A stretch of 64,000 nucleotides of DNA, from assembly GCA_030765135.1 (NCBI GenBank), contig JAVCDC010000020.1, forward strand, positions 10,916 to 74,915, given 5' to 3'. The notes beneath the pieces are model-generated. The model was given only the letters and a program-made list of their open reading frames with translations. It was not told where the DNA came from and did no database searches. This document shows, piece by piece, positions 1-64,000 of the stretch; position 1 is the stretch's first letter, and each line of letters starts with the position of its first letter. The DNA is from Candidatus Tritonobacter lacicola (GTDB taxonomy: Bacteria > Auribacterota > Tritonobacteria > Tritonobacterales > Tritonobacteraceae). The position numbers and the translations under genes are program-made.

Positions 1-428
1 GGACATTCAACAGGGTGACCGAGCTCAACAGGTTCAGCCGGAAGATCGTGCCGCCGGGCAAGACGGTGCTGTGCGCCGAGATCACATGCGACGTAGGCGA
101 CGAGCTATGGAACGCAACCCCCGCGAAGCTGGCGGAGCGTGTCGCCCGCGAACTGAAGGAGGAGGGCTTCATCAGGCCGGGCGAGGTGACCGGCCACCAC
201 GTCCTGAAAACGGCGGAAGGATACACCATTTACCTGCTGCACTACCGGGAGCATCTCGAGAAGATACAGGAGTATATCCGGTCCATACCCAACCTCTACG
301 TCAGCGGGAGGCAGGGAATGTTCAAGTACATACAGATGGACCACGGCATGGAGATGGGGTACCGGATCGCGGACCACATTATAAATGGACGGCCGAAGAA
401 TGAAGGAGGGGGAAAGAACTTTTTTTAA
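1..428 (+). CDS. C-terminal fragment of an FAD/NAD(P)-dependent oxidoreductase (amine-oxidase / phytoene-desaturase-like fold); reading frame is open to the window edge
   Basis: Frame is open from nt 1. C-terminal motifs such as YVSGRQGMFKY and GMEMGYRIADHII resemble the C-terminal FAD-binding segment of amine-oxidase-type flavoproteins. Stop at 426-428. Confidence 0.45.
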   Translation, partial: TFNRVTELNRFSRKIVPPGKTVLCAEITCDVGDELWNATPAKLAERVARELKEEGFIRPGEVTGHHVLKTAEGYTIYLLHYREHLEKIQEYIRSIPNLYVSGRQGMFKYIQMDHGMEMGYRIADHIINGRPKNEGGGKNFF

Positions 429-536
429 AATAAAAATCGAAAATTATTCGATACTAAGTACCGACAATAAAGTAAAACTACAATGGTAGTTCTTATGCTT
501 TTACATAAATATTCCAACTCTTAATTTTCGATTTTT

Positions 537-1274
537 ATGATGAACCCTATCGATTGTCACTTTCATATAGGCAGATGGAAGGAGGAGGAAGGGCTCTCCA
601 GCAGCCTCTCCGACCTCTCCTCCCTTATCGAGAGCGGCTGCCTGGGCGGCGCCGCCGTGATGACGACCGACAGGCTCGAAAACGAAGCGCTATTCGAGGA
701 GATCAAGGGCAGCGAGTTGGAGAACGTGCACTTCTTCTACTGGGCCGTTCCCGGCAGCCGCAAGGACATCGACTTTATCAAATCCAACGATGAAGTTAAG
801 GGCGTAAAGGTCCATCCCTCACTCGCGAAAAAGCCCCTGATCGACAAAGGTTACAGGGGAATCCTCGAGGCCGCCGAAGAGGCGGGACTGCCGGTATACG
901 TTCACTGCGGAAGGTGGAAAGAGATGTCCGATTACACCTTCGTCCTGAAGGCCGCCGGTATTCACAGGAACGCCTCCTTCATCGTCGGCCACTTCGGCGG
1001 CAAACACCCCTCGACATGGAAGGGGCTCATAGACGATATCGAGAAGGGGGGCCACGATAACGTCTATATCGATATTTCCGAGATGACCGAGTTCATGCTG
1101 GCGGGGAGGGCCGTCTCCAGGCTGGGCTCTGAGCGCCTCCTCATGGGAAGCGATTACCCCTTCTCGCACCCGGCGATGTACATCGCCCTCGTGAACGCCC
1201 TCGATATAAGCGATGAGGAAAAGGAGAACATCCTCTGGCGCAACATAACAAAGCTGCTGAAAACAAAAAATTAA
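537..1274 (+). CDS. Amidohydrolase-superfamily metal-dependent hydrolase (amidohydrolase_2-like TIM barrel)
   Basis: 245 aa. His/Asp metal-ligand pattern typical of the family (HFH near N-term, VHCG, GHFGG, DYPFSHP). Own AT-rich upstream spacer. Confidence 0.55.
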   Translation: MMNPIDCHFHIGRWKEEEGLSSSLSDLSSLIESGCLGGAAVMTTDRLENEALFEEIKGSELENVHFFYWAVPGSRKDIDFIKSNDEVKGVKVHPSLAKKPLIDKGYRGILEAAEEAGLPVYVHCGRWKEMSDYTFVLKAAGIHRNASFIVGHFGGKHPSTWKGLIDDIEKGGHDNVYIDISEMTEFMLAGRAVSRLGSERLLMGSDYPFSHPAMYIALVNALDISDEEKENILWRNITKLLKTKN

Positions 1275-1356
1275 CCGCGGATTATACAGATTAAACGGAT
1301 TATTTTTACTTCTTTTTCTTTAATCAGCATAATCCGCTAAATCCGCGGTTTATTTT
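1275..1356 (+). terminator. Long imperfect nested hairpin (ccgcggatt...aatccgcgg) followed by a T-rich run; probable intrinsic terminator; member of a dispersed hairpin family
   Basis: Outer arms ccgcggatt (1275-1283) and aatccgcgg (1340-1348); inner arms attaaacggattat and ataatccgctaaat; followed by tttatttt. A related element lies at 21051-21140 and a partial right arm at 32811-32838. Confidence 0.5.
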
Positions 1357-1386
1357 ATTAAACCTTGTTAATCAACGGAGAAAAAA

Positions 1387-2163
1387 ATGGATAAAACGGA
1401 GAGAATGGAGGAGTTTTACCGGGACCTCGCGTCAACGAAGAAATACGCTACCTCCCTCGACATACACCTCAGGGAGATAGAGATCGAGACCATATCCTCC
1501 TACCTCGAGGACGGGAAGAAGATCCTCGACATGGGATGCGGCAACGGTTACTCGACAATCCGGTACGCCCGGGATTTCGATTCCGACTTCACGGGTATGG
1601 ACTTCACAAATGAGATGGTCGAGTGCGCCCGGAAGATGGAGAGGGGAGAGCTGAAAGGACGTATCGAGTTCAAGCAGGGGGACATCTGCAATATCCCGTT
1701 CCCCGATGAGAGCTTCGACATCGTGACGACTTCCAGGGTAGTCATCGCCCTCCCCCATGAGGACTGGGAGGTCCAGAAGAAGGCCATAAGGGAGATGCAC
1801 CGGGTCCTCAGGAAGGGTGGTGAATACCTTATGATAGAGTCGAGCGAGCAGGGGCTCCAGAGGCTGAACGACATACGGGAGATGTTCGGACTCTACAGGA
1901 TACCGACAAACCCGAAGTGGAGCGACCTCAAGTTCGACGAGGAGAAACTCGTCCCATACCTGGAGGACCTTTTCGACATAATCGAGGTGAAAAGGTTCGG
2001 GATGTACTACTTCATCGGCAGGGTCATTCATCCCCTCCTCGTGGCCCCGGAGGAGCCCAAGTACGACAACCCTATCAACAGGGTCGCCTGCGAGATAGCC
2101 CGGAAGATACCGAACTTCAGGGACATCGGCGCCCTGGTCTTTTACCGCCTGAAAAAGAAATAA
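1387..2163 (+). CDS. Class I SAM-dependent methyltransferase
   Basis: ILDMGCGNGYST glycine-rich SAM-binding motif I, followed by an acidic motif II (FTGMDF) and motif III region. 258 aa. Confidence 0.8.
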   Translation: MDKTERMEEFYRDLASTKKYATSLDIHLREIEIETISSYLEDGKKILDMGCGNGYSTIRYARDFDSDFTGMDFTNEMVECARKMERGELKGRIEFKQGDICNIPFPDESFDIVTTSRVVIALPHEDWEVQKKAIREMHRVLRKGGEYLMIESSEQGLQRLNDIREMFGLYRIPTNPKWSDLKFDEEKLVPYLEDLFDIIEVKRFGMYYFIGRVIHPLLVAPEEPKYDNPINRVACEIARKIPNFRDIGALVFYRLKKK

Positions 2164-2340
2164 GAGGGTTTCGAATTCAACATCGCAGACGCGAACGGGG
2201 CTAACCTCTGCGAAAAGGACTGACCGGCCAGCCTGCGGGAGATCAACCCGGACGTCGCCATGGTCACCTCCGGGTCGATGAAATACCGGGAGCAGGTTTT
2301 GGGAATTGACCAAGACAATATTTTATGATACATTTTAGCC

Positions 2341-2934
2341 GTGAAAAACAATTCGAAACATAACATCAAATACCAGCGGCCCCTGACAACGGGGGAGGTA
2401 GGGCGATACTGCAGCGTCTCATACAACACCGTATCGAAATGGGTAAAGAACGGTAAACTGAAAGCCTACCGGACGCCCGGCGGGCATTACAGGATCCGGA
2501 AGGGCGACCTCATCTCCTTCCTCAAGAAACACGACATCATCGTTCCCGACGCTCTCCTTATCGAGAAGAAACGCGTCCTCATAGTAGATGACGAGCCGGA
2601 GATGGTTCAAATCATCGAAGATACGCTCAGGGAAGGAGAAGAGGAGTTCGACATAGCAAGCGCCTACAACGGATACGGCGCGTGCCTCAAAATAGGCAAC
2701 TTTCGCCCCGACCTCGTGATCCTGGACATAAAGATGCCGGATATCGACGGGTTCGAGGTATGCAGGAGGATCAAGATCAGCGATGAGACAAAGAAAATGA
2801 AGGTCCTCGTGATTACCGCCTACCCCGAGAGCAGCTACATACGGAGAATAAGGGAGGCTGGGGCGGACAGCCTCATGACGAAACCTTTCGACCTGCAGGG
2901 GCTCAGGGAAAGAGTCCTTTCGCTCCTGACCTAA
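2341..2934 (+). CDS. Excisionase/MerR-family helix-turn-helix domain fused to a CheY-like receiver domain (atypical response regulator)
   Basis: GTG start. N-terminal TTGEVGRYCSVSYNTVSKWVKNGKLKAYRTPGGHYRI matches the excisionase-family DNA-binding domain. The C-terminal segment VLIVDDEPEM...LVILDIKMPDIDG...TAYPE...MTKPFD is a receiver domain with the conserved Asp pocket. Confidence 0.7.
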   Translation: MKNNSKHNIKYQRPLTTGEVGRYCSVSYNTVSKWVKNGKLKAYRTPGGHYRIRKGDLISFLKKHDIIVPDALLIEKKRVLIVDDEPEMVQIIEDTLREGEEEFDIASAYNGYGACLKIGNFRPDLVILDIKMPDIDGFEVCRRIKISDETKKMKVLVITAYPESSYIRRIREAGADSLMTKPFDLQGLRERVLSLLT

Positions 2935-3068
2935 AAGGAACATTGAACACTGCAAAGCTGTCTTCACTTTCGACTTTTCGGATAAACCACAGAGCCGGTC
3001 CCGGTGCTAACCATATACAAATCAGGAAATTCCGTGTTCACAGTTGCGCGATCCGGGCCCGCTAAAAA

Positions 3069-5378
3069 ATGGCGGTGAATAAAAAATTGAAGATCCTGGT
3101 TGCTGATGGAAACCGGGCTGAAAGAAAAGCGCTTTCAGGGACCCTCTCATCGCTCGGACACCACGCGGAGACCGCCTCCGGCAACAGGGTTGCCGTCGAC
3201 AAACTCCGGAACGGCCGCTTCGACATCGCGTTCATCGACAGGGACCTGCCGGAGCAAGGGGGCATCGAGCTTCTCGAAGACATCCTCTCTCTCCGGCTGG
3301 ATACAATCCCCGTCATCACCGCGGCCCGACTGACCGCCAGCGACTCAATCCAGGCGGCCTACAGGGGGGCCTGCGACTGCGTCGCAAAACCACTGGGACC
3401 CGCGGAGGTGGAGACAGTCATCCGCAGGGTCCTCGAGAGGCAAAGGCCGGAAAAACTGCTCAGGGGGTCTCTGGATGAAATCATCAAGACCGGGAGATTC
3501 TACCACGACATCCTCGAGAACGTACGCTCCGGCATCTGGGTGACGGACAGGGATGACAAGGTCATCTACTTTAACAGGCAGATGGAAAAGATATCCGGAG
3601 TCGGAAGAGAGAGCGTCCTGGGGAAGAACTTCTTCGAAAGGTTCTCGTACACACTGCAGAGGGAACCCGAACTCGCACAGCACTACGAGAGGGCAAAGAG
3701 CTCCCTGGATATAATCTCCTATGACAGCATACGCATAAAGCATGACGGGGCGCGCGAGAGCATTCAGTCGGGCGTAATGTACCCGCTCGCAAGCGGCGGG
3801 AGCGAGTTCGGCGGCATGGTCGTCACCGTCGAGGACATCACGGAGCGCAAGAAAGCCGAGGAGGAGCTGGCGCTCAGCAGGCAATGGTACCAAACGATAT
3901 TCGACACGGCAAACGACGCCATCTTCATCCACGATGCCAGGTCTGGAAAGATCCTCGACAGCAACGAGAAGATGTGCGAGATGTACGGCTATACGAAAGA
4001 CGAGACGCGGAAGCTCACAATCGGCCAGCTGAGCAAGGGGATATATCCCTTCACGCAGGAGAAAGCCCAGGAATGGGTAAAGAAGGCATTCTCGGGCTAT
4101 CCTCAAATCTTCGAATGGGTGGCGCGCCACAAAGAAGGGCGGCTATTTCCCGTCGAGGTCAACCTCAAGCGGGCCCTTATCGGCGGGGAGGAGAGGATCC
4201 TGGCGATCATCCGGGACATAACGGCGCGGAAGAAGCTCGAGAAGGAGCTGATCCACGCCGAGAAGATGGCGGGCATCGGAAAGCTCGCCGCCGGCATCGC
4301 CCACGAGTTCAACAATTTCCTGGCAATGATAAGCGGCTACGCCCAGCTCGCCAAGGCGGGAACACTGGAGGACAAGGACCGCGCGATAGACGTCGCGGAA
4401 AAGGTATCGGAGCGCGCCAAGGTCATCGTGAAAAACCTGATATCCTTCGCCCGGGAGGATAAGCCGGAGAAGAAACCCACGGACATCGTCGAGGTAATTG
4501 AGGAGGCGCTGGGACCCCTCTCTACCCAGATCAAGAGGCAGGGAATAACCGTAAAGCGCCGCTACTCGCCGGCGCCCTTGATTCTCTGTGACCCCGGCCA
4601 GATCAGGCAGGTGCTGTTCAACATAATCCTGAACGCTACCCAGGCCATGGCTGCCGAGGGCGGCGAGCTGTCCATCGACCTCCGCGCGGAGGACACGGAG
4701 GTAGTTATAAAGGTCGCGGACACGGGGCAGGGCATACCGGAGGAGATCCTGGAAATAATCTTCGATCCGTTTATCACGACCAAGGGAACTATCGCCGGGG
4801 GAGATGTATCCGGAACGGGGCTGGGTCTCTCAGTCAGCTATGGGCTGATCAAGGAACACGGGGGAGACATCGAAGCGGAGAACAACGCCGGCGGAGGCGC
4901 CATCTTCACGATACGCCTTCCGGCGCTCACGGAGGCCCCGCCCGCGGAAGCTGCAGCCGCACCCCAGGACAGGAAACCCGGGATTAGCCATGCTCAAGCG
5001 AGGGCGAGGATCATGGTCATCGACGACGAGGAGGTCATCCTGGCCCTCATCACCGACATCCTGAAAAAACAGGGCAAGCGCGTGACGGCAATCCAGGACC
5101 CACGGCTGGCCCTCTCCATTCTGAAGCGCGAGAGCTACGATATCATCTTTCTCGACCTCGTGATGCCGGGCCACCCGGGAGGTCTCGGCCTTTTCAGGAA
5201 GATAAAAAAGGCCGCCCCGAACGCGAGGATAGTCCTGCTCACGGGTAAAGAGATAGACGAAGAAATCAAGGCGGCCCTGAAAGAGGGAGCCTGCGACCTC
5301 ATCAGCAAGCCTTTCCCGGTAGAAGAGATCAAGAGAATCGTCGAAGACGCGCTTGAAAACGGCCGACAGAAAAGATGA
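3069..5378 (+). CDS. Hybrid sensor histidine kinase: REC - PAS/PAC x2 - HisKA - HATPase_c - REC
   Basis: N-terminal receiver (ILVADGN...FIDRDLPEQGG). PAS/PAC segments. H-box HEFNNFLAMISGYAQL. G-boxes DTGQGIPEE and GTGLGLS. C-terminal receiver (IMVIDDE...IIFLDLVMPG...SKPF). Confidence 0.85.
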   Translation: MAVNKKLKILVADGNRAERKALSGTLSSLGHHAETASGNRVAVDKLRNGRFDIAFIDRDLPEQGGIELLEDILSLRLDTIPVITAARLTASDSIQAAYRGACDCVAKPLGPAEVETVIRRVLERQRPEKLLRGSLDEIIKTGRFYHDILENVRSGIWVTDRDDKVIYFNRQMEKISGVGRESVLGKNFFERFSYTLQREPELAQHYERAKSSLDIISYDSIRIKHDGARESIQSGVMYPLASGGSEFGGMVVTVEDITERKKAEEELALSRQWYQTIFDTANDAIFIHDARSGKILDSNEKMCEMYGYTKDETRKLTIGQLSKGIYPFTQEKAQEWVKKAFSGYPQIFEWVARHKEGRLFPVEVNLKRALIGGEERILAIIRDITARKKLEKELIHAEKMAGIGKLAAGIAHEFNNFLAMISGYAQLAKAGTLEDKDRAIDVAEKVSERAKVIVKNLISFAREDKPEKKPTDIVEVIEEALGPLSTQIKRQGITVKRRYSPAPLILCDPGQIRQVLFNIILNATQAMAAEGGELSIDLRAEDTEVVIKVADTGQGIPEEILEIIFDPFITTKGTIAGGDVSGTGLGLSVSYGLIKEHGGDIEAENNAGGGAIFTIRLPALTEAPPAEAAAAPQDRKPGISHAQARARIMVIDDEEVILALITDILKKQGKRVTAIQDPRLALSILKRESYDIIFLDLVMPGHPGGLGLFRKIKKAAPNARIVLLTGKEIDEEIKAALKEGACDLISKPFPVEEIKRIVEDALENGRQKR

Positions 5379-8300
5379 CCCGCATGGACAACAACTCTAA
5401 GAAGCCACGCCCGGCGGGCAACCGCCCTTCCCCCCGGGGCGCCGCTAACGAAATCATGAACGGAAGGGGCGCCGTTCTTCACGGCATCGACATCATCAAC
5501 CCGCAGTACAGGATCGAGTACGCCAGCAGGCCAATGCTGAGGAGATACGGCGGCCTCGAGGGAAAAACCTGTTACGAGGTCTACATGAACAGGAAAAAGC
5601 CCTGCGAGAACTGCCCCGCAACAGAAGCCATAAAGACAATGAAGCCCGCGGAGATCGAGTTCGAGGGGCGGGACGGCAGGCACTATATAATCTCCGCCGC
5701 GCCGGTTAAGAACAAGGACGGGTCCGTCTCCGCCATCGAGACCATCCTCGACGTGACCGAGCGCGTCCGCCGGGAGAAAGAGCAGGAGCGATCCAAGAGC
5801 GCCCTTCAAGCCTCCGAGAAAAAATTCAAGAGCCTGATCGAAGCAAGCAGCGACTGGGTATGGGAAGTGGACCGGAACGGCATCTACACCTACGCCAGCC
5901 CGAAAGTCAAGGATTTGCTGGGGTACGAACCGGAGGAAGTCGTCGGCAGGACGCCTTTCGATCTGATGCCGACGGACGAGGCGGAGCGCATAGGCGAAAA
6001 ATTCCGGGACATCATGGCCGCCCTGAAGCCCTTTAATAGGCTAGAGAACGTGAACCTGCACAAGGACGGGCGACGCGTGGTTCTCGAGACGAGCGGCGTG
6101 CCGATACTGGACGCCGGCGGAAACCTCCTGGGATACCGGGGGATCGACCGCGATATCAGCGAGCGGAAGAAGGCCGAGGAGAAGATCGAACAGCTCTCCT
6201 TCATCGTCGAGAGTGTAAGCGAAGCCGTCATCATGACCAACACGGACAGGGATATAGTGTACGCGAACAGGGCGGCCGAGAGGATGCTCGGCTACACGGC
6301 CGAAGAGATGCTCGGCAGTAAGGCGTCCGTCTTCTTCGAAGGCGTCCCCGGCAACCCGCCCAACCTGGCCGACGACGTAGCCAGGCAGGCGAGTTTGCAG
6401 CCCTGGGAAGGCGAGATCTTCGAGAGGAGGAAGGACGGGACGGTATTCCCCATCCAACTCCGGATGGACGTTGTCAGGGACAAGATGGACAGGGTCGTCG
6501 GCTATGTGGGAGTCTCTCAGGACATCACCGAGCGAAGGAGGGCGGAAGATGAACTGAGGAAATTCAAGACAATCTCCGACAGGGCAAACTACGGCACGGC
6601 TATAACCGACCTGGAGGGCAACATCAACTATACCAACGAGGCTTTCGCGCTGATGCACGGCTATGCCCCTCGCGAGCTCATTAATAAAAATCTGGCTGAT
6701 CTGCACACCCCTGAGCAGATCAGTGACGTTAACAGGCTAAACAAGCTCCTCCTGAAAGAAGGCAGTTTTGCCGCCAGGGAGGTCTGGCACAAGAGAAAAG
6801 ACGATACAGTTTTTCCCACCCTGATGAACGCGGCAATCATACGGAATGAAGACGGCCTCCCCCTGTTCATGGCCGCAACGGCGGTCGATATTACCGAGCT
6901 CAAGCGGGCGGAAGAGGCGTCGAGGGAGAGCGAGGCCAGGTACAAAACCCTTTATGAATCTTCCAGGGACGCGATCATGATGCTGACTCCCGAAGAGGGT
7001 TTCTTCAGCGGCAACCCCGCCACCTTAAAGATGTTCGCATGTAAGGACGAGGAGGAATTCACCACCCAGACGCCTGCAGACCTCTCCCCGGAATATCAGC
7101 CGGACGGAAGCCTCTCTACGGTAAAAGCCCAACAGATGATGGCCGTGGCCATGGAGAATGGCTCCAATTTTTTCGAATGGACCCACAGGCGGCTGAACGG
7201 CGAAAATTTCTTCGCCACGGTCCTGTTGACAAGGGTGGAATTAAAGGGCAGGTCGTTCCTGCAGGCCACAGTCCGCGACATCACCGAACGAAAGCGGGTG
7301 GAAGAGGCACTGCGTACAAGCGAGGAACGCCTTCGCGTCATCATCGACACCGTTCCGGGCGTCGTTTACACAGCCCTCCCGGACGAACAAAGCACGACGA
7401 CTTTCATCTCCGCCAACATCGAGGAGATGATCGGCTACTCCCCCAAAGAGATGCTGGATGATCCAGCCCTCTGGAGCAGGCTCATCCACCCCGGGGACAG
7501 GGAGCGCTGCTGGGAGAAGATCATTGAGCATCGAATAATGAAATCGCCGCGGGAGATTGAATATCGCATGACGCACAAGGACGGCCGCGTCGTCCACGTC
7601 CTGGACCGGGCGACTCCCATCCTGGACGACGACGGAAATATCTTGATAATAGAAGGGATCATGGTGGACATATCCGAGCGAAAGAAGCTCCAGGAGAGGG
7701 TCGTCCAGGCCGACAAGCTCTCCGCAATCGGCGAGATGGTCGCGGGCGTCGCCCACGAGCTCAACAACCCCCTGGGAATCATATCGGGGCATATCCAGCT
7801 TCTCCTCGCCAGGGTAAAAGACCGGCCCACCCGCTCCAGGCTTAAAAAAATGGCTGCCCACGTCCAGCGCGGCACGACGATCATACAGAGCCTCCTCTCT
7901 TTCTCCAGGAAAGGCGAGCTCAAGCTTGTTGCCGGAAACATCAACGAGACGCTCGAGAAAGCGCTCGACAATGTCAGGAGCGAGTTTCCCGCCGGAAGGA
8001 TAGAAGTGATGAAGAACCTGGCAGAGGGGCTTCCTCCCATGAAGCTCGACCACCACCAGATGGAGATCGTCTTCACAAACATCATTAAAAACGCGTTTCA
8101 GACCCTTATCGAGGCGGAATCAAAGAAAGAGCTGCACCTCGAGAGCTTCATCAGCAACGGCACGGTCACAATCAGGATAAGAGACAACGGCCCCGGCGCG
8201 GCCCCATCTGTCCTCGCAAACCTCTTCGACCCGTTTTTCACGACGAAGAAGGTCGGCGAGGGGTCCGGCCTCGGCCTCTCCATTGCATACGGCATCGTGA

Positions 8301-8395
8301 AAAAGCACGGAGGTACAATCCATGCTGCCAGCGCCAAGGACGGCGGCCTGGAGATAATCGTGGAACTTCCCGTAAACACAGCGGGAAGAAATTAA
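5375..8395 (+). CDS. Multi-PAS sensor histidine kinase (about 5 PAS/PAC repeats, HisKA, HATPase_c) with an N-terminal Cys-containing PAS-like domain
   Basis: Overlaps the upstream stop by 4 nt (ATGA), suggesting translational coupling. Repeated PAS/PAC signatures (DITERKRAEE-type linkers). H-box HELNNPLGIISGH. G-boxes DNGPGA and GSGLGLS. Cys66, Cys77 and Cys80 (CYEVYMNRKKPCENC) sit in the first PAS-like domain. Confidence 0.85.
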   Translation: MTRMDNNSKKPRPAGNRPSPRGAANEIMNGRGAVLHGIDIINPQYRIEYASRPMLRRYGGLEGKTCYEVYMNRKKPCENCPATEAIKTMKPAEIEFEGRDGRHYIISAAPVKNKDGSVSAIETILDVTERVRREKEQERSKSALQASEKKFKSLIEASSDWVWEVDRNGIYTYASPKVKDLLGYEPEEVVGRTPFDLMPTDEAERIGEKFRDIMAALKPFNRLENVNLHKDGRRVVLETSGVPILDAGGNLLGYRGIDRDISERKKAEEKIEQLSFIVESVSEAVIMTNTDRDIVYANRAAERMLGYTAEEMLGSKASVFFEGVPGNPPNLADDVARQASLQPWEGEIFERRKDGTVFPIQLRMDVVRDKMDRVVGYVGVSQDITERRRAEDELRKFKTISDRANYGTAITDLEGNINYTNEAFALMHGYAPRELINKNLADLHTPEQISDVNRLNKLLLKEGSFAAREVWHKRKDDTVFPTLMNAAIIRNEDGLPLFMAATAVDITELKRAEEASRESEARYKTLYESSRDAIMMLTPEEGFFSGNPATLKMFACKDEEEFTTQTPADLSPEYQPDGSLSTVKAQQMMAVAMENGSNFFEWTHRRLNGENFFATVLLTRVELKGRSFLQATVRDITERKRVEEALRTSEERLRVIIDTVPGVVYTALPDEQSTTTFISANIEEMIGYSPKEMLDDPALWSRLIHPGDRERCWEKIIEHRIMKSPREIEYRMTHKDGRVVHVLDRATPILDDDGNILIIEGIMVDISERKKLQERVVQADKLSAIGEMVAGVAHELNNPLGIISGHIQLLLARVKDRPTRSRLKKMAAHVQRGTTIIQSLLSFSRKGELKLVAGNINETLEKALDNVRSEFPAGRIEVMKNLAEGLPPMKLDHHQMEIVFTNIIKNAFQTLIEAESKKELHLESFISNGTVTIRIRDNGPGAAPSVLANLFDPFFTTKKVGEGSGLGLSIAYGIVKKHGGTIHAASAKDGGLEIIVELPVNTAGRN

Positions 8396-8496
8396 AGAAA
8401 AGGGATATATGAAGCAGGTGACGTGCCTTTGCGCGGATAGCAAGTCCATGGTACTATTCCGGGTAATTCTATAAGAACAAAAGAGGGAGGGACAAA

Positions 8497-9399
8497 ATGG
8501 CCGCGAAAAGAATTCTTATAGTGGACGATGAGCCGGACGTCCTCAACGTCCTTTCACGAAACTTCACCGGCGAGGGCTACGAGGTCTCTACCGCCTCCAA
8601 CGGTCACGAGGCCATGATCAAAGCCATCGAGAGACAGCCCAATATCGTCCTCCTCGACTACATCATGCCCCTCATGGACGGCCTCGATGTCCTCGGGGAA
8701 CTGAAAAAGGAGATGCCCGAGGTGGTCGTCATCGTCATCACTGGCAGGGGATCGGAGAACGTCGCCGTGGAGGCGATGAAGACAGGGGCCAAGGATTACA
8801 TCCGGAAGCCGTTCGATATGGACAGGCTAACGGAGATGGTGGACACTTATATCGAGGAATATTACGACACGATCGTCAGGAGAAACCACGAATATGCTTA
8901 CCCCCTCGGCGACGAGGTCGTACACCGCTATGAATTTCTCCGCACCATCTACTCCTCGCCCAACCCCGATATCACGAAGCTCTCGGTGAAGTTCGGGTAT
9001 AACAGGAACTCTTTCTACAAGTTCGACCGGGAGATGAGAAAGTACGGCGTCCGGGGCATCTTCGACAAGACAAAGAAGGAGCTCGAAGAGGAACTGGGAA
9101 CGGGAGAGGAGTTCTACCCCAAGAGGGAGATACCGAGGCCGGATGCGGAGGACTCACCGGGCGAGAGGTATCCCTTCAGCCAATTCGTCAATCCCGCCGA
9201 CAAGGTCCAGATAAAGCTCGAGATGCTGAGAGAGGCCGCCACGAGCACAAAACCCCACATCGGGGAGATTACACAAAAATACGGTTTCAGCAGGCAGCTC
9301 TTCTACACGCTCCACGACAGGTTCTCCGGGTACGGCGCGCTGGGCATACTGAACAGGAAGAAGAGAAAGGGCAAAAAACGGAAAAATGGAAATATATAA
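8497..9399 (+). CDS. Response-regulator receiver-domain protein with a C-terminal region carrying two repeated HTH-like about 26-aa motifs
   Basis: Receiver domain: ILIVDDEPDVLNVL...LLDYIMPLMDG...KPFD. C-terminal repeats: ITKLSVKFGYNRNSFYKFDREMRKYG and IGEITQKYGFSRQLFYTLHDRFSGYG. Confidence 0.65.
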   Translation: MAAKRILIVDDEPDVLNVLSRNFTGEGYEVSTASNGHEAMIKAIERQPNIVLLDYIMPLMDGLDVLGELKKEMPEVVVIVITGRGSENVAVEAMKTGAKDYIRKPFDMDRLTEMVDTYIEEYYDTIVRRNHEYAYPLGDEVVHRYEFLRTIYSSPNPDITKLSVKFGYNRNSFYKFDREMRKYGVRGIFDKTKKELEEELGTGEEFYPKREIPRPDAEDSPGERYPFSQFVNPADKVQIKLEMLREAATSTKPHIGEITQKYGFSRQLFYTLHDRFSGYGALGILNRKKRKGKKRKNGNI

Positions 9400-9464
9400 A
9401 CATAAAAATATGGAATTATATTTCCATATCACCTTGCTTTCATATTTCCACTCTTAACAACCGC

Positions 9465-9493
9465 TTGACCTCCCCGTGCTCTTGCACTATATT
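9465..9493 (+). promoter_or_regulatory. Sigma-70-like promoter for the tRNA pair (TTGACC - 17 nt - TATATT)
   Basis: TTGACC at 9465-9470 and TATATT at 9488-9493 with a 17-nt spacer, about 30 nt upstream of tRNA-Phe. Confidence 0.4.
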
Positions 9494-9524
9494 TCGGTAA
9501 CATCCGGAGAATTTCGGGAAAAAC

Positions 9525-9600
9525 GCCGCGGTAGCTCAGCCGGTAGAGCAGGGGACTGAAAATCCCTGTGTCGGCGGTTCAATTCCGTCCCGCGGCACCA
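9525..9600 (+). tRNA. tRNA-Phe (anticodon GAA), 76 nt with encoded CCA
   Basis: Cloverleaf by hand: acceptor gccgcgg/ccgcggc; D-arm gctcagccggtagagc; anticodon stem gggga/tccct with loop ctGAAaa; T-arm ggcggttcaattccgtc; 3-prime end cacca. Confidence 0.9.
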
Positions 9601-9610
9601 GTTTTCCCGG

Positions 9611-9686
9611 GCCCACGTAGCTCAACCGGTAGAGCAGCTCATTCGTAATGAGCAGGTTATCAGTTCGACTCTGATCGTGGGCTCCA
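9611..9686 (+). tRNA. tRNA-Thr (anticodon CGT), 76 nt with encoded CCA
   Basis: Acceptor gcccacg/cgtgggc; D-arm gctcaaccggtagagc; anticodon stem gctca/tgagc with loop ttCGTaa; T-arm atcagttcgactctgat; discriminator t followed by cca. Confidence 0.85.
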
Positions 9687-9689
9687 CAC

Positions 9690-9729
9690 ATAGAAATGTG
9701 ATTGCCTGGAAAGGCAATCACATTTCTAT
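9690..9729. terminator. Perfect 17-bp AT-rich hairpin between tRNA-Thr and the convergent rpoN stop; probable bidirectional terminator
   Basis: atagaaatgtgattgcc (9690-9706), loop tggaaa, ggcaatcacatttctat (9713-9729). The rpoN stop codon abuts at 9729-9731. Confidence 0.45.
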
Positions 9730-11144
9730 CAGTACTGCTTCCTGAGGTTCGAGGGAAGGATCTTCAGGTTGTTCCGGTACTTCGCCACCGTCCGGCGGGC
9801 CAGCCGAATCCCCTTCCGCGCCAGAATGTCGACAATCCCCTGGTCGCTCAAGGGTTTCCTGTGGTCCTCTTTCTCTATCAGCCTCGCGATGGCATTCTTC
9901 AAGTTCCTGGATGAAACCGCCTCCCCCTCGTCGGTCATCAGGCCGGATGAGAAGAAGAACTTCAGCTCCAGCAGCCCCTGCGGGGTCTGGATGTACTTGT
10001 TGGCTATCGCCCGGCTGACGGTCGATTCGCTTATGTTCAACGAACTCGCGATATCACCCAGAGTCAGCGGGCGAAGACGTGAGATTCCATCATCGAGAAA
10101 ATCCCTCTGCTCCTGGACTATCTTTTCGGCAATGCGGTAAATCGTCTTCTGCCTCAGCGCTATGTTCTTGATAAACCACTTTCCGCCCCTCACCTTATCC
10201 TGGATATACTTCTTCGTCCCCGGGTCGAGTCGGCCGGCGGCCATCAGCCCGCGGTAGAAGCTGCTGATCCTCAAATGCGGGACCCTTTCGTCGTTGAGGA
10301 TGACATCATACCCATCGTCTGTCTTCTCCAGAAAGATGTCCGGGCTGATATAAAAAGACGGATCGCCTCCGAAGAGGCGGCCCGGCTTGGGCTCGAGGGA
10401 GGCTATGAAGTGGGCCGCCTGCTGCACCTGCGACAAAGGCCTTTTAAGGGCATGGGATATCCTCGGGTATTTCTTGCGAGCCAGCTCGTCAAGGAAATCG
10501 CGCACGATTATATGGGGCAGGGAACCCTGCTTGCCCAGGCGCATCAGCTGTATCAGGAGGCACTCCCTGAGGTCCCTCGCGCCCACGCCTACCGGATGAA
10601 AGCTCTGCACCTTTTCGAGGACTACCTGGACCTCGGACTCCGGGCAACCCGCCATGCCGGCGAGCTCTTCGACGGTGGACCTCAGGTAACCGTTGTCGTC
10701 TATATTGCCTATGATTATTTCCCCTATCATCTTTTCCTGTTCGCCAGTCGCCGTTATAGAGAGCTGGGCGAGGAGGTGGTCCTGGAGAGACTCCGGGCGG
10801 GTGATCATCGTCTCCATGAACCTCCTCTTCTCCTCGTCCTCCCGGGTGTACTTCCTGAATGACCCGCTCTGGCGGAAGTACTCCCGCCATTCGTCGTCGA
10901 GCTCGGATAAATGGGCGAACTCCTCGTCGAAATCCTTGTCCGGCGCCTCGTCGCCGTCCCCGGTCTCTCCTGCCGACTCCGTCGCCATCGTCTCCTCAAG
11001 GATAGGGTTGGCGGCCATCTCCTGGCTGACCAGCATCCTGAGGTCCATGAGGGGCATCTGCAGCATCTTGATCGCCTGCTGCATCTGTGGAGACAGTACG
11101 AGTGTCTGCGTCTGCTTGAGAATCTGTTCGAACTTAAGCGCCAT
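9729..11144 (-). CDS. rpoN: RNA polymerase sigma-54 factor
   Basis: N-terminal activator-interaction region MALKFEQILKQTQTLVLSPQMQQAIKMLQMPLMDL. Core-binding and DNA-binding regions. C-terminal RpoN box ARRTVAKYR. 471 aa. Confidence 0.92.
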   Translation of the reverse strand: MALKFEQILKQTQTLVLSPQMQQAIKMLQMPLMDLRMLVSQEMAANPILEETMATESAGETGDGDEAPDKDFDEEFAHLSELDDEWREYFRQSGSFRKYTREDEEKRRFMETMITRPESLQDHLLAQLSITATGEQEKMIGEIIIGNIDDNGYLRSTVEELAGMAGCPESEVQVVLEKVQSFHPVGVGARDLRECLLIQLMRLGKQGSLPHIIVRDFLDELARKKYPRISHALKRPLSQVQQAAHFIASLEPKPGRLFGGDPSFYISPDIFLEKTDDGYDVILNDERVPHLRISSFYRGLMAAGRLDPGTKKYIQDKVRGGKWFIKNIALRQKTIYRIAEKIVQEQRDFLDDGISRLRPLTLGDIASSLNISESTVSRAIANKYIQTPQGLLELKFFFSSGLMTDEGEAVSSRNLKNAIARLIEKEDHRKPLSDQGIVDILARKGIRLARRTVAKYRNNLKILPSNLRKQY

Positions 11145-11244
11145 CTCTTCTCCCGTGCTTTACTGTTATATTATAGCCGGGAACAAGTTGTTATGAAATA
11201 GAAATAAAGAAATAAAGTTCCTGCTTTCGCGGCTCATTCTCCAG

Positions 11245-11548
11245 TATCTCGTGAAGCGTGAAGCGAATAAAAAGATACAGGATGCAAGATGCAGGATTTA
11301 TATTTTTCGTCCCTCGTCCAGAGCTTGTCCTGACGTAGATCCTGTCGAAGATCCTGAGCTTGCCGAAGGGTGCACTTCGACTACGCTCAGTATAAACTCC
11401 GCCGCAGGAAACATTCGTCTTCTCTTTGTGCCTTCGTGTCTTGGTGGCAGCTTATTTGTATATTCTTATATTTTTCTGTTTTTTGTTTCTTGCATCTTGT
11501 TTCTATTTTTTCCGTTTCACGTTTAACGTTCAACATTTCACGTCTTCT
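11245..11548. repeat. Mosaic of short AT-rich sequence modules in the rpoN / MBL-hydrolase divergent spacer; the same modules recur in at least six other intergenic regions
   Basis: gtgaagcgtgaagcgaa (11252-11268) is the reverse complement of 37497-37513. gatacaggatgcaagatgcaggat (11275-11298) matches the reverse complement of tatcctgtatcctgcatcttg (40331-40351). ctttgtgccttcgtgtcttggtggc (11421-11445) matches the reverse complement of gccactaagacactaaggcacaaag (24916-24940). cttgtttctattttttccgtttcacgttt (11495-11523) matches 40444-40472. Confidence 0.6.
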
Positions 11549-11637
11549 CGGTTAAAGATTTCCATGTTTTCATATTTCAATACTTCACTGTATTTCCAAT
11601 CGGCTCCGTTATATAATCGCCGGGACTGGAGACACCG

Positions 11638-12498
11638 ATGAGACTGAAAATCTGTATCCTTGCCAGCGGGAGCGCGGGCAACTCGATCCATGTAGCCTCC
11701 GACACAACAGATATTCTCATCGACGCCGGCCTGAGCGGAAGACAGATAGAGGCGCGCCTGGGGACCATCGGGAAAAAGGTCGAAAACGTCGACGCCGTCC
11801 TCATCAGCCACGAGCACTCCGACCACATCAGGGGCCTCCGCTTCATCGATAAGAAGACATCCATTCCCGTTTATCTCAACAGCGCCACGTCCAGGGCCGT
11901 CAAGGACCGGGGATTCCCGCTTTCCAGGGCCAGGATATTCACGAACAACTCGCCCTTTACGCTGGGAGACATCCGGGTCACACCTTTTTCCGTCACGCAC
12001 GACGCATCCGACCCCGTCGGCTTCGCCGTCTACGCGGGGGAAGTGAAGATATCCATCGCCACCGACCTGGGCCACGCGACCCACCTGGTCAAGGATATGT
12101 TGAGGGGCTCCCACGCCATAGTCATCGAGGCGAACCACGATCCGCGGCTACTGCGGGACCACCCCAGGCCGTGGGCACTGAAACAGAGGATAAAGAGCAG
12201 GCAGGGCCACCTTTCCAACGAGTCGGCCGCAAGCCTGATAGAGGAGGTCGCCACCGAAAAACTGCAGGCCGTCTTTCTGGCCCACATATCAAGCGACTGC
12301 AACAGGCCACACATAGGCATCGAGAAAATATCCCGAAGCCTCGCCAGGCTCGGCTTCGGGGAAACGGCCGTTATAGCGACCTGCTACGAAAGGCCCACCG
12401 GTGTGTTCGAGATCTCGGCCGACAACGACGGCGGTGGTGCGCCCGCGCGCTATACGGATAAAGAGACCCTCCAGGGTACCCATATCGAAGAGGAATAG
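11638..12498 (+). CDS. MBL-fold metallo-hydrolase (YycJ/PhnP-like beta-lactamase-fold protein)
   Basis: HEHSDHIRGL (HxHxDH) zinc-binding motif; downstream His/Asp ligands (SVTHDASDP, EANHD). 286 aa. Confidence 0.75.
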   Translation: MRLKICILASGSAGNSIHVASDTTDILIDAGLSGRQIEARLGTIGKKVENVDAVLISHEHSDHIRGLRFIDKKTSIPVYLNSATSRAVKDRGFPLSRARIFTNNSPFTLGDIRVTPFSVTHDASDPVGFAVYAGEVKISIATDLGHATHLVKDMLRGSHAIVIEANHDPRLLRDHPRPWALKQRIKSRQGHLSNESAASLIEEVATEKLQAVFLAHISSDCNRPHIGIEKISRSLARLGFGETAVIATCYERPTGVFEISADNDGGGAPARYTDKETLQGTHIEEE

Positions 12499-12607
12499 AA
12501 AAAATTGTTGGACAAAATACGGGGGAATCAATTATAGTTTTTCAACGAAGTTTCCGACATATTTATAGACCGGCGTTAACCGGTAATCAACGAGGAGGAA
12601 TACCTCA

Positions 12608-14449
12608 ATGGAAGAAAAAAATCACACGGATAAGAGCGGGGCTTTAAAGGGCGAGTTCGACAGCGTGCGGGATTTTCCCGAGGAGACGCTCTGCCCAAGC
12701 TGCGGAAAGTTCGTCGGCGCCTACGAGAAATGCCCCTACTGCGGCGCGACGCTTAAAAAGAGGATGGCCCTGGCGATATTCAAGCGGGGGTGCCTCGTCA
12801 TGTCCGTCGTCGGCCTGATCGCGCTGTGGTACGCCGCCGTGATGATGGAGCCGGAGCTCATAACCATCGGCGAGATCGGCCCGACTTACAACAAGGGGAT
12901 ATTCAGGGTCAAGGGGATCGTCGACAAGGTAAAAATCAACCCCGACGCTTTCTTCAAGGTACAGTTCCACGTCGACGACGGGACGGGTAAGATCAAGCTC
13001 CAGACGGGTGACCTGGAGAAGCTCGAGCTGATGAATAAGGTTCCAAATATCGGAGACGAGGTCGAGGCGATAGGCGAGGTCTCCCTCTCCGCACAGTTCG
13101 GCACGTCAATGAACCTGAAAGCGCCCGGCAGGATGAAGATGATCAGGAAAGAGGTCCAGACCGTAAAGATAGGCGATATCGACGACGAGGACGTCGGGCA
13201 GATGTACGCGCTGCACGGCGAGGTTGTGAGCGTCAGCGAGTATCCATACGGAACGCTGGTTATGCTGGGGGACGAGACGGGCTTCCATGAAATTACCATC
13301 TCATCCTACCAGATGGAACAGCTCCCCGACGCCGAAGCGGTGATGACGCCGGGAACCGAGCTCGACATAGTCGTCCTCGTCGGCTCGTACAGGGACGCGC
13401 TGCAGATCAAGCCCCGCACGCCCCAGGATGTACAGGTGTCCGGCGAGGACACGATAGAGACCTCGAAGATACCGAAGAAAATGGTTAAGAAGGGCTATGC
13501 GAAGGCTGATATCGGCTCGCTGAAAGCGTCCGACAAGGGCAAGAAGGTGCAGGTCAAAGGTAAGATCTCGGGCGTCAAGAAGTTCAACAAGATGACCAAG
13601 ATCACACTCACCGACGGCACCGGCTCCGTGGACGTCACCCTCTGGGACAGCCAGTTCGCCGACTACCCCAACAAGGCGTCCGTCCTGAGAGAGGGGAGCG
13701 AGGTAATCGTCTTCGGCAAGGTGGACGAATACCAGGGGACCGTCCAGTTAAAGCCCGGGGACAAGAGCGACCTCGAACCGGTGAAGAAGGACGCCCCGCC
13801 AAAGAAGAAAGAGGAGAAAAAGCCTGAAGCGCCGAAGCCGGAGCCGACGAAGCCGCCGGCACCGAAGCCCGCGCCAACCAAAGCGCCGACGAAACCCGAG
13901 CCGACGAAGCCGCCGGCACCTAAGCCCGCAGCAACCAAAGCGGAGACGAAGCCCGAGCCCACAAAACCGCCGGCAGCGAAGCCGACTCCAGCTCAAACGG
14001 AGGCAAAGGTCGAACCAACTAAGGCGGCGGAGCCACCTGAGAAGAAGCCCGAGGCAACAAAGCCCCCGGCGACGAAGCCTGAAGCGACGGAGACCGAGGC
14101 TCCCACCAAGAAAAAAGAGCCCAAGGCGGAAGCGCCAAAGAAACCCTCCATCACCTTCACTCCACTGAAGATCGGGGAGATCACGATGGAAAAGGACGGG
14201 ACATTCGTTGAGATAAAGGGCGAGGTCGCCGGGTCGCGCGAGTTCTCGAAGGGCCTCAAGCTCGAGGTAAAAGACGACTCGGGAACGATAGACGTTGTCC
14301 TCTGGACCAATCTCCTGGAAAAGCTGACGGACACGGACAAGCTCACGAAGGACGGCGCAAAGCTCTCCGTCAAGGGCAAGGTAGGGTCATTCAGGGAAGA
14401 GATGCAGCTGACGCCGAAGTATCCCAACCAGATAAAGCTGTCTGATTAA
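12608..14449 (+). CDS. Membrane-anchored protein: N-terminal zinc ribbon, one TM helix, three OB-fold (tRNA_anti-codon-like) nucleic-acid-binding-type domains separated by a Pro/Lys/Thr-rich low-complexity linker
   Basis: CPSCGKF...CPYCG zinc ribbon. Hydrophobic segment LVMSVVGLIALWYAAVMM. Three repeats of the pattern G.VDV.LW...G..V...GKV..Y.G..QL. Linker KPEPTKPPAPKPAPTKAPTKPEPTKPPAPKPAATKAETKPEPTKPPAAKP. Confidence 0.55.
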   Translation: MEEKNHTDKSGALKGEFDSVRDFPEETLCPSCGKFVGAYEKCPYCGATLKKRMALAIFKRGCLVMSVVGLIALWYAAVMMEPELITIGEIGPTYNKGIFRVKGIVDKVKINPDAFFKVQFHVDDGTGKIKLQTGDLEKLELMNKVPNIGDEVEAIGEVSLSAQFGTSMNLKAPGRMKMIRKEVQTVKIGDIDDEDVGQMYALHGEVVSVSEYPYGTLVMLGDETGFHEITISSYQMEQLPDAEAVMTPGTELDIVVLVGSYRDALQIKPRTPQDVQVSGEDTIETSKIPKKMVKKGYAKADIGSLKASDKGKKVQVKGKISGVKKFNKMTKITLTDGTGSVDVTLWDSQFADYPNKASVLREGSEVIVFGKVDEYQGTVQLKPGDKSDLEPVKKDAPPKKKEEKKPEAPKPEPTKPPAPKPAPTKAPTKPEPTKPPAPKPAATKAETKPEPTKPPAAKPTPAQTEAKVEPTKAAEPPEKKPEATKPPATKPEATETEAPTKKKEPKAEAPKKPSITFTPLKIGEITMEKDGTFVEIKGEVAGSREFSKGLKLEVKDDSGTIDVVLWTNLLEKLTDTDKLTKDGAKLSVKGKVGSFREEMQLTPKYPNQIKLSD

Positions 14450-14487
14450 TAAAATTTTTCTTAGAAAAATTTTATAAGGAGAAACAA

Positions 14488-15834
14488 ATGGAAATGGCAC
14501 TTGTTATCCTGTTCTACATAATCCTCGGAACGCTGATCGGGTGCTTCTTCTCGCTCATACCCGGCCTCCACATCTACAACGTCGCGGGTATGATCATCGT
14601 CTTCTGGCTCGGCTACCAGGGCGTCATACCCGGCTACGCCATGCCGGCCTTCTTCATGTCCCTCATAGTGGCGTTCTCCATCATCAACACTGTCCCATCG
14701 ATGTTCCTGGGAGCACCGGACGAGTCTGCCGTCTTCGTTATGCTGCCGGGCCAGAAATACATGATGGACGGGCGGGGCTTCGAGGCGGCGGCGCTGACCG
14801 GCGTCGGCGGCCTGACAGGCATTACCGTGCTCGTCCTCATGACCCCCTTCCTGTACAATGTTCTCCCCTCCGTCAATAAGCTCATCGGCGGGATGCGCTC
14901 CTACTGGATCATGGCCCTGGTCATCACCTACATGCTCATGAGCGAGTGGCCAAAGGGGACGGGTATGGGCAAGAAGACGGTCCTCGGCAAGATATGGAAC
15001 GCGTGGCAGAACCTCGCGGCCGGCATCTTCACATTCATCCTCTCGGCCATCCTGGGCTTCATCGTCCTCAACAGGACATTCGTCCCAAAGGAGGTCGCCT
15101 TCCAGAACATCATGCCGGCCTTCGTGGGCCTATTCGCCGTCTCAAGCATAATCTCGTGCCTGATATCGAAGCAGGACATCCCGAAGCAGCACATCGGCAA
15201 ATCCATAGACCTCGACCCCAAGCTGATGGGCCTGGGGACATTCTCCGGCGTGCTGGGAGGCGGCATAGCCGCCTTCTTCCCGGGCGTAACCGGGGGAATA
15301 GGCGGCCTCCTGGCGGGGCACGCGACCGCCCAAAGAGACGACAGGCTCTTCGTCATCTCCCAGGGGGTATCCAAGTCCGTCTATTACATCGGGGCTTTCA
15401 TGCTCTTCTTCGTCCTGGCCTTCGGGGCGCACGGGACCGGACCCCTGCGACGCGGGGGGATGGCCATGATTCTCACGCCCATCGTCCAGCCCATGTCCGG
15501 CCAGGACTACGTCATCATCGTGGCAACGGTCCTTATCGGCGGGGCACTCTCATTCTTCTTCCTTCTGTGGTCCTCCAGGTGGATAATCTGGCTCATATCG
15601 AAGATCGACTACAGGATCATAAACTGGGTATCCTTGGTCCTCATCCTGGCCATCGTTATCGGTTTCACCGGCATGTGGGGCCTCTTCCTGATGGCCGTCG
15701 CGACGTTCATCGGTCTGATCCCTATCATGTTCGGCTGCAGGAGGAGCAACTGCATGAGCATCCTTCTCGTCCCAATCTGCCTGAGCATGGCGGGGGTGGG
15801 CGATACAATAGTCAAGTTCATGGGACTTTCTTGA
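14488..15834 (+). CDS. TctA-family (DUF112) membrane permease-like protein
   Basis: Polytopic membrane protein of 448 aa. Contains the two signature G-x3-G-x2-PG motifs of TctA/DUF112 (GTLIGCFFSLIPGL and GVLGGGIAAFFPGVTGG). Confidence 0.6.
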   Translation: MEMALVILFYIILGTLIGCFFSLIPGLHIYNVAGMIIVFWLGYQGVIPGYAMPAFFMSLIVAFSIINTVPSMFLGAPDESAVFVMLPGQKYMMDGRGFEAAALTGVGGLTGITVLVLMTPFLYNVLPSVNKLIGGMRSYWIMALVITYMLMSEWPKGTGMGKKTVLGKIWNAWQNLAAGIFTFILSAILGFIVLNRTFVPKEVAFQNIMPAFVGLFAVSSIISCLISKQDIPKQHIGKSIDLDPKLMGLGTFSGVLGGGIAAFFPGVTGGIGGLLAGHATAQRDDRLFVISQGVSKSVYYIGAFMLFFVLAFGAHGTGPLRRGGMAMILTPIVQPMSGQDYVIIVATVLIGGALSFFFLLWSSRWIIWLISKIDYRIINWVSLVLILAIVIGFTGMWGLFLMAVATFIGLIPIMFGCRRSNCMSILLVPICLSMAGVGDTIVKFMGLS

Positions 15835-15847
15835 GGGGAGAGATAGT

Positions 15848-16924
15848 ATGAAAGGATTGACGCATTTCATGAGCGGGGTGGCCCTCTCGACGTTTCTCCA
15901 GGCGCCCGTCAGCATGTGCTGGGAGGAGAGGTCTTTCATCCTCGTCCTGGGCGGGCTGTTCGGCATCATGCCCGACACGCTCGATTTCAAGGTCGGGCAA
16001 TTCTTCTCGAAGGTAGATATCGAGGTTGAATGCGACCCGAACGAGCCGGACCCCCAGAAGATGGCCGAGCAGATCGGCATGGCCATGGAAAAGGCCTACG
16101 AAACGGGCAAGCTGGTCAAGTGCCAGCTCTACCCGATGAGGCTGGGAGTCGACCTTTGGCGGCAGTACGTCATCAAGTTCGACGGCGAGACCAACGAAGT
16201 CGTCGTAATCATAAACGAAATCGTCACCACCTCCCAGAAACCCTACGCCGGCACGGCGCCGAAGGAGAACAGGATCGGCAAGTACAGGGTTAAGTGTAAG
16301 ATGCTCGAGACCCACGGCAGGCCATCCGTGGTCGACATCATGAGCGGCCCGCAGTATGGCTTCAAGAGGGCCGGCGACAGGGTCGAGGTCGAGTTCCTCC
16401 CATGGCACAGGACCTGGAGCCACAGCTACGTCCTGGGCTTCATCCTGGCCCTCCCCGTCTGGCTCATAGCCTCGCTCGTTACGAGCTGGTCTATCGGCTG
16501 GCTTTACGGCCTCGTGGCCTTCCTCGGTTTCGCCATACACATCACCGAGGACCTCACCGGCCACATGGGAGGTTCGCTCCTCTGGCCGTTCCTGAAGGAG
16601 CGGACGAACGGTCTCTGTCTCTTCAAGGCGAGCAACCCTCACGCCAACTTCTCGATCGATTACGCGAGCCTCTGCATCATCGTCTGGAACATCAACAGGC
16701 TGGGCCCCCCGCACCGCGTCTTCCACCTCCCGGCGCCGTTTTACTTCTTCGCTACGCTCATCATCCCGCTCGGGATCTATTTCAGCATCGCCAAGGTGTT
16801 CGGCAAGAAGGGGAAGAAGCAGAAGGTGGGGGTGATCAGCGCCGAGGACGCCCTCGCCGCCGACGCCGCCGCCAAGAACGAGGAGATGAGGTACGAGCTC
16901 GATGACATCGCCGTCAGCGACTGA
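15848..16924 (+). CDS. Membrane-bound metal-dependent hydrolase-like protein (DUF457/YdjM-like N-terminus) with a large inserted soluble domain
   Basis: The N-terminal sequence MKGLTHFMSGVALSTF is typical of DUF457, and the C-terminal TM segments carry a HITED motif. A roughly 150-aa hydrophilic insertion lies between the membrane segments. Confidence 0.4.
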   Translation: MKGLTHFMSGVALSTFLQAPVSMCWEERSFILVLGGLFGIMPDTLDFKVGQFFSKVDIEVECDPNEPDPQKMAEQIGMAMEKAYETGKLVKCQLYPMRLGVDLWRQYVIKFDGETNEVVVIINEIVTTSQKPYAGTAPKENRIGKYRVKCKMLETHGRPSVVDIMSGPQYGFKRAGDRVEVEFLPWHRTWSHSYVLGFILALPVWLIASLVTSWSIGWLYGLVAFLGFAIHITEDLTGHMGGSLLWPFLKERTNGLCLFKASNPHANFSIDYASLCIIVWNINRLGPPHRVFHLPAPFYFFATLIIPLGIYFSIAKVFGKKGKKQKVGVISAEDALAADAAAKNEEMRYELDDIAVSD

Positions 16925-16956
16925 TAATATAATCCGGCCTTCGGCCGGATTATATA

Positions 16957-17619
16957 TTAAAAGAGCCTTCTAGCGTAAGCGGGCTTGCCGGCGTAGAAAT
17001 CAAGTGGGTTCAGGGCCCCTCCCCCGTAGCCGTAGTTCCCCTCCGCGATAGCCTTCAGCGTAGTCACCGTCTTCGGCGAGATCGAGTCGACGATCCGAAT
17101 GCCGAGATAATCCAGCATCCACGAAGGGGCGTGTATCACCTCGAAGTGGAGCATGTCCCGTATCCCCGTCGGAAGGCCCTCGGCGTTACCCGTGTGGCCG
17201 ATCCTGCCGATCACGTCACAGGCCTTCACGTACTCCCCGACCCGGAGAGGCGGTTTCGCGTCCAGGTGGGCGTACAGGGTGTAATAGTCGTTCAGGTGAT
17301 CGATGATGAGGGTGAAGCCGTAGCCCTCCGTCAGCGTGCCGTTCATCTCGTTATAAACGACGATGCCCGGGCTGACGGCCCTGACAGGTGTCCCCCTCCG
17401 GGCAAGGAGGTCTATACCCTGGTGTTTCTTCTCCCCCCCCCTCCGTGGCGCGCCGAACTCGCCCTCCGGCCGCCTGACCGGCCCGTCAACGGGCAGCCTG
17501 GAGAAGCGTATAACCGGAAGAGTACTCCTCTTTGCCGGTTCAACGCCGTCCCTGCCGCAGCCTGCAAGGGTAAAGATAAAAAATAATAATAAAGCGGTGA
17601 AATACATAAAATTTTTCAA
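16957..17619 (-). CDS. M23-family metallopeptidase (lysostaphin/LytM-like) with lipoprotein signal peptide
   Basis: Signal peptide with lipobox LAGC. M23 zinc-ligand motifs HQGIDL and TLYAHLDA, plus GHTGNAEG...HFEV. Confidence 0.85.
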   Translation of the reverse strand: MKNFMYFTALLLFFIFTLAGCGRDGVEPAKRSTLPVIRFSRLPVDGPVRRPEGEFGAPRRGGEKKHQGIDLLARRGTPVRAVSPGIVVYNEMNGTLTEGYGFTLIIDHLNDYYTLYAHLDAKPPLRVGEYVKACDVIGRIGHTGNAEGLPTGIRDMLHFEVIHAPSWMLDYLGIRIVDSISPKTVTTLKAIAEGNYGYGGGALNPLDFYAGKPAYARRLF

Positions 17620-17628
17620 AGAAAAATT

Positions 17629-17868
17629 TTATTTAGAGAGGAATTTAACAAGCTCGACTATGATTTCGTCGACGAGGTCTGCTATGATTTTGACCTTCCG
17701 CGCCCTGAGCCACTTATTCCCCCGCGGGCTCAGGCAGAGGACGGAGGCGGGGAGCCTTCCCAGGTCGGAGGACTTGTGCCCCCTGAACGATTTGCGCCGG
17801 GAATCGCCGAACGGAAACTCCGATTGTGAATACCTCTTTTTCCCCGGAGTCTTGCTCTTAGCACTCAT
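17629..17868 (-). CDS. Small basic hypothetical protein (79 aa) immediately upstream of the M23 peptidase gene on the same strand
   Basis: ORF only; 9-nt gap to the next gene on the same strand. No recognisable domain. Confidence 0.3.
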   Translation of the reverse strand: MSAKSKTPGKKRYSQSEFPFGDSRRKSFRGHKSSDLGRLPASVLCLSPRGNKWLRARKVKIIADLVDEIIVELVKFLSK

Positions 17869-18153
17869 GATTAAGCCCCGATTATAAACAGCTCCCTATC
17901 TTCATGTAAAACAATTTAACAAGCCGTTAACAATCAGTTATCAAATAAGCGAGGAAGCCGGGGCTCTGTGCCGGCTCCAGCACGCACCGGCACCGTAAGG
18001 CCGCCGCATAAAGATCGCCGGGCGAGTTGGACGCGCCCGCGCCTCACTCCGGCATTTCACGGTCTTCTCCGCATCTTTGCCGACAGCTTGATGGCAACGG
18101 GAGTATAAAATCAGTTAAAATGTTAGAGTACCTTAAATTCCTCTATTTTTTTA

Positions 18154-18183
18154 TTGACCCGCTGCAGCAGTCTGCCCTATAGT
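18154..18183 (+). promoter_or_regulatory. Sigma-70-like promoter upstream of the BMC operon (TTGACC - 18 nt - TATAGT)
   Basis: TTGACC at 18154-18159 and TATAGT at 18178-18183. An RBS-like aaaggagc lies 7-14 nt before the ATG at 18216. Confidence 0.4.
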
Positions 18184-18215
18184 CATGGCTTATCAATAGG
18201 AAAGGAGCATGGCTT

Positions 18216-18848
18216 ATGGTGCAGCTTAGAACCTATATAGTTTTGGATAGTCTACAGCTCCAGCTCGCCTCCTACGTCGCCTCATCCGCCAAGGGCTTCA
18301 TGCCCGTTTCCGGCATGGCGGCGCTTTACGTGGAGGTGGCCCCGGGGATGGAGATCAACCGCGTCATGGACGTGGCGCTCAAGTCAACGGACGTCAGGCC
18401 CGCTGTCATGCTGGTGGAGAGGGCCTACGGCCTCCTGGAGGTCCACTCGTGGGACCAGGGCGCCGTGAGGCAGGCGGGAGCCGCCATTCTCGACGCCCTG
18501 GGGTTGCAGGAATCGGACAGGCTGAAGCCGCAGGTCGTGGCCACGCAGATCATACGGAAGATCGACGCCCACCAGTCGCAGCTAATCAACAGGAACAGGA
18601 AAGGCTCCATGCTGCTTGCCGACCAGACGCTCTTCATCCTGGAGACCGACCCGGCCGGCTACGCGGTCCTGGCCGCCAACGAGGCGGAGAAGGCAGCGAA
18701 CATCACGCTCGTAGAGGTGCGCCCCTTCGGTCGGTTCGGCAGGCTGTACCTGGGCGGAGAGGAGCGCGACATCATGGTCGGCAGCGAGGCGGCGCTTGCG
18801 GCGATAGAATCGGTGAGCGGCAAGCCAGCGCCGAAAAAGGGAGAATAA
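18216..18848 (+). CDS. Tandem-BMC-domain shell protein (BMC-T)
   Basis: Two consecutive halves each resemble the core BMC fold. Half 1: [18 protein letters not shown]...[14 protein letters not shown]. Half 2: [15 protein letters not shown]...[24 protein letters not shown]. Compare the BMC-H consensus [42 protein letters not shown]. Confidence 0.65.
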
Positions 18849-18886
18849 ACCGGTAACAAGTCACATACCAGAAGGAGGATAGGGTT

Positions 18887-19177
18887 ATGGCCGAAGCATT
18901 AGGCATGATAGAGACAAGAGGTTTCGCAGCAATGGTCGAGGCATCCGACGCCATGGTAAAGTCTGCCAAAGTCGAGCTCGTGAGTTACGAGAAGATCGGC
19001 GGCGGCTTTGTCACCGCGATAGTCCGCGGCGACGTCGCGGCGGTCAAGGCGGCGGTGGAAGCGGGCGCGCGCGGCGCCGAGAAGGTCGGCGAGCTGGTCA
19101 GCGTCCACGTCATACCGAGGCCGCACGTCAACGTAGACCAGGCGCTGCCGCTGGGCCGCCAGGGCAAAAGCAAATAG
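18887..19177 (+). CDS. BMC-H hexameric shell protein (PduA/EutM/CcmK family)
   Basis: [58 protein letters not shown]...VHVIPRPH is near-canonical Pfam PF00936. 96 aa. Confidence 0.93.
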
Positions 19178-19242
19178 TCCGGGCCACGGAAAGCAAGAGG
19201 TAGAGGGGGCGCCCCGCGCCCCCGCAACCCGGAGAAGAGACA

Positions 19243-19557
19243 ATGCTCATCGGCAAGGTCGTTGGAACCCTCGTTTCGACTCATAAAGAGGAGAAGCTCA
19301 AGGGGCTTAAGTTCTACGTTCTCCAGAAGCTTGACATGCGCGGCAAGCCCGAAGGCGGTTACGTCGTTGCCGTGGACGCCGTGGGGTCGGGAGAGGGAGA
19401 GTACGTCATCTACGCCTCGGGAAGCTCCGCCCGCTACACGCGGCAGACCGAGGGCAAACCAGCCGACGCCGCAATCACCGGCATCATCGACACATGGGAT
19501 GTGGACGGCGCCGTGCAGTACGACAAGAGCAAAGACGAGGCGCGAAAGGGACGGTAA
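19243..19557 (+). CDS. BMC-P pentameric vertex protein (EutN/CcmL/PduN family)
   Basis: MLIGKVVGTLVSTHKEEKLKGLKFYVLQ...VVAVDAVGSGEGEYV matches the PF03319 pattern. 104 aa. Confidence 0.9.
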   Translation: MLIGKVVGTLVSTHKEEKLKGLKFYVLQKLDMRGKPEGGYVVAVDAVGSGEGEYVIYASGSSARYTRQTEGKPADAAITGIIDTWDVDGAVQYDKSKDEARKGR

Positions 19558-19572
19558 CGACGGGGGAGAGAA

Positions 19573-21015
19573 ATGCAGGTTTCTGAAGAACAGGTCAAGG
19601 CCATCGTCGAAAACGTCCTCCGGAAGCTGGCGGGGGCGGATCCATCCGTGGCCGCTCCAGAGAAGGAAGAGGCACCTATTGACGCGGGCGAGGGAATAGT
19701 CGCGGACATAGACGAAGCCATGCGCCGCGCCCGGCGCGCCCACGAGGAACTCGTCGCGCAGACACTCGAGACGCGCGTCGGGATGATAGCTGCGATACGG
19801 GAGACGGTAAAGAAGAATGTCGAGCTCATCTCGAAGGCAGCCTTGGAGGAGACCGGCATGGGGCGCGTGGAGGACAAAATCAAGAAGAACCTCCTCGTCG
19901 CCAGGGCGACGCCCGGCATAGAGGACATCCCGCCCACCACCTACACCGGCGACCACGGCCTCACGCTTGTAGAGAGGGCCCCCTACGGGGTGATCGCGGC
20001 GATAACGCCATGCACCAACCCCACAGAGACCATCATCTGCAACGGCATCGGCATGATCGCGGCCGGCAACGCCGTCGTCTTCAACGTCCACCCGTCGGCC
20101 AAGGCCGTCTCGGCGATGATGGTCAAGCTGCTTAACGAGGCGATACTGGCCGCGGGAGGGCCGCGCAACCTGCTCAACTGCATCGCCAACCCGACCCAGG
20201 AGACGGCCCAGGCACTGATGAAACACACCGGCGTCGACCTGCTGGTGGTGACGGGCGGCGGGGGCGTCGTGAAGGCGGCGATGAACAGCGGCAAGAAGGT
20301 AATCGCGGCTGGTCCCGGCAACCCTCCGGTGGTCGTCGACGAGACAGCGGATATAGAGAAGGCGGGACGGGACATAGTGGCGGGAGCGTCACTCGACAAC
20401 AATATCATCTGCGTTGACGAGAAGGAGGTCATCGTGGTCGAGAGCGTCGCCGACCAGCTCAAGGCCGCGATGTGCCGCAACGGCGCACACGAGCTGACGA
20501 AGAAAGCCGACATCGACCGCCTGACGAACCTCGTGATCAAAGAGAGGAACAACCCGCCGCAAGAGAGCGTGATCAACAAGAAGTACGTGGGAAAAAATCC
20601 CAGCGTCATACTGGCTGATATCGGCATCTCCGTCGGAGACGACGTGCGGCTCGTCCTGATAGACGTGGACAGGAACCACCCTCTCGTCTGGACCGAGCAG
20701 CTCATGCCGGTCATGCCGCTGGTGAGGGTCCGGGACGTCGACGAGGGCATCGACCTCGCGCTGGAAGCCGAGCACGGCTACAGGCACACGGCCTCCATGT
20801 TCTCGCGGAACATAGAAAAGCTGAGCAAGATGGCCAGGCTCGTCAACACATCGATATTCATCAAGAACGGACCCAACTACGCCGGGCTCGGCGCCGGCGG
20901 GGAAGGGTACACTTCCTTCACCATAGCCAGCCCGACCGGGGACGGCCTGACGTCGACGAAGACATTCACGCGCTGGCGGCGCTGCACACTCGTCGATTAC
21001 TTCAGAATCGTATGA
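19573..21015 (+). CDS. CoA-acylating aldehyde dehydrogenase (EutE/PduP family) with N-terminal encapsulation-peptide-like helix
   Basis: Catalytic-region motifs ITPCTNPTETIICNGIGMIAAGNAVVFNVHPSAKA and VTGGGGVV...GPGNPPVVVDETADIEKA. N-terminal amphipathic segment QVSEEQVKAIVENVLRKLAG followed by a poorly conserved acidic linker. Confidence 0.9.
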   Translation: MQVSEEQVKAIVENVLRKLAGADPSVAAPEKEEAPIDAGEGIVADIDEAMRRARRAHEELVAQTLETRVGMIAAIRETVKKNVELISKAALEETGMGRVEDKIKKNLLVARATPGIEDIPPTTYTGDHGLTLVERAPYGVIAAITPCTNPTETIICNGIGMIAAGNAVVFNVHPSAKAVSAMMVKLLNEAILAAGGPRNLLNCIANPTQETAQALMKHTGVDLLVVTGGGGVVKAAMNSGKKVIAAGPGNPPVVVDETADIEKAGRDIVAGASLDNNIICVDEKEVIVVESVADQLKAAMCRNGAHELTKKADIDRLTNLVIKERNNPPQESVINKKYVGKNPSVILADIGISVGDDVRLVLIDVDRNHPLVWTEQLMPVMPLVRVRDVDEGIDLALEAEHGYRHTASMFSRNIEKLSKMARLVNTSIFIKNGPNYAGLGAGGEGYTSFTIASPTGDGLTSTKTFTRWRRCTLVDYFRIV

Positions 21016-21018
21016 GAT

Positions 21019-21140
21019 AAATTTGCTCGCTTCGCTCGCAAATTTATTACGGAACCACGGATTAAACTGATTAGACAGATTATCTTGGAGTATTATAAAA
21101 GTTTTTTTTAATCAGTCTAATCCGTAAAATCCGCGGTTAA
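21019..21140 (+). terminator. Two consecutive hairpin elements between the aldehyde dehydrogenase and the PduS-like gene (putative attenuator or partial terminator inside the BMC operon)
   Basis: Hairpin 1: aaatttgc - tcgcttcgctc - gcaaattt (21019-21045). Hairpin 2: about 30-bp imperfect arms acggattaaactgattagacagattat / ataatcagtctaatccgtaaaatccgcgg (21058-21136), followed by ttaatatttt. Both belong to families seen elsewhere in the window. Confidence 0.45.
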
Positions 21141-21181
21141 TATTTTGGTCCGGTGCGCGAAGAGAACGGTGAGGAACGGGA

Positions 21182-22504
21182 ATGGACCTCGTTAGGAAGG
21201 TTTGGGAGGCGGGCGTGGTGGGCGCCGGGGGGGCAGGTTTCCCCACGTGGAAGAAGATCGACGCTCAGGTCGACACCGTAATCGCAAACGGCGCCGAATG
21301 CGAGCCACTCCTGAGGAACGACCGTAACCTCATGGCCGCCAGGGCGAAAGACGTGGTCAGGGGAATGGAGCTCGTCATCTCCTCCATGAATGCAAAGGAG
21401 GGGATCATAGGCCTGAAGAAGAAGTACGCTAAGGCCGTCGCCGCATTCAAAAACGAGCTAAAGGGCAGGGAGAACATCAGGCTCCACCTTCTTAATAGCG
21501 TATACCCCGCAGGAGACGAGTTCGTCCTCGTTTACGAGGTCACCGGCAAAGTCGTGCCCGAGCAGGGCATACCCCTGGACGTGGGAGTGGTCGTCAGCAA
21601 CGTCGAGACGTTCGCGAACATCGCGGCAGCCGCCGATAAGGGCGCAAGCGTGATCTCCCGGTTCGTGACCGTGACGGGCGCGGTGAAGGAGCCGAAAACG
21701 GTCATCGCCCCCATCGGCATGCCCCTGTCGGAGCTCATCGCCGCCGCGGGAGGGACGCACCTCGACGACTACGTCATCCTCACGGGCGGCCCAATGATGG
21801 GGACCATCGAGAACGACCCCGCAACCCCGGTGTCGAAGACGACGACCAGCATCATCATCCTGCCCCCGGACAACCCGACTGTGGTAAGGAAGACGCGGCC
21901 GCTTTCCATAGATATCAACAGAACGAAAGCCATGTGCTGCCAGTGCAACTACTGCACGATGATATGCCCCAGGGCGATGCTGGGCCACAGCCTGAAACCA
22001 CACATTATAATGAGGTCGATCAACCTCGGCCTCCCCTCTCCCGCGACAAACGTTACAATGGCCGCCCTCTGCTGCAACTGCGACCTCTGCGGCGTTTACT
22101 CCTGCCCAATGTGCCTCCCGGTCGGCAGGATCAATGTGGAAATCACCGATACCATGTCGGAAATGGGGTGGAAGCCCGCCCCGCGGACGGAGGAGCCCTC
22201 CCCCCACCCCATGAGGGAGTACAGGCTGGTGCCCGTGAGCAGGCTCACCATGAGGCTCGGACTGTCCGATTACGACCGGGACGCCCCGCTCGACAGCAGA
22301 AAGCTCAAAACCGGGAGGGTCCGCATTCCTCTCAAACAGCACATCGGCAAACCGGCGGCGCCCATCGTGAAGAAGGGCGACACGGTCAAAGCCGGCCAGC
22401 TCATCGGCGACCTCGAATGGGGGACGATGGGGGCGCGGGTGCACGCGTCTATAAACGGCGTCGTCGCTCGCGTCGACGACGAGGTAATCATAGAAGCGAG
22501 GTAA
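21182..22504 (+). CDS. PduS-like RnfC-family flavoprotein with two 4Fe-4S ferredoxin motifs (BMC-associated NADH-dependent electron-transfer protein)
   Basis: GAGGAGFPT glycine-rich loop typical of the RnfC/NuoF/PduS family. Two Cys clusters: CCQCNYCTMICP and CCNCDLCGVYSCPMC. 440 aa. Confidence 0.75.
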   Translation: MDLVRKVWEAGVVGAGGAGFPTWKKIDAQVDTVIANGAECEPLLRNDRNLMAARAKDVVRGMELVISSMNAKEGIIGLKKKYAKAVAAFKNELKGRENIRLHLLNSVYPAGDEFVLVYEVTGKVVPEQGIPLDVGVVVSNVETFANIAAAADKGASVISRFVTVTGAVKEPKTVIAPIGMPLSELIAAAGGTHLDDYVILTGGPMMGTIENDPATPVSKTTTSIIILPPDNPTVVRKTRPLSIDINRTKAMCCQCNYCTMICPRAMLGHSLKPHIIMRSINLGLPSPATNVTMAALCCNCDLCGVYSCPMCLPVGRINVEITDTMSEMGWKPAPRTEEPSPHPMREYRLVPVSRLTMRLGLSDYDRDAPLDSRKLKTGRVRIPLKQHIGKPAAPIVKKGDTVKAGQLIGDLEWGTMGARVHASINGVVARVDDEVIIEAR

Positions 22505-22521
22505 AAATCGGAGAGCAATCC

Positions 22522-23070
22522 ATGGAACCGGCAATAGGGATTATAGAATTCAACAGTATCGCGGGGGGCATCTACGCCACGGACGCCATGGCCAAAAAGG
22601 CGCCGGTCGAGATAGTCGACTCGAAATCGATCTGCCCCGGAAAATACATGATCCTCATAACGGGCGCCGTCGCTGACGTAGACGAGTCGCTCAGGGCGGG
22701 CATCAAGGCCGGCGCGGAGACGGTGACCGACCACTTTTTCATCCCGAACGTCCACCCCCAGGTGATCCCCGCCATACTGGCCGCCACTCCTTTCGAGGAG
22801 ATGAAGGCCATCGGCGTGATCGAGACCTTCTCCGTTCCTTCCACCATAATCGCCGCAGATGCCGCAGCGAAAGCCGCGGATATTAACCTCATAGAGCTGC
22901 GGCTGGCCAACGGCCTCGGCGGGAAGAGCTACCTGACCCTCACCGGTGAACTGCACGATGTGGAGGTCGCCGTCGACGCAGGAGTCGGGGCTATAAAGGA
23001 GATAGGAGCGCTCGTCAGAAAGGTCGTGATAGCCAGGCCGAGGGTGGACCTGGCAAAGTTCCTGGCCTAG
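22522..23070 (+). CDS. PduT-like tandem-BMC shell protein (BMC-T) with conserved pore Cys38 (Fe-S cluster ligand in PduT)
   Basis: The true start is the ATG at 22522 (RBS-like gagagc upstream); the six-frame ORF track extends it spuriously back to 21934 across the PduS gene. Two BMC domains (AIGIIEFNSIAGG... and AIGVIETFSVPST...). SKSICPGKY aligns with Salmonella PduT SKTICPGKF. Confidence 0.8.
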   Translation: MEPAIGIIEFNSIAGGIYATDAMAKKAPVEIVDSKSICPGKYMILITGAVADVDESLRAGIKAGAETVTDHFFIPNVHPQVIPAILAATPFEEMKAIGVIETFSVPSTIIAADAAAKAADINLIELRLANGLGGKSYLTLTGELHDVEVAVDAGVGAIKEIGALVRKVVIARPRVDLAKFLA

Positions 23071-23841
23071 ATGAAGTCGGAGAGGGAAATAAGAAACGAC
23101 ATAGTGTCCGTCTGCCACATGATGTGGCAGAAGGGCTTCGTCGCCGCGACCGACGGAAACGTCAGCGTCAGGACCGGGAAAGACAGGATCCTCTGCACGC
23201 CCAGCGGCCTCAGCAAGGGCCTCGTTCAAGCCCGCGACCTGGTCGTGACCGACATGAGCGGGAAGAAGCTCACCGGGGAGAAGGACGTCACGAGCGAGAT
23301 CCTCTTGCACCTGGAGGTATACCGGCGGCGCGACGACGTAGCCGCCGTCGTTCACGCTCACCCGCCGATGGCGACCGCGTTTTCAATAGCCGGCGTCTCC
23401 CTCGCCCAGTGCGTCATCCCCGAGGTCGTCCTGACAATGGGCGCCATCCCGACGTCCGAATACGCGACGCCCAGCTCCGGCGAGGGGCCTTCCGCCGTGA
23501 GCGACCTGATAACACGGTGCGACGCACTCATCCTGGACCGCCACGGGTCGCTGACAGTGGGGCCTGACGTATTTTCAGCTTATCTCAAGCTCGAAAAAGT
23601 CGAGCATTGCGCCCAGGTGACGTTAGCGGCGCGGCAGCTCGGAAAAGTCAGGACCCTTTCGCCTGAGCAGGTCAACAAGCTCGTAGCCCTGCGAAGGGAC
23701 ATGGGCATCGGCGGCAAGACAATAGAGTGCAACAACTGCGGCATCTGCACAATCGAGGAGGGAGAAAAAGGTCAGAGCGACCTCATAGAAAAACTGGTGG
23801 CAGAGGCAATACAATCAATAGGGCTCGAAAAGAAGGAATAG
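23071..23841 (+). CDS. Class II aldolase/adducin-family protein (L-fuculose-/L-rhamnulose-1-phosphate aldolase-like) with a C-terminal extension of about 45 aa
   Basis: Class II aldolase core motifs (DGNVSVR, HLEVYRRRDDVAAVVHAHPP, zinc-ligand His). The start codon abuts the PduT-like stop. C-terminal tail GGKTIECNNCGICTIEEGEKGQSDLIEKLVAEAIQSIGL. Confidence 0.85.
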   Translation: MKSEREIRNDIVSVCHMMWQKGFVAATDGNVSVRTGKDRILCTPSGLSKGLVQARDLVVTDMSGKKLTGEKDVTSEILLHLEVYRRRDDVAAVVHAHPPMATAFSIAGVSLAQCVIPEVVLTMGAIPTSEYATPSSGEGPSAVSDLITRCDALILDRHGSLTVGPDVFSAYLKLEKVEHCAQVTLAARQLGKVRTLSPEQVNKLVALRRDMGIGGKTIECNNCGICTIEEGEKGQSDLIEKLVAEAIQSIGLEKKE

Positions 23842-23881
23842 AAAAAGGTTCGCAGATTACCCGAAATATGAGGCAGGAGAT

Positions 23882-24163
23882 ATGACCGAAAAGAAAAAAG
23901 GAAAAGCGGAGAACCAGAAAACCGAATATCCCGAGGTAATGACCATAGAACAGCTCTCCGGCTACCTCCAGCTTCACAAACAGGTTATTTACCGCCATAT
24001 CAGGAGCGGCAACATTCCCGTCAGCAGGATCGGCGCAACGATCCGTTTTAAGAAGTCGGTCATCGACGAGTGGCTCGAGGACTCCGCGCTCCGGAGCCTT
24101 CAAAAATCCAGGGAAGCGAAAAGAGAGGTATCCTATCCATCGTTTAATCCCGAAGAGGACTGA
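23882..24163 (+). CDS. Stand-alone excisionase/MerR-family HTH DNA-binding protein
   Basis: MTIEQLSGYLQLHKQVIYRHIRSGNIPVSRIGATIRFKKSVIDEWL matches the excisionase-family DNA-binding domain. Same domain type as the N-terminus of the 2341-2934 protein. 93 aa. Confidence 0.65.
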   Translation: MTEKKKGKAENQKTEYPEVMTIEQLSGYLQLHKQVIYRHIRSGNIPVSRIGATIRFKKSVIDEWLEDSALRSLQKSREAKREVSYPSFNPEED

Positions 24164-24311
24164 ACTTCTCCTTCCCGCTCTTCTGGCAGCCTGCCTGGCC
24201 GCCGGATGCGCCTCCACAACGGCAGTAAAGATCCCCCCCCCGAAGAAGGCCATCCGGATCGACGACCCGTCCCGGTTCGCGGGCAAGGAGTGGTTCTGGG
24301 GAGTCTACATC

Positions 24312-24884
24312 ATGGGCAAGAGGGTGGGCTATTCCTACCTTAACATCAAGCGCGCCCCTTCAATGAGAGACGCCCTGAAAATAACGTCCGGCCTCAAGCT
24401 GGACGAGATAATCAAGCGCGAGGAATACCAGGTCGACTACACGCGGACCGACCTGACGCTCCTGAAGTCGGAGTACAGCCGGAAATCCAACGGGGACGCG
24501 ATTCGGGTAATCACGGTTGCCCGGCCCGGCAGGCTGGAGATAGAGACAACGACAATGGAGACATCGACCTGGAAGACAAGAAAGCTTACCCACTCGGTAT
24601 ACCCCTCGAGCGTTATAAATCTGCTTCCGCTGGTTCAGGGTCTCCGGGTAGACAACAGCTACCGCTATCCTGTCTTCATGCCGTCAACCGGCTCTGTTGA
24701 AACGGTAAGGCAACGTGTTAAATCCTGCGAGAGGCTCGAGGAGTTCGGAAGGCCGGCCTTCAGGCTGACAACGAAGCTCAAGGGGCGGAAAACCCAATCC
24801 TGGATCGACGCGAGGGGAAACATGCTGAAGGAGAAGGGGGATTTCGGAATCTTCTCCATGTCGCTCGTCCTGGAGAATCCATAA
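24312..24884 (+). CDS. Hypothetical protein; reading frame is open upstream to 23949 and encodes a lipoprotein signal peptide (LLPALLAACLAAGC) without a canonical start codon
   Basis: First ATG at 24312. In-frame upstream translation gives PKRTELLLPALLAACLAAGCASTTAVKIPPPKK. A C9 homopolymer lies at 24233-24241 inside this extension. Confidence 0.45.
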   Translation: MGKRVGYSYLNIKRAPSMRDALKITSGLKLDEIIKREEYQVDYTRTDLTLLKSEYSRKSNGDAIRVITVARPGRLEIETTTMETSTWKTRKLTHSVYPSSVINLLPLVQGLRVDNSYRYPVFMPSTGSVETVRQRVKSCERLEEFGRPAFRLTTKLKGRKTQSWIDARGNMLKEKGDFGIFSMSLVLENP

Positions 24885-24890
24885 CAAGCA

Positions 24891-25012
24891 CTTATCCCGG
24901 CTTCGCCGGGGACTTTTGCCACTAAGACACTAAGGCACAAAGAATAATTATTATTAGCTTTTCTTCGTGTCTTCGTGCCTTTGTGGCTAGTCTAAATAAC
25001 AAATTCTTATAC
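24891..25012. repeat. Dispersed repeat of about 120 bp, copy 1 (copy 2 at 38549-38670), about 90 percent identical
   Basis: cttatcccggcttcgccggggactttTgccactaagacacTaaggcacaaagaataattattattagcttttcttcgtGtcttcgTgcctttgtggctagtCtaaataacaaatTc; capitals mark differences from copy 2. It starts with a GC hairpin cccggc-ttc-gccggg and has an AT-rich core taattattattagc. Confidence 0.7.
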
Positions 25013-25723
25013 GATCAAATTACTAGAGGTTACGAAGGGTTACAAAACTTGAAGATACACAAGATTACGGCCCTTCTTGAGAATGAATACGGTCGTCCGA
25101 AACAGCGGCAGCGCACGGGCCTCCTGGACCAGCTCGTCTCGACCATCCTGTCACAGAACACGACCGACACCAACAGGGACAGGGCATTCGGCAACCTTAA
25201 AAAGAAATTTCCCGACCTCATGTCCATCGCCTCCTCATCCCCGGAGGCAATAGAGAAAGCAATACGGGTCGGCGGCCTCGCGCGAATTAAAAGCCGCCGG
25301 ATATACTCGATTATCCTGTCGTTGAAGCGCTCGAAAGCGGGCTCCGATCTCGGGCTCGGGAAAGGAATGGACAGGGACGCGGTCAGGAAGCATCTCATGT
25401 CCTTCGAGGGCGTGGGAAGAAAGACGGCTGACTGCGTCCTTCTCTTCGGGATGGGACGGGACGCCTTCCCGGTGGACACCCACGTCCACCGCGTTTCGCG
25501 GCGCCTCGGCCTGGTTCGCCATCGCATATCCCCCGAGGAGGCTGCCGGAGTCCTGGAAGGGGAAGTCCCCCCGGGACATCATTACAGCCTGCACATCAAC
25601 CTGATCCGCCACGGCCGGAGGATCTGCCGCCCCAGAAACCCAAAATGCGCCGAATGCTGCCTCCGCCGCCTCTGTGAGAATAACCCCACACTTACGTGTG
25701 GGGAATGGATACCACACGCGTGA
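24983..25723 (+). CDS. nth: Endonuclease III-like base-excision DNA glycosylase (HhH-GPD superfamily with C-terminal 4Fe-4S cluster loop)
   Basis: LDQLVSTILSQNTTD; helix-hairpin-helix FEGVGRKTADCVLLFG with the catalytic Asp region (PVDTHVHRVSRRLGL). C-terminal CRPRNPKCAECCLRRLC (C-x6-C-x2-C-x5-C). The annotated GTG start at 24983 lies inside the 120-bp repeat; an in-frame TTG at 25049 is a more plausible start. Confidence 0.8.
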   Translation: MASLNNKFLYDQITRGYEGLQNLKIHKITALLENEYGRPKQRQRTGLLDQLVSTILSQNTTDTNRDRAFGNLKKKFPDLMSIASSSPEAIEKAIRVGGLARIKSRRIYSIILSLKRSKAGSDLGLGKGMDRDAVRKHLMSFEGVGRKTADCVLLFGMGRDAFPVDTHVHRVSRRLGLVRHRISPEEAAGVLEGEVPPGHHYSLHINLIRHGRRICRPRNPKCAECCLRRLCENNPTLTCGEWIPHA

Positions 25724-25964
25724 GCGTGTGGAGGAAAGATCAGCGAATGAGCGCGGGCGGCCCCATCAAGGGTCGAGTACAGCAATCCAAGGCGGCAATC
25801 GAGGTTACTAAGAGGTTACCAAAGGAGTTTCCACACTCACTGCGTTCGTTGTTACTAATTCCGGCTGCTCTTTAAGCAACCGGCCGAAGGACGTAGTAAC
25901 CATTAGTAACAGATCGAAGAGCGTAGCAACCTTTCGTAACTGAAATAAGGGCCCTGCCCTTATT

Positions 25965-26996
25965 TTAAAAGAGGGGCACTCCCTTGCAGAACCGCTCCTT
26001 CTCTATCTGGCCGGAGTCGACCGACACCAGCGCGACGGTCTCCTTGCCGAATATCTTCAGCTTGACAAGGCGCGCCTCTATCTTCAAGCGCTCGCCGTTG
26101 TAGAACTCTCCCCTGATCGAGCCGTCGTAAATTATGAAATAGATATCGTCGGCCTCCTTACCGTCGATATAAACCTCCTTGAGCTTCAGCATGAGCGGCA
26201 TGTAGATGGAGTGGGTGTTGTCCTCTATCGTCCCGTATGCTTCGACCGACTCTTTCAACAGCTCCACGTCGCAGTACGTCAGCGGTATGTCCTTTACGTC
26301 GCTGTAAACGCAGAACGTGCAAATGATGATCCCGTCATGATAGAAGCGAACCGGCCAGAACTTGCCGAACTCCATGCACCGCCTGTTCGGGTCAGTGTAT
26401 GTCATCGACCATATTTTCCGGACGGTCTCCATGTTCTGCTCGGGCGTGCCGAAGAATACGAGGTCTATATCCTCGTCGTCCTCCATCCTGCCGTAGGCGA
26501 GGGAGCCGGTCACGCCCATCCGCTCCATGGGGATATCCAGAAGCTTGCTCACCTCTTTGAGCCTCCTGCCTATCTGGGGGTACTTTTCCATGACTCTGGA
26601 GAGGGAGACCTTGTCGTTGAACCATCCGTCGAAGTCCTTGAGGTCGAAAACCACGTGGAAATCGGTCACAACCGGCGTGGGCTCGGTCGGCTTGAGGGTC
26701 TTGTCTATCTTGTATTGATGCTCTATCTGCTTGTCGTGGGGGATCATCACGTGCTCCCCGTCGATCCACGCCTTCGTTATGCTGGTATAGTGCTCCCCGT
26801 GAATCTCGATGTCGCCCGCGGGATCGGGATAGTTGATGATCTTACCCAGGAAGTGGCCCGGCGGGTGAAAGTACCCCTCGGTATAGGTGAGCGCCCCGGT
26901 CTTCTTTAGAAAATAAGTCGTATCCATCACCACCGGCCCCAGCGTATCCATGGGCTGGAGGAGCTTCCCAATCTCGTACTTCCAGTCGTTTTTCAT
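25965..26996 (-). CDS. Pol-beta-superfamily nucleotidyltransferase-fold protein of unknown function (343 aa)
   Basis: Central motif GVTGSLAYGRMEDDEDIDLVFFG fits the minimal NTase signature G[SG]-x(9-13)-DhDh. About 160 aa of N-terminal region and about 160 aa of C-terminal region have no recognisable domain. Confidence 0.5.
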   Translation of the reverse strand: MKNDWKYEIGKLLQPMDTLGPVVMDTTYFLKKTGALTYTEGYFHPPGHFLGKIINYPDPAGDIEIHGEHYTSITKAWIDGEHVMIPHDKQIEHQYKIDKTLKPTEPTPVVTDFHVVFDLKDFDGWFNDKVSLSRVMEKYPQIGRRLKEVSKLLDIPMERMGVTGSLAYGRMEDDEDIDLVFFGTPEQNMETVRKIWSMTYTDPNRRCMEFGKFWPVRFYHDGIIICTFCVYSDVKDIPLTYCDVELLKESVEAYGTIEDNTHSIYMPLMLKLKEVYIDGKEADDIYFIIYDGSIRGEFYNGERLKIEARLVKLKIFGKETVALVSVDSGQIEKERFCKGVPLF

Positions 26997-27050
26997 AATG
27001 CTCCTTTCCTTACTTTACAGATAACATTCATAGTCTTATAGCTATCTTTA

Positions 27051-27899
27051 TCAGCGCCTCTTTGTTTTCTTGGCCTCCCGCCCTTCTTTCGCTTTCCTGT
27101 CTTCCAGGATCTCTTTATACCGCTCATCCCTGAGCCTGCGGCACTCCTTGCCGCTCTTGCATAGTTCCGGGTTGTTCCACATCGCCTCGAACTCGGCGAG
27201 AAAATCGTTAACAATGTGCCGGTCCTCCGGACCGGTAAAGACCATGAGATTTTCCAGGTTCTTGATCTCCGCGGAGCTCGACCAGTTATAGCTCCCCGAG
27301 GCCAGGAGATCGCGGTTTATTATGACGGCTTTGTGGTGCCAGATATGCGACTTCTGATGGAAGTGGTCGTACGCGGGCCCTCCCTCCTCATCTTTCCATG
27401 ACCAGCCGGGGTAGTAGTGATATCGCACCTCGATGTTGGGGATGGGCCTGCCGCGGAACTGGCTGACCATTTTCTTATAGGCCTTTTCGACCGCTGTTTT
27501 TCGCTTCTCCTCATCCTCGATATAGGCGCCCCTCCGCTCGGCAAGCTCGCGGTACCGCTCCTTCTCGCCGCTGGCCACGCCGTCCATGTAGGGCACGGCG
27601 GAGTACTCCGACTCGTGCATGCTCAGGTTCGCGAGAATACGTATCTTGACGTCGGGAAAGTCCCTGCCGATGCGCAGTAGCGTGTCGGCAAGCCGCCTCG
27701 ACGTGAAGCTGAAGATGGCCACGTCTATCGTCCCCTCACCCTTCTCCTTCGCCCTGCCGACCGCCATGGAGAAGCACTTCATAATCTCGTCGTCGAGGGG
27801 GGCATGGCTGTTGAAGAACACCTTCACATCCTGCCTTGCATCGGCGGGCAGGAGAAAGAGCGCCGCGGCAACCATAACAGCAAGGGCAGGCACTTTCAT
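27051..27899 (-). CDS. Secreted single-HKD phospholipase-D-superfamily protein (Nuc-like nuclease / PLD-like)
   Basis: Signal peptide MKVPALAVMVAAALFLLPADA. One HKD motif HHKAVIINRDLLASGSYNWSSSA (H-x-K-x4-D-x6-G-S-x-N). Confidence 0.8.
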   Translation of the reverse strand: MKVPALAVMVAAALFLLPADARQDVKVFFNSHAPLDDEIMKCFSMAVGRAKEKGEGTIDVAIFSFTSRRLADTLLRIGRDFPDVKIRILANLSMHESEYSAVPYMDGVASGEKERYRELAERRGAYIEDEEKRKTAVEKAYKKMVSQFRGRPIPNIEVRYHYYPGWSWKDEEGGPAYDHFHQKSHIWHHKAVIINRDLLASGSYNWSSSAEIKNLENLMVFTGPEDRHIVNDFLAEFEAMWNNPELCKSGKECRRLRDERYKEILEDRKAKEGREAKKTKRR

Positions 27900-28657
27900 T
27901 TCTTCTCAACCTTTTCCGGATGGGGCTGCACCCTCCACCGCCCCATCTCCCACAGCCTGTCGAACTCGCCCTGGAACGCCCGTACAACGTCCGGGCAGCC
28001 CCAGAAGAAGAAGCGGTTATCATGGTAGATGAGCGTGGCCAGCCTGCTGATGTTGGCGCTCCCGTTATAGCAGTCCTTTCCATCGAAGATGCCGAACTTC
28101 TCGTGCATGGTCTTGAAGGGTATCCCGGTGACCTTCTCCGCCTTCTCCGGATCCAGCACCTTCACCTCTATCACCGGGCGGACCTTCTCGAGGTCCCCGA
28201 CCATCGGGTCGATAATGGGCTTCTTCGTGATAAAGTCCGTGATGGATTCGTCGAGGAAGATACGGACCTTTACCCCCCTCTCGTTCGCCTTCAGGAGCTC
28301 GAAGTACTCATCGGACCTGTTGTCCAGTATGTAGGAGGCGATGTCTATCGTCTTTTCGGCCCGCCTGATCATGTCCGTCAGGGGGTTTGCCATGTTGCCG
28401 GGGGAAACCTTTTCCGACTCGAGGTCCGGCTGGAGCAGCACAATCTTCTTGTTATAGTTCTGCGGCGCGAGGCCGCCCGTCGGGCCGAAATAGACCTCGG
28501 CTTTGCAACTCTTCCCTGCGTCCTCCCCTGCAACAGCATACAGAGCAGCAAGCAGTACAGCTGCACCGACTAAAAGTCCTCGAATGTACCTAGTCCAATA
28601 CACCGGCTCTATCCCTGAAAAAAAGTGGTTCAAACCCAAATTCCACACAGAAAGCAT
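27896..28657 (-). CDS. Secreted or membrane-anchored single-HKD phospholipase-D-superfamily protein, paralog of the downstream gene
   Basis: N-terminal hydrophobic segment LLVGAAVLLAALYAVAG. HKD motif MHEKFGIFDGKDCYNGSANIS. 4-nt ATGA overlap with the next gene on the strand. Confidence 0.75.
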   Translation of the reverse strand: MLSVWNLGLNHFFSGIEPVYWTRYIRGLLVGAAVLLAALYAVAGEDAGKSCKAEVYFGPTGGLAPQNYNKKIVLLQPDLESEKVSPGNMANPLTDMIRRAEKTIDIASYILDNRSDEYFELLKANERGVKVRIFLDESITDFITKKPIIDPMVGDLEKVRPVIEVKVLDPEKAEKVTGIPFKTMHEKFGIFDGKDCYNGSANISRLATLIYHDNRFFFWGCPDVVRAFQGEFDRLWEMGRWRVQPHPEKVEKK

Positions 28658-28735
28658 GAAAATATGGAATAAGGTAATATAGAAATAATTCTTGCAGTCT
28701 AAAAACCGCTTTATATCTCAATGTTTTTACGTTTT

Positions 28736-29797
28736 TCAGTTTGTGTTTTTGATATTTGATTTTTGATATTTGATTTTATCATATCCCCTCGACCGTATCT
28801 TCTCTATGGCCCTGCCCGCGTCCCTCGGGTACTCCGCCGCCAGTTCCTTCAGCAGGGGCAGGCACTCACTATCGCCGGACTCCCCCAGCGCGGCGATTGC
28901 CAGCTTTCTCAACCGGTCATTCCCCCCCCTGCCGGCCGCGGCCTCCCTGATAAAGGGAAGGCCCCGCTTTTTCATGAAATCTTCAGCCGGGCCGCCGGGG
29001 TTGCGACCCCCGATCAGCCCGATGATCCTGCAGGCGGAGATCTTCTTCCTCTCCGACCCCGCGCCGTCGAAGAAGGCGACCGCCCCCGCGGCCACATTCT
29101 CGCCGCCGTTCCTCCCCAGGGAGAGAACAACGCGCTCCTCCACTGCGGGGGACATCTTTTCCTGCCCTTCGTATAAGCTTAGAGCCAGGACGGGGTCCAC
29201 GTAGCCGAGCGTCTCCCATGAATCCCGCTGTATCTGGGGGTCGAGGTAAGTCCGGGCCATCTCCGAGAGAGAGGGAATGCCCTCATCCGCCAGCACCTTT
29301 CCAAGCGCGTCATCCTGTGTCCTGTCGTGGATGCCCTTCATGGCGAAAATAGCCATGATCTTCGCCCGCGGCTCGCCTTCCAGGAGAAGGGCGGCAAGCG
29401 CCCGGCCCAGCTCGGCTCCGCCGCCGGCCCCCGCCTCGCGTGCGGCCTGCCACCTGGCGCTCACCGGACGGCGGCTTCCTATAAACCCGGCGACCGCATC
29501 CGCCGACTGCTCCTTCGGCGAGCGGGCCAGCTTCTCCACCGCCAGGAGGGAAGACTTCCCGTCGCCGCTCCTGGCTATCTCCGACAGGGACGCCACGGCA
29601 ACATCGGAATCTTCCTCGCCGAGAAGCTCGACGATCTCCTCCCTCTCCCGGGAATCCGGGGCTGACCTGTACCTCTCCATCAGGACACCGGCACCCGGTT
29701 GGACATCCTCGCCGGTTCTCCGGCCCATCCGAACATAAAGGAAGAGGGCGGCGGATATAAGGACAACGGCGGAAACGATAAGCACAACCTTTCTCAT
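28736..29797 (-). CDS. HEAT/PBS-lyase-type repeat protein with N-terminal TM anchor
   Basis: N-terminal hydrophobic helix. Repeated alpha-helical HEAT-like units (for example IARSGDGKSSLLAVEKLARS and GKVLADEGIPSLSEMART). Confidence 0.5.
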   Translation of the reverse strand: MRKVVLIVSAVVLISAALFLYVRMGRRTGEDVQPGAGVLMERYRSAPDSREREEIVELLGEEDSDVAVASLSEIARSGDGKSSLLAVEKLARSPKEQSADAVAGFIGSRRPVSARWQAAREAGAGGGAELGRALAALLLEGEPRAKIMAIFAMKGIHDRTQDDALGKVLADEGIPSLSEMARTYLDPQIQRDSWETLGYVDPVLALSLYEGQEKMSPAVEERVVLSLGRNGGENVAAGAVAFFDGAGSERKKISACRIIGLIGGRNPGGPAEDFMKKRGLPFIREAAAGRGGNDRLRKLAIAALGESGDSECLPLLKELAAEYPRDAGRAIEKIRSRGYDKIKYQKSNIKNTN

Positions 29798-29889
29798 AAC
29801 AAATAAGGCTTCTGCAAAATAGCAATTAGTTTTATGTCAATTGGTTAAGCACCGAATTGTCTTCAATTTCCCTCGAATGGTTATTCATT

Positions 29890-31371
29890 TTATCGCCATC
29901 CATAATCCTTATCACCCAGCATCCCCGGATGTGTGCCATAAATGCCGCCGCTATCCTTGTAAAAACCCAAAGTTCCCGATGAGGGCGTTGGCGCCCAATC
30001 CGGCTGGAAGTTGACTGCAGAGATTAACGGTGTCGGGGTAACCGTTGCCGTAGGTGTGATAGTCGGTGTTGGCGTGACTGTGGATGTAGGTGTCGCCGTG
30101 GGCGTATTCGTAATGGTAGGCGTCTGAGTGGGCGTGTTGGTGATCGTGGGTGTCTGAGTGGGTGTGTTAGTTATAGTTGGTGTTTGTGTCGGTGTATTGG
30201 TAATGGTCGGCGTCTGCGTTGGCGTATTTGTTGTTGCGTTCGTAGGCGTGTTGGAAAGAATTGCGTACAACCTGTTATCCTTTGATCCAAAATAGATCGT
30301 TATGTCATCACCTATAGCAGGTCCTGATTGTACGCGGTTTGCAGTCGCGTAGCTCCACATAAAGGAACCATCAAAGCTAAAGCCGTAAAGGCGGTTGTCA
30401 TTATTGCCCGCGTAAACGCTCCCGTCACTGCCTATAGCTGGGGCTGAATCGAAATCCTCTCCGCCCACATAGCTCCATAACAAGGAGCAGTTGGAGTTCA
30501 GGCTGTAAAATCTGTTGTCGCGAGAGCCAACATAAATTATACCGCCTGAACCTATGGCCGGTGAGCATTCGACCGTCCCTCCTGTTTCATAGCTCCATAA
30601 TAGGGAGCCTTTCGAGTTAATGCTGTAGAGACGGTTGTCCCGAGATCCTGCGTAAACCGTCCCGTTCTCAGCTATGGCCGGTGAAGAGTTTGCATCCCCT
30701 CCGGTTATATAAGTCCAAAACAAGGAGCCAGCAGAGTTAAGGTTGTAGATGGTGTTGTCCCGACAGGCCGTACAAACTGTACCATCCGGACCTATTGCCG
30801 GTGATCCGTAAATGTAGTCCTGGAATGCATAGGTCCACGACAAGGAGCCATTAGAATTTAGGCTGTAGAGGCGATGGTCCCAAGAGCCCAAGTAAACCCT
30901 TCCCTCGGCACCTATGGTTGGCGAGGAGTAATCGAGCGGGCCTAAGGTTCTATAGCTCCACGATAAGGATCCATCGGAGTTAATACTATAGAGCCTGTTG
31001 TCCGAGGATCCCGTGTAAATTCTTCCGTCACTACCTATAGCTGGTGATGATCGGACACTACCACCGCTCACATAACTCCACGATAAGGATCCATCGGAGT
31101 TAATACTATAGAGCCTGTTGTCCGAGGATCCCGTGTAAATCTTCCCAGCCGTGCCTATGGCGGGTGAACTCTGATAAATCTCATATCCGGTTGCATAGGT
31201 CCACTTCAGAGCCAGCCCAGAAGCGAGAGGACCCTGATGCTGGCTCAGGCCCGTATGCCTCGCGTCGTGATGGAACATCGGCCAGGGGCCGGAATCAAGC
31301 TGGGCATTGGAGTTGAAGACAAAAGAAAAAAACATAACAAGCATAACCGCCACATGTCTTTTTACAGCCAT
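29890..31371 (-). CDS. Secreted PQQ-like beta-propeller repeat protein with C-terminal Thr-Pro-rich repeat linker (TNTPTQTPTI x4)
   Basis: Signal peptide. About 8 repeats of the pattern YSxNSDGSLSWSY..GG.V.SSPAIG.DG.IY.GS.DNRLY (40-aa blades). Low-complexity TPTQTPTITN repeats. Confidence 0.7.
   Translation of the reverse strand: MAVKRHVAVMLVMFFSFVFNSNAQLDSGPWPMFHHDARHTGLSQHQGPLASGLALKWTYATGYEIYQSSPAIGTAGKIYTGSSDNRLYSINSDGSLSWSYVSGGSVRSSPAIGSDGRIYTGSSDNRLYSINSDGSLSWSYRTLGPLDYSSPTIGAEGRVYLGSWDHRLYSLNSNGSLSWTYAFQDYIYGSPAIGPDGTVCTACRDNTIYNLNSAGSLFWTYITGGDANSSPAIAENGTVYAGSRDNRLYSINSKGSLLWSYETGGTVECSPAIGSGGIIYVGSRDNRFYSLNSNCSLLWSYVGGEDFDSAPAIGSDGSVYAGNNDNRLYGFSFDGSFMWSYATANRVQSGPAIGDDITIYFGSKDNRLYAILSNTPTNATTNTPTQTPTITNTPTQTPTITNTPTQTPTITNTPTQTPTITNTPTATPTSTVTPTPTITPTATVTPTPLISAVNFQPDWAPTPSSGTLGFYKDSGGIYGTHPGMLGDKDYGWR
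30955..31140. repeat. Exact 66-bp duplication at 120-bp spacing inside the propeller gene (recent blade duplication)
   Basis: ctccacgataaggatccatcggagttaatactatagagcctgttgtccgaggatcccgtgtaaat occurs identically at 30955-31020 and 31075-31140. Confidence 0.85.
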
Positions 31372-31633
31372 CTGCTGCCTCTTGCTTAAAAAGGGATTAC
31401 ACGCCCCGTCTCCGGCAGTACTGCCGGAGCCTGATAACGAATCTCAGAGAGATTCTATCTCAGGATAATCACTTCAGCAAAGACTAATCATAAAACTTAT
31501 TGCGTTATCCTGATTGGAAATCGGATTGCGAAGCCAGGCGGTGACTGTTATTATAAATTCTGCGAAGAGGAAAAGGAAGCAGGCTTCCCGGATCGACGGG
31601 CGGCCGCGGCCCACACCTGAAAGGAGGAAGCAG

Positions 31634-32260
31634 ATGAAGCGGAAACTATGCATCGGCTCAGCAATCCTGTCGGTTTTTCTTGTAATCAACGCATTCCCCC
31701 AGGGAGGCGAGAAAAAGACCACTGCAGCCAGGGCAAAGCCCCTCGCCTGTATTATCGATCTCGACGGCACAATCGCCGACGAATCGGCGCGCAGGGAGGC
31801 CGCTGCCGGTGAGGACGGCAAACTCCAGGGAAAGGAGTGGGACGCGTACTTCGACACGTCGAAAGTGCCGGGTGACAAGCCCCTTCCTACGGGTCGGGAG
31901 ACGCTCCACTGGCTCGACGGCCAGGGCATCACGATATTCTACGTCAGCAGCCGGCCGGCCACGATGCTCGAGGCCTCAAAGACCTGGCTCAAGGTGAACG
32001 GCTTTCCCCCCGGGGAAGACGTCCTCCACAAAGAGGATAAATACGAGAAGTCACTGAAGTACAAGACCCGCGTCATCGAGGATATTAAGGCCGGGGGTTA
32101 CAACGTGCTCTTCGGCGTCGGCGACAGGGACAAGGACATCCAGTCGTACGAGGCGGCAGGCATCATCGGCATCAAATTGGAGCCCAACAAGGACGAAGAG
32201 TGGAAGCGAGCGAGGCGCGAGATCGAGGAGATACTTAAAAAGCAGGCTGCAACGAAATAA
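31634..32260 (+). CDS. HAD-superfamily phosphatase (acid-phosphatase / 5-prime-nucleotidase-like), secreted
   Basis: Start at 31634 (RBS aaggagga at 31621-31628; the ORF-track start at 31514 is an upstream extension). Signal peptide MKRKLCIGSAILSVFLVINA. HAD motif I IIDLDGT and motif IV GVGDRDKD. Confidence 0.6.
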   Translation: MKRKLCIGSAILSVFLVINAFPQGGEKKTTAARAKPLACIIDLDGTIADESARREAAAGEDGKLQGKEWDAYFDTSKVPGDKPLPTGRETLHWLDGQGITIFYVSSRPATMLEASKTWLKVNGFPPGEDVLHKEDKYEKSLKYKTRVIEDIKAGGYNVLFGVGDRDKDIQSYEAAGIIGIKLEPNKDEEWKRARREIEEILKKQAATK

Positions 32261-32265
32261 GATCA

Positions 32266-32754
32266 ATGAAACCCCACGCATGCGTGATAGATATTGACGG
32301 CACTATAGCCGACGAATCCCTCAGGCGGAGAAGAGCGACCGACAGGGACGGCGACATAAACTGGCGGAAGTACTTCCGCGAGGACATCGTCCTGGAAGAC
32401 CCCCCCATAGAGAAGGCGCGGGATGTCCTGAGATGGATCAAGGAGCAGGGGTGCCGCATTATCTACCTGAGCAGCAGGGACGACAAGCTTACCAAAACCA
32501 CGAAAGACTGGCTCATCAAACACGGCTTCCCGGGCGGCGACTTAAAGCACCGGAAAAAGTATCAGAAAACCACCGAATTTAAAATTTGCACGATAAAGAG
32601 CCTGCAGAAAAGGTACGACATCATCTTCGGCATCGGCGACCGCGACGGCGACATAGAGGCCTACCGTGCGGCCGGCATCATCCCCCTGAGGGTAGTAACA
32701 AACCAGGAAGAAGACTGGGACCGCATCCAGCACGAGATCCAGAAGATCATCTGA
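32266..32754 (+). CDS. HAD-superfamily phosphatase, cytoplasmic paralog of the upstream gene
   Basis: VIDIDGT (motif I); LSSRDD; GIGDRDGD (motif IV). Co-linear similarity to 31634-32260. No signal peptide. Confidence 0.6.
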   Translation: MKPHACVIDIDGTIADESLRRRRATDRDGDINWRKYFREDIVLEDPPIEKARDVLRWIKEQGCRIIYLSSRDDKLTKTTKDWLIKHGFPGGDLKHRKKYQKTTEFKICTIKSLQKRYDIIFGIGDRDGDIEAYRAAGIIPLRVVTNQEEDWDRIQHEIQKII

Positions 32755-32918
32755 AGTGGGTCGAAGGGCAAGATGCAGGATACACGAAGATGCTGGTTCT
32801 GAATCTTGATAATCAGCATAATCCAGTAAATCTGCGTCCTATAAAGAGGCAACGCTTCACCGAGGATCAGCTCATGCTCCCATGCTCTTCATAGGAGCAT
32901 GAGGCCGTGTAACATAAG

Positions 32919-33791
32919 ATGGACATTATCGTCCTAGTAAAGCAGGTGCCCGACACGAAGGCGGTCACGGCCGACGCCATGAAGGAGGACGGGACCGTAA
33001 ACAGGGCCGCGCTCCCCGCCATATTCAACCCGGACGACCTCAACGCCCTCGAGCTCGCCCTCCAGGTGAAAGACCGGTACGGCGGGACGGTGACCGTCAT
33101 GACAATGGGGCCGCCCCGCGCCTCGGAAATCCTGAGAGAAGCTCTCTTCAGGGGGGCGGACCGGGCCGTCCTCCTGGCCGACAAGAGGTTCGCCGCGTCG
33201 GACACGCTCGCGACCTCTCTTACTCTCGCTGCCGCTATCCATAAGATTGATAAATTCAACCTCGTCGTCTGCGGAAGGCAGGCAATAGACGGCGACACAG
33301 CCCAGGTCGGCCCGCAGACAGCCGAGAAGCTGGACATACCCCAGATCACTTACGTAGATGCCGTGATCTGGATAGAGGATAAACGGATTGCCGTCAGGAG
33401 GGCCCTGGACCCCGGCTACGAGATCATCGAATCGAGCCTGCCCTGCCTCATAACGGTCATGGGGGACTGCAACTACCCGCGGACCGCCAGCGCGAAAAGG
33501 ATGATGAAGCTCAAAAAGGCCAGATCAACGGCGGAGCTGAAGAGGGAAGAGCCGGAGACGTGGGAGCCCGCGCGCGCTGCCCTCGATGAGAGGGGCCTCC
33601 TCATCGAGGAGTGGAACGCGGATTTCATCGGCCTTCCCCCGGGGGTCTGCGGCCAGGCCGGCTCGCCCACACTCGTCAAGAAGATAGAGAGCGTCGTCCT
33701 GAAGGGCGGGGATTTCAAATACATACCGCCGACGGAAGAGGGAATATCTTCGCTGATAGACGAGCTGATACGGGAGCATACTCTAGATTAA
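32919..33791 (+). CDS. etfB: Electron transfer flavoprotein beta subunit
   Basis: MDIIVLVKQVPDT...; typical EtfB N-terminus and AMP-binding region. 290 aa. Confidence 0.9.
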   Translation: MDIIVLVKQVPDTKAVTADAMKEDGTVNRAALPAIFNPDDLNALELALQVKDRYGGTVTVMTMGPPRASEILREALFRGADRAVLLADKRFAASDTLATSLTLAAAIHKIDKFNLVVCGRQAIDGDTAQVGPQTAEKLDIPQITYVDAVIWIEDKRIAVRRALDPGYEIIESSLPCLITVMGDCNYPRTASAKRMMKLKKARSTAELKREEPETWEPARAALDERGLLIEEWNADFIGLPPGVCGQAGSPTLVKKIESVVLKGGDFKYIPPTEEGISSLIDELIREHTLD

Positions 33792-33815
33792 AAAAGGTTA
33801 CAAGAATGAAAAAAA

Positions 33816-33858
33816 GACAACATTTAGTAACCCATAGTAACCGTTAGTAACTTGTAGT
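33816..33858 (+). repeat. Four tandem tagtaac(c) direct repeats at about 10-11-bp spacing in the etfB-etfA spacer
   Basis: tttagtaacccatagtaaccgttagtaacttgtagtaaccctg. A similar gtaac array lies at 25880-25930 (gtagtaaccattagtaacagatcgaagagcgtagcaacctttcgtaactg). Confidence 0.6.
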
Positions 33859-33923
33859 AACCCTGTTAAAAAGTATATGAAAAGCTTTGAGAGTGAAATG
33901 AACGGTTTTCATCGAGAGGGCAC

Positions 33924-34946
33924 GTGAGTTCCGCGAAGGACATCTGGATATTCGCCCAGCACGAGGACGGTGAGATCGCGGAGGTTTCCCTGGAGCTCCT
34001 CGGGAAAGGCAGGGAGATGGCCGACAGCCTGGGCCGGAGGCTTGCAGCAGTACTGGTGGGGCACGATGTGAAGCGCCTGGCGCGGACCCTTATCGAGCAC
34101 GGTGCGGACACCATTTACCTTGCGCAGGATCCGTCCCTCCGAGTTTACAGGACATTGCCCTACGCACGCGCAATCTGCGGCATCGCCCGCGACATGAAGC
34201 CAGAGATATTCCTCTTCGGCGCCACCCCCGTGGGCCGGGATCTCGCTCCCAGGGTAGCGTCGTCCCTCCGCTGCGGCCTCACGGCCGACTGCACCGACCT
34301 CCGGATAGGCGATTACACCTCGCCGAAAAAGAAGAAGTACGAGGACCTCCTCCTCCAGGTAAGGCCCGCTTTCGGCGGGAACATCATAGCGACGATAGTA
34401 AACCCCGAGACGCGCCCGCAGATGGCCACCGTCCGCGAGGGCGTCATGGCCGCACTGGAAGGAGACTCCGGCAGGGAAGGGGAGGTCATCGAAGTCCCCG
34501 CACGAATAGAGGAGGGCGACCTCGCTGTGGAGGTCATGGCGAGGAAGGCGGGGAAGAGAACGGTGAACCTGAGGAAGGCCAAGGTCATCGTCTCCGGCGG
34601 GGTAGGCCTTGGGAGCAAAGAGAACTTCGACCTCATATTCAAGCTGGCGGAGGCGCTGGGTGGGCATGTCGGCGCGTCGAGGTCCGCGGTAGACAGCGGC
34701 TTCATCGACAAGGAGCACCAGGTGGGACAAACCGGTACGACTGTGCGCCCGAAGCTCTACATCGCCTGCGGCATTTCCGGCGCCGTCCAGCACAGGGCCG
34801 GGATGAGCGAGTCCATGAAGATCATAGCCATCAACTCCGACCCGGAGGCTCCCATATTCGGCGTGGCGCACTACGGCATCATCGGCAACCTCCACGAGGT
34901 CATCCCCAAAATTATCAAAACCTATTTTTTTCGGAGAAAAAAATAG
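33924..34946 (+). CDS. etfA: Electron transfer flavoprotein alpha subunit
   Basis: GTG start. Matches the EtfA FAD-binding C-terminal domain (IVSGGVGLGSKENF...LYIACGISGAVQH). Confidence 0.9.
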   Translation: MSSAKDIWIFAQHEDGEIAEVSLELLGKGREMADSLGRRLAAVLVGHDVKRLARTLIEHGADTIYLAQDPSLRVYRTLPYARAICGIARDMKPEIFLFGATPVGRDLAPRVASSLRCGLTADCTDLRIGDYTSPKKKKYEDLLLQVRPAFGGNIIATIVNPETRPQMATVREGVMAALEGDSGREGEVIEVPARIEEGDLAVEVMARKAGKRTVNLRKAKVIVSGGVGLGSKENFDLIFKLAEALGGHVGASRSAVDSGFIDKEHQVGQTGTTVRPKLYIACGISGAVQHRAGMSESMKIIAINSDPEAPIFGVAHYGIIGNLHEVIPKIIKTYFFRRKK

Positions 34947-36640
34947 TGAGGAACTTCTTCGAGGACAACGAGGACCTTATATTCTGCTTCGAAAGCGACG
35001 GCCTCGAGCGCCTTGCCGGGCTCCAGGAAAAGGGCTTCGGGGAGCGCGGGGCATTCGACTACGCCCCGGCAGACGCGGCCGACGCCATCGACAGCTACAG
35101 GCGGACTCTCTCCATCCTCGGCGAGCTGGCGGCCGAGTTCATCGAGCCGCGGAGCGCGCAGGTCGACCAGGACGGCAGCGTCCTCGCCGGCGGCGAGGTC
35201 CGCTACGCCACTGGAATAAGCGAGTCGCTCGACATGCTCTCGAAGGCGGACCTCATGGGCTTCACCCTCCCGCGCCGCTACGGCGGCCTGAACCTCCCGA
35301 CGATCGTCTACGCGATGGCCATCGAGATAGTCGCCCGGGCCGACGCGAGCCTGATGAACATATTCGGCCTCCAGTCGATAGCCGAGACCATAAACGATTA
35401 CGCATCAGACAAGATCAAGGAGAAGTACCTCCCACTCTTCGCCTCCGGGGAGGTCACCGGGGCCATGGCCCTGACCGAGCCCGACGCGGGAAGCGACCTC
35501 CAATCGGTAAGGCTGAAGGCCGTCCCGGGAGACGACGGGATGTGGAGGCTGAGCGGCGTGAAGCGGTTCATCACCAACGGCGGCGGTGACGTGCTCCTCG
35601 TCCTCGCACGGTCGGAGGAGGATGCGGGGGGTCTCGGCCTGAGCCTCTTCCTCTGCGAGCGGAAGGCCGGGGTCAAGGTCAGGCGGCTTGAGGAGAAGCT
35701 GGGCATCCACGGCTCTCCCACATGCGAGCTTGAGTTCAACGACGTCCCGGCCCTCCTCATCGGCGAGAGACGGAGGGGCCTCGTCACCTACGTCATGTCG
35801 ATGATGAACGGCGCCAGGCTGGCAATAGCCGCCCAGTCGATCGGCATAGCGCAGGCAGCCTACAACGAGGCGCGGACTTACGCATTCACTAGAGCACAGT
35901 TCGGGGAAAGAATAGAGAAGCTGCCCCCCGTCGCCGACATGCTCCTGGACATGCGGATGAAGATAGAGGGCGCCCGCGCACTGACATGCAAAACGGCCGA
36001 AGTGGTCGACACAGTCAGGGGCCTCTCCGCAGGGAGAGACACGCCCAGAAAAGAGATTCGCCGGCTCGAGAGGCTGGCAGGCATGCTCACACCCCTCAGC
36101 AAGTACTACGCCTCGGAGATGTGCATCGAGGTGACCTCAGACGCGGTGCAGGTACTCGGGGGGAGCGGCTACATGAGGGACTACCCGGTGGAGCGTCACC
36201 TGAGGGACGCGAGGATAACGAACATTTACGAGGGTACATCCCAGCTGCAGGTCCTCGCCGCCGTGAGGAGTGTCACCAGCGGCCTCGCCGGGAAGCTCTT
36301 CCTCGAACTGGAATCGGAGGAATACGACCGCCGCCTGGCGGGGAAGCTCTCGGAGGCGCGGGGGCTTCTTGAGGAAACCGCGGCCCACGTCAAGGAGAGC
36401 GAAGGGAGCGCCTACGTCGATCTGTACGCCCGGCACCTTGTCGACATGGCGACCGGAATAACGATAGGCTACCTTTTCCTGGAGCAGGCAAAACGCTCGG
36501 GGAGAAAGCTCCTCATGGCCCGGCGATTCATCACCAGGCTGCTCCCCGTAGTCCGCATGAAGGCCGAACAGGTGAAGAGCGGGGAGAGATCGGCGCTCAC
36601 GGACTTCGATGAGCTGGCGGGGCCGGTTTCGCAGAGCTAG
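34946..36640 (+). CDS. Acyl-CoA dehydrogenase (long, 564 aa) forming an etfBA-acd unit
   Basis: GTG start overlapping the etfA stop by 1 nt. ACAD motifs (GAMALTEPDAGSD, RFITNGG, YEGTSQLQ). Confidence 0.88.
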   Translation: MRNFFEDNEDLIFCFESDGLERLAGLQEKGFGERGAFDYAPADAADAIDSYRRTLSILGELAAEFIEPRSAQVDQDGSVLAGGEVRYATGISESLDMLSKADLMGFTLPRRYGGLNLPTIVYAMAIEIVARADASLMNIFGLQSIAETINDYASDKIKEKYLPLFASGEVTGAMALTEPDAGSDLQSVRLKAVPGDDGMWRLSGVKRFITNGGGDVLLVLARSEEDAGGLGLSLFLCERKAGVKVRRLEEKLGIHGSPTCELEFNDVPALLIGERRRGLVTYVMSMMNGARLAIAAQSIGIAQAAYNEARTYAFTRAQFGERIEKLPPVADMLLDMRMKIEGARALTCKTAEVVDTVRGLSAGRDTPRKEIRRLERLAGMLTPLSKYYASEMCIEVTSDAVQVLGGSGYMRDYPVERHLRDARITNIYEGTSQLQVLAAVRSVTSGLAGKLFLELESEEYDRRLAGKLSEARGLLEETAAHVKESEGSAYVDLYARHLVDMATGITIGYLFLEQAKRSGRKLLMARRFITRLLPVVRMKAEQVKSGERSALTDFDELAGPVSQS

Positions 36641-36916
36641 GAGCCTTTCCGAGTAATGGATCTCGACGCGTTTCGAGCGCCGGGCGGTCAGGTGCAAGGC
36701 GCGGCGACGAAGGCGATGCCATGTGCATCGTCAAGGAGACCGCAACGCCGCAGATGGCCGCCCGCCGCCGAAACCCTTTGGGCCGCCGCCGGTTGCGTCG
36801 CGGCTCTGCGTTGCTGCGGCCTCGAAGTACCGCTTTGGGTACGCCTTCGGCCTCGCGCCTTGATCCGCTCGCAAACGACAGGCGGCGCGTCAGAGCCCAT
36901 TACTCGGACAGGCTCC
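36640..36916. other. GC-rich 277-bp non-coding element flanked by 20/21-nt inverted repeats (possible MITE-like insertion or structured RNA)
   Basis: Left ggagcctttccgagtaatgg (36640-36659); right cccattactcggacaggctcc (36896-36916), 19/20 complementary. The interior has several GC-rich self-complementary stretches. It begins at the last base of the acd stop codon. Confidence 0.4.
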
Positions 36917-36951
36917 TGGTATCGCCTGCGGCGACAATTCAAATTGGAGAC

Positions 36952-37002
36952 TGCAAAATGCAGAGTGCAAAGATACTTCTACTTTGCACTCTGCATTTTG
37001 CA
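36952..37002. terminator. Perfect 21-bp stem hairpin with 9-nt loop between convergent genes
   Basis: tgcaaaatgcagagtgcaaag (36952-36972), loop atacttcta, ctttgcactctgcattttgca (36982-37002). Ends 12 nt before the stop of the minus-strand gene at 37014. Confidence 0.6.
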
Positions 37003-37013
37003 CTGAATCACTC

Positions 37014-37283
37014 CTAGCTATTCTGGAACGGCGGCTCCAGGGGCGGGTTTCCCGCTTTTTCCGGCTCGTCCGGCGATGTCGCGGGCTTCAGGGTCGAAGC
37101 AATGATCTCCAGCCGCTGAGACCGGATCTTCTCTATTCTCCTGACGCCCTTCTCCGATATGTCTATCGTGCAGGTCCCGTCACTGCTGACGGACTCCACG
37201 ACGCCGACCTTGGTCCGCTCTTTGGTCTTCCACTTCACAAGATCACCAACCTCGACCGTGCCCATGTTTTTATTATCTTCCAT
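37014..37283 (-). CDS. Small hypothetical protein (90 aa)
   Basis: Start chosen at the ATG at 37283, preceded by aaggagga; the ORF-track start at 37325 is less likely. No recognisable domain. Confidence 0.4.
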   Translation of the reverse strand: MEDNKNMGTVEVGDLVKWKTKERTKVGVVESVSSDGTCTIDISEKGVRRIEKIRSQRLEIIASTLKPATSPDEPEKAGNPPLEPPFQNS

Positions 37284-37524
37284 ATCTATCCTCCTTTTTA
37301 GAATACTGGATAACAAGGAATACAAGAAACATCAAAGAAAATCAAGAATTAACCACGAACAGGGTGAAAATATAGAAATAAGTAGCCACGAAGGCACAAA
37401 GAAAAAACGACTATTCAATACGGTCAGGTTGTTTATCTCTTGTCTTCAGTCTGTGGTCCTTGATTTTCATCCTGCATCCCGCATCTTGTTTCTTTTCTTC
37501 GCTTCACGCTTCACGAACGACGAC

Positions 37525-38436
37525 CTACGATTGCTGAACCGCGGGAACCGGTGGCAGTTCCTTTATATCCACCGCTTTCCTTGTTATGCCCGCAGACAGG
37601 TTATCCCGAACGAAGCGGAGGTTTCTCGATAGAGCTGCCCGCGCCCTCCCCTCGTCCTCGGCGCCGATCCAGTCGGGGATGAACTCCAGTGTAATACACC
37701 CCCCGAAACCGTCTGAGCCGAGCATTTTTAAGAAAGGGCCCATCGGCAGCACCCCCTCATCAAGCGAGACGTGCTCTCTCCCGTCGAAGTTCGAGAGATG
37801 AATGTGGACGATCCTGCGCCCCAGCATGCGGTAAACCTCGAAGAGGTCATACCCGCCGGTGGCCATGTGCGTCGTGTCCAGGACAACGTTTTCGAAGGCG
37901 AGAAAGTCCTCCCATCCGTTAACGGGAAAGACGGGGGCACTGACAAGGGAGAGAAGTCGATAAAACAGGCGGGACCGCTTGATATAGTAGAAGGCGTTTA
38001 GATTAAGCCTCGCCCCCAGGCGCCCCAGGGGCTTCATGGCGCAGGGCATGTTCTCCACCGCGATCGTGACACCCGTTCGCGCCTGAAGGGCCGGGACCCC
38101 GTCCCGCATCCAGCGGATATAGTCGTCCTCGGTAAGGCAGGGCATGTGCAGTACCAGAACATCCGCGCCGGTCTCCTCGGCTATGGATACCGCCATCTCT
38201 GCCTTCACAACCGAGCTCTTCGGCCATCCGGGCGGCGTCAGGAAGAAGAACGGGGCGTGAACCGCGCGGATCGGAATCCCCTCCCTTCCTGAGAGGTCAT
38301 TGAGATAACGTGTGTGAACGGTATCAACACTATCATCGATGATAAGCTCTATACCATCGTAGCCGACATCACGCGCGATGCCGAAGATGCGGTCAAGCCC
38401 GTAGTAGCGAAGCGATCCCGTGGAAAGAAGTATCAT
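37525..38436 (-). CDS. Sugar-phosphate isomerase/epimerase (xylose-isomerase-like TIM barrel) family protein
   Basis: MILLSTGSLRYYGLDRIFGIARDVGYDGIELI...HAPF...VLHMP... matches the AP_endonuc_2-type TIM barrel metal-ligand pattern. Confidence 0.7.
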   Translation of the reverse strand: MILLSTGSLRYYGLDRIFGIARDVGYDGIELIIDDSVDTVHTRYLNDLSGREGIPIRAVHAPFFFLTPPGWPKSSVVKAEMAVSIAEETGADVLVLHMPCLTEDDYIRWMRDGVPALQARTGVTIAVENMPCAMKPLGRLGARLNLNAFYYIKRSRLFYRLLSLVSAPVFPVNGWEDFLAFENVVLDTTHMATGGYDLFEVYRMLGRRIVHIHLSNFDGREHVSLDEGVLPMGPFLKMLGSDGFGGCITLEFIPDWIGAEDEGRARAALSRNLRFVRDNLSAGITRKAVDIKELPPVPAVQQS

Positions 38437-38548
38437 GGTATTTCCAATCAGCGTGTCTTATAGCTTCCAGCAAGCGCCCACCACGCCCGGTACGCGGGAA
38501 GAACAGCGGATACAACCCGGAACCCGGAATCCCCGGACAGGAGATGTA

Positions 38549-38670
38549 CTTATCCCGGCTTCGCCGGGGACTTTCGCCACTAAGACACCAAGGCACAAAG
38601 AATAATTATTATTAGCTTTTCTTCGTATCTTCGGGCCTTTGTGGCTAGTTTAAATAACAAATCCCTATAC
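38549..38670. repeat. Dispersed repeat of about 120 bp, copy 2 (copy 1 at 24891-25012)
   Basis: See copy 1; about 110 of 120 positions identical by eye. Lies between the TIM-barrel gene start and the PilZ-like gene stop. Confidence 0.7.
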
Positions 38671-38758
38671 CATCGAGTTAAAATAATCACGGCAGGAACT
38701 GATTAAAGACAGTTCCCTGCGCTGCGTCCGGGTTTTATAGCACAGGATCAGAAAAAAA

Positions 38759-39169
38759 TCAACGGGAAGAAGCAGCAGGGATAAGGGGCCAGGTGTAAGC
38801 CGTGCGGAAGGTCAAACGCCCGTTGAAACGGACGCCGATCCCGTACATCTTTCCCTCGGGAGCGGATTCACTTTCCACACTGACGACGGTCGCCCTGCCG
38901 GTGAGCTCCGCCGGCAGAGCGGCATTGTAAACATGCCGGGGCATGGAGATCGATATTTCAAGCTCTTCGCCGTAACTTACCTGCTCGTTGCTTCCGAAGC
39001 AAGCCCCGCCGGGGCTCGCATTGACGAGCACGGTGTTTTCTGAAATAACGGTTCCGTCGCGCTTTATATATATCCTGACCGGAAGCTGGATATACACCCT
39101 CTCATCGTTCCCTCTTTTTCCGTCTTCGGAACAACAAGCGGCCATAACATCTCCCGACACTTTAAACAT
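38759..39169 (-). CDS. PilZ-like domain protein (putative c-di-GMP binding)
   Basis: Loose RxxxR ... D/N-x-S-x-G-G pattern (KRGNDERVY ... VNASPGGACF). 136 aa. Confidence 0.4.
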   Translation of the reverse strand: MFKVSGDVMAACCSEDGKRGNDERVYIQLPVRIYIKRDGTVISENTVLVNASPGGACFGSNEQVSYGEELEISISMPRHVYNAALPAELTGRATVVSVESESAPEGKMYGIGVRFNGRLTFRTAYTWPLIPAASSR

Positions 39170-39671
39170 AACCTATCCCCGCTATACGATACGGCCTCTA
39201 TATGCCCCGATCAGTGCTTTCATGGAGAAAGCGCTGCAGCGAAGGGCAGAGAGTGCAACCGTCTTTATATATTTTCCTTCACCCGTTACAAAATATCGTG
39301 AAAGACTAACGAATCAACTTTGAATATACAACATATTTTTATAGTTTTTTTTCGCTGGAAAAGAATGCTTCCATCGGGATAAATTCCCCTTTACGCATAA
39401 TAACACACCCGAACGCCTTAGCCTCGCCCTCCAGAGCCATATCGGGAATGAAAAGTACTTCACTCCCTACAGGTGATAAGTAACCTGGAACCAGGCCCTT
39501 AATGCGCTGATTCCCCTGTATTCCAGCCAGTTAATAAAATTGTTCTCTTGTTATTTCTTGATAGCAAAGTGAAGTTTAAGGGAAAGAAACCCGACCTGAA
39601 TGAAACGAGGAATATTTAAATATTGTCAAATATTAATAGGGCCGGGATTGGTCCTTAACACTGCCCGGCGT

Positions 39672-40211
39672 TCACCCGTCCGGCCGGATTATTTGCACAA
39701 GACGGAGGAGCCTGCCCCTGAGGATACGGGCAAGCTCGTTTCTGTTGCCCTCCGTAACCCGGACAATCTCAACATCACCCCTTTCGCGGATGCCGTCCAG
39801 AAACTCGTTCCTCTTCGCCTGCAGCGTTCCCAGGACAGGGACGGATGAAGAGAGAGCCCTAAGGACCATCTCCTGGAACTTCACCGAATAGAGCTCCATG
39901 CTGCCGATCTCGTCCATGATTATCAATTCCGCCCCCTCGACGGCTGCCTCCAGGGCGCCGCACCCCACCCTTTCGAGGTCGGCTATGTTGACACCGTACT
40001 TCGATACCCTGCAGGGACCGGGAAAGTCAACGTGGGCGAGGACGCCCTCCTCCCCCGCCATGCTCCGTATTCTGAAGCCGACCCTCCGGCCCCCTTCCCG
40101 GATCTCCTCCGTATAGAAGCCCCCGGCGACGGCTTCCAGGCCCTCGATGGCCTTTTTTATTATCGTGGTCTTCCCCACGCCCGGCCTGCCGGTCAGAAGG
40201 ATGTTATTCAT
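39672..40211 (-). CDS. THEP1-type P-loop nucleoside-triphosphatase
   Basis: Walker A GRPGVGKTT; Walker B IIMDEIG. Size and order match the NTPase THEP1/MJ1559 family. 179 aa. Confidence 0.7.
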   Translation of the reverse strand: MNNILLTGRPGVGKTTIIKKAIEGLEAVAGGFYTEEIREGGRRVGFRIRSMAGEEGVLAHVDFPGPCRVSKYGVNIADLERVGCGALEAAVEGAELIIMDEIGSMELYSVKFQEMVLRALSSSVPVLGTLQAKRNEFLDGIRERGDVEIVRVTEGNRNELARILRGRLLRLVQIIRPDG

Positions 40212-40558
40212 GTGATTTCAAAATGAAGATTGCAAAGTGCAAAAATCATATTACCTTTTGCCAATTTTACCAATTTTATAATCTTTCGTGCCTTTGTATC
40301 TTCGTGGCTGCACTCTTTCTGAATTTTTTGTATCCTGTATCCTGCATCTTGTTTCTTGTTTCCGTTTCACGTCTCTCGTCTCCTTGGTTCATCATTTCCA
40401 TATTTTCATACTTCCTTATTTCCAGCATTGAGTATCTTGTCTCTTGTTTCTATTTTTTCGTTTCACGTTTCACGTTCTTTCCTGTTTCCCATATATCCCT
40501 TGTAATCCCTGACCTTCCCTGATATTCCCTGCTCTTCCCTGATATAATAAGACCTGTC
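40212..40558. promoter_or_regulatory. 347-bp AT-rich divergent control region upstream of uvrA built from tandem copies of the recurring intergenic modules
   Basis: tatcctgtatcctgcatcttgtttcttgtttccgtttcacgtctc (40331-40375) and cttgtttctattttttcgtttcacgtttcacg (40444-40475). ccctgat-type direct repeats at 40495-40550 and tgcaaagtgcaaaa at 40228-40241. Confidence 0.5.
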
Positions 40559-43408
40559 ATGAAGGACTCCATCAAGATACGGGGCGCGAGCCAGCACAAC
40601 CTCAAGAAAATCGACATAACAATACCCCGCGACAAGCTGGTGGTCATAACCGGCCTGAGCGGCTCCGGCAAATCCTCCCTCGCATTCGACACTCTCTACG
40701 CGGAGGGGCAGCGCAAGTACGTCGAGAGCCTCTCGGCCTACGCCCGGCAGTTCCTCGATCAGATGCAGAAGCCTGAAGTCGAATCGATAGAGGGGCTCTC
40801 GCCGGCCATCGCGATAGAGCAGAGGACCGCCGGCTCCAACCCGCGGTCAACCGTCGGGACGACGACGGAGATATACGATTACCTACGCCTGCTCTACGCG
40901 AGGATAGGCAAGCCCCACTGCCACAGGTGCGGCAGGCCCATAACCCGGCAGACGATCCAGGAGATCGTGGACAGCATCATGTCCCTGCCGCAGAAGACGA
41001 AGGTCGCGATACTCGCACCGATGGTGAGGGGGAAGAAGGGCGAGCACCGGAAGGTCATCGACAGGATAGCCAGGGAGGGGTTCGTCAGGGCGCGCGTCGA
41101 CGGCGGGATCGTCGACCTGTCGGAGCCCGTAAAACTGGACAAGAACAAGAGGCACTCCATCGAGGCTGTCGTCGACCGCCTGATCGTCCATCCCGATTCG
41201 AAAGAGCGGATGACGGAATCCGTCGAGGCGGCGCTGGCCACGGGCGAGGGGCTCATGATACTTTCCGCCGGGGACGACGACATAATTTACAGCGAGATGA
41301 ACGCGTGCCCCGAGTGCAGCATCAGCTACGAGGAGTTCACACCCCGGTCATTTTCGTTCAACAGCCCGTACGGCGCCTGCGAACGGTGCCACGGGCTGGG
41401 GACGATGTTCACGATGGACGAATCCCTCATCCTACCGGACAGGTCCAGGTCCATCCGCAAAGGGGCCATCAGGCCGTGGCGCTACGGAGGCAGGTCCCTC
41501 GTCCGGTACTACAACAGGCTCCTCCGGAGCCTGGCGAAGCACTACGGCTTCGACCTCGACACGCCGTTCAAAGAGATCGGGAAGAAAGTCCGTGACATCA
41601 TCCTCCACGGCTCCGGGGACGAGCCCATCCGGATGTATTTCTGGAGAGGTGGAAGCATCCACTACTATTACAAGCCCTTCGAGGGCGTCATCCCGAACCT
41701 CGAGAGGAGGATGAGGGAGACACGGAGCGACAGGGTTAAGAAAAGGCTCTTCCAGTTCATGAACTATCAGAAGTGCACGAAGTGCGGCGGCGCCAGGCTC
41801 AAACCCCAGTCACTCTCCGTCACCCTGAACGGAATGAACATCTCCGGGATAACGGCCATGTCCATAGAGAAGGCGGCCGAGGCTTTTGCAGATCTGAAGC
41901 TAGGCAAAAAGGACGCAGCGATCGCCAAGGAGGCGATGAAGGAGATCCGACTTCGCCTGGATTTTCTCAAGGCGGTCGGCCTGGGGTACCTCACGCTGGA
42001 CAGGGCCAGCGGAACGCTCTCCGGCGGCGAGGCCCAGAGGATCCGCCTTGCCACACAGATAGGCTCCGGGCTCGTGGGCGTCGTCTACATCCTCGACGAG
42101 CCTTCCATCGGCCTCCACCAGAGGGACAACGCCAGGCTACTGGAGACCCTGATGTCGCTGCGCGACCTCGGCAACACCGTTATCGTGGTGGAGCACGACG
42201 AGTCGACGATACGGAGCGCCGACTACATCATCGACCTCGGGCCGGGCGCGGGCGAGGCGGGCGGGCACGTGGTCGTACAGGGCCCCCTCCGCTCCCTTTT
42301 AGCCTGTGAGCGGTCCCTCACCGGCAAGTACCTGAGGGGTGAACTTGTCATACAGGTGCCGGAGAAACGCCGTCCGGTCAAGGCCGCCAAATTCATCATC
42401 ATCAAGGGAGCAAGGGAGAACAACCTCAAGAACATAGACGTCAGGATCCCCCTGGGCCTCTTCTGCTGCATAACGGGCGTCTCCGGGTCGGGAAAGAGCA
42501 CTCTCCTGGACGAGATACTCAGGAAGGCCCTTTTTAAAAAGTTCTACGGCGGTAAGGAGAGACCCGGCGCGCACGACAGGATACTGGGTACCGGGAACAT
42601 AGACAAGGTGATAGTCATCGACCAGTCCCCGATAGGGCGGACCCCCCGCTCAAACCCGGCGACCTACACGGGTATCTTCGACCACATCCGGAAGCTCTAC
42701 ACGAAGCTCCCGGAGGCGCGAACGCGCGGATACAAGCCCGGGCGCTTCTCGTTCAACGTAAAGGGCGGCAGGTGCGAGGCGTGCCGCGGGGACGGGATCA
42801 TCAAGATAGAGATGCACTTCCTACCGGACGTCTACGTCGAGTGCGAGGCGTGCAAGGGGAAACGCTACAACCGCGAGACACTGGAGATCAGGTTCAGGGG
42901 AAAGAGCATAGCCGACGTCCTGGACATGTCGGTCAACGAGGCCCTTGAGGTTTTCAGGAACATTCCCTCCCTCAGGTCGAAGCTCCGGACCATCGCAGAC
43001 GTCGGCCTCGGTTACATAAAGCTGGGCCAGCCGGCGACGACGCTATCCGGCGGAGAGGCGCAGAGGGTGAAGCTCTCGGCGGAGCTCGGGAAGAGGAGCA
43101 CGGGCAGGACGCTCTATATCCTCGACGAGCCGACGACGGGCCTGCACTTCGCGGACATCGACAACCTCCTCAGAGTCCTTCAGAAGCTCACCGACGCGGG
43201 AAACAGCGTCCTGGTGATCGAGCACAACCTGGAAGTGATAAAGACGGCGGACTACATAATTGACCTGGGGCCGGAGGGAGGCGACGGGGGCGGCCGCATC
43301 GTGGCGGAGGGCACGCCCGACGAGGTGATGCGGTCCCGAAAATCCCACACAGGTCGATTCCTCAGGAACAAGAATTCAGCTCACTTCCCGCCTGCAGGGG
43401 GGAAGTGA
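40559..43408 (+). CDS. uvrA: Excinuclease ABC subunit A
   Basis: Two ABC ATPase modules ([14 protein letters not shown] and [14 protein letters not shown]), signature LSGGE (LSGGEAQR) twice, zinc-finger Cys clusters. 949 aa. Confidence 0.97.
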
Positions 43409-43421
43409 GCTGAATTCTTTT
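43372..43421 (+). terminator. Rho-independent terminator overlapping the uvrA stop codon
   Basis: gaattcagctcacttccc - gcctgcagg - gggaagtgagctgaattc, followed by tttt (43418-43421). Confidence 0.7.
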
Positions 43422-43629
43422 AGAAGGGGATAGAGATCTTTTTATCGGCTTCCGGATGGACAATGACTTCACGGCCCATGATCTGCGTCTGCCTCTCCTT
43501 GCCCAGATCGTCGCTTATCTCGAAAGCCTTGTCGACCTCCCTCTGGGCCGGTGCACAGCCGGAAACCACCATGGCGCACGCGGCAAGGGCCGCGATAGAA
43601 ACCAGTATCAAGGCAAAGCGGAAACTCAT
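43420..43629 (-). CDS. Small putative lipoprotein (about 70 aa)
   Basis: MSFRFALILVSIAALAACAMVVSGCAP gives a signal peptide with lipobox-like VSGC. Convergent with uvrA. Confidence 0.4.
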   Translation of the reverse strand: MSFRFALILVSIAALAACAMVVSGCAPAQREVDKAFEISDDLGKERQTQIMGREVIVHPEADKKISIPF

Positions 43630-43774
43630 ATTATCCCCCACCGTATAAATTAGCTTACTCTGTTCGCAAAGTTATTAATGCTCCGACCGCGCCGGAGCTC
43701 AACCCCCAAGTGCGGAAGCTATTATATAACGCCGCTCCGGCGATTCCCAAATTAAATTTCGTGCGGAGAAGCGT

Positions 43775-44311
43775 TTGACGGGGTACCGATTCGAGGATAC
43801 AATGAGGTCTTTTGGGGAGCACGGGACGGGAATGAGACGAAACTTCGGCTGGTTCATCAAGGACAGCATAGCGGTCATGGGAAGACCCGGCAGCCTGAAC
43901 GACCTGGAGGACGACCTCCTATTCCTGCGGCGCGAGGGGATAAGGAAAATTATATCCCTTACCATGGCCCCCCTCGACGAGCACGAGGTAACAAGGTTCT
44001 CATTCGAAGCTGTCCACATTCCCATACCCGACGGAGACATTCCCACCGGCGGGCAGCTGGAACAGTTTGTCTCCGCCGTTGGAAGGTGGCTGGCGAAGGG
44101 TGAGAAGGTCGTTATCCACTGCGGCGCGGGCTACGGGCGGAGCGGAACGATGCTCGCCTGCTACCTCGTTAAAACCGGTCTGACCTCGGACGAGGCTATC
44201 GAGCGCGTCCGGCGGTTCAGGCCGGCCTCCATCGAGACAATGCAGCAGGAGAAATGCGTTGTCGACTACGAGCTCCACCTCCTGGAAAAGCGCCTGACGG
44301 ACACAAATTAA
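43775..44311 (+). CDS. Dual-specificity / tyrosine protein phosphatase (CX5R active site)
   Basis: VVIHCGAGYGRSGTMLACYL P-loop (HCxxGxxRS); upstream general-acid Asp region PIPDGD. Confidence 0.75.
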   Translation: MTGYRFEDTMRSFGEHGTGMRRNFGWFIKDSIAVMGRPGSLNDLEDDLLFLRREGIRKIISLTMAPLDEHEVTRFSFEAVHIPIPDGDIPTGGQLEQFVSAVGRWLAKGEKVVIHCGAGYGRSGTMLACYLVKTGLTSDEAIERVRRFRPASIETMQQEKCVVDYELHLLEKRLTDTN

Positions 44312-44447
44312 CACGAATTTAAAAACCACAAACAGCGAAATCGCTGAAGACGCGAAGGCGAAAGGCGAAGTGAGCTAATTTATTGGTGGAAATTCGTGAA
44401 AATTCGTGGATAAATATTCCCTTACCTTACCTCGATAAAATACAGGA

Positions 44448-45749
44448 GTGCTTCATATGGAAATGGAAAAGATAGTATCGCTGTGCAAGAGGCGCGGCTT
44501 TATATTCCCGTCCTCGGAGATTTACGGCGGAATAAACGGGTGCTGGGACTACGGGCCGCTCGGCGTGGCGCTGAAGAACAACATCAAGAGGTTCTGGTGG
44601 CGCTCCATGGTCCAGCTCCGTGACGACATCGAGGGAATCGACGCCTCTATCATAATGCACCCCAGGGTATGGGAGGCCTCGGGACACGTCCAGCAATTCG
44701 CCGACCCCATGGTTGACTGCAAGGACTGCAAGCTGCGTTTCAGGGCGGACGATCTGGAGGGTGAGAGTTGCCCGAGCTGCGGCGGCGAGCTGACCGAGGC
44801 GCGGATGTTCAACCTCATGTTCAGGACCCACGTCGGCTCCGTCGAGGACGAGGCGGCAGTCGCCTATCTCCGCCCCGAGACGGCCCAGGGCATCTACGTC
44901 AACTTCCAGAACGTCATCAAGCCCTCCCGTCAGAAGGTGCCTTTCGGCATCGCCCAGATCGGCAAGGCCTTCCGGAACGAGATAACGCCGAGAAACTTCA
45001 TCTTCCGCACCAGGGAGTTCGAGCAGATGGAGATGCAGTACTTCGTGAAGCCGGGAACGGACGGCGAGTGGTTCGAGTACTGGAAGGAGGAGCGCCTCAG
45101 GTGGTACGACGTGCTTGGCATCAAGAAAGGCAAGCTCAAGCTCCACGAGCACAGGGACAAGGAGCTCGCGCACTACGCCAAGGAGGCTTTCGACATCCAG
45201 TACGAGTTCCCCTTCGGAGTGAAGGAGCTCGAGGGGATCCACAACAGGACGGACTATGACCTCTCCCGCCACCGGGAGTTCTCGGGGAAGGACCTCTCCT
45301 ACTACGACCAGGAGACGAATGAAAGATACATTCCATATATCATCGAGACATCCGCGGGCGTAGACCGGACGCTCCTATGCTGTCTCGTGGACGCGTACCG
45401 CGAGGAGGAGGTAAAGGGAGAGAAGCGGGTCGTCATGGGCCTATCCCCGGCGATTGCCCCCAAGCTGGCCGGCATCTTCCCCCTGGTCAAGCGCGACGGC
45501 ATGCCCGAGATAGCAAAAAGGATCGACGAGTTGCTCAAGCCCCATTTCGACGTATTCTACGATGCGGGGGGCTCGGTCGGCAGGAGGTACAGGCGGCAGG
45601 ATGAAGCTGGAACGCCGTTCGGCATCACCGTCGATTCCCAGACGCTGAAGGACGAGACCGTCACGGTGCGCGACCGGGACACGATGGAGCAGGTGCGCGT
45701 CGGGATAGACGACCTGGTGGAATGGCTTAGGGAAAAAATTTCCTCCTAA
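44448..45749 (+). CDS. glyQS: Glycine--tRNA ligase, dimeric alpha2 type
   Basis: Class II aaRS motifs; N-terminus MEKIVSLCKRRGFIFPSSEIYGG..GCWDYGP is typical of GlyQS; Zn/Cys cluster CKDCK...CPSCG. 433 aa. Confidence 0.92.
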   Translation: MLHMEMEKIVSLCKRRGFIFPSSEIYGGINGCWDYGPLGVALKNNIKRFWWRSMVQLRDDIEGIDASIIMHPRVWEASGHVQQFADPMVDCKDCKLRFRADDLEGESCPSCGGELTEARMFNLMFRTHVGSVEDEAAVAYLRPETAQGIYVNFQNVIKPSRQKVPFGIAQIGKAFRNEITPRNFIFRTREFEQMEMQYFVKPGTDGEWFEYWKEERLRWYDVLGIKKGKLKLHEHRDKELAHYAKEAFDIQYEFPFGVKELEGIHNRTDYDLSRHREFSGKDLSYYDQETNERYIPYIIETSAGVDRTLLCCLVDAYREEEVKGEKRVVMGLSPAIAPKLAGIFPLVKRDGMPEIAKRIDELLKPHFDVFYDAGGSVGRRYRRQDEAGTPFGITVDSQTLKDETVTVRDRDTMEQVRVGIDDLVEWLREKISS

Positions 45750-45821
45750 TATAAATCAGCTCACTTCGCTCGCGAATTTATTGGCTACGCCGAGTGGTTC
45801 CGCTCCAGCCGCCTTTACTTA

Positions 45822-46544
45822 CTATTCCTCTCCATGCTTCTCTTCTTCCTTCTCTAAGTTCTCAAGAAGAACCTCTTGTTCTTTTACTCTCTTTTCAAGA
45901 GAGAAGACCTCTTCACTGAGATCTTCTCCCCCGTCTATTTCTTTCTCCTCCTGTTCCTTTTTCCCGGCCTCTTCTCTCTCCCGGGCTCTCCGCTTCCGTT
46001 CCTCTTCCCGCTCCTGGATCTTCTTCTTTCTCTCCGCCTCTTTCCTCTCGCGGGCCTCCCTCTTCCTCTTCTCCTTCTCGAGCCGCTTCCGCTGCCTCTC
46101 CTCCACCTTCCGGGCCAGCTTCTCAGCTTTCCTGTTGACCTTTTCGATTCTCTCCTGATACTCCTCGACCTCCCAGAGCTTGCCATACCGGTAGGTCATC
46201 TTCCTGGCGACGACGCCCATGTAATATCCACGTCCCCACTTCGGCTGCCCCTTCCAGTTATAGATTATACGGTCGCCGTGGCGTCGGCCGTCCTTGTACT
46301 CGCACTCCTCGTGTAGGAGGTTGCGGCGCCAGTCGGTTATCCAGCATCCGTCGTACGGCTTCCAATTTTTGAACTCGCACTGGTTGCGGATGGACTTGTC
46401 GGTATTCCACTGGATGGAGACGCCGTTCTTCACGAGCATCTCCTTCTTCTCGCCGTTCGTGTAGTAGCTGGTCACAACCCCGGGGGATGAGCAGCCCGCA
46501 ACCAGAAGACCCGACAGAAACAATAAAAGAAATCTATTCATCAC
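45822..46544 (-). CDS. Lipoprotein with MORN-like repeat region and a highly charged Glu/Lys/Arg-rich C-terminal coiled-coil tail
   Basis: Lipoprotein signal LLFLSGLLVAGCSS. MORN-like repeats (YYTNGEKKEMLVKNG, HGDRIIYNWKGQPKWGRGYYMG). C-terminal KERE low-complexity segment of about 100 aa. Confidence 0.5.
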   Translation of the reverse strand: MMNRFLLLFLSGLLVAGCSSPGVVTSYYTNGEKKEMLVKNGVSIQWNTDKSIRNQCEFKNWKPYDGCWITDWRRNLLHEECEYKDGRRHGDRIIYNWKGQPKWGRGYYMGVVARKMTYRYGKLWEVEEYQERIEKVNRKAEKLARKVEERQRKRLEKEKRKREARERKEAERKKKIQEREEERKRRAREREEAGKKEQEEKEIDGGEDLSEEVFSLEKRVKEQEVLLENLEKEEEKHGEE

Positions 46545-46550
46545 ACGTCC

Positions 46551-47783
46551 TCACCTGTTTTTTATTTCAGCAAGTACTAAAGGCGCCAGCATCTCCGCCA
46601 TCAGCGTACCGACCCGCTTCGCCCCAGCGGGCGCAAGATGGCAATAATCTATGTAAAGCTGTGAGTCCCCAGTGGTCTCGTCCGCGATTTGACCGAGGTC
46701 ATGGAACGGTATTCCGTATTTCGCGAACAGGAAGGGAAACGTCTTCCTGATTTCGTTAAAGGACTCCGGGTCCCAGTTCGCAGACTTCAACTCCCTCACC
46801 GTTATCTCCCTGTTCTCCCTGTCCGCTTCGCCAAGAAGGGCGGAATCCTCCAGTGGTATGTAAGGCTGAAGAAAGACGAACATCCCGAAATCATAATGCA
46901 TCGAAAGCGCCTGGATAAGCCTATACGTCCTGAGAAACGAATTATGGGCGATGGCCGGGTATTGCTCTTTCACGTCCGCGGCCGTTAAACACCGGTCCAG
47001 GTTCCGCTTGTATTCGTCCGATACCCGGCAATTCATGGAGTACTCAAGCCTCATCTCAACCAGTGTAAAAGCGTAGCTGTACCTCGCGAGAACCCGTGCA
47101 CAGGCGTACGCCGGGAACAACCACGAACGCTCGTTCAGCCAATCCGATACGTACGCGTAGCTGTACCAGTAATCCTCCAGGTGGTCGTAATCTCTCATGA
47201 AGTAATAAAAGTCGTTGGCTCCGTCCAGGAAGACTATCATGTCGGGCTTGTACAGATAGAGCTTCTCCATGATGTAAACGAGGTGCTGGTAGGTATTGTA
47301 ATTCACAGCGGCGGCATTTATAACCTCGACACGCTTCGATATGCCCTTTTCCTCGATCATGCCGTTCAGCGCATCCTCGATAGCCCTGTCGATGCCCTCT
47401 TCGTTCTTGAGTCCCGGATGCAGCTCGTACGGGGGGAAAGCGCCCAGGCCGTAGGTCGTGGAGCCGCCCATCAGGAAGATTCGAAAGACGCCGTCGCCCT
47501 TTTCGGGGGAGACGGGATCGTCCCGACGGAAACCCTCCCGCGAATGGCCGTAACCGGGGCTGGTCCTGTAGCGGGGATTAAGCTCGTGGATCCGGTACTG
47601 GTTGTACAGATGGGCGTTCCTGGCAAAGGGATCCGGCTCATAGCCCCTTCTTTTAACGTGGATAAAGCTCGCAAGCTCAACGAGAGAAACGAAGAAGATG
47701 ACGATAAAGAGAGGAAAGACGAACCTTCTCAGGAACTTTCGTCTTCTTAAATATGAAGTGTCTTCGTCCATTATCCATCGCAT
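46551..47783 (-). CDS. SGNH/GDSL-hydrolase-family protein with N-terminal TM anchor
   Basis: N-terminal TM helix. Block I FLMGGSTTYG and block III FLDGANDF of the SGNH fold. Confidence 0.55.
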   Translation of the reverse strand: MRWIMDEDTSYLRRRKFLRRFVFPLFIVIFFVSLVELASFIHVKRRGYEPDPFARNAHLYNQYRIHELNPRYRTSPGYGHSREGFRRDDPVSPEKGDGVFRIFLMGGSTTYGLGAFPPYELHPGLKNEEGIDRAIEDALNGMIEEKGISKRVEVINAAAVNYNTYQHLVYIMEKLYLYKPDMIVFLDGANDFYYFMRDYDHLEDYWYSYAYVSDWLNERSWLFPAYACARVLARYSYAFTLVEMRLEYSMNCRVSDEYKRNLDRCLTAADVKEQYPAIAHNSFLRTYRLIQALSMHYDFGMFVFLQPYIPLEDSALLGEADRENREITVRELKSANWDPESFNEIRKTFPFLFAKYGIPFHDLGQIADETTGDSQLYIDYCHLAPAGAKRVGTLMAEMLAPLVLAEIKNR

Positions 47784-47941
47784 TCCCCGGCAGCTTCAAC
47801 GGAAAGCCACCGCTCAATTGCACATAGCAGGCACGCAACTTCTAAACAATACCCTCTTCCTTTTAAATCTTCAACAACCCCGTAGTCCCGCCTGCGCCTT
47901 CAGGCGCCGCTCGCTCACCGCGCCCGGCCCTTCCAGGCAGA

Positions 47942-48865
47942 TCAGGCCAGCACTTCTTTCTCCTCCCTCCTCCTGCGCACATCCGTCACGGCGCCGAGGC
48001 TCCCGCCCCTTGAAATGTTGGTCCTGAGTGTATCGCCCACCACGTTAAAGGAGAGGATGGTAAGGGCTATCGCCATTCCGGGAAAGACCGAGAACCACGG
48101 GGCGCTCAACAGGAAATCCCGGCCTTCGTTGACCATCCCCCCCCAGGTCGGGACGGGCGGCTGGACGCCCAGGCCGAGAAAGCTGAGGGCGGCCTCGGCG
48201 AGCATGAAGCTCCCGACCTGGAGCGAAGCGAGGACCACGACGGTCGGCAGGCAGTTCGGTATCAGGTGGCGGCGTACGACGCCGAGGCCTCCCGAGCCGG
48301 CCGACCTGGCGGCCTGGACGTACTCCTTCTCCCTGAGCTCCAGTACGAGGCCCCGAATTATCCTCGCGAAGGAGGCCCACCCGACGAGGCCGAGGGCTAT
48401 AAAGACGGTGACAATGCCCGGCGGCAAGACTATCGTCACGCCGATCGCGAGGAGAAGGCTCGGAAACGCAAGGGTGATATCCGTCAAGGACATCACCGCC
48501 CTGTCAACCGCCCCGCCGGCGTACCCCGATAGGAGGCCGAAGGAGAAGCCGATGAGGAGGGCCAATCCCGTCGCGAGGAATCCCACGGACAGGGAGATCC
48601 TCGCCCCGTAGATGACCCTGCTGAATATGTCCCTGCCAAGGTCGTCCGTGCCGAAGGGGTGCTCCGGAGAGGGGCGAAGCTTCGAGGCCGTAAGGTCCAC
48701 CTCGAGCGGGTCGTAGGGAGCGAAGAGGGGGGCGAAGAGGGCGACGATAACGACAACCGCTATGAAGGAGAGGCCCAGTCCAGCCAGCAGGCTCCTTCCG
48801 ACCAATGCTTCAAGGAGCCTTTTAAGCCTTCCCCCGCTCACAGCCTCACCCTCGGGTTGACCCAC
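47942..48865 (-). CDS. Peptide ABC transporter permease (OppC/DppC-type)
   Basis: Binding-protein-dependent transport inner-membrane component with EAA-like loop (EAARSAGSG) and six TM segments. Confidence 0.85.
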   Translation of the reverse strand: MGQPEGEAVSGGRLKRLLEALVGRSLLAGLGLSFIAVVVIVALFAPLFAPYDPLEVDLTASKLRPSPEHPFGTDDLGRDIFSRVIYGARISLSVGFLATGLALLIGFSFGLLSGYAGGAVDRAVMSLTDITLAFPSLLLAIGVTIVLPPGIVTVFIALGLVGWASFARIIRGLVLELREKEYVQAARSAGSGGLGVVRRHLIPNCLPTVVVLASLQVGSFMLAEAALSFLGLGVQPPVPTWGGMVNEGRDFLLSAPWFSVFPGMAIALTILSFNVVGDTLRTNISRGGSLGAVTDVRRRREEKEVLA

Positions 48866-49761
48866 CGGTATATGAAATCGACGATTAGATTAGCGAGAAT
48901 GAACATGAGGGAGCCGAAAAGAACAGTCCCGAGGACGACGGGGTAATCCCTCTTGAATATGCCGTTGATGGCGAAGCGGCCGAGGCCGTCCCATCCGAAG
49001 ATCGTCTCCGTGAGGACCGCGCCGTTGAGGTAACTTCCGAAATCCACGCCTATGAGGGTGATGATGGGTATGAGGGCGCATTTGAGGGCGTGCTTGAGGA
49101 CGACCTTCGCCTCCCCCAGGCCCTTGGCCCGGGCCGTCCTGATGTAGGGCTCCCCGAGGACCTCCAGCATCGACGACCTGGTGACCCGCGCTATGTAGGC
49201 GGCCGACCTCGTCCCGAGCGTCACGGCGGGCAGAATGAGATAGGCGATGCTTCCGTTGCCCATTCCGGCGGGGGGGAGGCGCTTGAGGTACGTGGCAAAG
49301 ACCAGTATCAGGATGAGGCCGAACCAGAAAACGGGAGTGGAGATACAGGAAGCCGACACGACCGTCACGGCCCTGTCGATCACCCCCCCCTCGTTCAGGG
49401 ACGCCAGGATCCCCATGACGATCCCGAGTGTGACGGCGAACAGCATTGCCGCCGCCGCGAGCTTCAGCGTGTTCGGGAATTTTTCTATAATAGACTTTCC
49501 TACCGGGTAGCCGGTGTAGTACGAGTTGCCGAGGTCGCCCTTCAGCAAAAGCCGGAGGTACCGGCAATACTGGACGACAATCCCCCTGTCGAGGCCGAGA
49601 TCCTTTCTCATCGCCTCAATAACTTCCGGGGACGCGCGGGGCCCGACCATGCCGTAGACCGGGTCGCCCGGAATCGCCTTGAGAAGCAGAAATGTGATGA
49701 CCGTGACGCCGATTAGCGTCGGAATAATGAGCAACAGCTTATGAACTACATACCGGGACAT
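48838..49761 (-). CDS. Peptide ABC transporter permease (OppB/DppB-type)
   Basis: N-terminus MSRYVVHKLLLIIPTLIGVTVITFLL...IPGDP is classic OppB/DppB. 307 aa. Confidence 0.85.
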   Translation of the reverse strand: MSRYVVHKLLLIIPTLIGVTVITFLLLKAIPGDPVYGMVGPRASPEVIEAMRKDLGLDRGIVVQYCRYLRLLLKGDLGNSYYTGYPVGKSIIEKFPNTLKLAAAAMLFAVTLGIVMGILASLNEGGVIDRAVTVVSASCISTPVFWFGLILILVFATYLKRLPPAGMGNGSIAYLILPAVTLGTRSAAYIARVTRSSMLEVLGEPYIRTARAKGLGEAKVVLKHALKCALIPIITLIGVDFGSYLNGAVLTETIFGWDGLGRFAINGIFKRDYPVVLGTVLFGSLMFILANLIVDFIYRWVNPRVRL

Positions 49762-49969
49762 TTACTTTCTCATTGCAGAATTCAAAGTGCATAAATTAGC
49801 TCACTTCGTTCGCTAATTTATTAATTCTCCGACTTCGTCGGAGTCTTATGATGTTCCGGAGCAGCAAGAAAAATGGAATGCCTTATCCTGTGAATCCTGT
49901 TAATCCCGTCAAATTTATTCACTTTTTTCGTTTCACGTTTCACGATGACCATTTTGCATTTTGCACTCT

Positions 49970-51529
49970 TCACTTTTCAATGTTGGAATTTTTCTTATTC
50001 AGAAAAATTCCAAGCCCTTTGTCCGAATTATACACGGGATACAGCCTGAAGCCCTCCACCCGCGGCTGGTGGACCCAGATGTCCTTCTTGTGCCAGAGGA
50101 AGACCCACGGGGCGTCTTCGACGATCATCCGCTGGGCGTCCCGGTAAAGCCCGGCGCGCTTACGTGCATCGACGGTCACCCGCGCCCTCTCTATAAGCCT
50201 GTCAACACCGGGGTTGCTGTATTCCGCCCTGTTGCCGAGCGGGCCCCGGTTCGATGAGTGAAATGTGGGGAAGAGGAAGTTCTCGCCGTCCGGATAGTCG
50301 GCCCACCACGATATGTAGAACAGATCGGCCTCGCCCGTGTTGATCGCCTCCTTGAAAGCGCTCCACTCGAGTTGAACGATATCTATGCCTAGCCCGGCCT
50401 CCCCGAGGTAATGCTGTATCGCCACAAGGCGGCCCAGGACCTTCCTGTCGGCGGGGCCGTAGAGCTTGATGCGCCCCTTCCAGCCTACCGCCTCAATGAG
50501 CCCGGCGGCCGCTTCCGGGTCATACGGATAACCCTTCAAGCCGGGGTCGTAACCCGGTATGCCGGGCGGGATCGGCCCCTTCGCCACGACGGCGCTGCCC
50601 GACAGGAGGGTCCGCACTATCATTTCCCTGTCCACCGCCATGTTGAGCGCCCTCCTGAGCCGCGCGTCGTCGAACGGAGGGCGCCGGCAGTTCATGCCGA
50701 TGTAATATGTATTCAGGCCCGGTATCTCCACGATCTGCTCCGGCATCCTCTTCCTCACCGTGGGGAGCTGGCTGTCCGGGACCTCCATGACGGATATGCT
50801 CCCTGCGTCGTACTCGGAGAGGGCGCTGAAGTCCTCCGGTATTATCCTGTACTCTATCGACGCAACGCCCGGAGACTCGCCGGTCCAGTAAGGGTTCCTC
50901 TCTAGAATAAGCTCGTAGTCATGCTTCCAGGAGGCAACCATGAAGGGGCCGCTGCCAACGGTCCCGCCCCCCTGACATCCCCCCGCCGGCACGACATAAA
51001 AGTTCGGCATCGCGAGGAGGCCCGGGAAGATCGCCAGGGGCTCCTTGAGCTCGATCTCCAGCTCACGGTCGCCGATGACCCGTATCCCGTCAATCTGCTC
51101 CGAATCCCCCTCCCTGAAGCTCTCCACACCAAGGATGGGGTCGGTCATCCAGCTTCTCGGAGAAGCTGTCTCAGGCGACGCGAGCCTCTCCATGGAGTAT
51201 TTCACGTCGCCGGATAGGACCTTCTCTTTGTTTGAGAAGAACGACTCCCGCAGGCGAAACCGGTACCTCTTACCGCCGTCGTGAACGCTCCAGGAGTCTG
51301 CCAGGTCGCCCACCAGGTTGAGCTTCTCGTCGTACACGAGGAGCCCCTGGTAGAGCTTCGCGCCGATGACGCCGCCCCAGTAATCGACGATCCGGGCCGG
51401 GTCGAGGGTGGAGGGGTCCTCCTCGAGCCTGACAACCAATCGATCCTGAACGGGCTCCCGACGGCCGCACGAAACAGCTGCCAGGAACGACAACCCCAGA
51501 AGAATCCAAATGTGCGCGCGAGCTCTCAT
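49970..51529 (-). CDS. Peptide ABC transporter substrate-binding lipoprotein (SBP family 5, OppA/DppA-like)
   Basis: Start placed at MRARAHIWILLGLSFLAAVSCG (lipobox); the ORF-track extension to 51673 is unlikely. Family-5 SBP body. Confidence 0.8.
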   Translation of the reverse strand: MRARAHIWILLGLSFLAAVSCGRREPVQDRLVVRLEEDPSTLDPARIVDYWGGVIGAKLYQGLLVYDEKLNLVGDLADSWSVHDGGKRYRFRLRESFFSNKEKVLSGDVKYSMERLASPETASPRSWMTDPILGVESFREGDSEQIDGIRVIGDRELEIELKEPLAIFPGLLAMPNFYVVPAGGCQGGGTVGSGPFMVASWKHDYELILERNPYWTGESPGVASIEYRIIPEDFSALSEYDAGSISVMEVPDSQLPTVRKRMPEQIVEIPGLNTYYIGMNCRRPPFDDARLRRALNMAVDREMIVRTLLSGSAVVAKGPIPPGIPGYDPGLKGYPYDPEAAAGLIEAVGWKGRIKLYGPADRKVLGRLVAIQHYLGEAGLGIDIVQLEWSAFKEAINTGEADLFYISWWADYPDGENFLFPTFHSSNRGPLGNRAEYSNPGVDRLIERARVTVDARKRAGLYRDAQRMIVEDAPWVFLWHKKDIWVHQPRVEGFRLYPVYNSDKGLGIFLNKKNSNIEK

Positions 51530-51967
51530 ATATTTCTTAACACAGAATCGCAAATTCATATATTGACCATTTATTTTATCCATCGTCAAAGACATATTAT
51601 GATTCGAATCATATTTCTCGATACGCAGCTCGCCATTTTCGTAAAATTGAATCCGGTGCCCTGTCAAGTTCAAATCAACTGTCCCTTCTCCTTGATTCTC
51701 ACTTTCGAGCGCCTGTCCAGCTTTATCGCCGGGAAAGCGAGAATGTCATAAGGGATGTTTTTTTCGCTTATAGCTGACAGCTTTTCGTGGCTACTTTGCT
51801 CCGAAATCCGGGGCGCAGACGGCTTAAAAAGAAAGGGGAAAGATGCGACCCCTCACGCCCCCCTCACGCCCTTATTATAAATTTTCTCAAAATATATACT
51901 TGGCACCCCGGATCATTGATCGTTTATTGCTGTCCCTGATTATCAGATTATCAACTGGGCAGAGATT

Positions 51968-53218
51968 TCATGGGCTTAAAATTAGCGGTTTCTGCTTTGG
52001 TCCAGGAGTGTTTGAGCTAGGCACAAAAATGTCCGGGATCTCTCTGAAAACATTCCGCAAGCCAATTCTTAAATAAGGATTCTCTGCAATATGGAGGGCT
52101 AAAGAAAAGGTATGGTCATGATTAAATATCACGCGAATAAAAAGAACAGCATGTATACGAAGGTTGATTCCAAAATTGGAATTTTTCTGCCCCCAAAAGC
52201 CATCTTGAGAGTTACTCGGGGTAGCTTTTATATTGTCTGCATCTATGGGGGTATCATAATCCGGAACGGGGATTGTATATATAGGCTGCCCTATTAGCGT
52301 GTAATATAGGGACTTGGGATCCATTATGATAGAGGATTCCAAGATTGAAGATATAACGATTGGGAAAGGATAATTATCAAGCTTTTTTTGTAAACGCCTG
52401 ATAAAGCGATTTGGGTTGGGATCGCCAGTAGCGAATCCTAAAGTTGCTCCCATATAAACTAACCCTTTATTTGCTCTTGGATGCAGAGTAAACTTAATAA
52501 AAGCGCCATTATGACTTATTTTATGTATTGCCCTTTTGCTTGAATGCCAATCGCCCAAATTGGCAACATAAGATAAAAGTGCTTCTCCCATGCCATTAAA
52601 ATTCCCTTGGTCATTTGGAACAGGAGTGCCTTGGAGAAAAATAAAAAATTCACCTTTGATCGTCTTAAGTTCGTCGAGGAAACGAGACATATTGTCATCG
52701 AATTGGCGCATGATTATTTCTTGCGACATGTAGAAGGCCTCAACAAAGAAACTAGTGTATTGTGTTCGCGCATAGAAATCTGGGGTTCGGCCCGCTATTA
52801 GTGGTTCATACTTAAGATTCTTTATATATTGGGAAAGAACCCATCCAGTTATGAGGTTTCCTAATGCGCCACGGAAGTTTCCATCATGAAATGAAGTAAG
52901 GTGGTTTCTTAGGGATTCGCTTTTTTGTATACCTTCAGGGAGAGACTTCCACATGCGATTAAGTTGATCTAATCGTTTATGGCGATGTTTGATATCAGAT
53001 AACATTCTCCCCAACATTCTATGCTTCAACTCTTCATTTTGTTCTATTTCTTGAAGGAGCTTGTTAATCACTTGCTGGGAAAAGACCATATCATTATCTC
53101 CTTTTCTTCGTGGACGCAGGGTTTGTTTCATATATCTGTAAATGAACCAAGAAGCGAGAATTAGAAATATTGTAACCAGGATCAAAGAGTATGGTGGTAT
53201 TAAGAACGGCATCAGCAA
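51968..53218 (-). CDS. Hypothetical membrane-anchored protein (416 aa): N-terminal TM helix, predicted coiled-coil, about 300-aa globular C-terminal domain; last gene of the RM operon
   Basis: N-terminal hydrophobic helix LILVTIFLILASWFIYRY; helical region with heptad-like pattern. Strongly AT-rich. No recognisable domain. Lies 63 nt downstream of the hsdR stop on the same strand. Confidence 0.5.
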   Translation of the reverse strand: MLMPFLIPPYSLILVTIFLILASWFIYRYMKQTLRPRRKGDNDMVFSQQVINKLLQEIEQNEELKHRMLGRMLSDIKHRHKRLDQLNRMWKSLPEGIQKSESLRNHLTSFHDGNFRGALGNLITGWVLSQYIKNLKYEPLIAGRTPDFYARTQYTSFFVEAFYMSQEIIMRQFDDNMSRFLDELKTIKGEFFIFLQGTPVPNDQGNFNGMGEALLSYVANLGDWHSSKRAIHKISHNGAFIKFTLHPRANKGLVYMGATLGFATGDPNPNRFIRRLQKKLDNYPFPIVISSILESSIIMDPKSLYYTLIGQPIYTIPVPDYDTPIDADNIKATPSNSQDGFWGQKNSNFGINLRIHAVLFIRVIFNHDHTFSLALHIAENPYLRIGLRNVFREIPDIFVPSSNTPGPKQKPLILSP

Positions 53219-53281
53219 GTGGGCGATGGGGATATCGCTGTTGATTCCTTCGCAACTTAGTTGGAATTATTGAGTTAGCGA

Positions 53282-56200
53282 TTATGCCGCTTCTTCACCT
53301 GTCCATTCGTGGCAAAGAACCTCAGCTTGCTCCAAAACCGTTTTGGTGGCCTTCTCCTGTTTATCGGGCGGATAGCCGTACTTGCGCAGGATACGCTTCA
53401 CGATAACGCGAATCTTCGCCCTGGCATTCTCACGCATGGTCCAATCAATAGTCACGCTTCTTCGGACGGCGGTGACCAGCTCCTGCGCAATAGTTCTTAG
53501 CGTCTCGTCGCCGAGCACTCTGACCGCGCTATCGTTGACTTCCAGTGCGTCATAGAAGGCTACCTCATCCTCGGAAAGTCCTAGATCTTCCCCGCGTTTC
53601 TGCTCCTCCCTCATCTCCTTGGCAAGCTTGATCAACTCGGCTATCACCTGGGCCGTTTCGATAGTACGGTTCTGGTATTTCCGGATCGCCTCTTCGAGCA
53701 TCTCCGTGAACGATCGCCCCTGAACGACATTCTTCTTCAGCCGCACCTTTATCTCATCCCTTAGAAGCTTCTGGAGGAGCTCGACCGCGAGATTACGATG
53801 TGGGAGTTCTTGTACCTCTGCCAGGAACTCATCAGAGAGAATCGAGATGTCCGGCTTCTTCAGCCCGGCGGCAGCGAAGATGTCAACAACCTCATCAGAG
53901 CTAATAGCCTTGGATACGAGTTGCTGAATAGCGGTATCAAGCTCCTCTTGGGTCTTCACATCTCGTTCAATCGTGGCTTTTGCCAGAGCGCTCCGGACCT
54001 CCTGGAAAAACCCGACTTCATCCCGAATCTTGATCGCCTCTTCGTGCGGCACCGCCAGGGCGAAAGCCTTGGACAGGACTGTTACCGCATATAGGTACCG
54101 CTTCTTGCCATCATCAAGGGAAAGAATATGCTCCATTGCCGCCGCGATACCCGCCATGCGCTCGGCAGCCTTGGCCAATAAAAGTAGCCTATAGTCAAAA
54201 CCATGGAACATGCCGCAGACGATCTCGTATTTCTCAAGCATGATAGCCACAGCTTCTTCCTGGTCAATCGTTGCCTTACCGTGACCACCGCTGGCCGTGT
54301 AATCGGATAATGCCCGTTTTAGCTGATCGGCCAGGCCAAGATAGTCCACTACAAGCCCGCCGGGCTTATCTTTGAATACCCGATTAACGCGAGCAATGGC
54401 CTGCATCAACCCGTGGCTCCGCATGGGCTTATCCACGTACATGCTGTGCATGGACGGGCAGTCAAACCCCGTCAGCCACATATCGCGCACGATGACCATT
54501 TTCAGGGGGTCATTCGGATCCTTGAAACGCTTGGCAAGCGCCTCACGGCGAACTTTGTTACGGATATGTGGCTGCCAGTCCAGATTATCCGACGCGGAGC
54601 CCGACATCACTATCTTGATCGCCCCCTTATCATCGTCGGCATGGTGCCACTCAGGCCGCAGTTCGACGATTGCGTTGTACATGTCCACGCAGATTCGGCG
54701 GCTCATGCACACTATGAGGGCCTTGCCCTCCATGGCCTCCAAGCGGCAATCGAAGTGCTCAACCAAATCCTCCGCGACTAATCCGATACGCTTCCCCGTC
54801 CCGACCATGGCCTCCAGGCGAGCCCACTTCGTCTTGAGCCTCTGCTTTTCTGACTCTTCTTCTCCCTCCGTTACCTCCTCGAACTCCGGATCGATTTTCG
54901 GCCTCTCCTCGTCTAAAAGCTCTATCTTGGCCAGCCGGCCTTCGTAATAAATGCGGACGGTTGCTCCGTCTTCGACGGCGCGAAGAATATCATAGGTGTC
55001 GATGTAATTCCCGAAGACTGCGGGAGTGCTTCGGTCATCACGCTCGAGGGGTGTCGCTGTAAACCCGATAAACGAGGCATTGGGCAGGGCGTCCCGCATA
55101 TGCCGGGCGAATCCATCGATAAAATCATACTGGCTGCGGTGGGCCTCGTCCGCGATCACCACGATATTCTCGCGCTCAGATAGCGCCGGGTAGGATTCTC
55201 CTTTGATCTCGGGGAAAAACTTCTGGATGGTAGTGAAAATCACCCCCCCGGATGCCACCTGGAGCAATTTCCGGAGGTTTTCCCGGCTTTCAGCCTGCAC
55301 GGGCGTCTGGCGAAGCAGAGCCTTGCACCCGGAGAATGTTCCGAAGAGCTGATCGTCGAGATCGTTGCGGTCGGTAATCACAACAAGAGTCGGGTTCCTC
55401 ATGGCCGGGTGGCGAATGATCTTCCCGCCGTAAAAGACCATCAGAAGGCTTTTACCGCTGCCTTGCGTGTGCCAGATAACACCGATGCGCCGGCCGCCGA
55501 AGTGCTTCGACCCCGGGCCAAAGGAGACGGAAGTCTCCTTCACTAAAAACGGGTCCACATCCTCCGGAGCCGGGAATCTCCCGTAGAGCTGACCCGGCTC
55601 AGCCTCGATGCCGCACGCGCTCAAGGTGCAATCCACTGCCTTGTTGACCGCGTGATACTGGTGATAGGCCGCCACCTTCTTGAGTACCTCCGCTCCGTCA
55701 TCTTCCAAAACAACGAAATTCAAGATCAAATCCAATAGACGATGCTTGTCGAACAAACCTCGAATCAGCGTCTCAAGGCCAGGCATGACTTCGCCATCGG
55801 TCTGTTCCTCACTGCCAGGCTCACGATAGAGATCCGTTCCGTCTATAGTGCGCCACGGCATGAAGCGCTCCCAATTGGCAGTAAGTGTACCAATACGTGC
55901 CTTTAAACCATCGGCAATGACCATAATCTCGTTGAATGTAAACAGGCCGGGGATGTCGTTCTTGTATGTCTGTAACTGGTTAAAGGCATGGCGGATTGTC
56001 GCCTTCTCATCGGCGGGATTTTTTAACTCTATCACCGCCAGGGGCAAACCATTGATAAAGATTACAATATCAGGGCGGCGATTATTTCGATTCTCAACCA
56101 CTGTAAACTGGTTGACCGCCAGCCAATCGTTATTCTCAAGGTTATCCAGATCCACCAGCCAAACCTTATCGAACACCTCGCGGCCATTATCCATGTAAGA

Positions 56201-56497
56201 TACATCAATGCCTTCGGTGAGCATCCGGTGAAAGCGACGGTTGTTCTCTATCAGACTTGCTGTTTCCGTTCTGATAATTTGGCGTATAGCATCATCAATC
56301 GCAGACGGAGGGATATCGGGGTTGATATTTTCAAGCGCAATTCGCAAACGCTCTTCAAGCACAACCTGATCGTAGCGCTCGCGCTCAACTCCAAGCTCGT
56401 CCGGACTGATGAAAGGTCCAAATTTCACTGCATAGCCAAGGTTCTCGAACCAGGCAAGGGCTATTTGTTCCAATTGGTTTTCGGTTATACCGCTCAT
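53282..56497 (-). CDS. hsdR: Type I restriction enzyme R subunit
   Basis: HsdR N-terminal domain ([22 protein letters not shown]); SF2 helicase motifs [15 protein letters not shown] and [12 protein letters not shown]. 1071 aa. Confidence 0.95.
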
Positions 56498-56680
56498 TGA
56501 TTCATCTTCGCCCTTTAACGTGTCTGATACAATCTCTCCGTGAAACCGCCTTTCTAAGTAAATTGCTAGTAAAGCTGCCGCAACTCGTCAATGCTGATAT
56601 CCGTTACTAAAAAAATCTCAAAGCAAATCTCACATAAAACCCTATCATAACGATCTCAACTTTTATCTCAGCGAGGTATA

Positions 56681-58597
56681 TTATTCCCAATCCCCGAAAT
56701 CAATACCGATAGCTTTAGACTCCTTTTTGAGGAATCGTTTTTGACATAACTCTTCGATATGTCTGTGAATTCTCCGAACAGTAGTGCCGAAAATCAGATT
56801 TGCTAACGTCATAATAGCTAAAAAGGCAGAGGTGCAGAGCAGAAGCACCCATCCTAATGCTGATTGCATATTGATGTACCCGAATATGACTCCAGCCAAG
56901 AGAAGAACTGAGATAATACCTGAAACCGCCCATGCAAAGTATTTTGCTTTCCTTTGGTACTTCCAGAACAATCTCTGTTGTAGAGCTTTCTTCTCGATCT
57001 CAGTTAACCTCAATTTTTTCTGTGTCTCTCCATGGGCGGTTTGCTCCTCTTTAAATTTTTCATATTCCTCCTTTTTTATCTCCTTCGTTACACGAGCCAA
57101 GGTTTCCGTAATTGCTTCAGGGGTAAGTGCAGCCTCTTCACCCAGCGTAAGCCTCATAAGTTCATCTTGGGCAAAAACACTACTGCGTAATAGCTGATGA
57201 TCGCGTTCTGAGATTTTGCCATTCTTTTCTAGTTGATCAATTTCAGATAGATACTTGTCTAAAAGCTCCTTCGAGGGCTTAAGTGCTGCATACGAATAAG
57301 CAATCACTTCGATAGTTGGAAGAGATGGTGCTCCCATGGGAGCTTTTAACCACGCCATGTTTGCTAAACTAAAATCCGTTATGACAGTTGATACTTCGTA
57401 GGACTCTTCATGTTTCTTTCCATATTCATAAGCTGCCTTTGAAAAAGCAGAATTGCTTGTTACCAAGACAGCCTTACATTTCTCTATAATAGAAGGTGAT
57501 TGGCCTTTTCTTAGGGCATAAATACTTCTTACGGAATTAATATCATATTCTCGCGCTCGGGGATTGAAGTAACTCACCTCATCATCCAGAGCTTTCTCGA
57601 AGGCATTCTCATCGATTTGAAAATCAATAATATATTGAGGAGTGCTCTTCACTTCGATATTGGCGTCTTCAAGAAGATCATCAATCTTGCCAGCCACAAG
57701 CAGTAGGTCGGATTTAGTCGCCCCCTTTCTCCGGGATTCCATAACGACAGCTCCTCGCCCATTGGAATAGTCAATATGATTAGCAGCTCCTCTGACGACA
57801 CGTTCGAGTTCGTCTCGCGAGTGGTTGAATGTTGCCACCTTGGCCCCGAGATTACGCAATAAAATTATTAGCTCTTCTATCGCATGATGCTTTGCCTTAC
57901 CCTCTAATCCTAGTCGCTGCACAAGTAGTGGAGTGTCCAGATAAAATATAACTCTCTTATAAGATTTCGGTGCATCATGCAGGTCTGGACACAAGAGCGC
58001 ATTGGCCAACATATGACCTTGTACTAAAATCATCATACTATCAAATCGCTCTAGGTCATTTTCCCGAAGGTGAATGATATATTGGCTTACCAGAATAATG
58101 TAAGCATTTTGCTTTCCAACAAGGTTGGGGATGGCAGTTCCTCGCAGATACGCTCTTATGCAAGGGATTGAGAATTCTGAGAGAAATGCACATAGTGCAT
58201 CGACTGCCTCATCTCTGGTAGAGATTGGAGAATAAGCACCCTGGCGGAAAGCGAAGAGGCCAGATATGACTGCGTCGATGTGCCTATCGGCATCAGCCTT
58301 CTTGATATTAATGTTTGGGTTAGGCAATTCTCCCTTGATATGATATACCCCTTTGGACTTCTGGAGGGGATGCTTTCGTGATATACGCCGCAGGATAATC
58401 TGAGCAGATCGTGGGGGTATTTCCAACCCAAAATCACTGAGGAGGTATTGCACCACCACCTGATCAGTTACCGGACTTGGTTCATGATCGATTAGTACCT
58501 GAAGAATAAAAGGACGGAGATACTCAAGGTAATCACTTCCTTGGTCAATGTTTACTTTGAGCATTGCCAAACTGGTCAATGTTGCTGTAGATGCCAT
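56681..58597 (-). CDS. Hypothetical 638-aa protein embedded between hsdS and hsdR: soluble N-terminal about 530 aa, charged helical segment, two C-terminal TM helices
   Basis: No Walker, HEPN, HKD or NTase motif recognised. C-terminal hydrophobic helices FAWAVSGIISVLLLAGVIFGYI and GWVLLLCTSAFLAIMTLANLIFG. AT-rich codon usage like the rest of the island. Confidence 0.6.
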   Translation of the reverse strand: MASTATLTSLAMLKVNIDQGSDYLEYLRPFILQVLIDHEPSPVTDQVVVQYLLSDFGLEIPPRSAQIILRRISRKHPLQKSKGVYHIKGELPNPNINIKKADADRHIDAVISGLFAFRQGAYSPISTRDEAVDALCAFLSEFSIPCIRAYLRGTAIPNLVGKQNAYIILVSQYIIHLRENDLERFDSMMILVQGHMLANALLCPDLHDAPKSYKRVIFYLDTPLLVQRLGLEGKAKHHAIEELIILLRNLGAKVATFNHSRDELERVVRGAANHIDYSNGRGAVVMESRRKGATKSDLLLVAGKIDDLLEDANIEVKSTPQYIIDFQIDENAFEKALDDEVSYFNPRAREYDINSVRSIYALRKGQSPSIIEKCKAVLVTSNSAFSKAAYEYGKKHEESYEVSTVITDFSLANMAWLKAPMGAPSLPTIEVIAYSYAALKPSKELLDKYLSEIDQLEKNGKISERDHQLLRSSVFAQDELMRLTLGEEAALTPEAITETLARVTKEIKKEEYEKFKEEQTAHGETQKKLRLTEIEKKALQQRLFWKYQRKAKYFAWAVSGIISVLLLAGVIFGYINMQSALGWVLLLCTSAFLAIMTLANLIFGTTVRRIHRHIEELCQKRFLKKESKAIGIDFGDWE

Positions 58598-58711
58598 GCT
58601 ATACCTCCTCGGCTATCTTTTTTATGCCTTACATTTCGATGGCCCGGAACGTCCAGCTAACGAAAGATTATCCAAGAACTTTTCGCTCTTTCTTATTAAT
58701 AAGCTCGCGAT

Positions 58712-59926
58712 TTAATTATTTCCCTCTAGGAACTTCTCATCGTACGATACGCGAAATTCACCGGAAATCAGTTTGGGCAAGAGTGTGTCGCGGGTTTGAG
58801 TAAGAGTTCTGACTTCAATATCATTGATGATTTGTTTCTCAATAAAAGGCGTAAGGCATCTATTCATGGCGGATAGAAGATTACCAGGTGGGACAAGTAC
58901 CTTAGCATCAGTAAGATGATGTCGTTTGATGTGCCCCATGGTTGTGGCTTTATCGGCAGCGATGCGCTGGAATTCTTCTAAATGTTTTATGGTCCAAAAG
59001 TAATAGAACCACTTCGGGAATTGAGACGAGGATACCTTAAAAACATGCTGATTAAGCACGCCTTTACCATTGCACCAAATCTTGACTAATAAGCTTCCCG
59101 ACCATGAAAAAAGTATATCACCATCACGAACTATATACTGACTGGGAACGTTGGAAGTTGCCCTGTCCGTATTCTCCGTAATCCCTTGTCGGAGTTCTCT
59201 GATCTTGATAACTGGCAATGAATCGTCATCTTCTGGAGGATACTTCTGGCAAGCTAAGCCATTGAGATATTCCGCAATTTCATCCAATGATCTAACCTCC
59301 CACTCTTTCGGTATTTCACCCAATTCCAAATCCTCGAAGCTGTCGGGGAAAAGATCGGCGATTTCTTTAGGCAGGCCCGTGTCGCGGCCTTCGGCCTTGG
59401 CGCGGACCGGGTCGAAGTCCACGAACCAGCTCTTGAAAATCGCCCTAGCCATCGCCTCCAGCGTCTCGTTTATCCTCCGGTTCAGCACGATTTTATCGTC
59501 GAGTGAGCCAAGGATATGAGCGATAGCTCTTTGTTCAGGAAGAGGGGGGCAACAGCACGGCAAAACTTTCAACCCTGATTGTGTAACAAGGGGTTGGGCG
59601 CTTCCGATTGCAGATCGATCGATCTGTAATGATTTCATCAGGTAGTACAGGAAGCGGAAATCGTTTCCGTTTTTAGGCGTTGCGGCAATGGCATTGTCTG
59701 TTACCCAATTTGGGCCGAATGCTGCATGTACTGAGCCACAATATGCTCCAACTCGGCCTACAACAACGATTGAAACCTCGTTGAGAATTTCATTCGTCCG
59801 GGCTATGACACCATTTGCCCCCCAGACCAGATAATCCCCGTCCCTACAATAGAAGGTATTTTTAAGCCCCTTCCCGTTCTTAAAGTCGGCTATTGCTCCA
59901 AGTGTAGTTTTAACCCACTTATCCAT
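58712..59926 (-). CDS. hsdS: Type I restriction-modification specificity subunit
   Basis: Start at MDKWVKTTLGAIADF (typical HsdS N-terminus). Two target-recognition domains separated by a central conserved helix (LPEQRAIAHILGSLDDKI). Ends with the conserved C-terminal helix region. Confidence 0.85.
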   Translation of the reverse strand: MDKWVKTTLGAIADFKNGKGLKNTFYCRDGDYLVWGANGVIARTNEILNEVSIVVVGRVGAYCGSVHAAFGPNWVTDNAIAATPKNGNDFRFLYYLMKSLQIDRSAIGSAQPLVTQSGLKVLPCCCPPLPEQRAIAHILGSLDDKIVLNRRINETLEAMARAIFKSWFVDFDPVRAKAEGRDTGLPKEIADLFPDSFEDLELGEIPKEWEVRSLDEIAEYLNGLACQKYPPEDDDSLPVIKIRELRQGITENTDRATSNVPSQYIVRDGDILFSWSGSLLVKIWCNGKGVLNQHVFKVSSSQFPKWFYYFWTIKHLEEFQRIAADKATTMGHIKRHHLTDAKVLVPPGNLLSAMNRCLTPFIEKQIINDIEVRTLTQTRDTLLPKLISGEFRVSYDEKFLEGNN

Positions 59927-60513
59927 GGCAAAGCTCCCCGCCAGGGTTGCCTTGAAATATACCCAGCTCATGAACACGCTCGAAAAACATATCTATAAGT
60001 TGCGATTTTATCGGCATGTTACGACGACGTGTCGATATTATCAATGTGTCATTGCGAGAGCAATTCAATGTAATTTCGTGCCGCCAACCCTGGATTCCAG
60101 GGGTAAATCGGTAGATTAGGCCAGAACATCGGTAGATCATCGGTTGCTTTGATGCCATGGCTCAGGTCCTTGAACCGATAATTTCGCGTCAACCATCGAT
60201 AAATTATCGATAGATTCAGTGATATCCCATCCGGCCCTTGGATCGGTCGATTTCTATAAATCGTCGGTCGATTATCGGTCGATTTCGTCCTCGAGTTTGG
60301 CAACATTCTTCCTGAGTTTACCGATTTATTACCGATTTTCTCCATGAGGACACATTGCATGAGGCAGTTGAGGCATTTCTGAGTCATTTTATTTGCCCCT
60401 CTTGCCCCTTTCCTTAAGGATTTGACGGGTTTATGTCGGGTTTCGTGTCCCCATTGTCCCCACTATGTCCCTATTCCTGGTTATTGCCCTTGCCTCATTG
60501 ATTTCTTTTTGAC
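59927..60513. promoter_or_regulatory. 587-bp non-coding region upstream of hsdS with a 17-bp perfect palindrome and three direct repeats of [ag]tcggtcgatt
   Basis: atcgataaattatcgat palindrome at 60196-60212. atcggtcgatt at 60242-60252, gtcggtcgatt at 60263-60273, atcggtcgatt at 60274-60284. Further atcgg / ccgat words throughout. gtcccc-type direct repeats at 60440-60475. Confidence 0.35.
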
Positions 60514-61711
60514 TTATTTCCTGCGGCCCGATTTCTTAATATCCCCCTTGATCCCGTCCTCAATCTGCTTTGCTGAAGGGAGTTCGGCTTTCAATTTCGA
60601 TGGTAGAACCCTATAGGTTGCCACGCCCATGGGTTTGGTCGTATCGCGTAGGGCATATTCAACAATGAGCCGATTCCGTTCCTTACAGAGAATCAGACCG
60701 ATTGACGGCTGGTCATCGGGATAACGTAGGAGATCATCCACCGCTGAGAGATAAAAGTTCATCTTTCCGGCAAATTCAGGTTTGAATGGTACGACTTTTA
60801 AATCAATGACGATAAAGCATCGAAGGTGGAGATGATAAAAGATGAGATCAAGGTAGTAGTCCTCACCTCCGACTTCCAGATGCTGCTGCTGGCCAACAAA
60901 AGAAAAGCCTTTGCCGAGTTCGAGCAGGAAATCTTTAATCCGGCCGAGGAGTGCCTGTTCCAACTGCCTTTCGGAGAGATCGGAGCCGAGACTGAGAAAA
61001 CCGAAGTTGTAGGGGTCCTTAATAAGCTGCTGGGCGAGATCGGACTGTGGTGCGGGAAGAGTAGCCGGAAAATTCGTCAGCGCCTTGCCCTGGCGCCTGT
61101 ACAACTTGGTTTCGATCTGATGAATCAGTACGGAACGCGCCCAGCCATGTTCCACTGCTTGCCCTGCATACCATAGTCTCTGGAGGGGGTCCTTTAGCTT
61201 CTCGATAAGAACGACATTATGAAACCAGGGCAATTCCGTCATGACTGGCGGGGGATTGATTCCGTTCATCTGTCGCGCAAGTTGCGCGATTTCTTTCTTG
61301 CTCAAATCTCGCGCAAACTGCGCGAGATTTGCACCCTCTTTTTCATATGCAAGGTAAAATGCGCGCATACGCCATAGATTACTCCCCGAAAATCCTCGTA
61401 TTCCCGGGAATTCTCGCTGTAAATCCTTTCCCAGCCGAGTAACAACAGACTTCCCCCAACCTTCTATCTTTTGCTGTTTTACGATATCTTTCCCAATCCT
61501 CCAATAGAGCAGAATCAGTTCCCTGTTGGAGGCTAAAGCAGCTCTGATCCGAGCATCGCGTATCTTGCGCTTTAACTTTTCAAGAAACGAAGCATAGCCT
61601 TTTGGTAAAAGGGTTTTGGATTTCGATATTTTTCGTTTGGACTGAATGATAAAAGTATCCCCCGACTTTTTCCGCTCGGGATTTGTATGCACCCCTTTGC
61701 GCATCAAGATT

Positions 61712-61734
<23 letters not shown>
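60514..61734 (-). CDS. DUF1016/YhcG-family PD-(D/E)XK nuclease-like protein embedded between hsdM and hsdS
   Basis: N-terminal region [15 protein letters not shown]...[26 protein letters not shown]-(D/E)XK core [25 protein letters not shown]. Overlaps the hsdM 3-prime end by 23 nt. Confidence 0.75.
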
Positions 61735-63310
<1,576 letters not shown>

Positions 63311-63557
63311 CAGTGCACTCCTTTAATCCAGCAGATATACACTATCATTCATGTTTTCTACTAACGAACCCCGCAGACCCGCATTTTAGCATTAATATTA
63401 TAGCTCAGGAAGCCAAAGAGCACTCGATAAAGGGTTCCCAAATCTTCGCCATCAAGAATAAGTTGTAGAATATGGATATTACTGGATTAGGACGTGGTCT
63501 TACTATTGCTATGGCGAAAACACTTCCTCCTGTTGCTAATTCAGTGATGTGTAGTTA

Positions 63558-64000
63558 TTATTTCTTTCTGAGGACGCGGCCCGGGTACCTTCCCGTCAAC
63601 CGCCCGTCTTCCCAGACGAGCTCCCCGTTGACGAAGACAAAGCGGATGCCCCCGCTGACCCTTTCAGGCTCTTTATACGTCGCCTCATCTTTCAATTCCG
63701 CAGACGAAAAAACGGTTATGTCGGCGTAACTTCCCTCCGCGAGCGTCCCCCTCCCGGCAAGGCCGAGCCGGGCTGACGGCATTCCGGTCATCCTGTGGAT
63801 CGCATCCTCCATCTTCTGCCTGCCCGGACCCGCGTACCGGGCGATAAACCTGGGGAACGTGCCGTAGGAGCGAGGGTGGGCGGCGCCGGCGGCCGGGAAC
63901 GGACGCGCGGAGCTATCGCTGGCCACCATGACATAAGGCTTCCCCAGAATCTTTACCAGGTTCTCCTCGCACATTCTGAAGAAGAGGGCCTCCGCCCTCG
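63558..64000 (-). CDS. N-acyl-D-amino-acid deacylase (D-aminoacylase) family amidohydrolase, C-terminal part; continues beyond the window end
   Basis: C-terminal beta-sandwich plus TIM-barrel end typical of D-aminoacylases (YVMVASDSS...HPRSYGTFPRFI...GRLTGRYPGRVLR). Stop at 63558; the 5-prime end lies outside the window. Confidence 0.7.
   Translation of the reverse strand, partial: RAEALFFRMCEENLVKILGKPYVMVASDSSARPFPAAGAAHPRSYGTFPRFIARYAGPGRQKMEDAIHRMTGMPSARLGLAGRGTLAEGSYADITVFSSAELKDEATYKEPERVSGGIRFVFVNGELVWEDGRLTGRYPGRVLRKK

Follow-up and report, generated by a model that had tools for sequence, protein, structure and literature searches.

The window, a stretch of 64,000 nucleotides from Candidatus Tritonobacter lacicola, carries a type I restriction-modification (RM) cassette on its minus strand. 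A 638-aa ORF, here called X, lies between hsdS and hsdR, at the coordinates given for it in the first-pass annotation. The cassette contains the following features:

53282..56497, minus strand: hsdR, the operon partner downstream of X (Pfam HSDR_N, SWI2_SNF2 and T1RH-like_C)
56681..58597, minus strand: X, a complete ORF (ORF call; many full-length homologs; identical protein on at least 24 contigs)
58604..58610, minus strand: Shine-Dalgarno sequence of X, GAGGAGG, 6 nt upstream of the ATG (read from the sequence)
58712..59977, minus strand: hsdS, the operon partner upstream of X (Pfam Methylase_S, 5.5e-28)
61712..63310, minus strand: hsdM, the first gene of the cassette (N6_Mtase, 1.2e-106; HsdM_N)

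In full, the gene order of the cassette is hsdM-DUF1016-hsdS-X-hsdR.

X is listed as an ATG-initiated ORF of 638 codons plus a stop, and its ribosome-binding site is strong. Inspection of the sequence between hsdS and hsdR revealed no terminator-like site, and in the best explanation of the locus X is co-transcribed with hsdM, hsdS and hsdR. The contigs that encode the identical X protein come from independent samples. A word-indexed search has identified more than 1,248 homologs of X, and a second search of this kind with a diverse-profile query mostly returned the same central clade. An exhaustive search extends the family to 4,027 representatives (clusters at 50% identity), which are spread over many bacterial phyla. 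Since the homologs form such a large family and nearly all of them are about 640 aa long, X is a real gene and not a chance ORF. The X query has no match at E<=0.1 in Pfam, PADLOC or PHROGs, and its sole match in NCBIfam, to TIGR01218, is sub-threshold and at chance level (E 0.032; 14 bits against a cut-off of 35). Diverse family members likewise give no significant match to the profile libraries. Judging from these searches, the family is unnamed and is covered by no Pfam, NCBIfam, PADLOC or PHROGs model. PDB sequence searches with the single sequence, a full-length profile and a domain-only profile returned only coiled-coil, transmembrane (TM) or histone noise, and a BFVD fold search returned only tape-measure and long-helix noise.

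With 28 close homologs as input, AlphaFold2 (AF2) gave a poor first model of X (pLDDT 62.6); the model used in its place is based on 120 sequences and reaches a pLDDT of 90.3 and a pTM of 0.79. Conservation was assessed over 120 diverse homologs with 30-66% identity. Together they suggest the following architecture:

58532..58597, minus strand: residues 1-22, a conserved N-terminal helix, with D22 in 112 of 120 homologs (AF2 and conservation)
58328..58531, minus strand: residues 23-90, a winged helix-turn-helix (HTH) of three helices and a beta-hairpin wing (AF2 secondary structure, Foldseek and conservation)
57968..58327, minus strand: residues 91-210, a helical linker or bundle with the conserved motif GHMLANALLCPDL at its end (AF2 and conservation)
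57338..57967, minus strand: residues 211-420, a PIN-like alpha/beta domain with two helical insertions (AF2, Foldseek, invariant residues and a sub-threshold PIN_3 match in a distant homolog)
57122..57337, minus strand: residues 421-492, a conserved helical domain with DHQLLRSS and LTLG motifs (AF2 and conservation)
56948..57121, minus strand: residues 493-550, a charged, Lys/Glu-rich stalk helix continuous with TM helix 1 in the model (AF2)
56870..56947, minus strand: residues 551-576, TM helix 1 (AF2 and conservation)
56786..56854, minus strand: residues 582-604, TM helix 2, preceded by a short unconserved loop (AF2 and conservation)
56684..56785, minus strand: residues 605-638, a basic, probably amphipathic C-terminal helix, predicted to be cytoplasmic (AF2 and a K/R-rich flank)

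The winged HTH carries a conserved arginine, R71, in its third helix and has weak Foldseek matches to the PadR, VanR and GntR regulators. N199 in the linker is present in 118 of 120 members, and 26 of the 58 stalk residues are charged. The model places the helices at the C-terminal end at residues 493-575, 580-603 and 607-630, in agreement with the Lys/Glu-rich helix and two C-terminal TM helices noticed in the first-pass annotation.

The N-terminal 530 residues had been regarded as a possible new sensor domain with no recognisable motif. Instead, they contain the winged HTH and an alpha/beta domain of predicted PIN topology with invariant residues at the catalytic positions. The AF2 strands of this domain, at residues 217-220, 253-257, 315-317, 376-380 and 405-407, are each followed by helices in the order b1-a-a-b2-a-[insert]-b3-[insert]-a-b4-a-b5-a. 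Members of the PIN superfamily fold into a Rossmannoid alpha/beta/alpha sandwich whose central sheet has five parallel strands (PMC5499597), and the modelled topology of the X domain matches that PIN topology one to one. A Foldseek search of the PDB with the model, a check proposed at the outset, gives PIN proteins as its only high-probability matches, namely HARP 7og5 (prob 1.00, TMt 0.54), PAE2754 1v8o (prob 0.98, TMt 0.60) and, as a third, HARP 8kd9, all with weak E-values of 0.1-0.9. Six residues, D221, H259, E263, D352, R363 and N382, are invariant in all 120 family members. D221 follows b1 within an FYLDTPLL motif, E263 lies in the helix following b2, D352 in the helix preceding b4, and N382 follows b4 within a T-x-N motif where the canonical motif is T-x-D. 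In the model, D221, E263, D352 and N382 thus occupy the four canonical PIN/VapC catalytic positions, with Asn replacing the fourth Asp, and the same four positions are occupied in genuine VapC ORFs. Members of the PIN superfamily bind metal through well-conserved acidic residues where the core strands end on their C-terminal side, and X has acidic residues at the first three of these positions.

X therefore resembles the VapC-type, HARP/PIN_5 and PIN_3 members of the PIN superfamily in its predicted five-stranded parallel alpha/beta/alpha fold with the same order of elements, in the DT after strand 1, in the Glu of the helix after strand 2, in the Asp of the helix before strand 4 and in the T-x-(D/N) after strand 4. 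It differs from them in its two large helical insertions, in the invariant Asn at the fourth position and in the additional invariant His259 and Arg363; furthermore, the domain is only one part of a 638-aa protein that also has a winged HTH, a stalk and a TM hairpin, and it has no antitoxin partner. At the sequence level, an Enterococcus faecium plasmid homolog with 23% identity to X matches Pfam PIN_3 with an E-value of 5.9e-4 (21 bits against a cut-off of 27), and this match spans exactly b1-D to b2-E, at the position equivalent to the X domain. PIN (PF01850) is matched by 3 of 48 domain-only family members, all at E>=0.15. An hhalign comparison of X with four VapC ORFs from the fetched loci gives a probability of 0.25%, with alignment at the DT motif only, and neither Pfam, PDB profile searches nor hhalign yields a significant sequence-profile match to any PIN-clan family. 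A weak match to Mrr_cat (PD-(D/E)xK), seen in 6 of 48 members with a best E-value of 0.016, was rejected because it covers VLVTSNxxF only and because the strand-helix alternation of the domain is not the restriction-endonuclease fold. PIN domains are typically RNases. The modelled fold and invariant residues suggest that the X domain is a putative, probably Mg2+-dependent nuclease with D221, E263, D352 and N382 as its putative active site.

Two hydrophobic 19-mers are present at the C-terminus in 115 of the 120 homologs. The mean number of K and R residues is 3.7 and 2.6 in the flanks of the hairpin as against 1.0 in the loop, and X is predicted from this distribution to be an inner-membrane protein with both its N- and C-termini in the cytoplasm. 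Conservation peaks in the alpha/beta core (0.66) and falls to its lowest values in the TM helices (0.27) and the loop (0.19). This contrast between a soluble part that is the best conserved and a hairpin that is the least conserved suggests that the enzymatic effector is the soluble part and that the hairpin acts as an anchor. The hairpin may also have a pore-forming role. Two-TM effectors are common in defence systems, and a generalised form of the first-pass reading would make X a pore-forming abortive-infection effector, in which sensing of phage nucleic acid or protein by the winged HTH and PIN-like head would activate the protein, whose stalk and TM hairpin would then assemble into an oligomeric, CorA/MCU-like funnel; the membrane would be depolarised and the cell would die. 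The persistence of the hairpin across the family is consistent with this, and so is the order of elements at the C-terminal end: a long stalk helix runs on into TM1 and is followed by a short loop, TM2 and a helix in the cytoplasm, as in CorA- or MCU-type two-TM channels. Weak, compositional Pfam matches to DUF2207_C (24 of 41 C-terminal fragments, best 2e-5), MCU (7 of 41), S_4TM (2 of 41) and CorA (1 of 33 full-length members) point in the same direction. However, the loop and TM helices lack a channel-type signature in addition to being the least conserved, and invariant Asp, Glu, Asp and Asn residues at PIN catalytic positions are hard to square with a pure sensor. A pore-forming effector is thus an unlikely reading of X.

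The first-pass annotation had also likened the TM pair to SLATT modules, which are associated with nucleotide-signal-generating enzymes (SMODS, TIR and similar). X shares with SLATT and other two-TM modules a C-terminal TM pair after a helical region and a defence context. The likeness to SLATT goes no further: SLATT is missing from the matches listed for 33 full-length members (E<=0.05) and from the 25 families that 41 C-terminal fragments match most often (E<=10), and the TM pair of X lies in its least conserved region. Clustering of the neighbours at 80 X loci revealed no conserved nucleotide-signalling or other signal-generating genes, which, like the missing SLATT matches, also counts against the pore, and membership of X in SLATT was rejected.

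The genomic context was sampled from these 80 loci, of which 55, from many phyla, are well flanked. The RM-linked slot proposed in the first-pass annotation is a recurrent home of the family: X directly follows hsdS in 21 of the 55 loci, and in 30 an RM-type gene, including type IIG and other methyltransferases, lies within 7 kb. The only recurrent partners of X are HsdS, HsdM and HsdR. Other neighbours include MmeI-like, N6_N4 and DUF1156 methyltransferases and GmrSD, AbiE, Fic and MNT/HEPN genes. At loci with no nearby RM gene, X stands alone, in some cases on plasmids, where lone copies lie between IS elements. A 416-aa neighbour in the window was considered as a possible partner of X and was rejected, being missing from 80 of 80 related loci.

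X takes the place that prrC has at the prr locus, between hsdS and hsdR. One reading is therefore that X is a PrrC-like guard, bound to HsdMSR in a latent form until an anti-restriction protein of a phage inactivates the enzyme, whereupon X would be freed to act as a suicidal RNase. The usual RNase activity of PIN domains fits this reading, as do the overlap or abutment of the hsdS stop and the X start in most RM-linked loci and the finding that all RM-linked copies are housed in one type I family, with mean identities of about 69% for HsdM and 67% for HsdR. The hsd genes are, however, present at only 25 of the 55 well-flanked loci, and some of the other copies lie beside type IIG or N6_N4 methyltransferases or alone on plasmids. 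X also does not co-diverge with the enzyme: Mantel correlations of X with HsdM (r 0.10) and HsdR (r 0.18) are not significant, whereas that of HsdM with HsdR is 0.86 (p 0.0005). An integral type I RM subunit was rejected on this ground. Because 30 of 55 loci lack hsd genes and co-divergence is not seen, the comparative data argue against an obligate dependence of X on the type I enzyme. In PrrC and RloC, an ABC-type NTPase carrying a Walker A motif forms the N-terminal part and a nuclease of the HEPN type the C-terminal part. In X there is no NTPase domain and no match to a PrrC or RloC model in PADLOC or Pfam; as previously noted, the query has neither a Walker A nor an HKD motif, Walker A occurs only incidentally in 8 of 120 homologs, and three Rx4-6H matches are present in X but are not conserved. 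Membership in PrrC/RloC was therefore rejected. Among readings of the slot, a defence role is the most plausible, and features of PrrC and RloC are not found in X. A guard of this type is an improbable reading, more so than the pore.

X shares with PrrC/RloC and other restriction-linked ORFs (TgvAB, RloF and GmrSD-like; PMC11411939) the slot inside hsd operons and a presumed role as a complementary second line of defence, but it lacks the ABC-type NTPase, HEPN anticodon-nuclease, DUF262 and GmrSD domains of these proteins, is predicted to be membrane-anchored and is often found away from hsd genes. It is very unlikely that X is no immune effector but a membrane-tethered winged HTH regulator or a toxin-like addiction module stabilising RM cassettes and plasmids: an N-terminal winged HTH with a membrane anchor does recall membrane-bound transcription regulators, some members carry the automated annotation 'predicted transcriptional regulator', X is found between IS elements on mobilisable plasmids, and about 10 of 80 copies are disrupted, as expected of a costly or toxic gene, but X is large, its enzyme-like domain rather than its winged HTH is the most conserved part, no cognate antitoxin or other conserved partner gene is seen among the 80 clustered loci, and X is strongly enriched beside RM genes of several types.

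The best explanation, given about an even chance of being correct, is that X acts autonomously as a single-gene module of defence type, accompanies RM systems and consists of a membrane-anchored stalk with a winged HTH and PIN-like nuclease head. Its autonomy is supported by the lack of co-divergence with HsdM and HsdR and by the lone copies between IS elements on plasmids. The RM slot and the defence role of the first-pass interpretation are retained here, and the SLATT module and the new sensor domain are not. Precedents are defence genes that act independently inside type I RM operons (PMC11411939), the coupling of PIN-like genes with type I RM (PMC5499597) and SNIPE, a defence nuclease bound to the membrane. 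In the proposed mechanism, the C-terminal TM hairpin would anchor the charged stalk helix of about 60 residues, and the stalk would bear the conserved cytoplasmic head, in which the winged HTH would bind nucleic acid next to the PIN-like nuclease domain. Such tethering may hold the nuclease away from the chromosome and bulk RNA and station it at the entry points of foreign nucleic acid or at the source of a phage-induced signal, so that the head could bind and then cleave invader DNA or RNA. X would thereby complement the type I enzyme, which is limited to unmodified DNA with its target site.

SNIPE, a membrane-bound GIY-YIG nuclease with a shown defence phenotype, cleaves phage DNA during injection (bioRxiv 10.1101/2025.11.03.685801). 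X is predicted to share with it a membrane anchor, an elongated helical connector, a nucleic-acid-binding domain and a nuclease domain facing the cytoplasm, and both are widespread and encoded by a single gene, with a poorly conserved anchor region. In contrast, SNIPE consists of a single N-terminal TM helix, DUF4041 and GIY-YIG and has no homology to X, in which the polarity is reversed, with the winged HTH and PIN-like head N-terminal and the two-TM hairpin C-terminal. Neither DUF4041 nor GIY-YIG gives a Pfam match in X or is among the matches listed for 33 full-length members. X would thus be analogous, and unrelated, to SNIPE.

X makes a good candidate for a new anti-phage defence encoded by a single gene. 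More tentatively, and with less than even confidence, it can be proposed that X is an unrecognised, very widespread single-gene immune system that has been repeatedly recruited by RM systems of several types. Either a stalk-held PIN-like nuclease with its own DNA-binding domain would strike entering nucleic acid at the inner membrane and, like SNIPE, use location to distinguish self from non-self, or nucleic-acid sensing would be coupled to a CorA-like two-TM pore. If X is a defence gene, it would be the second case of spatially restricted nuclease immunity, unrelated to the first, and would add to the PIN-like superfamily a new, divergent branch with an Asp-to-Asn active-site variant, and it would help to explain frequent RM-operon passengers as a second line against restriction-evading phages. 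Members of the X family also occur on clinical plasmids of Enterococcus and Klebsiella.

X, the 638-aa ORF under study, was placed by the first-pass annotation at a length and position that match the ORF listing, and it lies between the hsdS and hsdR genes of a type I restriction–modification (RM) locus. The minus-strand gene order is hsdM, a DUF1016/YhcG gene, hsdS, X, hsdR and a 416-aa ORF, as follows.

63310..61712, minus strand: hsdM (Pfam, unambiguous)
61734..60514, minus strand: DUF1016/YhcG PD-(D/E)xK gene, between hsdM and hsdS
59977..58712, minus strand: hsdS (Pfam, unambiguous)
56681..58597, minus strand: X, 638-aa ORF with an ATG start
56497..53282, minus strand: hsdR (Pfam, unambiguous)
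53218..51968, minus strand: 416-aa ORF of unknown function, after hsdR

A Shine–Dalgarno sequence, GAGGAGG, is located 6 nt 5' of the ATG of X. Since no terminator-like site was found between hsdS and hsdR in the window sequence, X and the RM genes are likely to be co-transcribed. The G+C content of the RM block (about 51500–63400) is 0.40–0.55, lower than the 0.60–0.63 of the oligopeptide ABC-transporter genes next to it, consistent with an island gained by horizontal transfer and set among housekeeping genes. Independent metagenomes supply at least 24 contigs with the identical protein and locus, and the source annotation is a Candidatus Tritonobacter lacicola MAG.

A locus scan with one genome per species, in which neighbours were assessed by tblastn and neighbour clustering, yielded 80 loci with X homologs (labelled L001 and so on) from more than 15 phyla. 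The sole recurrent neighbours are HsdS (33 loci) and HsdM (30) upstream and HsdR (28) downstream, nearly always on the strand of X. Among the 55 loci flanked by 5 kb or more of sequence on each side, hsdS is upstream in 21 and some hsd gene is present in 25, so that the slot between hsdS and hsdR does recur in related genomes. By general expectation, rather than from a formal genome-wide background, well under 1% of random genes would abut hsdS. X starts 114 nt after the hsdS stop in the window, and the spacing is mostly −4 or −1 nt in the related loci, where ORFs were called by a longest-start rule that may exaggerate some overlaps, implying translational coupling at those loci. Several loci without hsd genes adjoin other RM-type genes by Pfam annotation. 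L014 and L024 share a three-gene arrangement of an N6_N4 methyltransferase of about 1,000 aa (1,038 aa in L024), X and a 691-aa UvrD-like helicase, perhaps a separate RM-like system into which X has been taken up at the corresponding position. A DUF1156/N6_N4 methyltransferase and an AAA-PDDEXK_9 protein are near X in L047, an MmeI/Eco57I-like type IIG enzyme in L021 and an N6_N4 methyltransferase in L023. By iterative searches, 30 of the 55 well-flanked loci have an hsd gene or some other DNA methyltransferase no more than 7 kb from X, and 3 further ones have DUF262/GmrSD-like neighbours. L089 is a defence island with AbiEii/AbiEi, GmrSD, HsdM, HsdS, a transposase, X and HsdR, and the RM locus of L082, with Fic, MNT/HEPN and an HSDR_N remnant, is decayed. 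Plasmid copies of X lie between IS elements, and X is isolated in the remaining loci. In three gammaproteobacterial loci with no RM gene nearby (L044, Methylovulum; L060, a Porticoccaceae MAG; L067, Microbulbifer), X directly follows a conserved gene pair, presumably nrdAB from a reading of its first gene by eye as nrdA; this conserved non-defence position is left unexplained by the RM-companion picture.

HsdM and HsdR co-diverge tightly over 14 loci (r 0.86, Mantel p 0.0005), whereas X follows neither HsdM (r 0.10) nor HsdR (r 0.18), both correlations being non-significant. This marks X as a passenger that has moved between cassettes of a single type I family and also into different RM settings; a role as an integral type I subunit is rejected. 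Frameshifts or insertions disrupt about 10 of the 80 copies (L058, L069, L037, L051, L062, L063 and L074–L076), with a 443-aa transposase-like ORF inside X in L069, which suggests that X is frequently inactivated. Such decay is common in costly defence genes.

X gave no match at E≤0.1 in Pfam, PADLOC or PHROGs, and a single sub-threshold one in NCBIfam (TIGR01218, E 0.032, 14 bits against a cut-off of 35) that is at chance level. A word-indexed search found more than 1,248 homologs. The best 120 are all about 638 aa long, 59–66% identical to X and spread over Chloroflexota, Nitrospirota, Binatia, Armatimonadota, Kiritimatiellae, Zixibacteria and others, and none of them has a Pfam domain or a meaningful name. 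An exhaustive profile search returned 4,027 representatives (50% identity) at E≤1e-3, nearly all full length, and 1,766 at E≤1e-30. Distant members (21–29% identity) are borne on plasmids of Enterococcus faecium, Klebsiella quasipneumoniae, Pantoea, Arthrobacter and others as 'hypothetical protein', and none occurs in 50,697 phage records. The family is thus very large, horizontally mobile and covered by none of the libraries tested. One 732-aa homolog, P0120, has 93 extra N-terminal residues that look like a minimal nucleotidyltransferase (GSRADWTTKDSSDLDLAL) and probably derive from read-through out of an MNT-type antitoxin gene upstream; there are also MNT/HEPN pairs immediately 5' of X in L082 and in neighbour-analysis cluster 6.

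A first AF2 run with 28 close homologs was poor (pLDDT 62.6) and was superseded by a second with 120 sequences 30–66% identical to X (pLDDT 90.3, pTM 0.79, no segment below 50), which predicts the following parts.

Residues 1–22: conserved N-terminal helix
Residues 23–90: winged HTH (wHTH) of three helices and a beta-hairpin
Residues 91–210: helical region
Residues 211–420: alpha/beta domain
Residues 421–492: helical domain
Residues 493–575: single 83-residue helix, followed by a short loop
Residues 580–603: second hydrophobic helix
Residues 607–630: basic C-terminal helix

The first 58 or so residues of the 83-residue helix are highly charged (26 of 58 are D/E/K/R) and the last 25 or so are hydrophobic. 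The charged segment and two C-terminal transmembrane (TM) helices noted earlier from the sequence are borne out by this model and by two hydrophobic C-terminal segments in 115 of the 120 members. The flanks average 3.7 and 2.6 K/R per 15 residues and the loop 1.0 over the 120 members, and so the positive-inside rule predicts an N-in/C-in hairpin with the entire head in the cytoplasm.

PIN domains have five parallel strands with helices on both sides and acidic residues at the C-terminal ends of the strands (PMC5499597). The element order of the modelled alpha/beta domain, b1(217–220)-a-a-b2(253–257)-a-[three-helix insert]-b3(315–317)-[helix]-a(346–363)-b4(376–380)-a-b5(405–407)-a, is the same except for two insertions. 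With the 638-aa model as query, Foldseek against the PDB gave nothing at E≤1e-3, and its sole high-probability matches are PIN proteins: 7og5 (HARP, a protein-only RNase P; prob 1.00, TMt 0.54), 1v8o (PAE2754; prob 0.98, TMt 0.60) and 8kd9 (HARP). FEN1 and an exosome entry with Rrp44 are lower in the list, and the N-terminus weakly matches PadR, VanR and GntR. Asp-221, His-259, Glu-263, Asp-352, Arg-363 and Asn-382 are invariant in all 120 sequences, and Glu-330, Glu-372, Asn-199, Asn-413, Trp-416 and Lys-418 are conserved in at least 117. Four of the six invariant residues occupy the canonical VapC-type positions: Asp-221 after b1 (FYLDTPLL), Glu-263 in the helix after b2, Asp-352 at the start of the helix preceding b4 and Asn-382 after b4 (VLVT-S-N). 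Genuine VapC ORFs in the fetched loci have (F/L)VDTS, E, D-x-L-I-A and N-D there. The E. faecium plasmid homolog has an independent sub-threshold Pfam PIN_3 match (E 5.9e-4) whose profile positions 1–56 cover exactly b1-D to b2-E. All sequence-profile tests for PIN fail: PF01850 matched 3 of 48 domain-only members at E≥0.15, hhalign against four VapC sequences aligned only the DT motif (probability 0.25%), and PDB profile searches with the family were negative. Despite this, the structural matches and the invariant residues suggest that the domain is quite probably PIN-like in fold and active-site geometry, and that it forms a new, highly divergent family whose signature is the invariant fourth-position Asn.

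The best-supported reading is that X is an autonomous RM-companion gene with a putative defence function. A poorly conserved hairpin would tether its cytoplasmic head, a wHTH and a predicted PIN-like nuclease on a charged stalk, to the inner membrane. Conservation is 0.66 in the alpha/beta core against 0.27 in the TM helices and 0.19 in the loop, which favours the head as the functional core, with the hairpin serving as an anchor. A rival reading, in which the head is a sensor for a CorA/MCU-like two-TM pore effector, draws on weak compositional matches to DUF2207_C, MCU and CorA. A PrrC-type guard of the type I enzyme is another rival, and a membrane-tethered regulator or addiction module a third. 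The SLATT likeness proposed at first did not hold up, and X showed no PrrC or RloC features either. For a membrane-tethered nuclease, by analogy with SNIPE, an unrelated membrane-bound GIY-YIG nuclease that cleaves phage DNA during injection and becomes toxic upon TM deletion (bioRxiv 10.1101/2025.11.03.685801), tethering could keep a non-specific activity off the nucleoid and put it at the site of genome entry. X might then cleave DNA at entry as a direct defence, or RNA after activation as abortive infection.

Type I RM operons are already known to harbour defence genes (PMC11411939), PIN-like genes have been described as coupled to type I RM (PMC5499597), and SNIPE is a known example of a membrane-bound defence nuclease. 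What is new is the protein family, which none of the tested libraries contains, its repeated association with several RM types, the modelled wHTH/PIN-like/stalk/two-TM architecture and the D-E-D-N variant of the predicted active site.

The 416-aa ORF directly 3' of hsdR (373 aa by gene callers) has a hydrophobic N-terminus and a G+C content of about 0.40, the minimum of the region. It has no significant match in Pfam, PADLOC, NCBIfam or PHROGs (DUF6377 of Pfam, E 0.0056, is at chance level). Its absence from all 80 related loci rules it out as a partner of X, and it may be another orphan defence candidate. The DUF1016 gene, a second gene embedded among the hsd genes, encodes 406 aa with DUF1016_N and a YhcG_C PD-(D/E)xK nuclease, overlaps the hsdM stop by 23 nt and is recognised by the PADLOC model PDC-S02, a candidate defence family (E 4.5e-143); a gene of this type is also 5' of hsdS in L001 and at another place in L006. 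The gap of about 540 nt between it and hsdS (59978–60513), whose sole content is a doubtful 112-aa ORF (60049–60387), could hold a promoter, a small gene or a remnant.
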